Part shown: piece by piece, positions 1-16,542 of the stretch
How the letters are laid out: every line of letters begins with the position of its first letter
Numbering within the stretch: the stretch's first letter is position 1
Virus genome (UHGV): UHGV-1597668
Length of the DNA: 16,542 nt
Source: a virus
Direction: 5' to 3' (one strand)
Position numbers and translations under genes: made by a program
Notes under the pieces: model-generated
What the model was told of the DNA's origin: nothing
Databases searched by the model: none
What the model saw: the letters and a program-made list of their open reading frames with translations, nothing else

Positions 1-160
1 AGACGGGGACACTCTGCGGTCGATTTTTTGACGGGGGACGACTCATACCCCGTGGCATCTGGCTTCTTAGGCCGCTACCATCATCAGATCATCGTTTGCA
101 TTTACTTTAATGGTCAGTTTCTAAACCGCCGCAAAGTCGCTAACCATGACGAAAACCCTG

Positions 161-186
161 AAAAAAACGCCCACCCGAAGATGGGC
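161..186 (-). terminator. Rho-independent terminator on the minus strand (7-bp stem, UUCG tetraloop, U7 tract)
   Basis: Minus-strand RNA reads GCCCAUC-UUCG-GGUGGGC-G-UUUUUUU (plus 169-186 stem/loop, plus 161-167 A-run). About 185 nt downstream of the dmt stop. Confidence 0.7.
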
Positions 187-347
187 AAACTGGAAGCTCG
201 TAACGCACTTCGGCGTTGCCACTTAGGCGCATGGTCAACCTGGCAACTCGGTGGTTTGTCTGGGAGGACTAGGCCCAGCCATGCTTACCGCCGCGCCTGT
301 CGCGGCTAACAGCTAAATCGCTCTATAAATCACGATTCATTGAGGCT

Positions 348-377
348 ATATTACACTAATAAATTTATTAGAGCAAT
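348..377 (-). promoter_or_regulatory. P1 C1-repressor operator-like site with overlapping leftward promoter
   Basis: Plus 361-377 AAATTTATTAGAGCAAT is the exact reverse complement of the P1 C1 operator consensus ATTGCTCTAATAAATTT (recalled from literature). On the minus strand TTGCTC (376-371) + 17 bp + TAATAT (353-348) forms a sigma70-like promoter. The site overlaps the dmt stop codon (368-370). Confidence 0.5.
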
Positions 378-2737
378 ATACCCAAAACGTCATGAGCTAC
401 ACCTCGAGTGTCTCCCTTACAAGACACAGAACGTCTGGCAAAAAGAGGTTCCACTCTGAAGCCACTGTCATGATAAAGCTCTCTGATGTTTGGCGCGCCA
501 CTGTTAGTAATGAGAACCTTTGCACCTCGACGATGAGCATCCGTCAACAGAGACACCAGGCGTTTTTGCTCTTCAAACTTAAAGTCATGACCGGAATAGT
601 TCGTGAATCCCTCTGTATTTGGAAGCGGTTCATACGGCGGATCGCAAAAGATGACATCTCCTTCTCCGGCAGCTTCAATCACCGCTGCAAAATCACCGCA
701 TACAAACTCAGACCGCCCTTCCGCACCGAGGAAGGCTTCCATCTCCTGTAATGGGAAATACGGAGTTTTATACTTCCCATAACCGACATTGAACTCACCG
801 GCCTGGTTGTAGCGCGTCAATCCGTTAAAACAATGTCGGTTCAGGAACAAAAACGCCGCTGCGCGATGTAAATCATCATAGACTTGTTTGTTAAACGCAT
901 TCCGTACTGCCAGGTATCCTTCCTGTGTGTTGTAGTCCTGGAAGAAACGATGTGCCAGAGTGATAAGTGAATGCGCCTCGCGTTGCAGAGTCTTGTAAAA
1001 GTTAATCAGGTCAGCATTCACATCATTTAGCAGATTTTCCTGGTATCCGGCATTCATGAAGACAGCTCCGCCACCAACGAAAGGTTCAATCAAGCGCTTC
1101 CCTTCTGGCAAATAGCGAAAGATTTGTTCCAGAACACCAAATTTTCCACCAGCCCATTTGAATATAGACCGTTCGAATTCTGCCGCTGGTTTAACTTTTC
1201 GCTCTTTTGTTTCACTTCCTTCTTTCTGCCGACATACGGCCTTAGTAATCTGATCGCCAATCCAGCGCATTACTGGTATTGCCATACTATTGCCGATCGC
1301 TTTGTAACGCGGTCCGTCAGCTGCAAGCATCGCGGCCTCTTCTTCGCTTAAATCTGGATAGTGATTGCGAAGATATGCCAGTTCATCTGAATTAACTTTT
1401 TTACGCTTTTCCGTAGGGATCAACGTATGCCCATCAGGAAAACCTTGCAGCCTTTCACATTCGACAGGGGTAAGACGGCGGACAGCTACTTCTGCGTTTC
1501 TTACTTCATAGCAAACAGCTGTTGGATTTTTAGCCATTAGAGATGGTGAAGTATTCTTAGTTGCAGCATGTTGTGTACCGCTCATACGCTCAGGAAAAGC
1601 CAATGTAACAAGATGCTCATGGCTTTCTTGCTCACGTGCCCGCAATGTACCATGCCCTTCTGACCAAAAACCTGCTCCTGTGCTGCTAAAAACGGCAAGA
1701 TCAGTGGCATCTTTAAAATCTCTTGCCTTTACTGTCGATGCGGTTTCATCGTCAATATATTCCCCAAATGCTGCCATCCTGAAAGCGTTTACGGCTTTCG
1801 TCGATTTCATACCGGGTGGCATGTCAGCGTGTAGGCATGGATTTAGGCTTTCGCCACTGATTGCAGCGCCATTTGCAATAATGGCGGAAGCGATTTCCTT
1901 CTTTTTTCGGCTCGGCGCAATATTCCGGCGCACGCCTTCGAACTCAAAAAGTACCGTTGCGGGATCGAGGTCTGTTCGAGCACTTGCGACAACAAACACG
2001 CATCGGCGTCGTTGTGCCACTCCGAAGTATTGGGCATCAAGGATTCTCCAGGCCACTTTTCGCTGCGGTCCATAAATACAACCACACTGCGGCCACTTTG
2101 GAGCATGGCAACCGGTTTTGATATCCCACCGCCAGAACGCGTTACTTTTTCCTGATTCAGGTCGATCACCTGGTTCGAATGGCGCATCTTCTCCAGCCAA
2201 TCCGGCAAGGAAACATCCGAAGGCGTTATCTGCCGATGACAAGACTCCTGGGACATTTTCCCAGACGATAACGGCTGGTTTGAGAAATGACTCAGCCCGT
2301 TTGTCGTCAATTGCATTTGCAAGCTCCACATACTTTAAAGTTAGCGCGCCACGCTCATCATCAAGCCCACCACGTAATCCAGCGATACTGAATGCCTGAC
2401 AGTTATGGACCACCGCACCATTGAGGATATAGGAATGATCACCTTCGACTTCTATGTTGTATACAGTATCTAGGCCTACCGATTTAAACTCTTTGACTGT
2501 TCGTAAAAGCATTCCATGAGCCAATCTTGATTTACGTGACAATTTCTGCGGGCAGATTGTTACCTGATAATAATTCCGTTGATTTACCACGCGATCCTCA
2601 ATCACTTTTTTGGGCTCAACTTCAATAAAGCTGACCGAAGAAACATAACCACAAGTCTGTGACAACTCCGCAACGCCCCAAGCAATACTCGCGGCTTCAA
2701 TTCCACTGCAAACAGATCCATAGCACAGCTCTTTCAC
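368..2737 (-). CDS. dmt: Bifunctional DNA methyltransferase: N-terminal C5-cytosine MTase domain fused to C-terminal Dam-type N6-adenine MTase domain (P1 Dmt-like)
   Basis: 788-aa ORF. C5-MTase motifs: CQAFSIAG (motif IV catalytic Cys), IVWENVPGV (ENV), [10 protein letters not shown] (motif VIII), [19 protein letters not shown] (IX), [10 protein letters not shown] (X). Dam motifs in the C-terminal ~270 aa: [42 protein letters not shown]. Start ATG overlaps the hrdC stop (ATGA), suggesting translational coupling. Confidence 0.9.
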
Positions 2738-3639
2738 TGCTTAGCCTCTCCACCAAGGGCATTTACCAGAGCATCAACCAGGCACGAAATTTCACTGGTC
2801 AACAGGAAGAAATCTGCGTCCAGTCGCTGCGCAACATCTTCACTATCAATATCAGAGTTCTGCTCAAGCAATTCATCCGCAAATTTGACGCTGGTAAGGC
2901 TGAAGTTATGGTCCAGTGTAAATTTAATGCGGTTCTGCCAGTCGAGTGCCAACTTAGTGACGAGCTTGCCAGCTTCCAGGTGTGTGGAAATTTCATCGCT
3001 TCCCAAATCCTGCTTTTTCACTCGGGCAATACCGCCATCCTCAAGCACTGCCTTAAGTTCTGCCGCATCCCCCATTTGAAATCCCTGTGGAGCACTACCA
3101 TCACGTACCCAGTCGGTCAGCGTTAATTCAATGGGATTTTCAACACTCAGGGGAACAACAGGAAGAGAACCCAGAGACTTACGCATAAGCGCGAGCATAT
3201 CCTCTGCCTGCCGCGCGCTGGCATTGATATAGATACGTTTAGTTGAACCATCGTAGATCGCCTGGATAACAGAAAACTTTGAAAAAGCCCGTGGCAGAAG
3301 AGAATGCAGAACTTCGTCTTTCAGGGAATCCTTCTCTGTTTTCTTCAGTTTACGCGCTTGTTCTTGCTCAAGTTTTTCAATTTTTTCTTGAATAGCTCGC
3401 TGGATAACCGGCGGGGGAAGAATTTTTGTTTCGCGCTTTGCTTCAACAAGGATAAAACCATTTCCATGCATAGCGATAACTTCGGAATTATCACCAAATG
3501 GCGATACAAAACCGAACTTGGCCATATCCTGACTACCGCATGGCGTGAAAAGGATCATTTTCTTTTTATCTTCTAAGTCGGTCAGATCCGCCTCACGAGA
3601 AAGTTTATAAATAGTAATGTTTTTCCAGTGCTTAAACAT
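2734..3639 (-). CDS. hrdC: RdgC-family recombination-associated protein (P1 HrdC-like)
   Basis: Near full-length similarity to E. coli RdgC as I recall it ([68 protein letters not shown]-terminal LGGEA). Start placed at internal ATG 3639 ([16 protein letters not shown], matching the RdgC N-terminus MLWFKNLMVYRLSRE) rather than the longest-ORF start at 3753. Confidence 0.9.
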
Positions 3640-3916
3640 GTTGTAACCCTTGAATATCAACCACAGAAAGCTCGTCTTTGTAGAAAAAGGCCAGGTTGTG
3701 GCCCCCCCTCGTTTGAGCGTATGAGCTGGGACCAATTTCGTTCTTCCAGACAAATGGCTTTAAATCCGTACGGCGAAGCATAAAAACGCGATTTGTTCCG
3801 CTCTGATTCCCAATGAGGCAAAAGCCTTCTTTCACCTTGATAGCCTGCAAGTTGTCGAGTTCACCGCTGGTTACACGGCTATCGAACTCCTTGCGGCTTA
3901 TTAGCTCCATCTGCAT
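3632..3916 (-). CDS. Hypothetical protein upstream of hrdC, 94 aa with this start (P1 uhr position)
   Basis: ORF in the six-frame track (3632..3988). Start chosen at ATG 3916, which has a GGAG Shine-Dalgarno 7 nt upstream; the upstream TTG/ATG starts overlap the promoter/operator region. Overlaps the hrdC start by 8 nt. No recognisable domain. Confidence 0.5.
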
Positions 3917-3987
3917 CTGACGACTCCAAACAAATGCCCATTGAAGGGCGATGGCTGAATGGTACCGAAAACACGACATAAAAAACA

Positions 3988-4004
3988 ATATTTATTAGAG
4001 CAAT
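3988..4004 (-). promoter_or_regulatory. P1 C1-repressor operator-like site upstream of the uhr-hrdC-dmt operon
   Basis: Minus strand reads ATTGCTCTAATAAATAT, 16/17 identical to consensus ATTGCTCTAATAAATTT. Lies in the divergent intergenic region just upstream of the leftward operon. Shares the 14-bp core TTTATTAGAGCAAT with the site at 361-377. Confidence 0.5.
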
Positions 4005-4031
4005 TATGCAATAGTTAACGCCATGTAGACC

Positions 4032-4052
4032 ACAAGTAACCTAAGTTAAAAT
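4032..4052 (+). promoter_or_regulatory. Candidate phage late-type promoter (ACAAGTAAC-N6-TAAAAT)
   Basis: Same architecture and spacing as the element at 11057-11077 (ACAAGTGAC-N6-TAAAAT) upstream of the gp23-like gene. Sits 33 nt upstream of the 4085 ORF. Confidence 0.3.
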
Positions 4053-4084
4053 AACGAAAACCAGAGCAAATAATTGGTGATGAC

Positions 4085-4369
4085 GTGGCAAGTATTGCAA
4101 CAAAAGACAGCATTTGTTCGGGGCACGGAGGATTCCCATCCAGGCCTCCTGTAGAGAGTGAACCACTACTTAAAGTCAACGGAGTCGAAGTGTTAGTTGA
4201 TGGTAAGCAATATGCACAGCATACCGATGGAAACAGTACGCACGGTGGGCAAGCTATATCAACCAGGGCATGGTTTACCGTCAATGGTAAAGGGGTCGTA
4301 TGCGTTGGTGACCCTGTTTCATGCGGCTCTACCGTAGCGTCAGGAGACGGCCTGGTTCAGGTAAGTTAG
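4085..4369 (+). CDS. PAAR-like small protein (94 aa, GTG start)
   Basis: Repeated Gly-rich beta-strand pattern typical of PAAR cone proteins: SGHGG..., KVNGVEVLVDG, STHGGQAIS, FTVNGKGVVCVGDPVSCGSTVASG. First gene of the rightward operon. Confidence 0.5.
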   Translation: MASIATKDSICSGHGGFPSRPPVESEPLLKVNGVEVLVDGKQYAQHTDGNSTHGGQAISTRAWFTVNGKGVVCVGDPVSCGSTVASGDGLVQVS

Positions 4370-4377
4370 GAGATATC

Positions 4378-5166
4378 ATGCTGGAAAAAGACTACCAGTT
4401 ATCCGCATATAAAAAATTGGCCGCTGCCGGTGGGATGAAAACACCTGGTGCCATAACATCGGCACGAAACAGTGCTAACACGGCAAAACAGCTTGCAGAA
4501 GAATTGACCGGATTAATTTTGGATACAATTGTCTATCCCGACACTATTACCAGCTATGTTTCAACGATCAGAACAACCACAGCCGGCTTAACGAACATTG
4601 GAGAACTGGCAACTAAGCACGCGGACCTGTTGGCTGGTTATGCAGATCTGTCAATGCTGCTTCAACTCGATATTGGTTGGGATGTTTACTGCCGTGCTAA
4701 TGAGCGAGAAGTTTCAGAACTGCCAATCTCTATTGCCATTGGTGATGTGACTATTACTAAATCGCTTGAGGACGCTGTAAACGCGCTTAATACATCAAGT
4801 TTAGTCGCTGCTATGGGGGAGATTAACCAGACCCTTAACACTGGCTCTGAAAGCTCGTCAGGTACTGGTTCAGGCGGCGGCACTGCCATTCCCCCACCAG
4901 CACTAACAGAAAAGCAAATTGAAGCTCTGAAAGTAGCAACTGAACAGTTTGGGGGAGTTTTCAACCAAACAACAGCGCCCACAGTTGCATTGCAACAGCA
5001 GTATGAACGGGCGAAGGAAAGCGCCAGCATAGCCATAACTGCTTATGGCCATGCTATTGGTACCGCGCTTGCGGAAGCATCAGCAAATAAGACCAGCACA
5101 GCCAGCGCAGTCGCCGCTTTGGTTCCTGATTCTGTTCTTGATGAATTAAACAAAGCGGCACAGTAA
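4378..5166 (+). CDS. Hypothetical Ala/Thr/Ser-rich protein, 262 aa
   Basis: ATG at 4378 with AGGAG Shine-Dalgarno 7 nt upstream, immediately after the PAAR-like gene's stop. Contains a Gly/Ser linker (SESSSGTGSGGGTAIPPP). No recognisable catalytic motif. Confidence 0.6.
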   Translation: MLEKDYQLSAYKKLAAAGGMKTPGAITSARNSANTAKQLAEELTGLILDTIVYPDTITSYVSTIRTTTAGLTNIGELATKHADLLAGYADLSMLLQLDIGWDVYCRANEREVSELPISIAIGDVTITKSLEDAVNALNTSSLVAAMGEINQTLNTGSESSSGTGSGGGTAIPPPALTEKQIEALKVATEQFGGVFNQTTAPTVALQQQYERAKESASIAITAYGHAIGTALAEASANKTSTASAVAALVPDSVLDELNKAAQ

Positions 5167-5205
5167 CAAAGGACTTCATTGATAATTTTTCTTCAGGAGG
5201 AAGAC

Positions 5206-5628
5206 ATGTCATTCTTTTCTACGTTAAAAACAGCTTTGTCTTTGAAGGAGAAACTTGCTGCTACTGGTGTTCTTGTTCTGATTTGCGCACTTGTTGGTGC
5301 TGGGTTTGCGTGGGAACGTCATCAGCTAAAGCAAGCCATGGAGAAAATTGGCAGTCTTGATCAGGCTGTTAAGGAACGTGATAAGTCAATAATGGATCTT
5401 AACCAGACCATTGAGACGATGAACAAAGCAGAGCAACATTTTCACAGCCAGGAAGTGAAAAATGAATCAGAACAAGCCAAGTATGCTGACAGGCAAATGG
5501 AACGAAAAGCTGAAGTTCAGAAACAACTTGTTGCGGCGGGTAATGTTCGCCAGCGTATTCCTGCTGACACTCAGCGGTTGCTCCGGGAGTCGATCAGCGA
5601 ATTTAACGCCGACGCCGACAAAGGTTAA
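5206..5628 (+). CDS. i-spanin-like (Rz-like) type II inner-membrane protein, 140 aa
   Basis: AGGAGG Shine-Dalgarno before ATG 5206. N-terminal transmembrane helix (TGVLVLICALVGAGFAW) followed by a charged periplasmic coiled-coil-like region. Its 3' part overlaps the lipoprotein ORF in another frame. Confidence 0.5.
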   Translation: MSFFSTLKTALSLKEKLAATGVLVLICALVGAGFAWERHQLKQAMEKIGSLDQAVKERDKSIMDLNQTIETMNKAEQHFHSQEVKNESEQAKYADRQMERKAEVQKQLVAAGNVRQRIPADTQRLLRESISEFNADADKG

Positions 5629-5794
5629 CCACCCTGCCCCAAAAAGTGCATTTATGTGCAGGATGCCAGAGTTTAGCAGTGAATATTTTGATGATCTGCC
5701 AGCGTATATCCTCGATACAGAAACGATGCTGATGGGGATTAACAGGAAGAATCACAACGTTAATGATTACAACCGAGCTATTAGCGGTAACTAA
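5462..5794 (+). CDS. o-spanin-like (Rz1-like) outer-membrane lipoprotein, overlapping the 3' end of the i-spanin-like gene
   Basis: Signal peptide with lipobox MFASVFLLTLSG|C, Pro-rich mature N-terminus (TPTPTKVNHPAPK). Start ambiguous (5462 with GGAAG Shine-Dalgarno, or internal ATG 5483/5543). Architecture resembles overlapped spanin pairs such as P2 lysB/lysC. Confidence 0.5.
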   Translation: MNQNKPSMLTGKWNEKLKFRNNLLRRVMFASVFLLTLSGCSGSRSANLTPTPTKVNHPAPKSAFMCRMPEFSSEYFDDLPAYILDTETMLMGINRKNHNVNDYNRAISGN

Positions 5795-5805
5795 AAGGGA
5801 TTTTT

Positions 5806-6198
5806 ATGTCTGATAAAGTAACAGTAAAGCAAACTATCAACAAAGCGACTTCAATCTACAAAATTGAGCAAATCACTGTTGGCAAGCCAGGATCTGAACA
5901 ATACCGTCGTGCTTTCGAGCTTGCCGATCAGCTTGGTTTAAAATACCCGGATTGCATCGAGCATGTATTTCCGACCTATGCTGATGAGCAATGTACTCAT
6001 GTTCTTACCGAAGAGGATTTTTTCAGCACTGAAGAACGAGAAGGCGTTGATCGCTGCATTGGTGTGATTTGCTCTTCAGTGAGTTATGAGTTATTCCCTA
6101 ATGTCCATGAAGATGGTGGTATTGGATACCAATTCCTGTACGAAGGCGATGAGCTTAAATGTTATGAACATGGTCTTCTTATCGAAAGCGTAGAATAA
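5806..6198 (+). CDS. Hypothetical protein, 130 aa (P1 upfA position)
   Basis: ATG with AAAGGGA Shine-Dalgarno; followed by a hairpin terminator. No recognisable domain. Confidence 0.6.
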   Translation: MSDKVTVKQTINKATSIYKIEQITVGKPGSEQYRRAFELADQLGLKYPDCIEHVFPTYADEQCTHVLTEEDFFSTEEREGVDRCIGVICSSVSYELFPNVHEDGGIGYQFLYEGDELKCYEHGLLIESVE

Positions 6199-6211
6199 TA
6201 TGACTTCCTTC

Positions 6212-6236
6212 CAACCGGCTTTGTTGGCCGGTTTAT
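6212..6236 (+). terminator. Hairpin terminator after the rightward operon
   Basis: AACCGGC-TTTGTTG-GCCGGTT stem-loop followed by TTTATT. Confidence 0.45.
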
Positions 6237-6240
6237 TCAA

Positions 6241-6347
6241 CTTATCCACAGCATAGATCCAATAAACAGATCCTAAAGAGAACCTAGGAAGATCCAAAGA
6301 AGATCCCGGATCGCTGTAAGCCGCGTCATTACTGGCCTGAAATGGGA
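6241..6347. other. oriR-like plasmid replication origin: DnaA box plus clustered GATC (Dam) sites
   Basis: Perfect DnaA box TTATCCACA (6241-6249). Six GATC sites within ~95 bp (6255, 6268, 6290, 6301, 6308, 6344), four of them in the heptamer context AGATCC. Immediately upstream of the iteron array. Confidence 0.6.
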
Positions 6348-6354
6348 TCAACAT

Positions 6355-6460
6355 TGACTATACGCGATTTTATGTTGACTGTGCACGATTTATTGTTGAC
6401 TGCACGCGATTTATTGTTGACTATACGCGACAGAAACATTGACTGTAAGCGATTTTAGAG
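6355..6460 (+). repeat. incC-like iteron array: five direct ~21-bp repeats, core TTGACTnnnnGCGATTT
   Basis: TTGACTATACGCGATTTTATG (6355), TTGACTGTGCACGATTTATTG (6376), TTGACTGCACGCGATTTATTG (6397), TTGACTATACGCGACAGAAAC (6418), TTGACTGTAAGCGATTTTAGA (6440), at regular 21-22 bp spacing. Confidence 0.8.
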
Positions 6461-6533
6461 TCTGAATATTCACAGCTGTTGATAACAGCCATCCAAATTG
6501 ACGTCAGGCCGCGCCACACATGGAGAAACTGCG

Positions 6534-7418
6534 ATGCCGGAAGAAAGTAAAGGCTTCCTTAGCGTTGAAGAAGTTGCAGGAAATACAGGAGAAATCCACA
6601 GCCTGAAGCCCAATAACAACAGCACTATACAACCCATCGCTTTGTTGCGCTTAGGTGTGTTTGTGCCAACCTTAAAATCTACCAATGTGGCGCTACGTCG
6701 CGGATCGTCAGTTACTACAAACACAACGAACGCAACCGAAGAACTATCAAGCCTCAAAATTGTTGAGCAGGAAGGCTATGAGGGAATTGAAATTCATGGT
6801 CCACGCCTGGATATGGATACTGATTTTAAGGTGTGGGTGGGCATAACCTCCGCGTTGTTTGACTACGCACCTGATGATGACGGCATAATCACCCTGCCAT
6901 TCTCCGAGTTTGCCGATCGATGCGGCTATCCACGTAAGCGCCTTTCAAAGGCGTTCCGTAAAAGTATTGATGACTCTCTGACACGCATTCAGCAGACAGT
7001 TGTCAAATTCCGCTTCCCGGCGGCAAAAGGTCATCTCAATAACATTAACGTCAACTTGTTGGCATATAGCAGCCTGAATACCGAGCTTGATGTTATCGAG
7101 ATCCAGCCGCAGAAACAGCTATCTGAACTTTACTATGTTGACTATAAGCGAATCCTGAAGCTGAAGATGCTGGATAAACTAGGGCGCAAAGAGACGGCCA
7201 AGGTACTGTATACATTCTTTGAGGCTCTACCCGCCAACCCGGCACCTGTCAGCATTGAGCGCCTTAGAGCGAGGCTTAATCTCAAATCATCCGTTAGCGT
7301 GCAAAATAGCGTTATCAGAAAAGCCATGAAAGATTTGGAAGCTATTGAATATCTTAAATTTTCAGAGATAAAAAACGGCAGGAAAATCGGCTTCCAGATC
7401 CATAAGCGCAATCCATAA
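6534..7418 (+). CDS. repA: Iteron-binding replication initiator RepA (P1 RepA family)
   Basis: Flanked by iteron arrays on both sides. Similarity to P1 RepA as recalled (QPIALLRLGVFVP, HGPRLDMDTDFKVWVG, YTFFEALPANPAPVSIERLRARL). Start set at ATG 6534 (GGAG Shine-Dalgarno) rather than TTG 6498. Confidence 0.85.
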   Translation: MPEESKGFLSVEEVAGNTGEIHSLKPNNNSTIQPIALLRLGVFVPTLKSTNVALRRGSSVTTNTTNATEELSSLKIVEQEGYEGIEIHGPRLDMDTDFKVWVGITSALFDYAPDDDGIITLPFSEFADRCGYPRKRLSKAFRKSIDDSLTRIQQTVVKFRFPAAKGHLNNINVNLLAYSSLNTELDVIEIQPQKQLSELYYVDYKRILKLKMLDKLGRKETAKVLYTFFEALPANPAPVSIERLRARLNLKSSVSVQNSVIRKAMKDLEAIEYLKFSEIKNGRKIGFQIHKRNP

Positions 7419-7420
7419 TA

Positions 7421-7675
7421 TTGACTATATGCGATAGCGAGAAGTTGACTATAGGCGACATTCGTTGACGCTGGTGGATTTTTGCTGGCGTCAATATTCT
7501 GCAAGTCGCTATTGAGATGGCTTTTAGGGGCATTTCATCGCGTATAGTCAACGTTTCTCCCGACAATATCTTACATAGTCGATCTTTGGTGGAGTTAAAT
7601 CGACTACAGTCAACTTTTGACTGTAGTCACATCGCGCATAGTCAACTATTCACATTAACCTTCGCGCATAGTCAA
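7421..7675. repeat. incA-like iteron array downstream of repA, iterons in both orientations
   Basis: Forward copies TTGACTATATGCGA (7421), TTGACTATAGGCGA (7445), TTGACTGTAGTCAC (7616). Reverse copies TCGCGTATAGTCAA (7538), CGACTACAGTCAA (7602), TCGCGCATAGTCAA (7632 and 7662). Same core as the incC iterons. Confidence 0.75.
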
Positions 7676-7710
7676 CATTTGCGCGGTTCTCATCAAGCAG
7701 TGGTATTGAT

Positions 7711-8520
7711 ATGCAAGAAGAGAAACAACACTACCTCTACGTTCTGGTGCCAGAGAACGGAGATACTTTTAAAATCGGCATTTCATGTGGTCCATTGGCA
7801 CGGTTTAAAGGGCTACAAGTGAGTCCCGATTTTGCGCTTTCACGGGTCTATCGTGGTACGCGTTTGGCAATGGTTAATCTTGAGCGGGCTTTACACGCAA
7901 CCTTTTTCCCCTGGAATGCGCCGTGGGAGAAAAGCGCCGGTGGCGGGCATACTGAATGGTTTACACGAGAGTGTCTTGATAAGGTTTTGGCTTATATCGA
8001 ATATCTAAATGATATGTGGGGAGGGATTCTCGAGCGCATTAAGTCGAATGATTTACTTCAGCGTCCAGTAGATGCTGCTTGCTCTTTCGAAAAAGAGCTG
8101 GATGTTACTTCTATCGTGACTTTCAAAGATGACGCAGGAATGAGGGACGTGGCTTATGTCTCCATATCTGGCTATGAACCGGACGCGATCCGCGCTCAAT
8201 GTGAATTGCTGAAAGCAATGTTTATGCTTCGGACTAAATATCCCTGGGATACAGGGCGGGTGTGCTTCCCTATGGAAGAGTTAACCGCCACCATTGATTC
8301 CCAGCTTTACCACGATAATCCAGAGAAGTTTTTTAGCCTTTTAGCCGATAATGGGCTTAACTGTGTGTCCGGGCTGGGGCGAAGTAGAATCCAACATGCC
8401 TCGCTCTTCGGTCCCTTCTTTTACGATCGACACGGGTACTTTGAGGCTGAACTTCCGGCGCTTACGCGTGCTATAGATACTATCGATTTCGAACGATTAT
8501 TCGCTGCTCTTAGCAAATAA
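7711..8520 (+). CDS. T5orf172 / GIY-YIG-superfamily-like domain protein with unknown C-terminal domain, 269 aa
   Basis: N-terminal ~95 aa match the T5orf172-type pattern: YLYVL....G..FKIGIS, conserved Arg (ARFKGLQ), LERALHATF, GHTEWF. C-terminal ~170 aa has no recognisable motif. Own Rho-independent terminator downstream. Confidence 0.65.
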   Translation: MQEEKQHYLYVLVPENGDTFKIGISCGPLARFKGLQVSPDFALSRVYRGTRLAMVNLERALHATFFPWNAPWEKSAGGGHTEWFTRECLDKVLAYIEYLNDMWGGILERIKSNDLLQRPVDAACSFEKELDVTSIVTFKDDAGMRDVAYVSISGYEPDAIRAQCELLKAMFMLRTKYPWDTGRVCFPMEELTATIDSQLYHDNPEKFFSLLADNGLNCVSGLGRSRIQHASLFGPFFYDRHGYFEAELPALTRAIDTIDFERLFAALSK

Positions 8521-8527
8521 CACTGAT

Positions 8528-8548
8528 GCCCCTGAACGGGGCTTTTTT
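8528..8548 (+). terminator. Rho-independent terminator
   Basis: GCCCC-TGAAC-GGGGC stem-loop followed by TTTTTT, directly after the 7711-8520 stop. Confidence 0.75.
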
Positions 8549-8688
8549 GTGCCCTCCTTGTAACTCTCAATCGTGCAAAATGAACCAAACATGCAGAGAA
8601 TGCTATGTACAAGCATCTACGCATACATTATTATTTTATGCAGCATTTTTAATTAAATTCAAAAATACAGCATAAAGGATGACTTTCG

Positions 8689-9885
8689 ATGAGTGATTCC
8701 AGCCAGCTTCACAAGGTTGCTCAAAGAGCAAACAGAATGCTCAATGTTCTGACTGAACAAGTACAGTTGCAAAAGGATGAGCTACACGCGAACGAGTTTT
8801 ACCAGGTCTATGCGAAAGCGGCACTGGCAAAATTGCCTCTACTGACTCGAGCGAACGTTGACTATGCCGTGAGTGAAATGGAAGAAAAGGGTTATGTTTT
8901 CGATAAACGCCCTGCTGGCTCTTCAATGAAATATGCGATGTCAATTCAGAACATCATTGACATATATGAACATCGCGGAGTGCCAAAATACCGGGATCGC
9001 TACAGCGAAGCGTATGTGATTTTCATCTCCAATCTTAAAGGCGGTGTGTCAAAAACTGTATCGACGGTTTCTCTGGCGCATGCAATGCGTGCTCACCCTC
9101 ATCTTCTGATGGAAGATTTAAGGATTCTGGTTATTGACCTTGATCCGCAATCTTCAGCAACGATGTTTTTAAGCCATAAACACTCTATTGGTATCGTAAA
9201 CGCAACATCTGCACAGGCTATGTTGCAGAATGTAAGCCGTGAAGAGCTGTTAGAGGAGTTTATTGTTCCTTCTGTTGTACCTGGGGTTGACGTTATGCCT
9301 GCGTCGATTGACGATGCCTTTATTGCATCCGATTGGAGAGAGCTGTGCAATGAGCATCTACCGGGTCAGAACATCCATGCAGTCCTGAAAGAAAATGTGA
9401 TTGATAAGCTGAAGAGCGATTATGACTTTATCCTCGTTGATAGTGGTCCTCACCTTGACGCCTTCCTGAAAAATGCTTTGGCCTCGGCCAATATACTGTT
9501 TACACCTCTGCCGCCTGCAACGGTTGATTTCCACTCATCGCTTAAATACGTTGCCCGCCTTCCTGAGTTGGTGAAACTCATTTCGGATGAAGGCTGCGAG
9601 TGCCAGCTTGCGACTAACATTGGTTTTATGTCCAAGTTGAGTAACAAGGCAGACCATAAGTATTGCCATAGCCTGGCTAAAGAAGTGTTCGGTGGGGATA
9701 TGCTTGATGTCGTCCTCCCTCGCCTTGACGGTTTTGAACGCTGCGGCGAGTCTTTTGACACTGTTATTTCAGCTAACCCGGCAACGTATGTTGGTAGTGC
9801 TGATGCATTGAAGAACGCGCGAATTGCTGCGGAAGATTTTGCTAAAGCAGTTTTTGACCGTATTGAATTTATCAGATCTAACTGA
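8689..9885 (+). CDS. parA: Partition ATPase ParA (P1 type Ia, 398 aa)
   Basis: Deviant Walker A KGGVSKT, N-terminal helix-turn-helix extension typical of type Ia ParA. Length and sequence match my recollection of P1 ParA. AAGGATGA Shine-Dalgarno. Confidence 0.95.
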   Translation: MSDSSQLHKVAQRANRMLNVLTEQVQLQKDELHANEFYQVYAKAALAKLPLLTRANVDYAVSEMEEKGYVFDKRPAGSSMKYAMSIQNIIDIYEHRGVPKYRDRYSEAYVIFISNLKGGVSKTVSTVSLAHAMRAHPHLLMEDLRILVIDLDPQSSATMFLSHKHSIGIVNATSAQAMLQNVSREELLEEFIVPSVVPGVDVMPASIDDAFIASDWRELCNEHLPGQNIHAVLKENVIDKLKSDYDFILVDSGPHLDAFLKNALASANILFTPLPPATVDFHSSLKYVARLPELVKLISDEGCECQLATNIGFMSKLSNKADHKYCHSLAKEVFGGDMLDVVLPRLDGFERCGESFDTVISANPATYVGSADALKNARIAAEDFAKAVFDRIEFIRSN

Positions 9886-9901
9886 GGAGTAAGAAACCCC
9901 C

Positions 9902-10903
9902 ATGTCAAAGAAAAACAGACCAACAATTGGGCGAACCCTTAATCCTTCAATATTAAGCGGATTTGATAGTTCTTCAGCCTCTGGCGATCGAGTCGAGCAG
10001 GTATTCAAGTTATCAACTGGTCGCCAGGCCACATTTATTGAAGAGGTAATACCTCCGAACCAGGTAGAAAGCGATACCTTTGTTGATCAGCATAACAACG
10101 GGCGTGACCAGGCATCTCTTACGCCAAAATCATTAAAAAGTATCCGAAGCACTATTAAGCATCAGCAATTTTACCCTGCAATAGGTGTTAGACGGGCTAC
10201 AGGGAAAATTGAAATTTTGGATGGTTCCCGGCGTCGAGCTTCTGCCATCTTAGAGAACGTAGGGTTGCGGGTTTTAGTCACGGACCAGGAGATCAGCGTT
10301 CAGGAAGCGCAAAATTTAGCGAAAGACGTTCAGACAGCATTGCAGCACAGCATTCGAGAAATAGGTCTGCGTTTGATGCGAATGAAAAATGATGGGATGA
10401 GTCAGAAGGATATTGCAGCCAAAGAAGGGCTGTCTCAGGCGAAGGTCACGCGTGCTCTCCAGGCAGCGAGTGCTCCGGAAGAATTAGTCGCCCTTTTCCC
10501 TGTGCAGTCGGAATTAACCTTTTCGGACTACAAAACGCTTTGTGCTGTTGGCGACGAAATGGGGAACAAGAATTTAGAGTTTGATCAGCTTATTCAAAAC
10601 ATATCCCCGGAAATAAACGACATCTTATCCATTGAAGAAATGGCCGAAGATGAAGTTAAAAATAAAATCCTGCGCTTGATAACAAAGGAAGCCTCACTAC
10701 TCACGGATAAAGGTTCTAAAGATAAGTCCGTAGTTACTGAATTATGGAAATTTGAGGACAAGGATCGCTTTGCAAGGAAGCGCGTGAAAGGCCGTGCATT
10801 TTCTTATGAGTTTAATCGACTTTCAAAAGAGCTACAGGAAGAACTCGACAGGATGATTGGGCATATCCTTAGAAAGAGCCTCGATAAAAAGCCGAAGCCT
10901 TAA
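9902..10903 (+). CDS. parB: Centromere-binding protein ParB (P1 type, 333 aa)
   Basis: Length and sequence match my recollection of P1 ParB, including the C-terminal region ...FSYEFNRLSKELQEELDRMIGHILRKSLDKKPKP. GAGGAG Shine-Dalgarno. Immediately upstream of parS. Confidence 0.95.
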   Translation: MSKKNRPTIGRTLNPSILSGFDSSSASGDRVEQVFKLSTGRQATFIEEVIPPNQVESDTFVDQHNNGRDQASLTPKSLKSIRSTIKHQQFYPAIGVRRATGKIEILDGSRRRASAILENVGLRVLVTDQEISVQEAQNLAKDVQTALQHSIREIGLRLMRMKNDGMSQKDIAAKEGLSQAKVTRALQAASAPEELVALFPVQSELTFSDYKTLCAVGDEMGNKNLEFDQLIQNISPEINDILSIEEMAEDEVKNKILRLITKEASLLTDKGSKDKSVVTELWKFEDKDRFARKRVKGRAFSYEFNRLSKELQEELDRMIGHILRKSLDKKPKP

Positions 10904-10917
10904 ACTTTCGCCATTCA

Positions 10918-10990
10918 AATTTCACCATTAACCGACTGTTTTTAAAGTAAATTACTCTAAAATTTCAAGGTGAAATCGCCACGATTTCAC
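10918..10990. other. parS: parS partition site (P1-type centromere)
   Basis: Box A heptamers ATTTCAC (10918, 10984), ATTTCAA (10962), inverted GTGAAAT (10970); box B TCGCCA (10976); central A/T-rich IHF-like region. The run ATTTCAAGGTGAAATCGCCACGATTTCAC matches the P1 parS right arm as recalled. Confidence 0.85.
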
Positions 10991-11048
10991 CTTGGATTTT
11001 ACCTTCCTCCCCTCCTCCCGAAAAAAATAAAAAAATTGCTTGTCACGA

Positions 11049-11077
11049 GAAAGTCAACAAGTGACTTTCAATAAAAT
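11049..11077 (+). promoter_or_regulatory. Candidate late-type promoter with inverted repeat (AAAGTCA-ACAAG-TGACTTT) and TAAAAT -10
   Basis: Inverted repeat with 7-bp arms at 11049-11067; ACAAGTGAC-N6-TAAAAT at 11057-11077. About 50 nt upstream of the gp23-like start. Confidence 0.35.
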
Positions 11078-11128
11078 CTCTTCCGAAAAGGGATTCACAC
11101 AAGTGCCTTGTGTTTAAGGAAGAGTAAA

Positions 11129-12835
11129 TTGAGTAACTTACGCGAATACCAGAATCGTATTGCAGATATCGCAAAACGCTCTAAAGCAGTGCTTGGCTGG
11201 GCAAGCACTGCGCAGTTCGGTACTGATAACCAATTCATTAAAGGTGATGCCGCGCGTGCCGCATCTATCCTTGAAGCTGCACGTAAAGACCCAATTTTTG
11301 CGGGTATCTCTGATAATGCCACCGCTCAAATCGCCACAGCGTGGGCAAGTGCACTGGCTGACTACGCCGCAGCACATAAATCTATGCCGCGTCCGGAAAT
11401 TCTGGCCTCCTGCCACCAGACGCTGGAAAACTGCCTGATTGAGTCCACCCGCAATAGCATGGATGCCACTAATAAAGCGATGCTGGAATCCGTCGCAGCA
11501 GAGATGATGAGCGTTTCTGACGGTGTTATGCGTCTGCCTTTATTCCTCGCGATGATCCTGCCTGTTCAGTTGGGGGCAGCTACCGCTGATGCGTGCACCT
11601 TCATTCCGGTTACGCGTGACCAGTCCGACATCTATGAAGTCTTTAACGTGGCAGGTTCCTCTTTTGGTTCTTATGCTGCTGGTGATGTTCTGGACATGCA
11701 ATCCGTCGGTGTGTACAGCCAGTTACGCCGCCGCTATGTGCTGGTGGCAAGCTCCGATGGCACCAGCAAAACCGCAACCTTCAAGATGGAAGACTTCGAA
11801 GGCCAGAATGTACCAATCCGAAAAGGTCGCACTAACATCTACGTTAACCGTATTAAGTCTGTTGTTGATAACGGTTCCGGCAGCCTACTTCACTCGTTTA
11901 CTAATGCTGCTGGTGAGCAAATCACTGTTACCTGCTCTCTGAACTACAACATTGGTCAGATTGCCCTGTCGTTCTCCAAAGCGCCGGATAAAGGCACTGA
12001 GATCGCAATTGAGACGGAAATCAATATTGAAGCCGCTCCTGAGCTGATCCCGCTGATCAACCACGAAATGAAGAAATACACCCTGTTCCCAAGCCAGTTC
12101 GTTATCGCGGCTGAGCACACGGTACAGGCGGCGTATGAAGCACAGCGTGAATTTGGTCTGGACCTGGGTTCCCTACAGTTCCGCACCCTGAAGGAATACC
12201 TGTCTCATGAACAGGATATGCTGCGTCTTCGCATCATGATCTGGCGTACTCTTGCGACCGACACCTTTGACATCGCTCTGCCGGTTAACCAGTCCTTTGA
12301 TGTATGGGCAACCATCATTCGTGGCAAATTCCAGACTGTATATCGCGACATTATTGAGCGCGTTAAATCTTCTGGTGCGATGGGGATGTTTGCTGGTGCT
12401 GATGCAGCATCTTTCTTCAAACAGTTGCCGAAGGATTTCTTCCTGCCAGCCGAAGACTATATCCAGACTCCGTATGTTCACTACATCGGTACCCTGTTCG
12501 GTAACGTGAAAGTGTACGAAGTACCTGCTGGTATTTGTAAGAACTTAACGACAGAGAACATTCAGTTCAGTTCGATGGATGTGCTGTGCTACGTTCGTGA
12601 TGAAAATCCGGGTAAAGCAGGCTTCGTGACTGGTGATGCTGTCCCGGCCATCCCGTTCCAGCATCCGACCACTCCGGCGCTGGTCAACCGTACCACGCTG
12701 TGGGGTTCGGCTATCAACGATATGCACCCACGCAACGGCGCTGATTACTTCACTCGTGTAACGCTGACAATGGCCAAAAAAGGCGGGCTTAACTTCATAA
12801 GCGGCGACACGATTGATGCCGGTGACTCTGAGTAA
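11129..12835 (+). CDS. Late structural protein, likely major head protein precursor (P1 gp23-like), 569 aa
   Basis: TTG start at 11129 with AAGGAAG Shine-Dalgarno (the track's 11108 TTG has no RBS). First gene after parS, which is where I recall P1 gene 23. Product call rests on position and size (~62 kDa), not on motifs. Confidence 0.55.
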   Translation: MSNLREYQNRIADIAKRSKAVLGWASTAQFGTDNQFIKGDAARAASILEAARKDPIFAGISDNATAQIATAWASALADYAAAHKSMPRPEILASCHQTLENCLIESTRNSMDATNKAMLESVAAEMMSVSDGVMRLPLFLAMILPVQLGAATADACTFIPVTRDQSDIYEVFNVAGSSFGSYAAGDVLDMQSVGVYSQLRRRYVLVASSDGTSKTATFKMEDFEGQNVPIRKGRTNIYVNRIKSVVDNGSGSLLHSFTNAAGEQITVTCSLNYNIGQIALSFSKAPDKGTEIAIETEINIEAAPELIPLINHEMKKYTLFPSQFVIAAEHTVQAAYEAQREFGLDLGSLQFRTLKEYLSHEQDMLRLRIMIWRTLATDTFDIALPVNQSFDVWATIIRGKFQTVYRDIIERVKSSGAMGMFAGADAASFFKQLPKDFFLPAEDYIQTPYVHYIGTLFGNVKVYEVPAGICKNLTTENIQFSSMDVLCYVRDENPGKAGFVTGDAVPAIPFQHPTTPALVNRTTLWGSAINDMHPRNGADYFTRVTLTMAKKGGLNFISGDTIDAGDSE

Positions 12836-12895
12836 TCAGGGGAAGTTCTCCGTTTAACATAGCGCCCCCGTGCGGGGCGCATAACAGGGAAAGTT

Positions 12896-14485
12896 ATGTC
12901 TCAATATTCAATTCAACAGTCATTAGGTAATGCATCCGGCGTCGCGGTTAGCCCGATCAATGCCGATGCGACGTTATCTACCGGTGTTGCATTAAATAGC
13001 AGCTTGTGGGCTGGTATTGGCGTATTTGCGCGTGGCAAGCCGTTTACTGTTCTTGCGGTTACTGAGTCCAATTACAAAGATGTTCTCGGCGAACCGCTGA
13101 AGCCGTCTTCCGGCTCACAGTTCGAACCAATTCGTCATGTGTACGAAGCAATTCAGCAAACCGCTGGTTATGTTGTTCGTGCTGTTCCGGATGATGCGAA
13201 GTTCCCGATTATTATGTTCGATGAATCAGGCGAACCGGCTTACAGTGCGTTGCCATACGGTTCTGAAATTGAACTTGATAGTGGCGAAGCCTTTGCTATC
13301 TACGTTGATGATGGTGATCCGTGTATTTCACCTACCCGTGAGTTAACCATCGAAACGGCAACAGCGGACAGCGCGGGTAATGAACGCTTCCTCTTAAAAC
13401 TGACCCAGACGACTTCGCTCGGTGTGGTAACGACCCTGGAGACACACACTGTGTCTTTGGCGGAAGAAGCGAAAGATGACATGGGCCGCTTGTGTTATCT
13501 GCCTACGGCTCTGGAAGCCCGTTCTAAATATCTGCGTGCGGTTGTTAATGAAGAGCTGATTTCGACAGCGAAAGTAACAAATAAAAAATCGGTGGCATTC
13601 ACTGGCGGTACCAATGGCGATCAGTCGAAAATCTCAACCGCTGCTTACCTGCGTGCGGTTAAAGTGCTGAATAATGCGCCGTACATGTACACCGCTGTTC
13701 TTGGCTTGGGCTGCTATGACAATGCGGCTATCACCGCATTAGGTAAAATCTGTGCAGATCGCCTGATTGATGGCTTCTTTGATGTCAAACCGACATTGAC
13801 GTACACGGAAGCGATCTCTGCTGTTGAAGATACCGGTTTACTTGGTACCGATTATGTAAGCTGTGCTGTCTATCACTACCCGTTCTCCTGCAAAGACAAA
13901 TGGACCCAATCCCGTGTGGTCTTTGGTCTGTCTGGCGTGGCGTATGCGGCGAAAGCTCGTGGCGTCAAGAAAAACTCTGATGTCGGCGGTTGGCATTACT
14001 CACCGGCTGGTGAAGAACGTGCCGTCATTGCTCGTGCGTCAATTCAACCGCTGTATCCGGAAGATACCCCGGACGAAGAAGCAATGGTCAAGGGCCGTCT
14101 CAATAAAGTATCTGTTGGCACCTCTGGCCAGATGATCATCGACGATGCTTTAACTTGCTGCACGCAGGATAACTATCTGCACTTCCAGCACGTCCCATCC
14201 CTGATGAATGCAATCAGCCGTTTCTTTGTCCAGTTAGCCCGACAGATGAAGCATAGCCCGGACGGTATTACTGCGGCTGGCCTGACTAAAGGGATGACCA
14301 AACTTTTAGATCGCTTTGTCGCCTCCGGCGCTCTGGTGGCTCCTCGTGATCCTGATGCTGACGGTACAGAACCGTATGTGCTGAAAGTTACGCAGGCGGA
14401 ATTCGATAAATGGGAAGTAGTCTGGGCCTGCTGCCCGACTGGCGTAGCCCGTCGTATCCAGGGCGTACTGCTGCTTATTAAGTAA
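12896..14485 (+). CDS. Probable contractile tail sheath protein (P1 gp22-like), 529 aa
   Basis: Sheath-like conserved patches: AGIGVFARGKPFTVLAVTES near the N-terminus, FTGGTNGDQ...AYLRAVKVLNNAPYMYTAVLGLG, GGWHYSPAGEER, and a C-terminal VARRIQG patch. Confidence 0.55.
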   Translation: MSQYSIQQSLGNASGVAVSPINADATLSTGVALNSSLWAGIGVFARGKPFTVLAVTESNYKDVLGEPLKPSSGSQFEPIRHVYEAIQQTAGYVVRAVPDDAKFPIIMFDESGEPAYSALPYGSEIELDSGEAFAIYVDDGDPCISPTRELTIETATADSAGNERFLLKLTQTTSLGVVTTLETHTVSLAEEAKDDMGRLCYLPTALEARSKYLRAVVNEELISTAKVTNKKSVAFTGGTNGDQSKISTAAYLRAVKVLNNAPYMYTAVLGLGCYDNAAITALGKICADRLIDGFFDVKPTLTYTEAISAVEDTGLLGTDYVSCAVYHYPFSCKDKWTQSRVVFGLSGVAYAAKARGVKKNSDVGGWHYSPAGEERAVIARASIQPLYPEDTPDEEAMVKGRLNKVSVGTSGQMIIDDALTCCTQDNYLHFQHVPSLMNAISRFFVQLARQMKHSPDGITAAGLTKGMTKLLDRFVASGALVAPRDPDADGTEPYVLKVTQAEFDKWEVVWACCPTGVARRIQGVLLLIK

Positions 14486-14494
14486 GGGAATACA

Positions 14495-15310
14495 ATGAGC
14501 AAAAACTTTTTTCAATCCGGGGCATTTTTGGGGAATGGACTGTCCCGTTTCGCTTTGAACTCTGATCCTGTGCAGCTGATGGAGTCTGCCCGAGCAAGCG
14601 CCGAACCGCCAACAGATCCGGTTATTAATAATAATCCGGAACCGGCGGCACAGACTAACGATAACGTTCCATCTGATCCGGCTCCTGAGCAAATCCTGGA
14701 AGAGAAAGACGGTAAAGAATGGACCGTTGAACAGGCGCACCAGATGATTCTGGAAGCTGCAAATCGAAGTGCTATGCAGAATGCGTTGAGTGATGCGGCC
14801 GACGCCGTTTTCGCCTGGGCTGATAGCGGTGATCTGACTTTCGACTCCCTTGATGGTTTCGTTCAGGCTATCGCTGGTATCTCTGATGACGACGACTCCG
14901 AAGTTACAGAAGAACAGGACGATGCCTATAACGAAGCATGGGCAAATGTTGCTGACTTCCTCGCAGCATGCGGTGTAGATGATGACATGATCGAAGCACT
15001 GGCTGACGATGAAGACGACGACGCAGCTGCTGATGTTGGTGCCTCTATCGCTGGTTTAGATAGCGACGACCGCGACGAACTGGAAGCGGCGTTTGTTGTT
15101 GCTGGCACTTCTGATGAAATGCTGACTGAAGCATTTAAGAAGGTTGTTCGTAATGGTGAGATCAAACTCATCCGTAAACGCCTGCGTAAAAAACGTCTGA
15201 CTGCAGCTCAAAAATCGGCGCTGAAAAAAGCACGCCGTAAAGCCCAGACCGGCGCGGCAAAACTGGCCCGCAAAAAGTCAATGAAACTGCGCCGTAAGCG
15301 CCTCGGCTAA
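14495..15310 (+). CDS. Highly acidic protein with Lys/Arg-rich C-terminal tail, 271 aa
   Basis: AAGGGAA Shine-Dalgarno. Asp/Glu-rich central region (DDDDSEVTEEQDD, ADDEDDDAAAD, DSDDRDELE) and a basic tail (KLIRKRLRKKRL...KLARKKSMKLRRKRLG). Confidence 0.7.
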   Translation: MSKNFFQSGAFLGNGLSRFALNSDPVQLMESARASAEPPTDPVINNNPEPAAQTNDNVPSDPAPEQILEEKDGKEWTVEQAHQMILEAANRSAMQNALSDAADAVFAWADSGDLTFDSLDGFVQAIAGISDDDDSEVTEEQDDAYNEAWANVADFLAACGVDDDMIEALADDEDDDAAADVGASIAGLDSDDRDELEAAFVVAGTSDEMLTEAFKKVVRNGEIKLIRKRLRKKRLTAAQKSALKKARRKAQTGAAKLARKKSMKLRRKRLG

Positions 15311-15345
15311 AGGAGGAGGCCGGAGAACTCCGGCCTTTAACTTGA

Positions 15346-15927
15346 ATGGCACCTATACCTTATGGGGTTTACAGCCAGGCTGACGGTGTATCACTATTTC
15401 TGAAAGTTACTTTAACGAACTCTCAGTACCAGGTTACCGGATATATCAGCCAGGGGGCGGCAATGAACATGGCCCAGAATTGGGAAGCGCCGTTTACCGG
15501 TATGTCCATGGGGTCTGTTGCTGGTGCTTTCAGTGGTTTTGCGCAGGTTGGTACTGAAACAACGTCGGTGGCCCGTTGGAACAGCTTAATGGTTTGGGAG
15601 GGGGGAACACCGCCGACTTTCACGCTGCCAGTAACTTTCATCGCTTTGTTTGACCCATTCACGGAGGTTTCAGGAGCTATCGCCGCATTGTCAGCGATGA
15701 TTAGCCCGGAACTTAAAGATGCCAGTATTGGTGGTCGAATCCCGGAGCGTGTGACGCTAAACATTGGTCGCCGGATCAACATCATTGATGTCGCTATCCA
15801 GGACATAAGTTTCGATCTCGATGCACCCAGGGACAGCAATGGGCATTTCCTGAAAAACACCGTCAACCTCCAGTTGACCGGTTCTTCGATATATAACAGC
15901 TCCGATATTGTTCGGGCGTTCCAGTAA
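15346..15927 (+). CDS. Hypothetical structural-module protein, 193 aa
   Basis: ORF in the late-gene block. Weak Shine-Dalgarno at the annotated ATG; an AGGAGG lies just upstream of the preceding hairpin. Confidence 0.5.
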   Translation: MAPIPYGVYSQADGVSLFLKVTLTNSQYQVTGYISQGAAMNMAQNWEAPFTGMSMGSVAGAFSGFAQVGTETTSVARWNSLMVWEGGTPPTFTLPVTFIALFDPFTEVSGAIAALSAMISPELKDASIGGRIPERVTLNIGRRINIIDVAIQDISFDLDAPRDSNGHFLKNTVNLQLTGSSIYNSSDIVRAFQ

Positions 15928-15938
15928 AAGGATTTTAT

Positions 15939-16448
15939 ATGGGGCACAATAACACTAAGGGAAACCGTAAATTTATTAAGGGCCGCTATACTGCCAACGC
16001 GGCCAAAGGCGAACGACTGGTATCTTCTGAATTCCAGCTCACTTTTGCAGGCCATGAAGATATCAGCGTACTGGTTCGCACGTCGCAAATTCCTGAAATG
16101 ACCCGCGAGGATGTGGAGGACTATGGTCCGAATGGTGTGAAGTTCAACCAGCACGGTCCAATTCGAAACTCTGGGGAAATCCAGGTCCAGTGCGTGGAGA
16201 CTATCGAAGGCGATATTCTTCAGTTCATTAAAGATCGCATTGCGGCGAAGGACTATGTTGATATCACGATGGCTGCTACCCCTGAATCCAAATCTTCCGG
16301 GGTTAACGCTGTGACAAAAGCTGCTACAACAATTGAAATGTTGGACTGCAAAATCTACAGTGATGCAATCGACTTTAGTACCGAAGATGTGACTGCCGCT
16401 GTGCGCCCGTCACTTCGTATCGTCTACAACTGGATTGATTGGGATTAA
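15939..16448 (+). CDS. Tail-tube-sized protein, 169 aa (possible tail tube)
   Basis: AAAGGA Shine-Dalgarno. Size and position downstream of the sheath-like gene fit a myovirus tube protein; no diagnostic motif. Followed by a strong terminator. Confidence 0.5.
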   Translation: MGHNNTKGNRKFIKGRYTANAAKGERLVSSEFQLTFAGHEDISVLVRTSQIPEMTREDVEDYGPNGVKFNQHGPIRNSGEIQVQCVETIEGDILQFIKDRIAAKDYVDITMAATPESKSSGVNAVTKAATTIEMLDCKIYSDAIDFSTEDVTAAVRPSLRIVYNWIDWD

Positions 16449-16467
16449 GAGTCATCCCTTGTATTTT

Positions 16468-16493
16468 AAAGCTCCTTCGGGAGCTTTTTTATT
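16468..16493 (+). terminator. Rho-independent terminator (UUCG tetraloop)
   Basis: AAAGCUCC-UUCG-GGAGCUUU followed by UUUUUUAUUU, right after the 15939-16448 stop. Confidence 0.8.
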
Positions 16494-16542
16494 TGGAGAG
16501 GAAAGGGTGCATTGAGGATACCTGACACACGAAGAGTGGCGG

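Follow-up and report, generated by a model that had tools for sequence, protein, structure and literature searches.

A candidate long-DicF-type RNA in the C1-controlled leader of the phage P1 ban operon

What is made from the short interval that follows the dmt stop codon in P1-like phages, and where does its transcription end? In a 16,542-nt stretch of the virus genome UHGV-1597668 (hereafter the window), the original prediction had placed a repressor-controlled, non-coding transcript of about 180 nt at positions 161-377. Positions 1-600 of the window share 99.5% identity with phage P1 (AF234172/NC_005856) and 94% with P7, dmt being the large minus-strand ORF at 368-2737, and what lies at 161-377 is the leader of the P1 ban operon together with its control region. 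At the equivalent P1 positions, the annotation of AF234172 describes a 'divalent C1-controlled operator Obanab; corresponds to former Op72ab; controls expression of ban', marks both of its half-sites (Obana as protein_bind 'phage repressor C1'), lists a 'sigma 70 promoter P1ban' with hexamers identical to those in the window along with a predicted P2ban, and contains a misc_feature 'dicF-like region' that corresponds to window 151-253. Matching annotation of Obanab, P1ban and the 'dicF-like region' is found in the P7 record. The control region of P1 is indeed the same element as that in the window: the two overlapping, inverted 17-bp operators, the hexamers and the position relative to the dmt stop are all identical, the only differences being one base just downstream of the -10 hexamer and one extra T in the U-run of the terminator. 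Given that Op72ab/P1ban and the "dicF-like region" already figure in the 2004 annotation of P1, the finding as first worded is a rediscovery. A P1vir RNA-seq paper makes no mention of ban, dmt, tRNA or dicF, and P1 is absent from a 2025 review of phage small RNAs.

Is the interval under repressor control? The perfect C1-operator match over the dmt stop codon that had been predicted is indeed there: Obana (former Op72a) lies on the minus strand at 361-377, equals the consensus ATTGCTCTAATAAATTT without mismatch, and overlaps both the TAA stop codon (370-368) and the -35 hexamer. A second operator, Obanb (former Op72b; ATTACACTAATAAATTT, two mismatches), which the earlier description of the locus had missed, is found in inverted orientation on the plus strand at 350-366, where it shares 6 bp with Obana and covers the -10 hexamer; it is annotated in P1 as well as in P7. 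Another match, with one mismatch, is located at 3988-4004 on the minus strand, which brings the operator matches at up to three mismatches to three in the window against 0.09 expected by chance. According to the annotation, and to a paper that calls ban C1-controlled, C1 binds to Obanab and represses from there; in the same independent paper, the induction of ban remained below that of ssb, dmt and kilA. P1ban (348-376, minus strand) consists of a -35 hexamer TTGCTC (376-371), a 17-bp spacer and a -10 hexamer TAATAT (353-348), as had been proposed and exactly as annotated. Its hexamers, on the other hand, have only 7 of their 12 bases in common with the sigma-70 consensus, and no promoter emerged when positions 1-1000 were scanned for the consensus at a threshold of 9/12, so that by sequence alone P1ban does not rise above chance. 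Transcription from it would start near 341/340.

Following the minus strand from this putative start, a U-run is reached after about 175-180 nt. It belongs to an intrinsic terminator (161-187) that is made up of the hairpin GCCCAUC-UUCG-GGUGGGC (dG of -13.7 kcal/mol) followed by a G and seven U residues (186-161); the UUCG-capped terminator expected some 180 nt downstream of the promoter is therefore present. It is kept in P7 and in D6, where it is preceded by a different core, the boundary of homology with D6 coinciding with the terminator. Between 188 and 212, the alignments define a variable 3' module, CGAAGUGCGUUACGAGCUUCCAGUU. The minus-strand ORFs that overlap the interval measure only 24-33 aa and begin with TTG or GTG, in keeping with the earlier view that no convincing ORF exists on this strand. 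What does such a terminator do so early in an operon? In the P1 record, tRNA-Asn, tRNA-Thr and tciA follow downstream of the leader in the same direction. They lie beyond the window, in which ARAGORN detected neither tRNA nor tmRNA. On the P1 map, ban is located further downstream than tciA. Since the ban operon begins with this interval, the terminator lies within a leader and does not mark a gene's end; and because tRNA-Asn, tRNA-Thr, tciABC and ban are all codirectional downstream, and ban is C1-controlled, the transcript cannot simply end there. An RNA of about 180 nt would therefore be a leader or attenuation product and possibly a small RNA as well.

Upstream of the variable module, the leader contains a core of about 95 nt (306-213, minus strand, as are all elements that follow), which corresponds to a domain of about 115 nt in lambdoid phages. 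Its architecture starts with a helix P1 (GCCGCG-ACAGG-CGCGGC, 306-290), which a linker CGGUAAG(C/U)AUGG connects to a helix P2 (CUGGG-loop-CCCAG with a CU-rich loop, 278-260), and continues through a junction ending in ACCACCG to a helix P3 (GAGUUGCCA / UGGCAACGC, 249-213). The linker provides the 5' strand of a putative pseudoknot, GCAUGG (279-284), whose partner CCAUGC (234-229) is carried by the 19-nt loop of P3; across the family, G(C/U)AUGG in the linker is complementary to CCAU(G/A)C in that loop. The two hairpins that had been read from the sequence, GCCGCG-ACAGG-CGCGGC and GUUGCCA...UGGCAAC (within 249-213), are thus real parts of this core, and they show compensatory changes in relatives. 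The lambdoid domain includes an additional outer helix P0 (GUUGUGGY / RCYRCAAC); it is absent from phages P1 and P7, which have unrelated flanks at the P0 columns and for which the minimum free energy (MFE) fold shows only a weak 4-bp GCUG/CAGU closure. In place of P0, P1 and P7 possess a specific 5' leader hairpin of their own, UGAAUCGU...GCGAUUUA (339-314), which is a single-sequence MFE prediction and is identical in the two phages. The single-sequence MFE fold of the whole 180 nt does not recover the comparative structure, and its stability is not unusual (z = -1.5).

According to the alignments, the common architecture is present in phages P1 and P7, in Qin and in lambdoid phages (cdtI, mEp460, F1055, pPE4 and Stx2c phages), and also in copies from the genomes of Escherichia, Shigella, Citrobacter, Serratia, Trabulsiella, Erwinia and Izhakiella. 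No variation occurs in 34 of the columns when Escherichia, Citrobacter, Serratia, Erwinia, Izhakiella and Trabulsiella are compared. The domain is not among the Rfam 15 families. Its structural definition is new as far as we have checked; a similarity in sequence may be described in Faubladier and Bouche (1994) or in the 2004 P1 genome paper.

How well do the relatives support this fold? A covariance model, R1, was built from 55 distinct copies; with the window sequence being part of its seed alignment, it matches window 195-337 on the minus strand at 92.3 bits (E = 2.9e-29), and P7 and other P1-like copies at 95-96 bits. Among the 55 distinct sequences, 94.3% of the cells assigned to pairs are indeed paired, compared to 33-56% in slid controls in which the partners were moved by 1-3 columns; 12 pairs display changes on both sides, and none of 500 shuffles reached the observed pairing values. 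Helix P1 is paired in 94.9% of cells, P2 has compensatory changes in three of its five pairs, and P3 has them in six of nine while being 96% paired. A comparison of the covariation in relatives, which had been proposed as a check, has hence come out in favour of the three helices, in a set of sequences that are closely related (mean identity 81%, effective sequence number 1.8). Even phage P1 and phage P7 differ from each other by a compensatory exchange in P2 (U-A versus G-C) and by another one in the pseudoknot (C-G versus U-A). The strands of the latter are paired in all of the 55 distinct sequences, a figure to be read with the fact that four of its six pairs were prescribed by the patterns with which the aligned set had been retrieved. 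One pseudoknot pair covaries (U-A/C-G/U-G). Variants that were sought on purpose yielded a second covarying pair (G-C to A-U, in L383/L399), one wobble and five singleton mismatches in otherwise consensus-like copies; the pattern scans of viral contigs behind them returned mostly chance matches to GC-rich sequence, and eight true copies after filtering with nhmmer. Pairing of the linker with the loop of P3 is supported by these comparisons, though the evidence for the pseudoknot is thin.

The domain is widespread, and it rarely comes without a terminator. In a BLAST search with window 140-345, positions 211-305 align at about 77% identity to a segment that is present in 4421 of 5426 complete E. 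coli genomes, with a median of two and a maximum of eight chromosomal copies per genome. A hairpin with a U-run follows the domain at a distance of 36-118 nt in 60 of 63 distinct downstream flanks, the three flanks without a detected terminator being explained by a contig end, a miss of the detection heuristic and a decayed Shigella copy; in phage P1 the distance is 36 nt when counted from column 146 of the model to the T that opens the U-run. The sequences in between fall into at least nine module types, which comprise classical DicF, DicF variants and unrelated sequences, and the alignments show that the P1 module at 188-212 fills the slot taken by the single-stranded 5' part of DicF in Qin. 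An ORF begins within the hairpin, which also includes a Shine-Dalgarno sequence, in the copies from Erwinia, Izhakiella, Trabulsiella, Serratia and F1055. Lambdoid terminators have a common stem base, GGCGG/CCGCC, from which P1 and P7 differ, as they do in the module. Restricted to lambdoid copies is also a boxA-like motif 5' of P0 (GUGCUCU / GUGCGCU), which may pair with AGAGCAU / AGCGCAC past the terminator and so form a long-range helix that brackets the cassette; in an 8-mer complementarity scan the signal does not stand out from shuffles, 48% of which reach it, and two sequence classes exhibit a position-consistent compensatory change. A nut site (boxA, boxB and N) is not supported in phage P1: the boxA-like motif is absent from P1 and P7, and nine ORFs that flank the domain in five lambdoid contexts include no N family.

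How does the leader relate to DicF itself? At Rfam gathering thresholds the whole window matches no family, and the DicF family (RF00039, gathering score 48 bits) finds nothing in window 1-500 even at E ≤ 10, while the same search gives 76.7 bits to the authentic DicF of K-12 Qin. The sub-threshold matches in window 1-500 at E ≤ 10 are to tmRNA_permuted, nuoG, RyhB terminator and RefB11. In K-12 Qin, the homologous segment is flanked by ydfC and dicF, its end being separated from DicF by 24 nt, which means that the part common to P1 and the dicF loci is the region upstream of DicF. Now, DicF appears on Northern blots as two species of 53 nt and 190 nt, of which the former has a 5' end generated by RNase E, whereas the latter has a 5' end generated by RNase III and accumulates upon inactivation of RNase E (Ragunathan et al., 2023, doi 10.1101/2023.04.14.536235). 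With this, Ragunathan et al. (2023) confirm Faubladier et al. (1990), whose results on the longer species they cite and reproduce. Counting 190 nt back from the 3' end of DicF leads to L003 2484-2489, that is, to 1-6 nt before the start of P0 at 2490; the 190-nt DicF is therefore composed of the conserved domain and DicF, and the domain, going by these coordinates, is the 5' part (two-thirds) of the 190-nt RNA. A corollary is that P1, being homologous to this part and not to DicF, probably encodes no ftsZ inhibitor of the DicF type, contrary to what the annotation hints at. An RNAduplex comparison with ftsZ (-80 to +60) was powerless in this respect, as it gave no signal for the P1 module and none for the authentic DicF (z = -1.0) either. 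Since the 3' module of P1 has no Rfam DicF match, a DicF-like function in trans would be an analogy only.

What, then, might the leader do? Our preferred reading, to which we assign a probability of roughly 0.55, is that it specifies a C1-controlled RNA of the long-DicF type, which also acts as the attenuating leader of the ban operon. The identity of operators and promoter, the homology of the leader, the conserved fold and the coupling of domain and terminator are direct results, whereas the start site, the existence and size of this P1 RNA, any processing or target, and the role of its 5' domain are inferred. In a lysogen, C1 repressor occupies Obanab (361-377 and 350-366) and blocks P1ban, which is the known part of the control. 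We envision that upon inactivation of C1, RNA polymerase starts near 341/340 and produces an RNA of about 180 nt, in which the short 5' hairpin and the core of about 95 nt (306-213) are followed by a 25-nt single-stranded module that runs into the terminator. Most polymerases would halt at the terminator (161-167) and release this RNA, whereas a minority would read through into tRNA-Asn, tRNA-Thr, tciABC and ban. By analogy with DicF, trimming by RNase E may convert the released RNA into a short trans-acting species that retains the terminator hairpin. The 5' domain most likely acts as a scaffold that aids the 3' module in its folding, stability or processing. The lower induction of ban relative to ssb, dmt and kilA is in line with attenuation in the leader, and an attenuating leader would explain how a strong terminator can be encountered 180 nt into the operon. 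The repressor-controlled, non-coding transcript of the original prediction is thereby retained in part: the C1-operated promoter, the structured and apparently non-coding interval, the strong terminator and the homology to a 190-nt DicF that has been detected all speak for it, whereas the locus, with Obanab and P1ban already annotated, is not a new one, and the terminator is not simply the end of transcription.

Could the interval do without a dedicated RNA altogether? It might represent no more than the 3' UTR and terminator of dmt, onto which the ban promoter happens to extend, with hairpins that are leftovers of a recombined lambdoid segment. The terminator follows the dmt stop codon on the strand of that gene, the D6 homology boundary at the terminator suggests modular recombination, and several cryptic-prophage copies contain single unpaired changes. 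Mere leftovers, however, would not account for the compensatory changes that keep P2, P3 and the pseudoknot, even between P1 and P7, nor for the 34 invariant columns across six genera, nor for the order of domain, module and terminator, which is retained despite module swaps; we thus hold this explanation to be improbable. Scarcely credible is a small protein encoded in the interval. Apart from the minus-strand ORFs, a plus-strand ORF of 93 aa exists, and the locus is assigned a hypothetical protein in some P1-like records. The reference P1 annotation, by contrast, has no CDS at this place, the minus-strand candidates rely on TTG or GTG starts, and the natural variation preserves base pairs and not reading frames, with indels occurring in the P2 loop.

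A more serious competitor, if still an unlikely one, is a cis-acting antiterminator. The 5' domain would fulfil the function of a put site by means of an unrelated fold: as nascent RNA it would modify RNA polymerase such that adjacent and later terminators are read through, which would allow transcription from P1ban to reach ban several kb downstream and transcription from lambdoid pL to pass the DicF terminator towards dicB, kil and exo, the RNA of about 180 nt being a by-product. HK022 put sets the precedent that RNA alone can suffice for this. In a Stx2c phage, the cI stop and the cI terminator are followed in turn by pL (strong, TTGACA-16-CATAAT, 11/12), a leader of 270 nt, the domain, the first terminator and the early-left genes, which is the position of putL or nutL; the layouts of cdtI, F1055, pPE4, mEp460 and Qin are comparable, and none of nine flanking ORFs in five lambdoid contexts is annotated as an N antiterminator. 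In P1 the domain likewise follows P1ban and precedes a strong terminator, ahead of C1-controlled genes for which a route past that terminator is needed. Against this stands that Northern blots of Qin show no transcript past dicF, with RNAs of 190 nt and 53 nt accumulating instead (Ragunathan et al., 2023, doi 10.1101/2023.04.14.536235), that the induction of ban is low, and that D6 retains this terminator behind a different core. A processive antiterminator moreover does not require a terminator that is always found 36-118 nt away behind a swappable module; the domain occurs as a single copy per locus, a partner on the pR side was not found, and R1 finds nothing at HK022 putL/putR, its best match (7.5 bits) lying elsewhere. 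Alternatively, the domain might be a riboswitch-like aptamer that senses a ligand or factor and acts on the adjacent terminator. A conserved, pseudoknotted domain followed by a variable terminator is the usual layout of such elements, and in P1, as read from the sequence, a pairing of CCGAAG (212-207) with CUUCGG (180-175), located at the terminator's top, is conceivable. We nevertheless consider this very improbable, because no alternative pairing between the 3' strand of the domain and the terminators is conserved across module types, the spacing to the terminator varies between 36 and 118 nt, the downstream genes have no metabolic theme in common, and no Rfam riboswitch matches.

If the leader RNA is of the long-DicF type, what of the domain as a whole? 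We tentatively entertain the idea, without giving it much weight, that the pseudoknotted domain of about 115 nt constitutes a functional class of phage RNA that has not been described, working either as a protein-independent antiterminator or as an RNase III/RNase E scaffold for small-RNA cassettes. If so, this class would span the P1/P7 ban leader and the early-left operons of many lambdoid prophages and would be represented in about 80% of complete E. coli genomes, and P1 would offer a natural stand-alone version under a repressor-controlled promoter. A conserved domain in front of a swappable cassette of module and terminator hints at a general system of temperate phages, for small-RNA biogenesis or for antitermination.

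How does the leader compare with known systems? It resembles c4 (immI) of P1 and P7 in being a small structured P1 RNA tied to immunity circuitry, and a c4-like logic had been suggested for it. The c4 antisense RNA is processed by RNase P and targets ant mRNA; nothing of this kind is suggested by the ban leader. The c4 locus is a different one, and no match to Rfam C4 is obtained in the whole window at the gathering threshold or in window 1-500 even at E ≤ 10, which argues against the suggestion. The putL and putR sites of HK022 are similar to the domain in their arrangement, both being structured RNAs just past an early repressor-controlled promoter and before the first terminator, and HK022 and the domain-bearing phages alike have no recognisable N gene nearby. 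Homology to put was considered and rejected: with putL and putR rebuilt from the HK022 genome, R1 gave no match there in the immunity region with filters off, and a comparison by eye revealed short common strings only. The folds differ as well, with three to four helices and a pseudoknot in the domain versus two stems with a triplex in HK022 put, and the domain, unlike put, is present in one copy per genome region and always coupled to an adjacent terminator. The closest likeness is to the 190-nt DicF of the Qin dicBF operon, with which the P1 RNA would have in common the homologous P1-P2-P3 helices and pseudoknot, a single-stranded module and a Rho-independent terminator, at a similar size (about 180 nt as predicted, versus 190 nt). 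The two differ in how they would arise, since the P1 RNA is predicted to start at its own C1-repressed promoter, whereas the long DicF is cut from a polycistronic mRNA by RNase III; P1 has its own 5' hairpin and no lambdoid P0; and its terminator stem (GCCCAUC/GGUGGGC) is distinct from that of DicF (GGCGG.../...CCGCC), as is its 3' module, which does not match RF00039. Judged from these sequence comparisons, the putative P1 RNA is most suitably classed with the long-DicF type, as a new member whose 3' module is not DicF.

Phage D6 (L416) retains the terminator of phage P1, located in the ban operon leader downstream of dmt, and likewise all sequence 3' of it. About 200 nt upstream of the D6 terminator lies a helix similar to P0, the outer helix of the long-DicF-type domain in lambdoid copies, with strands GUUGCGGUAAU and CGCUGCAAC (2893-3016, minus strand). 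The 80-nt core inside this helix is unrelated and harbors GGUAAGG and a GGGG-AUAU-CCCC hairpin. D6 may carry an alternative core within the same cassette frame.

Might the cassette also be bracketed from outside? Lambdoid copies contain a boxA-like motif 5' of P0, CGUGCGCU or AGUGCUCU, and its complement, AGCGCACG or AGAGCAUC, is found 3' of the terminator, 60-100 nt past the end of the domain model match. At the K-12 Qin dicF locus (L003) the two elements occupy 2478-2485 and 2712-2719, with equivalent positions in two further lambdoid copies, L007 and L146. The two classes of boxA-like motif differ by one compensatory change in their pairing with the distal complement. An 8-mer complementarity scan for such a bracketing helix did not distinguish these loci from shuffled sequences. 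If formed, a long-range helix enclosing the entire cassette could be the substrate of RNase III.

In helix P2 of the domain, the loop together with the 3' strand (260-273 in the window, with the corresponding loops elsewhere) is pyrimidine-rich and anti-Shine-Dalgarno-like in all copies, reading UCCUCCC in phage P1, UUCCUUCCCC in Qin and CUCCAUUGCUCC in others; loop length and sequence differ between copies despite this constant pyrimidine richness. Directly 3' of the domain, a terminator-like hairpin in Serratia (L013), Trabulsiella (L022), Erwinia (L024), Izhakiella (L025) and Salmonella phage F1055 (L005) includes AGGAG followed by AUG or GUG, and its U-run translates as Phe-Phe (MFYRGTAFF...). 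From its sequence, this hairpin may also represent a translational start-site structure.

Further upstream in the window, a third C1 operator-like site, with one mismatch, ATTGCTCTAATAAATAT (3988-4004, minus strand), precedes hrdC, an rdgC-like ORF at 2734-3753 that is itself followed by dmt. This arrangement is consistent with C1 control of an hrdC-dmt operon from the candidate site. Dmt comprises 789 residues here versus 754 in reference P1, and the long variant is common to Ro157c2YLVW, RCS47 and the OP279344 P1, but is not present in AF234172. In its N-terminal ~112 residues (window 2400-2737, minus strand), positions ~77-112 are similar to the C-terminal splicing blocks of inteins; the Pfam Intein_splicing match, at 17.8 bits and E 0.003, falls short of the cutoff. 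This stretch terminates in HN, and the next residue, the first of CQAFS, is the cysteine of the C5-methyltransferase catalytic motif. The variant may contain a mini-intein here, or what remains of an intein.

Immediately 3' of the terminator, the minus strand at 67-110 contains the codons AAU GCA AAC GAU GAU CUG AUG AUG GUA GCG GCC UAA, a stretch without differences among P1, P7 and D6, although D6 diverges upstream of the terminator. ATG, GTG and TTG starts are absent between the prior in-frame stop and this frame. Weak Rfam matches surround it (29-197, minus strand), including tmRNA_permuted at 24.1 bits and E 0.005, against a gathering score of 47; ARAGORN identified no tmRNA in the window or the P1 locus. 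The encoded peptide, (N)ANDDLMMVAA*, looks like a tmRNA tag.

Follow-up and report, generated by a model that had tools for sequence, protein, structure and literature searches.

Probable fossil of a homing intein in the dmt gene of a P1-like phage-plasmid

Protein splicing needs the block A nucleophile of the intein, the Thr and His of block B and a complete Hint fold. Cyclisation of the C-terminal Asn also depends on a folded Hint domain, and the C-terminal fragment (IntC) of a split intein is inactive when isolated from its N-terminal partner (IntN). The described elements closest to the one considered here are inteins of the PI-SceI/VMA1, PI-PfuI and TliVMA type. Cys1, the block B motif TNDH, two LAGLIDADG motifs with Asp, blocks F and G ending in His-Asn, a +1 Cys and the predicted fold are common to these inteins and to an intact parent element in relatives of the gene studied here, whereas the copy in that gene lacks intein residues 1-249 and, with them, blocks A and B, the active site of the endonuclease and the complete Hint fold. 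The parent element is of the standard intein class (Hint plus LAGLIDADG), placed at a catalytic-site nucleophile, and the relic is its degenerate derivative.

Decay within the homing cycle offers a further comparison. Mini-inteins likewise form when an internal deletion takes out the endonuclease in a population that contains alleles with and without the intein, but they usually lose nothing else, keep both splicing halves and leave the host protein alive. The deletion described here, in contrast, crosses the boundary between N-extein and intein, and would have cost both splicing and the C5-cytosine methyltransferase (C5-MTase) domain of the host. So imprecise a deletion was presumably tolerated because the C5-MTase domain is dispensable.

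Inteins also occur in the DNA methylases DNMT-1/2 of mycobacteriophages (Kelley et al. 2016, PMC5050341). Like the intein of P1-type dmt genes, these occupy a phage DNA methyltransferase, but their hosts are N6/N4 enzymes (N6_N4_Mtase) of actinophages, whereas here the host is a C5-MTase of an enterobacterial phage-plasmid, interrupted at its catalytic Cys. A full-text literature search, with subscription journals and InBase outside its scope, returned no description of an intein in P1 Dmt or in C5-MTase motif IV, and we provisionally regard the parent intein as undescribed.

The window, which is the whole stretch of DNA analysed here (16,542 nucleotides), is a segment of a P1-like phage-plasmid. 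Many E. coli P1-type plasmids match it over its full length (16.5 kb) at 98.3-98.7% identity, and it is colinear with the P1 region bplB - gp21-23 - parBA - upfA-C - uhr-hrdC - dmt, the replicon module excepted. At 6329-8589, where there is no P1 match at megablast level, a RepB-family initiator gene and a 269-aa open reading frame with a T5orf172 (GIY-YIG-like) domain stand in for the repA/incA module of P1; this frame is in two pieces in NZ_CP027443, the closest full-length relative plasmid of the window. The dmt frame (368-2737, minus strand) translates into 789 aa, a fusion of a degraded C5-MTase (PF00145) with an intact Dam-type N6-adenine methyltransferase (PF02086), and its product is 93% identical to P1 Dmt across aligned columns.

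The parent intein at motif IV

A megablast comparison of the 5' part of dmt with phage genomes splits the relatives into two classes. In one, made up of classical P1, P7, SJ46 and others, the match is broken into two pieces and the sequence is about 105 bp shorter at this point; in the other, OP279344, RCS47 and vB_EcoM-Ro157c2YLVW give an unbroken match from query base 53 at 98-99% identity. A three-way protein alignment of Dmt from the window, from P1 (754 aa) and from OP279344 (1013 aa) makes both an intein and a deletion visible. At the insertion site, marked throughout by a slash, P1 Dmt reads ...VLAGEIESPDVLVWGTP/CQAFSIAG and is precisely without an intein. Between the Pro and the Cys of motif IV, Dmt of OP279344 has 341 additional residues, which start CFTAGHMVLCKNGY and hold TNDH, LAGAYVGDGY and LQGYLDTDGT. 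The OP279344 protein also differs in the variable region between the conserved C5-MTase blocks, which is shorter there than in P1 and the window.

The intact element exceeds the Pfam cut-offs for Hint_2 (28.5 bits; cut-off 28.4) and LAGLIDADG_3 (PF14528; 35.1 bits, cut-off 22.5), and in sequence it matches PI-PkoII as well as the C-terminus of the Spl DnaX mini-intein. An AlphaFold model of a database protein identical to it (P0016) has a pLDDT of 81.6; the best PDB matches of this model are PI-SceI, the TliVMA and PhoVMA inteins and PI-PfuI (E 4e-18 to 2e-11), and its endonuclease fold also matches I-SceI. The GC content is 43% in the intein and 49-55% in the flanking exteins. Sequence and predicted structure together identify the 341-aa insert as a genuine intein, composed of an N-terminal Hint half, a LAGLIDADG homing endonuclease and a C-terminal Hint half, and the catalytic Cys of motif IV would serve as its +1 splice nucleophile.

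Database annotation of such genes is uneven. PGAP labels the intein-bearing precursor only as 'Dam family methyltransferase', and one plasmid CDS and one Rodentibacter CDS are annotated with starts within the intein. In NZ_CP027443 a frameshift in the N-extein causes the annotated CDS to begin at Met7 of the intein. The Rodentibacter protein (P0039, a C5-MTase of 401 aa whose annotated start lies in the intein C-terminus) was considered as a second, independent relic and rejected: its locus is one continuous open reading frame with a complete intein upstream, and the start had been mis-called.

Homologous inteins, 29-52% identical over the full intein, occupy the same Pro/Cys site in other C5-MTases, from Mannheimia haemolytica, a Rodentibacter prophage, Pseudonocardia, Parvibaculum and metagenomes, where database names are 'Hint domain-containing protein' or 'DOD-type homing endonuclease'. 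The shared site makes them one allelic family, with motif IV of C5-MTases as its specific location. Site (..GGTP/C…HN/CQ.. or ..SPE/C…N/CT..) and invariant block F/G residues are common to this family and to the relic in the window, but the family members are either complete or, in P0038, a clean mini-intein without endonuclease, whereas the window allele is an imprecise deletion in which extein sequence was lost too.

The 918-bp deletion and its remnants

Codons 1-20 (2678-2737, minus strand) are all that survives of the N-extein in the window; they cover the region of motif I, and P1 Dmt and intein-bearing Dmt both begin with the same 20 residues. In DNA, the window gene equals the intein-bearing dmt of OP279344 over its first 56 nt, and from nt 53 it matches at an offset of +918 nt. 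Both breakpoints carry the 9-bp imperfect repeat TTGC(C/T)TGGG (TTGCYTGGG), as TTGCCTGGG at extein codons 18-21 (..I-A-W-E) and as TTGCTTGGG at intein codons about 247-250 (..L-A-W-G). The shared repeat and the offset together define an in-frame deletion of 918 bp, or 306 codons, at an imperfect direct repeat, and the junction in the window (2677-2685, minus strand) keeps the intein version, TTGCTTGGG. The closest plasmids are longer than the window by about 917 bp at dmt.

The extein lost residues 21-77, from motif I to the motif IV Cys, including the true FAEIEPFP of motif II and the Pro of the Pro-Cys pair. The intein lost residues 1-249, which hold Cys1 and block A (CFTAGHMV in intact alleles), the block B TxxH (TNDH in intact alleles), about ten N-terminal Hint strands and both LAGLIDADG motifs with their catalytic acidic residues, present in the intact alleles. 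Only strands matching P0016 residues 376-417 remain of the Hint fold, those at 84-184 being deleted, and Pfam Hint_2 matches the intact allele but not the window protein.

What is left falls into two parts. Codons 21-75 (2513-2677, minus strand) correspond, by protein alignment and by the secondary structure of the intact-allele model (residues 327-381), to the last portion of the second LAGLIDADG half-domain, with four beta-strands and part of a helix but neither LAGLIDADG motif. Codons 76-112 (2402-2512, minus strand) map in that model to the last four or so Hint strands and hold blocks F and G, ending in NGAVVHN, as identified by TIGR01443 and an alignment of allelic inteins. The terminal Asn112 (2402-2404 in plus-strand coordinates) and the penultimate His111 (2405-2407) stand directly before Cys113 (2399-2401, minus strand), which is at once the +1 residue of the intein and the catalytic Cys of motif IV, aligning with Cys81 of M.HhaI.

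Several searches agree on the second part. The NCBIfam model of the intein C-terminal splicing region, TIGR01443, matches Dmt residues 92-113 (29.3 bits, cut-off 15.6, E 6.8e-07), and Pfam Intein_splicing gives a sub-threshold match to residues 77-112 (E 0.003). Their counterparts in the intact allele can be aligned to the C-terminal end of the Spl DnaX mini-intein (PDB 7cfv). All the columns that are invariant across 12 allelic inteins (V, N, V, D, V, N, C) are kept in the window, and the relic DNA is identical to the 3' end of the complete intein of related dmt genes at 274/276 nt, which argues that the deletion is recent. Judged by these alignments, residues 76-113 (2399-2512, minus strand) are intein splicing blocks F and G, with a resemblance beyond chance, and residues 21-112 are intein debris, 92 residues in all.

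The original prediction, made from the window alone, had described an F/G-like segment with His-Asn before the catalytic Cys and the loss of the preceding Pro; both observations hold, Asn112 standing in place of the Pro in GTP/CQAFS of P1. Of the origins that it offered, an intein relic fixed in the protein proves right. The 98-99% identical full-length intein alleles of relatives exclude the two others, an unconventional or very reduced Hint-like element and coincidence. It had also noted, correctly, that there is no room upstream for an N-terminal splicing domain. Its assignment of residues 5-42 to MTase motifs I-II stands only as far as codon 20, in the motif I region, because residues 21-75 align with the full intein and derive from its endonuclease domain; the supposed motif II, FIEVEP at residues 37-42, is endonuclease sequence, a chance look-alike of the deleted FAEIEPFP. 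About 37 residues had been suspected to be simply extra, whereas in fact 57 extein residues (21-77 of intact Dmt) have given way to 92 intein residues (21-112). The alignment with P1 Dmt does reveal extra residues (789 against 754 aa), yet no small insertion is responsible: the net gain of 35 arises because the 918-bp deletion spans the boundary between N-extein and intein.

We also considered a reduced but complete mini-intein beginning at Cys29 (CGYVSS…), and rejected it because residues 21-75 are colinear with, and nearly identical to, the endonuclease domain of the full intein.

We propose the following origin. The dmt gene of the P1 family has two main allelic forms, one intein-free (...VLVWGTP/CQAFSIAG) and one with the 341-aa intein just before the catalytic Cys. 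In an intein-bearing allele, illegitimate recombination or replication slippage between TTGCCTGGG in the extein and TTGCTTGGG in the endonuclease domain would have removed 918 bp in frame, lodging 92 intein residues between motif I and the catalytic Cys, and the frame was probably kept because the downstream Dam domain is still in use. At a probability of roughly 90%, we read the segment as a non-functional fossil of a homing intein, left behind by this deletion in a protein whose C5 domain is dead and whose Dam domain is intact.

Allele distribution and rival readings

The parent intein is common. At 98-100% identity and with both LAGLIDADG catalytic motifs intact, it is present in roughly a quarter to a third of the P1-like elements of E. 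coli, E. albertii, E. fergusonii and Salmonella. Among the 497 PLSDB plasmids that match the region, 126 have the intact intein; in a 60-row sample spread over the ranking, almost all of the remaining records are precisely intein-free (a 547-bp match against 1570 bp) and two records are disrupted otherwise. Intein-type sequence is found in 151/489 of the complete E. coli genomes that have the gene (5,426 genomes searched) and in five of 18 phage records.

The deletion allele is rare. It was not found among the matching PLSDB plasmids, the intein-free remainder being represented by the 60-row sample, nor in any phage record searched, and its junction is spanned in none of the 5,426 complete E. 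coli genomes. In a collection of 15 billion proteins, the exact 789-aa protein occurs in ENA metagenome assemblies only, on three contigs from at least two ENA analyses (ERZ27296277, and ERZ28621273 with SAMN03418259); these contigs include k119_77818 (evidently the window) and scaffold_537 of RAMP15-1_SAMN03418259. The contigs that were compared are 100% identical in DNA over 5.7 kb and so may represent one strain or even one read set; from the style of the contig names, the allele has probably been recovered by more than one assembly method.

This restriction to metagenome contigs of identical sequence, with the junction absent from every isolate genome, plasmid and phage record searched, is what an assembly artefact would produce, the real genome then having the intact intein allele. 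Such an artefact is nevertheless quite unlikely. The same junction appears in two ENA analyses with different contig-name styles and on three contigs in all, the 9-bp imperfect repeat is far below the k-mer size implied by the name k119_77818, the deletion is exactly in frame, and the gene has other private substitutions, as would suit a lineage evolving on its own. That the segment might be ordinary MTase sequence of motifs III/IV, its likeness to inteins being coincidental, can be dismissed: the corresponding residues of intein-free Dmt are wholly different (…KVLAGEIESPDVLVWGTP/C), the segment is the 3' end of a verified intein, and TIGR01443 scores it above cut-off.

Two further alternatives would leave the relic with some activity. 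If Asn112 still cyclised, the chain would be cleaved before Cys113 and a 677-aa product, comprising the rest of the C5 domain and Dam, would be released from a 112-aa N-terminal peptide. In favour of this, the relic still has its final Asn, the His before it and the Asp and His of block F; the reaction is known from established biochemistry to need a folded Hint domain, though, and with only the last four or so Hint strands left, and a pLDDT below 50 at residues 78-126 of the AlphaFold model of the window protein (a low-confidence model from a shallow alignment), we regard cleavage as very improbable. Trans-splicing is scarcely credible. For the relic to be the IntC of a functional split intein, yielding an active C5-MTase-Dam protein, an N-extein-IntN protein would have to be encoded elsewhere. 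The block F/G portion does resemble the IntC of DnaE and gp41-1 in sequence pattern and in size (about 36 aa, as in natural IntC), and His-Asn-Cys and all the family-invariant F/G residues are intact. Unlike those fragments it is not a separate polypeptide: the kept piece is 92 aa long, contains remnants of the endonuclease and, instead of starting the chain, follows directly on extein residues 1-20. It was also born by deletion, at a microhomology typical of random events, from an intein that is contiguous in all nearest relatives, and blastn and tblastn searches with the missing 918 bp and 306 aa gave only chance matches (E >= 3.5) in the 16.5-kb window and an 8.4-kb stretch of the second contig.

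Consequences for splicing, methylation and homing

The reading of the segment as a non-functional fossil has consequences for each activity of the locus. Deprived of its N-terminal nucleophile, of block B and of the larger part of the Hint fold, the relic would be unable to splice or to cleave, and is expected to be inert in splicing.

The C5-MTase half is very probably dead as well. Motif I, the catalytic Cys and ENV of motif VI are present, and PF00145 still scores 73.6 bits. Against these stand the loss of extein residues 21-77, where the AdoMet-binding motifs II-III should lie to judge from position, the exchange of the conserved Pro before the catalytic Cys for Asn, the 92 foreign residues, and a change in motif VIII, where the window has QRRRC and not QRRRR. 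The latter is due to codon 246 (2000-2002, minus strand), which is TGC (Cys) here and CGC (Arg) in all relatives, a change private to the window in a comparison with 10 cluster members and three reference genes. It alters the second Arg of motif VIII (QxRxR), which aligns with Arg165 of M.HhaI; in this alignment, the variant HhaI chain 2z6q has Ala at the position that is Arg165 in other HhaI chains. An AlphaFold model of the N-terminal 520 aa of window Dmt has a mean pLDDT of 47.5 from a shallow alignment and is uninformative on any disturbance of the MTase fold. The annotation of P1 grades the C5-MTase activity of P1 Dmt itself only as 'perhaps', so that 'loss of function' here presumes a poorly documented function.

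The Dam domain (residues 524-783; 389-1168, minus strand), in contrast, is intact. It is matched over its full length by PF02086 (192.8 bits) and TIGR00571 (249.7 bits, cut-off 114.85) and has the DPPY motif. Relative to the same set of cluster members and reference genes, the window protein has four private amino-acid changes, G24E (inside the relic), G206I (which requires two adjacent nucleotide changes), R246C and R496Q, all N-terminal of the Dam domain, whereas the four private changes of the Dam half are all synonymous. Non-synonymous changes are in excess in the C5 half, but not to a significant degree (Fisher p = 0.11), and the pattern is suggestive only, fitting a C5 half that decays while Dam remains constrained. 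Only Dam activity would be expected of this protein. P1 Dam function matters for packaging at the pac site (reviewed in PMC12707154), which offers a reason for the preservation of the reading frame.

The deletion may also have changed the position of this allele in the homing cycle: the intein-free homing site is absent from it, which should protect it from the endonuclease that intact alleles encode. Our broader reading, held tentatively and with slightly more doubt than confidence, is that the parent is an undescribed and currently mobile homing intein of the classical P1 family and that the window is a rare natural 'escape' allele, in which endonuclease, splice junction and homing site were lost at once. 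Were this true, natural elements could dispense with the C5-MTase half of Dmt, and P1 would become a tractable system for studying how inteins home and decay between phage-plasmids that reside together.

For the window itself the annotation is settled, with Dmt residues 21-112 to be labelled as intein debris. The more interesting by-product is the intein polymorphism that it exposes in the P1 family, in a textbook phage. The parent intein sits exactly at the motif IV catalytic Cys and is a clear case of inteins targeting active-site motifs, and the imprecise deletion is evidence from nature that Dmt can lose its cytosine-methylase domain and still keep Dam.

The plasmid replicon module

The window appears to have exchanged its plasmid replicon module. 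This module, which occupies window 6329-8589 and comprises an initiator gene (6498-7418) and the DNA downstream of it, has no match to P1 repA/incA/oriR by megablast, and its flanks are 95-99% identical to P1. As judged from sequence comparison, the segment looks like a replicon swap, with a probable initiator of the RepB family, the assignment given by the PGAP annotation in the closest full-length plasmid relative, NZ_CP027443.

The same segment also carries, between the initiator gene and parA, a 269-aa open reading frame on the plus strand (window 7711-8520) in which Pfam recognises T5orf172 at 27.6 bits (cut-off 20); P1 has only incA iterons at this position. In NZ_CP027443 the annotation of this region shows two ORFs, one named 'GIY-YIG nuclease family protein' and the other hypothetical. 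The 269-aa frame may be a free-standing, homing-endonuclease-like gene of the replicon module.

Intein-bearing relatives and their annotated starts

In NZ_CP027443.1, the closest relative with an intact intein, the dmt N-extein is frameshifted (…LGDM|KKLAKK, at ~3900-4160), and the deposited CDS therefore starts at Met7 of the intein, leaving the first 83 codons without annotation. The frameshift is either an error in the sequencing or a sign that the C5-MTase domain has decayed independently there. In a Rodentibacter pneumotropicus prophage (QXNH01000011.1, ~1920-4206), the C5-MTase is annotated as 401 aa with a start within the intein C-terminus. As the locus is a single uninterrupted ORF in which a homologous intein, complete, occupies the Pro|Cys site used in dmt, this start is mis-called.

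Variation in the C5-MTase core

Two private substitutions lie in the C5-MTase core of the window's dmt (minus strand): R246C (2000-2002), which affects the Arg of motif VIII that corresponds to M.HhaI Arg165, and G206I (2120-2122), for which two neighbouring nucleotides must change (GGC to ATC).

The conserved C5-MTase blocks are separated by a variable region, presumably the target-recognition domain, at dmt codons ~580-720 in the intein-bearing allele OP279344 and ~277-420 in the window. The OP279344 sequence differs from that shared by the window and P1 and is much shorter; mosaicism among Dmt alleles thus extends to this variable region as well as to the intein.

Follow-up and report, generated by a model that had tools for sequence, protein, structure and literature searches.

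Phage P1 is a workhorse among transducing phages, and a factor altering its penetration of hosts with different LPS would be practically useful. In T4, the tip protein gp5.4 carries an Fe site composed of three His and one Cys (PMC12407873), and it was HHpred that linked the P1 protein UpfC to gp5.4 in 2022 (PMC9024508). Two cryo-EM studies of P1, from 2025 and 2026, have modelled or built a monomeric UpfC tip on the gp5 trimer (bioRxiv 10.1101/2025.07.21.665459; PMC12810830, PDB 9vyi). One of them assigned the neighbouring gene product, UpfB, as a “tripod” in which three trimers sit on the tip, using medium-resolution density and an AlphaFold3 trimer (PMC12810830); UpfB goes unmentioned in the other baseplate study (bioRxiv 10.1101/2025.07.21.665459). 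The evidence for UpfB in the virion is thin, because it comes from one paper with medium-resolution density, no UpfB chain was found among PDB sequences and the protein is not listed by LC-MS/MS of purified P1 virions (gp5, gp26 and UpfC were missed as well). Deletion or knock-down of upfC or upfB still allows plaque formation (studies of 2022 and 2023); a delta-upfB phage plaques normally, the CRISPRi knock-down is viable and no phenotype was reported for deletion of either gene. Dispensability discriminates poorly, since plaques form without either gene although UpfC is part of the virion. For the place of UpfC in the virion, the UpfB tripod and the dispensability of both genes, we rely here on the literature.

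The DNA analysed in this work, hereafter the window, is a stretch of 16,542 nucleotides of a viral genome (UHGV-1597668). P1-group phages (P1, P7, SJ46 and RCS47) match it at about 94.6-97.5% nucleotide identity, in a match that covers the annotated genes upfC, upfB, ppfA, mlp and upfA, and the neighbours are arranged as in P1, with uhr, hrdC and dmt preceding the pair and ppfA, mlp, upfA, oriR and repA following it. The window belongs to a phage-plasmid of the P1 type, and its two ORFs are upfC and upfB of P1, both genuine; they are the same genes as those of P1 (RefSeq P1_gp066 and P1_gp065, with chain A of PDB 9vyi being UpfC), in a close relative that differs from P1 by a T5orf172 ORF between repA and parA and by a variant dmt. 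A preliminary description of this DNA had suggested that the two ORFs may match the P1 upfC/upfB position, which the P1-group match and the annotations bear out. It had also considered their products uncharacterised, which has been overtaken by the match of UpfC to gp5.4 (PMC9024508) and the placement of both proteins by cryo-EM (PMC12810830). The identification of the genes was right, and the claim of novelty is outdated. The features considered are the following.

3988..4004, minus strand: C1 repressor operator (P1 Odmt/Op68) of the divergent uhr-hrdC-dmt operon, ATATTTATTAGAGCAAT, identical to the P1 operator (L001 3389-3405)
4034..4052, plus strand: candidate Lpa-dependent late promoter of upfC, with -22 box AAGTAACCT, a 4-nt spacer and -10 TAAAAT
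4085..4369, plus strand: upfC, GTG start, 94-aa PAAR-repeat spike-tip protein, homologue of T4 gp5.4
4378..5166, plus strand: upfB, 262-aa acidic all-helical protein of PHROG 1559, reported as a “tripod” on the spike tip
5206..5628, plus strand: ppfA of P1, predicted inner-membrane spanin (Rz-like), PHROG 89 at 1.2e-25
5462..5794, plus strand: mlp of P1, predicted outer-membrane lipoprotein spanin (Rz1-like), PHROG 30284 and 456
5806..6198, plus strand: upfA, annotated in P1, 130-aa protein of PHROG 1453 (unknown function) at 4e-60

The proposal that the 94-aa product is a PAAR cone protein stood up well. UpfC differs at only 2 of 94 residues from the “UpfC” chain 9vyi_A (2.5e-60), and it is matched by PHROG 281 “PAAR motif” (2e-30), by NCBIfam T6SS_PAAR_dom over its full length (5e-9), by T4 gp5.4 (6.5e-8 for 5iv5_ZA and 9e-8 for 4ku0_D) and by the T6SS PAAR protein VCA0105 (4jiv_D, 3e-4). 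The search suggested for it, with the Pfam model PAAR_motif (PF05488), gave a more nuanced answer; the motif is detected in UpfC at 26.5 bits and E 7e-6, yet the gathering score of 27 is just missed, by 0.5 bit. The same model matched 10/10 orthologues adjoining UpfB homologues at E <= 0.01, with a best value of 7.6e-12. The equivalog cut-off of NF033420, which is 124, was not reached (36.2 bits, alignment positions 4-93 of 94). Residues H14, H46, H53 and C80 are invariant across 10 UpfC orthologues and align with His and Cys residues of T4 gp5.4, and judged from these alignments UpfC appears to retain the three-His, one-Cys metal site. We regard the identity of UpfC, its fold family and its putative metal ligands as established at this level. 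The window holds no T6SS genes, the genes around upfC being those of a phage and a plasmid, and no gp5-like spike gene was found within it.

The second product agrees with the preliminary description in being a 262-aa protein rich in Ala (15.6%), Thr (11.1%) and Ser (8.4%), in which residues 156-168 form the Gly/Ser stretch GSESSSGTGSGGG; it is acidic (pI 4.6) with a mass of ~27 kDa. Its ATG at 4378 lies 8 nt after the upfC stop and is preceded by AGGAG 6 nt upstream, whereas the RefSeq annotation of P1 upfB is a 281-aa ORF beginning within upfC. As every UpfB homologue begins with ML(D/E/N) at that position, down to ~20% identity, and PHROG 1559 aligns full-length (2.9e-133, residues 1-262 on profile positions 1-263 of 263), these comparisons mark 4378 rather than the RefSeq P1 start as the true start of upfB. 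The family comprises 89 representatives, with full-length members of 236-265 aa; UpfB has a single-domain architecture and belongs to PHROG 1559 over its full length, and the distant members P0135, P0117, P0107 and P0098 likewise match this PHROG. Searches of Pfam, NCBIfam and PDB sequences, queried both with UpfB alone and with a profile of 59 sequences, returned no relatives but only coiled-coil noise (designed SNAREs, coronavirus HR1 and Lpp), and no relatives were found outside P1-like contigs. The distant members P0135 and P0107 gave no match by tblastn among GenBank phages, which means that none of the distant UpfB lineages is represented by an isolated phage.

No protein of the block evolves as fast as UpfB. 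It is 89.7% identical to that of P1, compared with 98-99.5% for its neighbours, and in D6 the identity falls to 27% for UpfB as against 58% for UpfC. The 27 substitutions relative to P1 are clustered in residues 161-215; as synonymous changes in upfB are raised too (29 versus 27 non-synonymous), a locally diverged or recombinant segment is indicated, and not clear positive selection. An AlphaFold2 model built from 59 sequences (pLDDT 96, pTM 0.90, all alpha) confidently predicts a compact all-helical fold. The conserved N-terminus had been considered as a disordered anchor peptide, owing to low pLDDT with a 20-sequence alignment, and this was rejected as it folds confidently into the bundle with 59 sequences. 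Foldseek of the first model against PDB and BFVD returned nothing at E <= 1e-3; the phage proteins with DUF7217, which gave weak BFVD matches (E 3e-3 to 5e-2, TM < 0.5) and no sequence support, were rejected as relatives, and no paper mentioning DUF7217 was found. UpfB has neither a membrane segment nor a signal peptide, and no hydrophobic segment is present, the Kyte-Doolittle values over 19 residues reaching 1.0 at most.

Downstream of upfB, the spanin-like pair of the preliminary description is confirmed. PpfA has an N-terminal hydrophobic membrane helix followed by a charged and helical remainder, Mlp has the lipobox LLTLSGC, and mlp overlaps the 3′ end of ppfA in a different frame; by these features the two are predicted to form an overlapped two-component spanin (Rz/Rz1) pair. 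The last same-strand gene of the cluster ahead of oriR is upfA, which is non-essential in P1. From ~6.2 kb onward come the plasmid origin, repA and parAB, and the location of the pair beside the plasmid replication region was described correctly.

This location was also described as lying away from tail genes, which holds only superficially for P1, where early genes under C1 control lie between upfC and the late operon 26-25-7-24-6-5, whose end is 8.6 kb away, and does not extend to its relatives. Across 12 P1-related lineages, gp6, gp5, PAAR, UpfB, gp23 and gp22 are collinear. Four of them (L007, L011, L012 and L020) carry an uninterrupted series of gp6-like, gp5-like, PAAR and UpfB genes, in which the pair comes right after the genes for hub and spike and the gp5 and gp6 homologues match those of P1 at 8e-29 and 9e-60, respectively; counting L014 and L019 as well, the PAAR gene is next to the spike gene in six. 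PAAR and UpfB are neighbours, -1 to 9 nt apart, in 9/12 lineages, and this holds to as little as ~22% UpfB identity. In the Salmonella group, UpfC and UpfB are followed by Rz, gp23 and gp22 without a replicon, and in the window upfB and gp23 are 5.9 kb apart. In L008, L014 and L019, ~3 kb of other genes lie between PAAR and UpfB, with UpfB directly upstream of the capsid gene. Read from this gene order, oriR, repA and parAB appear as cargo inserted in a late backbone whose conserved order is gp6, gp5, UpfC, UpfB, lysis genes, gp23 and gp22. This accounts for structural genes being found beside oriR, and the adjacency of the pair to the replicon is without functional significance. The stop-start coupling of UpfB to PAAR in 9/12 lineages lends the tripod assignment indirect support, but as evidence for a link between UpfB and the tip, the synteny is not decisive.

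In P1, the early block (dbn, ban, tRNAs, tci, upl, plp, dmt, hrdC and uhr) separates gene 5 from upfC, and for this reason the pair would need a promoter of its own. The C1 operator at 3988..4004 forms the left edge of the upfC regulatory region, and between it and the GTG a candidate Lpa-type site was located, ending 33 nt before the upfC start. Using a weight matrix built from the 7 P1 late promoters annotated in RefSeq, the site scores 14.3 bits, rank 2 in the window behind LP23 (11059-11077, 24.4 bits). The chance of such a score is ~1e-5 per position; in a shuffled 16.5-kb window, the best chance match has a mean of 12.6 and a 95th percentile of 16.6 bits, a range into which the 14.3 bits fall. 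A P1-like relative from Salmonella has an 18.4-bit site at the identical 33-nt offset, whereas the corresponding site of P1 reaches only 9.7 bits and is unannotated, the -22 box being nearer to consensus in the window phage than in P1. In L003, a hairpin with a T-run separates the candidate promoter from the ATG. A generic scan for sigma-70 promoters and terminators over 3600-6600 found such sites no more commonly than in shuffled sequence. We infer a late promoter for upfC at 4034-4052, and it is most likely that the upfC-upfB pair is expressed late from this Lpa-type promoter of its own.

Taken together, UpfC would be a single-domain PAAR-repeat cone, held together by an apical metal site of three His and one Cys, of which one copy would cap the gp5 spike, a trimeric beta-helix with a blunt end, at the baseplate centre. 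As the sheath contracts, this sharpened tip would enter the host envelope ahead of the rest of the virion. UpfB would be made from the same message, directly after UpfC, and, following the one cryo-EM study, three of its trimers would hang from the tip as the “tripod”. By analogy with T4 gp5.4, UpfC and UpfB probably affect the efficiency or the host range of envelope penetration, a role of the pair that would be conditional. We find this overall account, with UpfC as spike cap, UpfB as its tip partner, late expression and the replicon as cargo, to be a likely one. Perhaps UpfB is a tip appendage restricted to the P1 supergroup, with nine fast-evolving helical-bundle copies arranged on the pseudo-threefold PAAR cone and acting at first envelope contact as a sheddable shield or sensor, or as a membrane-active bundle; this more specific picture is tentative. 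If it is true, upfB and upfC would be host-range or fitness genes that are essential under certain conditions, such as on hosts whose LPS core is altered, and not dispensable ORFs.

Other roles for UpfB have to be weighed against that of a tip partner. The gene order of the three lineages in which UpfB is ~3 kb from PAAR and 176-232 nt upstream of the gp23 homologue (L008, L014 and L019) would suit a non-essential, scaffold-like accessory of head assembly, encoded before the major capsid gene, which would leave UpfC alone in the tail. An acidic, Ala-rich and all-helical protein of this size (pI 4.6, ~27 kDa) has the typical look of a scaffolding protein, its absence from the LC-MS/MS virion list is what is expected if a scaffold exits the head, and a weak Phage_scaffold match (E 0.013) occurs in 1/59 family members. 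This match is at chance level, however, and the compact AlphaFold2 fold (pTM 0.90) is unlike an extended scaffold. Moreover, the P1 scaffold is thought to be the gp23 N-terminus, and upfB can be deleted or knocked down by CRISPRi with the phage remaining viable. Adjacency to gp23 is confined to 3/12 lineages, with 5.9 kb between the genes in the window; in the other 9/12 the translation of UpfB is coupled to that of PAAR, and the stretch up to gp23 holds lysis, replicon or other genes. Since cryo-EM also fits the UpfB trimer to tip density (PMC12810830), we consider a head accessory unlikely.

UpfB as a partner of the UpfC tip is also to be preferred over two readings that draw on its immediate neighbours. 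T6SS PAAR proteins often carry or recruit effectors (PMC12407873), and the preliminary description noted that a PAAR gene often precedes one; UpfB would then ride the tip into the periplasm or cytoplasm and act on the host there, with membranes or a defence system as possible targets, and its rank as the fastest-evolving protein of the block is a pattern fitting host-interacting proteins. That expectation is not borne out here, as 0/59 UpfB members have an enzymatic or toxin domain, no fusion to PAAR or to any other domain occurs among the 89 family representatives, and the genes that come next encode spanins or an endolysin and none is immunity-like. UpfB also has no hydrophobic segment (Kyte-Doolittle maximum 1.0), and synonymous changes are raised alongside the others (29 versus 27), which makes an effector quite improbable. 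The same downstream genes could place UpfB in the lysis cassette, as a holin, antiholin or spanin accessory unrelated to the spike: spanins directly follow it in the P1 group, L003 and L009, a small protein and an endolysin follow it in L007, L011, L012 and L020, and in L014 it comes directly after a five-gene lysis cassette. Yet L008 and L019 have no lysis gene beside UpfB, the protein lacks a membrane segment or signal peptide, and P1 lysis is already accounted for by the lyz and lyd genes and the spanins. Stop-start coupling joins UpfB to PAAR and not to the downstream gene, and the tripod assignment speaks against a lysis role as well (PMC12810830), so that such a role is hardly credible.

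Overall, there is little novelty for the field in these genes. The spike-tip identity of UpfC is already published and deposited, and the structural assignment of UpfB is published, although weakly supported. What is added here is the collinear backbone of 12 lineages with the replicon as cargo, the candidate Lpa-type promoter and the corrected upfB start. The comparative map, at which the P1 replicon and the ban-dmt early block appear as cargo in a late backbone, can help the annotation of phage-plasmids, including that of the wrong RefSeq upfB start. As the placement of UpfB in the virion comes from a single medium-resolution fit, it offers a cheap target for a decisive experiment.

Among known systems, T4 gp5.4 (PDB 4ku0 and 5iv5) closely resembles UpfC; both are monomeric PAAR-repeat cones of ~95 aa on a trimeric gp5 beta-helix, both have three-His, one-Cys ligands and both are dispensable for plaques. 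UpfC and gp5.4 are the only pair of P1 and T4 tail proteins that BLAST detects. Differences are that P1 gp5 has no lysozyme domain, unlike T4 gp5, that T4 has no UpfB-like gene after 5.4 and that a phenotype has been demonstrated for gp5.4 on hosts with deep-rough LPS. With the T6SS PAAR proteins (VCA0105, PDB 4jiv; c1882; PF05488; NF033420), UpfC shares the fold family and the sharpening of a trimeric beta-helical spike; unlike them, it is a phage virion protein, and UpfB has no features of T6SS effectors, adaptors or Eag chaperones. The spikes P2 gpV and phi92 gp138 are, like that of P1, contractile-tail spikes with a metal-stabilised pointed tip that is driven into the periplasm. In these two phages, however, an iron-loaded apex with HxH motifs is fused to the spike polypeptide, whereas the P1 tip is encoded by a separate PAAR-repeat gene located 8.6 kb from the spike gene.

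A megablast search with positions 3600-6400 matched 21 P1-group phage records, including P1, P7, SJ46, RCS47, JL22 and Ro157c2YLVW, 17 of them with at least 80% query coverage and 94.7-97.5% identity. The RefSeq P1 annotation projected onto this match gives the following arrangement, with the same gene order in the ORF list of the window:

Minus strand: dmt, hrdC and uhr
Between uhr and upfC: C1 operator Odmt and promoter Pdmt
Plus strand: upfC, upfB, ppfA, mlp, upfA, oriR, repA, parA and parB, then genes 23, 22 and 21
4085-4369, plus strand: upfC, 94 aa, GTG start
4378-5166, plus strand: upfB, 262 aa

Both ORFs of the preliminary description are present, and its suggestion that they correspond to upfC/upfB of P1 was right. 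The spanin-like pair it had noticed after the 262-aa protein is ppfA/mlp, a genuine overlapped spanin pair downstream of upfB.

By Pfam alone UpfC is a borderline PAAR protein (26.5 bits against PAAR_motif, gathering score 27). Nevertheless, the proposal that the 94-aa product is of the PAAR cone type is borne out by PHROG 281 (the "PAAR motif" family, 2e-30), by PDB chain 9vyi_A, itself named "UpfC" and differing at 2 of 94 residues, and by PDB sequence matches to T4 gp5.4 (5iv5, 4ku0; ~1e-7). Vibrio VCA0105 (4jiv) was matched at 3e-4 in the same search, and NCBIfam T6SS_PAAR_dom at 5e-9 over positions 4-93 of 94, with a score far under the equivalog cut-off, as expected of a phage protein. 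In T4 gp5.4 one Cys and three His coordinate Fe tetrahedrally, and one of these His, H14, is required to bind gp5 (PMC12407873). The UpfC residues aligned to these ligands, H14, H46, H53 and C80, do not vary among the ten PAAR proteins recovered beside UpfB homologues (34-98% identity), each of which also matches PAAR_motif. It is essentially certain that UpfC is a metal-stabilised PAAR cone atop the trimeric gp5 spike. The second-best PDB match, 9f4b chain BA (97 aa, 3.7e-10), is named "Phospholipase", aligns like T4 gp5.4 and is probably a gp5.4-type spike tip with a carried-over annotation.

In RefSeq P1, upfB (P1_gp065) is annotated as 281 aa with a start within upfC, the extra stretch corresponding to 4321-4377. 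The 262-aa start at 4378, as first described, is the better one, since AGGAG lies 6 nt upstream of its ATG, PHROG 1559 (the UpfB family) aligns its profile positions 1-263 with residues 1-262, and the start is conserved in 59 homologues; ML(D/E/N) begins every homologue at the equivalent position, down to ~20% identity. The description as an Ala/Thr/Ser-rich protein carrying a Gly/Ser linker is borne out by the composition (Ala 15.6%, Thr 11.1%, Ser 8.4%, pI 4.6) and by GSESSSGTGSGGG at residues 156-168.

Searches of Pfam, NCBIfam and PDB sequences found no relative of UpfB, whether the query was the single sequence or a profile of 59. A word-index search found it on P1-like contigs of ~90-97 kb only, and a profile search run exhaustively over 1.84 billion representatives defined a family of 89 proteins of one architecture, the full-length ones being 236-265 aa. 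The AlphaFold2 model rose from pLDDT 82 with a 20-sequence alignment to pLDDT 96 and pTM 0.90 with 59 diverse sequences. The predicted fold is compact and all-helical, with main helices at 5-16, 24-46, 55-87, 91-107, 116-155 (three pieces), 178-196 and 199-236, and the Gly/Ser/Pro linker as its sole softer part.

The main addition of the present analysis is a comparative gene map, for which homologues of gp6, gp5, PAAR, UpfB, gp23 and gp22 were located by HMMs at loci of divergent UpfB members. Gene order was the same, with all of these genes on a single strand, in each of the 12 lineages whose flanking sequence sufficed. PAAR and UpfB stand next to each other in 9 of the 12, with -1 to 9 nt between stop and start, and in four loci (L007, L011, L012, L020) gp6-like, gp5-like, PAAR and UpfB genes form an unbroken series. 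Judged by sequence (gp5 32% identical to that of P1, 8e-29; gp6 29%; gp23 33%), these four are true but distant P1 relatives. The Salmonella group (L002-L004) has PAAR, UpfB, Rz, gp23 and gp22 without a replicon in between. The P1 late operon (LP26, 26, 25, 7, 24, 6, 5) ends 8.6 kb from upfC, and the gap is occupied by early genes under C1 control (dbn, ban, tRNAs, tci, upl, plp, dmt, hrdC, uhr). The position beside the replicon and away from tail genes holds only superficially for P1; in relatives the PAAR/UpfB pair comes straight after gp6 and gp5. There is a conserved late backbone with cargo at three soft spots (5/upfC, upfC/upfB and upfB/23), and this collinearity indicates that the replicon-side position results from inserted cargo rather than from a plasmid-related function.

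A lysis cassette comes directly after UpfB or falls between PAAR and UpfB in distant relatives (L007 6828-8188, L011 4430-5799, L014 3530-6001), with an endolysin of GH108, amidase_3 or GH19/lysozyme type and small proteins. In P1 the spanin pair alone remains at the upfB spot, lyz and the lyd genes being elsewhere, so that the P1 spanins look like remains of a cassette at its ancestral position.

Two other places in the window also differ from P1. Dmt methyltransferase (368-2737, minus strand) diverges between C5-methylase motifs I and IV, where residues ~21-112 form a 92-aa segment ending |CQAFS in place of 57 aa of P1, with loss of the Pro of the PCQ motif. Its match to Pfam Intein_splicing is below threshold (E 0.002) and confined to the C-terminal splicing block. 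It looks like an intein remnant, which may have inactivated the C5 half; Ro157c2YLVW, RCS47 and one P1 isolate carry the same variant (99% identity). The other is an ORF between repA/incA and parA:

7711-8520, plus strand: T5orf172 (GIY-YIG-like) ORF, 269 aa (27.6 bits, E 4e-6)

The P1 reference lacks a gene at this spot, and repA and parA are 558 bp apart in P1 as against 1271 bp in the window; the ORF may be an insertion of homing-endonuclease-like type into the plasmid maintenance region.

No upfC promoter is annotated in RefSeq P1. Seven annotated late promoters of the Lpa-dependent type (AAGTNACTT, four bases, TANNNT) were combined into a weight matrix, which recovered LP23 at 11059-11077 (24.4 bits) and whose second-best site in the window was:

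4034-4052, plus strand: candidate late promoter, AAGTAACCT-aagt-TAAAAT, 14.3 bits

The site ends 33 nt upstream of the upfC start. Its score has a per-position chance of ~1e-5, yet the best hits that arise by chance in a whole shuffled window span this value. An 18.4-bit site occurs at the same offset in the Salmonella relative L003, and P1 reaches only 9.7 bits at the equivalent position. A late promoter of upfC here is plausible. Downstream of the strong promoter-like site AAGTAACTTtccaTACACT in L003 (5662-5712) come a perfect hairpin of 7 bp (CCCACAG...CTGTGGG) and then, next to the ATG of PAAR, a T-run, which places a terminator-like element between a candidate promoter and its gene.

At each evolutionary distance compared, UpfB has diverged more than any other protein of the block: 89.7% identity to P1 against 97.9-99.5% for UpfC, PpfA, gp23 and gp22; 44% to the Salmonella group (UpfC 68%, gp23 57%); and 27% to D6 (UpfC 58%, gp23 43%). 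Relative to P1 there are 27 amino-acid and 29 synonymous changes, 14 of the 27 within 55 residues (161-215; 4861-5022), which looks like a locally diverged segment and not clear positive selection.

The statement that both products are uncharacterised is out of date, having been overtaken by work of 2022-2026. UpfC was matched to gp5.4 by HHpred, with one copy per virion predicted, and went undetected by LC-MS/MS of P1 virions; in-frame upfC deletion and upfB deletion each still allowed plaques (Gonzales et al. 2022, PMC9024508). None of upfC, upfB, ppfA, mlp and upfA scored as essential in genome-wide CRISPRi (PMC10695390). The gp5/gp6/UpfC spike was modelled in a 2025 preprint (bioRxiv 10.1101/2025.07.21.665459), and UpfC was then built as a monomeric tip on trimeric gp5 (PLoS Pathogens 2026, PMC12810830). 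In the latter study UpfB was assigned to the tip as a "tripod" of three trimers, solely from a medium-resolution map into which an AlphaFold3 trimer was fitted, membrane piercing being the authors' speculation. The earlier identification was correct and most of its interpretation holds, although the finding is not new.

Perhaps UpfB could be a scaffold-like head-assembly accessory; an insertion separates it from PAAR in L008, L014 and L019, leaving it directly upstream of gp23, and this context taken alone is compatible with a head-related role. We give this a low probability, as we do a T6SS-effector-like cargo and a lysis accessory; sequence analysis found no hydrophobic segment or signal peptide in UpfB, and none of the 89 family proteins is fused to another domain. 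The best-supported account has three parts, of which that concerning UpfB rests on one structural paper and on synteny across relatives. UpfC forms the metal-stabilised cone on gp5, UpfB would be its co-translated helical partner at the tip, and both, dispensable on laboratory hosts, would be expressed late. Under some conditions they would probably improve envelope penetration, an analogy drawn from the need for T4 gp5.4 on deep-rough LPS hosts.

Follow-up and report, generated by a model that had tools for sequence, protein, structure and literature searches.

A putative T5orf172-type nuclease gene as the last element of the p0111 replicon cassette in P1-like phage-plasmids

In E. coli, Salmonella, and Shigella, P1-like phage-plasmids frequently bear genes for resistance and virulence. 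They occur with two replicon types: IncY, the replicon of P1 and P7, and the contrasting type p0111, to which SJ46, RCS47, and JL22 have been assigned in the literature. The p0111 element and its co-replacement are already known, the latter through a brief remark on an "unknown gene gp57" in the JL22 paper. In the literature searched, we found neither a link of T5orf172 or GIY-YIG domains to P1-like elements nor a published function for the nuclease gene of p0111 elements that is the subject of this study. GIY-YIG homing enzymes of the I-TevI and Seg type carry their catalytic domain at the N-terminus and their DNA-binding domain at the C-terminus. T5orf172 genes have been described by the Seed laboratory at the boundaries of genetic exchange in lytic phages (PMC10448857), and the proteins from ICP1 and other lytic phages have the T5orf172 domain at the C-terminus, preceded by zinc-finger CapR/DUF723/DUF4397 repeats (Barth, Dunham, and Seed 2023, PMC10448857). 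The ICP1 protein Odn (Gp88) joins a T5orf172 nuclease to a RepA_N-like domain, cuts the iterons of PLE, and selects for replicon swapping (PMC8263062).

We analyzed a stretch of 16,542 nucleotides of the virus genome UHGV-1597668 (hereafter the window), which belongs to a P1-like phage-plasmid and is 98.7–99.6% identical to phi456, SJ46, RCS47, JL22, and several records named "P1" over repA, the nuclease gene, and parA. Its replicon is the same element as that of SJ46, RCS47, and JL22, with no difference, and its membership in the p0111 type follows from Pfam matches to Rep3_C and Rep3_N, 12 iterons flanking or inside repA, and 99% identity to these three elements. A more distant relative was found on a 95.7-kb contig (L003; Logan ERR2144811), which represents another P1-like lineage with about 71% DNA identity and served as the second point of comparison throughout. 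This contig is about 71% identical at the DNA level to all p0111 elements of PLSDB, where nothing comes closer than 84% RepA identity, and it is a P1-like lineage that has so far been unsampled. The labels of public records differ: the nuclease gene is routinely annotated elsewhere as "GIY-YIG nuclease family protein" and in many records as "hypothetical", whereas the record of phage phi456 (OR339795.1) gives it as "terminase small subunit", an evident misannotation. Three records named "phage P1" (MH445380, MH445381, and MH422554) leave the gene unannotated and contain the p0111 cassette, not the IncY one. In addition, MOB-suite labels the p0111 replicon IncHI1B or IncFIB in PLSDB (L004, L006–L011), which is a naming trap for surveys; the replicon that it calls IncHI1B is named p0111 by PlasmidFinder and in the literature.

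Comparison of the window with the P1 reference (NC_005856, locus L001) by blastn showed that homology runs to window position 6336, stops, and restarts at 8587. The segment between these points (6337–8586) is a p0111-type replacement cassette composed of iterons, a Rep3-family repA gene, further iterons, the nuclease gene, and a terminator, and it replaces the incC iterons, repA, incA, and a 171-bp spacer of P1. The left junction, at about 6336, falls inside the P1 oriR, with divergence beginning where the iterons begin; on this side, the 300 bp next to the junction are 91% identical to P1, and the sequence farther out is about 99% identical. The right junction is located 67 bp past the stop codon of the nuclease gene. 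The P1 par promoter maps to window positions 8606–8634, its −35 box being 19 bp further on from the junction, and from the first base onward the window is 99–100% identical to P1 for about 4 kb; the region 8587–8688 (plus strand) comprises this junction, Ppar, and the leader of parA. In P1, the same genome position between the copy-control iterons and the par promoter, next to a promoter and a parA that are 99–100% identical, consists of a 171-bp non-coding spacer (L001 8827–8997). This spacer contains no ORF in NC_005856, as the preliminary description of the locus had stated, and the idea of a nuclease remnant in P1 was rejected after tblastn and blastn searches with permissive settings returned none.

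Immediately to the left of the cassette, the plasmid origin part in common with the P1 oriR (6242–6336, plus strand) was delimited from the three-way alignment of the window, P1, and L003, the P1 oriR annotation, and the blastn junction; it contains a DnaA box, TTATCCACA, at 6242–6250 and a GATC-rich stretch. This origin part (window 6242–6336, L001 7400–7506) is common to IncY P1, the p0111 cassette, and L003. Because the differences are confined to the iterons, repA, and the control iterons, the unit of exchange is a specificity module and not the whole origin. Outside the cassette, the flanks are otherwise 96–100% identical to P1, with dips at 4775–5075 (85.7%, upfB) and 15486–15786 (87.3%, pmgG) that are probably small recombination patches. 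The dmt gene is another site of difference: about 275 bp of its 5' part (2402–2676, minus strand) do not align to P1, in which the counterpart spans about 170 bp. The Dmt ORF of the window encodes 789 amino acids from a GTG start, versus 754 in P1, and the dmt gene of RCS47 is much longer (3288 bp); the N-terminal segment of Dmt is variable.

Inside the cassette, five direct iterons resembling GTTGACTATACGCGA with a spacing of 21–22 bp (6353–6452, plus strand) are the origin iterons of the p0111-type replicon and the counterpart of P1 incC. They are followed by repA (6534–7418, plus strand), which encodes a p0111-type initiator of the Rep3/RepFIB family (294 amino acids; Pfam Rep3_C and Rep3_N, and annotated homologues) that is 42% identical to P1 RepA. 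The downstream iteron array (7420–7676), which is kept in L003, is composed of two direct iterons (7420–7434 and 7444–7458) and four inverted ones (7538–7552, 7600–7614, 7632–7646, and 7662–7676) and is the functional counterpart of incA. Allowing up to 3 mismatches, we found 12 matches to GTTGACTATACGCGA, all of them in 6353–7676, compared with 0.36 expected by chance: 5 before repA, 1 within it, and 6 after it (2 direct and 4 inverted). The site within the coding sequence of repA, GTTGACTATAAGCGA at 7137–7151, has 1 mismatch. Between the direct and the inverted iterons downstream of repA, conservation of the sequence TTGACGCTGGTGGATTTT (7465–7497) in L003 is complete. The window has here a 7-bp inverted repeat (TTGACGC...GCGTCAA), and conservation in L003 does not extend to the second arm of the repeat. 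The sequence is possibly a degenerate iteron or else a site for a host factor.

The final iteron ends 34 bp 5' of the ATG of the nuclease gene, in agreement with the preliminary description, which had placed an iteron array directly upstream of an 810-bp gene; that gene was also confirmed as an ATG-initiated ORF of 269 codons (7711–8520, plus strand). The terminator assigned to it earlier was likewise recovered at 8528–8549 (plus strand), 3' of the nuclease stop codon, where it closes the cassette: a G+C-rich hairpin (GCCCC-TGAAC-GGGGC, 8528–8542) is followed by a T run, and RNA folding gave −11.9 kcal/mol (z = −2.8). Between repA and the ATG, the plus strand had no sigma-70 promoter match at the 9-of-12 level, no terminator was found between the two genes, and a search of the spacer against Rfam gave no structured RNA at E ≤ 1. 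Since neither a terminator nor a convincing promoter separates repA from the nuclease gene, expression of the latter probably depends on transcripts that start at the autoregulated repA promoter and run on through the iterons. A foreign base composition of the gene was considered and rejected, its GC content (46–48%) being like that of the flanks.

The preliminary description took this for an accessory gene that had entered a conserved backbone in the interval from incA to the parA promoter. The comparison with P1 did not support such an insertion: the iterons upstream of the gene are not P1 incA, and the whole cassette 6337–8586 differs from P1. In PLSDB, the repA–nuclease block matched 404 plasmids; in 391 of these the match covered 80% or more of the block length. 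A tblastn search with the nuclease yielded 401 records, all at ≥90% identity, and one with RepA yielded 398 records at ≥80% identity, below which came a gap and then, at <60% identity, the ordinary RepFIB family; in the records of that family, no nuclease gene was found. The nuclease gene and the p0111 RepA are linked at about 1:1 (401 versus 398 records), and the PLSDB comparisons revealed no p0111 cassette that lacks the gene. Examined against RepA type, the presence/absence pattern therefore ran counter to an insertion, in that the gene accompanies this RepA in essentially every replicon; its absence from IncY P1, compared with its presence in p0111-type elements on backbones about 99% identical, always coincides with a different cassette. 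The same reading is contradicted by L003, where a gene occupies the same slot in a lineage only about 71% identical in DNA and where the gene order (Rep3, nuclease, ParA, and ParB) is identical. The protein encoded there (P0004, 44% identity) is the sole diverged full-length relative among 5.8 billion clustered proteins, and a scan of one genome per species added one further locus, at 97% identity. On the 1:1 linkage to the p0111 RepA and the synteny in a distant lineage, we rejected a sporadic insertion into a slot of the P1 backbone, and the comparison of sequences places the gene as the last element of the p0111 replicon cassette. Two further copies were encountered elsewhere: a 231-kb E. 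coli plasmid (NZ_AP027538.1) retains only the final ~86 nuclease codons and downstream DNA, and a 173-kb plasmid of Edwardsiella ictaluri has a frameshifted copy (P0050). These indicate that fragments of the cassette exist outside typical P1-like elements of 90–100 kb.

The N-terminal part of the protein (amino acids 1–100; 7711–8010, plus strand) is a T5orf172 nuclease domain of the GIY-YIG superfamily, with conserved Y10, K21-x-G23, R31, E58, H62, and E82. A T5orf172-type N-terminus had been proposed earlier, and Pfam PF10544 recognized it at amino acids 8–92 (profile positions 2–93 of 101) with 27.6 bits, above the gathering cut-off of 20 (E = 4.3e-6). The Pfam models MUG113 and Tox-URI2 stayed below their cut-offs on this protein, and a search of NCBIfam gave no match. 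In PHROGs, the whole protein corresponds to phrog_2876 ("unknown function") and the N-terminus to phrog_681 ("endonuclease", E = 4e-9). An alignment of the window protein, P0004, and the T5orf172 domains of three phages showed L9, Y10, K21, G23, R31, E58, H62, G79, and E82 to be invariant; the second-motif Tyr (that of YIG) is Phe in the nuclease and Phe, Ile, or Met across the T5orf172 group aligned. From general knowledge of the motif rather than a structure superposition, we take Y10, R31, and E82 to be the first-motif Tyr, the Arg that follows the second motif, and the metal-binding Glu of GIY-YIG enzymes. The closest sequence relatives of the domain, at 34–36% identity, are T5orf172 proteins of lytic Vibrio (211 records), Klebsiella, and Salmonella phages. 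In Klebsiella phage vB_KpnM_FZ14 (L013, 1072–1773), the T5orf172 gene is located between two ORFs that are both annotated as DNA polymerase, and a split essential gene is a classic position of homing endonucleases. In the AlphaFold model, the N-terminal domain has a pLDDT of about 50–60; its structural neighbors are GIY-YIG nucleases and homing-type T5orf172 and CapR-homology proteins, including proteins of ICP1, and in BFVD the T5orf172 and CapR-homology proteins matched the N-terminus only. The T5orf172 homing genes of ICP1 and other lytic phages are the closest relatives of the domain in both sequence and structure, with the same invariant residues, among them the Glu whose equivalent is essential in ICP1 Odn (E180A; PMC8263062). 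The nuclease has no sequence similarity to I-TevI or the T4 Seg proteins, and its C-terminal domain is unrelated to theirs.

The C-terminal part (amino acids 101–269; 8011–8520, plus strand) is an orphan domain with a putative targeting, that is, DNA-binding, role suggested by the predicted structure and the searches. That the last ~170 amino acids hold no recognizable motif, as noted earlier, agreed with the absence of any match in Pfam, NCBIfam, or PDB sequences. A profile search of 1.84 billion representative proteins for homologues of this domain retrieved only P0004 and fragments of the same gene, and two word-index searches and a scan of species-representative genomes brought nothing further. 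There is no CxxC motif in the domain, and a derivation from either its own RepA or P1 RepA was rejected because hhalign was negative. AlphaFold gave a pLDDT of 61.8 for the whole protein, with residues 130–215 and 240–269 at 75–90, and 43.7 for the C-terminal domain modeled alone; at this medium confidence, the C-terminal prediction is an alpha/beta fold with a winged-helix-like core, in which helices span 188–214 and a hairpin spans 234–247. The best matches of this fold, which are weak, are the winged-helix domains of iteron initiators. A Foldseek search of the model against PDB gave no significant match, and the same Rep proteins recurred among the weak ones. The domain is possibly winged-helix-like and Rep-like in its DNA binding, which we regard as a lead from the model and not as a result.

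The nuclease evolves fast. Between the window and L003, protein identity is 84% for RepA, 89% for ParA, and 80–82% for the capsid and sheath proteins, compared with 44% for the whole nuclease, 63% for its N-terminal domain, and 33% for its C-terminal domain. The iterons are conserved between the two elements while the C-terminal domain diverges, which argues against a C-terminal domain that reads the iterons of its own element. Among nine alleles of the p0111 group, dN/dS was 0.29 for the nuclease gene, 0.03 for repA, 0 for parA, and 0.07 for parB, with similar synonymous divergence; on these ratios, the nuclease gene is genuinely coding, and the purifying selection on it is about ten times more relaxed than that on the neighboring genes. 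Most copies have an intact ORF. On full-size plasmids, nonsense or frameshift alleles of at least 10 kinds were observed, a count that is restricted to internal stops or frameshifted tails and in which some frameshifts of long-read assemblies could be sequencing errors, the alleles Q36* and S112* being substitutions. Q36* was found in L009, S112* on 22 contigs (verified in L016), and a frameshift null in L007; other frameshifts lie near codons 59, 60, and 68, two of them each on about 15 contigs of 95 kb, and near codons 162, 171, 178, 180, and 183. In addition, a C-terminal nuclease fragment of 177 amino acids is annotated on 139 contigs. The P0003 cluster (168 amino acids) was rejected as a truncation, being an artefact of the contig start, and was left out of the count. 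Because dN/dS is 0.29 compared with 0–0.07 in the neighbors and because many null alleles arose independently, we concluded that the plasmid prophage can be maintained without the gene; a homing gene is expected to be dispensable in this way and to pass through a cycle of degeneration.

We proposed that the protein is a free-standing T5orf172 endonuclease of the homing type, selfish or competitive, that borders the p0111 cassette, and we give this reading a rough probability of 0.45. The enzyme would have two domains, an N-terminal T5orf172/GIY-YIG domain for catalysis and a lineage-specific C-terminal domain, probably a winged helix, for targeting. In an encounter between a p0111-type element and a related P1-type genome devoid of the cassette, the enzyme would cut the DNA of the latter at a site recognized by the C-terminal domain, and repair from the nuclease-bearing element, or competition won by it, would spread the bordered cassette; the nuclease itself is not needed for replication or maintenance. 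Several observations led us to the homing-type reading: the T5orf172 match passes its cut-off, and the Tyr, Arg, and Glu positions are invariant in comparison with lytic-phage proteins; the relatives of the N-terminal domain occur in lytic phages, one of them splitting a DNA polymerase gene; the gene stands at the abrupt right edge of an exchanged segment, 67 bp from stop codon to junction, just as the lytic-phage genes stand at the edge of exchanged DNA; the nuclease diverges fast (44%, versus 84% for RepA and 89% for ParA); the dN/dS of 0.29 and the recurrent nulls fit the pattern of gain, fixation, and decay expected of homing genes; and the domain order matches that of I-TevI and Seg-type enzymes. 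Against the homing-type reading, presence/absence polymorphism is visible only as one cassette versus another, no empty p0111 cassette having been found, and the conversion of an IncY element would need about 2.2 kb of non-homologous DNA to be co-converted. Moreover, the T5orf172 homing genes studied so far have N-terminal zinc-finger (CapR/DUF723) binding domains, which this protein lacks; the structure model is of medium confidence only (pLDDT 62, and 44 for the C-terminal domain alone); and the signature of a fast, relaxed, and often lost gene also fits an accessory defense or weapon gene under fluctuating selection.

One alternative is a nuclease that resembles ICP1 Odn: the C-terminal domain, as a Rep-type winged helix, would recognize the iteron or origin DNA of rivals, such as IncY P1, which shares the par system and is hence partition-incompatible, and the nuclease, by destroying the rival replicon, would be a built-in means of incompatibility. 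The precedent of Odn and the fold hints of a Rep winged helix in the model favor such a replicon-directed nuclease, and the two systems are alike in combining T5orf172 with a targeting domain, in their link to an iteron replicon and module swapping, and in a weak structural resemblance to Rep winged helices. However, the binding domain of Odn has detectable similarity to the RepA_N of PLE, whereas homology of the C-terminal domain to a Rep binding domain was sought by sequence and not found in either its own RepA or P1 RepA. Odn is also encoded by the attacking phage and not inside a replicon, and its domain order is reversed relative to that of the window nuclease. We therefore consider it unlikely that the nuclease is directed at replicons in the manner of Odn, and similarly doubtful that the p0111 cassette is an "armed replicon", whose nuclease would use a Rep-like winged-helix domain to find and cut origins or iterons in rival replicons of the P1 type (IncY or other cassette types) that have the same partition system. 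If the latter were true, nuclease warfare would be what drives the replacement of replicon cassettes in these phage-plasmids, in a mirror image of the action of ICP1 Odn on PLE. An equally low probability applies to an anti-phage defense or exclusion nuclease carried by the plasmid prophage for its host as a lysogenic conversion gene, on the pattern of GIY-YIG/T5orf172 defense nucleases; the preliminary description had raised defense, anti-defense, or exclusion functions for such a slot. The fluctuating selection just mentioned would suit this reading, and the signature of evolution fits a selfish or competitive nuclease no less well; yet PADLOC-DB 2.0 returned no family at E ≤ 1, inactivation is recurrent and frequent, and, unlike mobile defense genes, the gene was never found apart from the p0111 RepA and had no relatives in other contexts among 1.84 billion representatives. 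The nuclease gene is also in none of the variable regions described for P1-like elements, save as part of the repA region (PMC9603915), and this location outside the variable regions again speaks against defense.

In two divergent lineages the gene is strictly linked to repA and the iterons, it is probably transcribed together with repA (the interval between the genes showed neither a terminator nor a promoter), and the model has fold hints of a Rep-winged-helix-like domain. These features would suit a domesticated accessory of the replicon that modulates replication control or gene expression in the cassette to which it belongs, for instance through binding to RepA or to the iterons downstream, much as domesticated T5orf172 relatives of the CapR type are repressors. 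We judged this role improbable, since null alleles are common on apparently stable full-length plasmids, the nuclease is 44% identical where RepA is 84% identical and the iterons are conserved, and the catalytic residues have been kept, which a pure DNA-binding regulator would not need. The many null alleles and the relaxed constraint could also describe a functionless relic, a passenger fixed by its linkage to repA and drifting to loss; this, too, is improbable, in that the dN/dS of 0.29 falls far short of 1, most copies still have an uninterrupted ORF, and full length and catalytic residues have been kept over a divergence at which neutral sequence would be unrecognizable.

Compared with the homing genes of ICP1 and its like, the nuclease has its T5orf172 domain at the N-terminus, an orphan partner domain, and a temperate plasmid prophage as its host, and homing in this setting is suggested by analogy. 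What our analysis adds to the p0111 element already described is the exact boundaries of the cassette, the 1:1 linkage, and the deep synteny; an orphan, possibly winged-helix targeting domain and a domain order reversed relative to the T5orf172 homing genes studied; and a signature of relaxed selection and recurrent decay. Should the gene be merely a decaying passenger, the result would still be a useful correction of annotation, given that one record calls the gene "terminase small subunit" and many call it "hypothetical". If the nuclease spreads the p0111 cassette or removes rival P1 prophages, it would account for the exchange of whole replicon modules among elements whose phage backbone is nearly the same, and the role of T5orf172 nucleases at the boundaries of genetic exchange would extend from lytic phages to plasmid prophages. 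In the orphan C-terminal domain there would then be a new module for targeting DNA. The gene is a good and cheaply testable candidate for nuclease-driven replicon exchange in medically relevant phage-plasmids.
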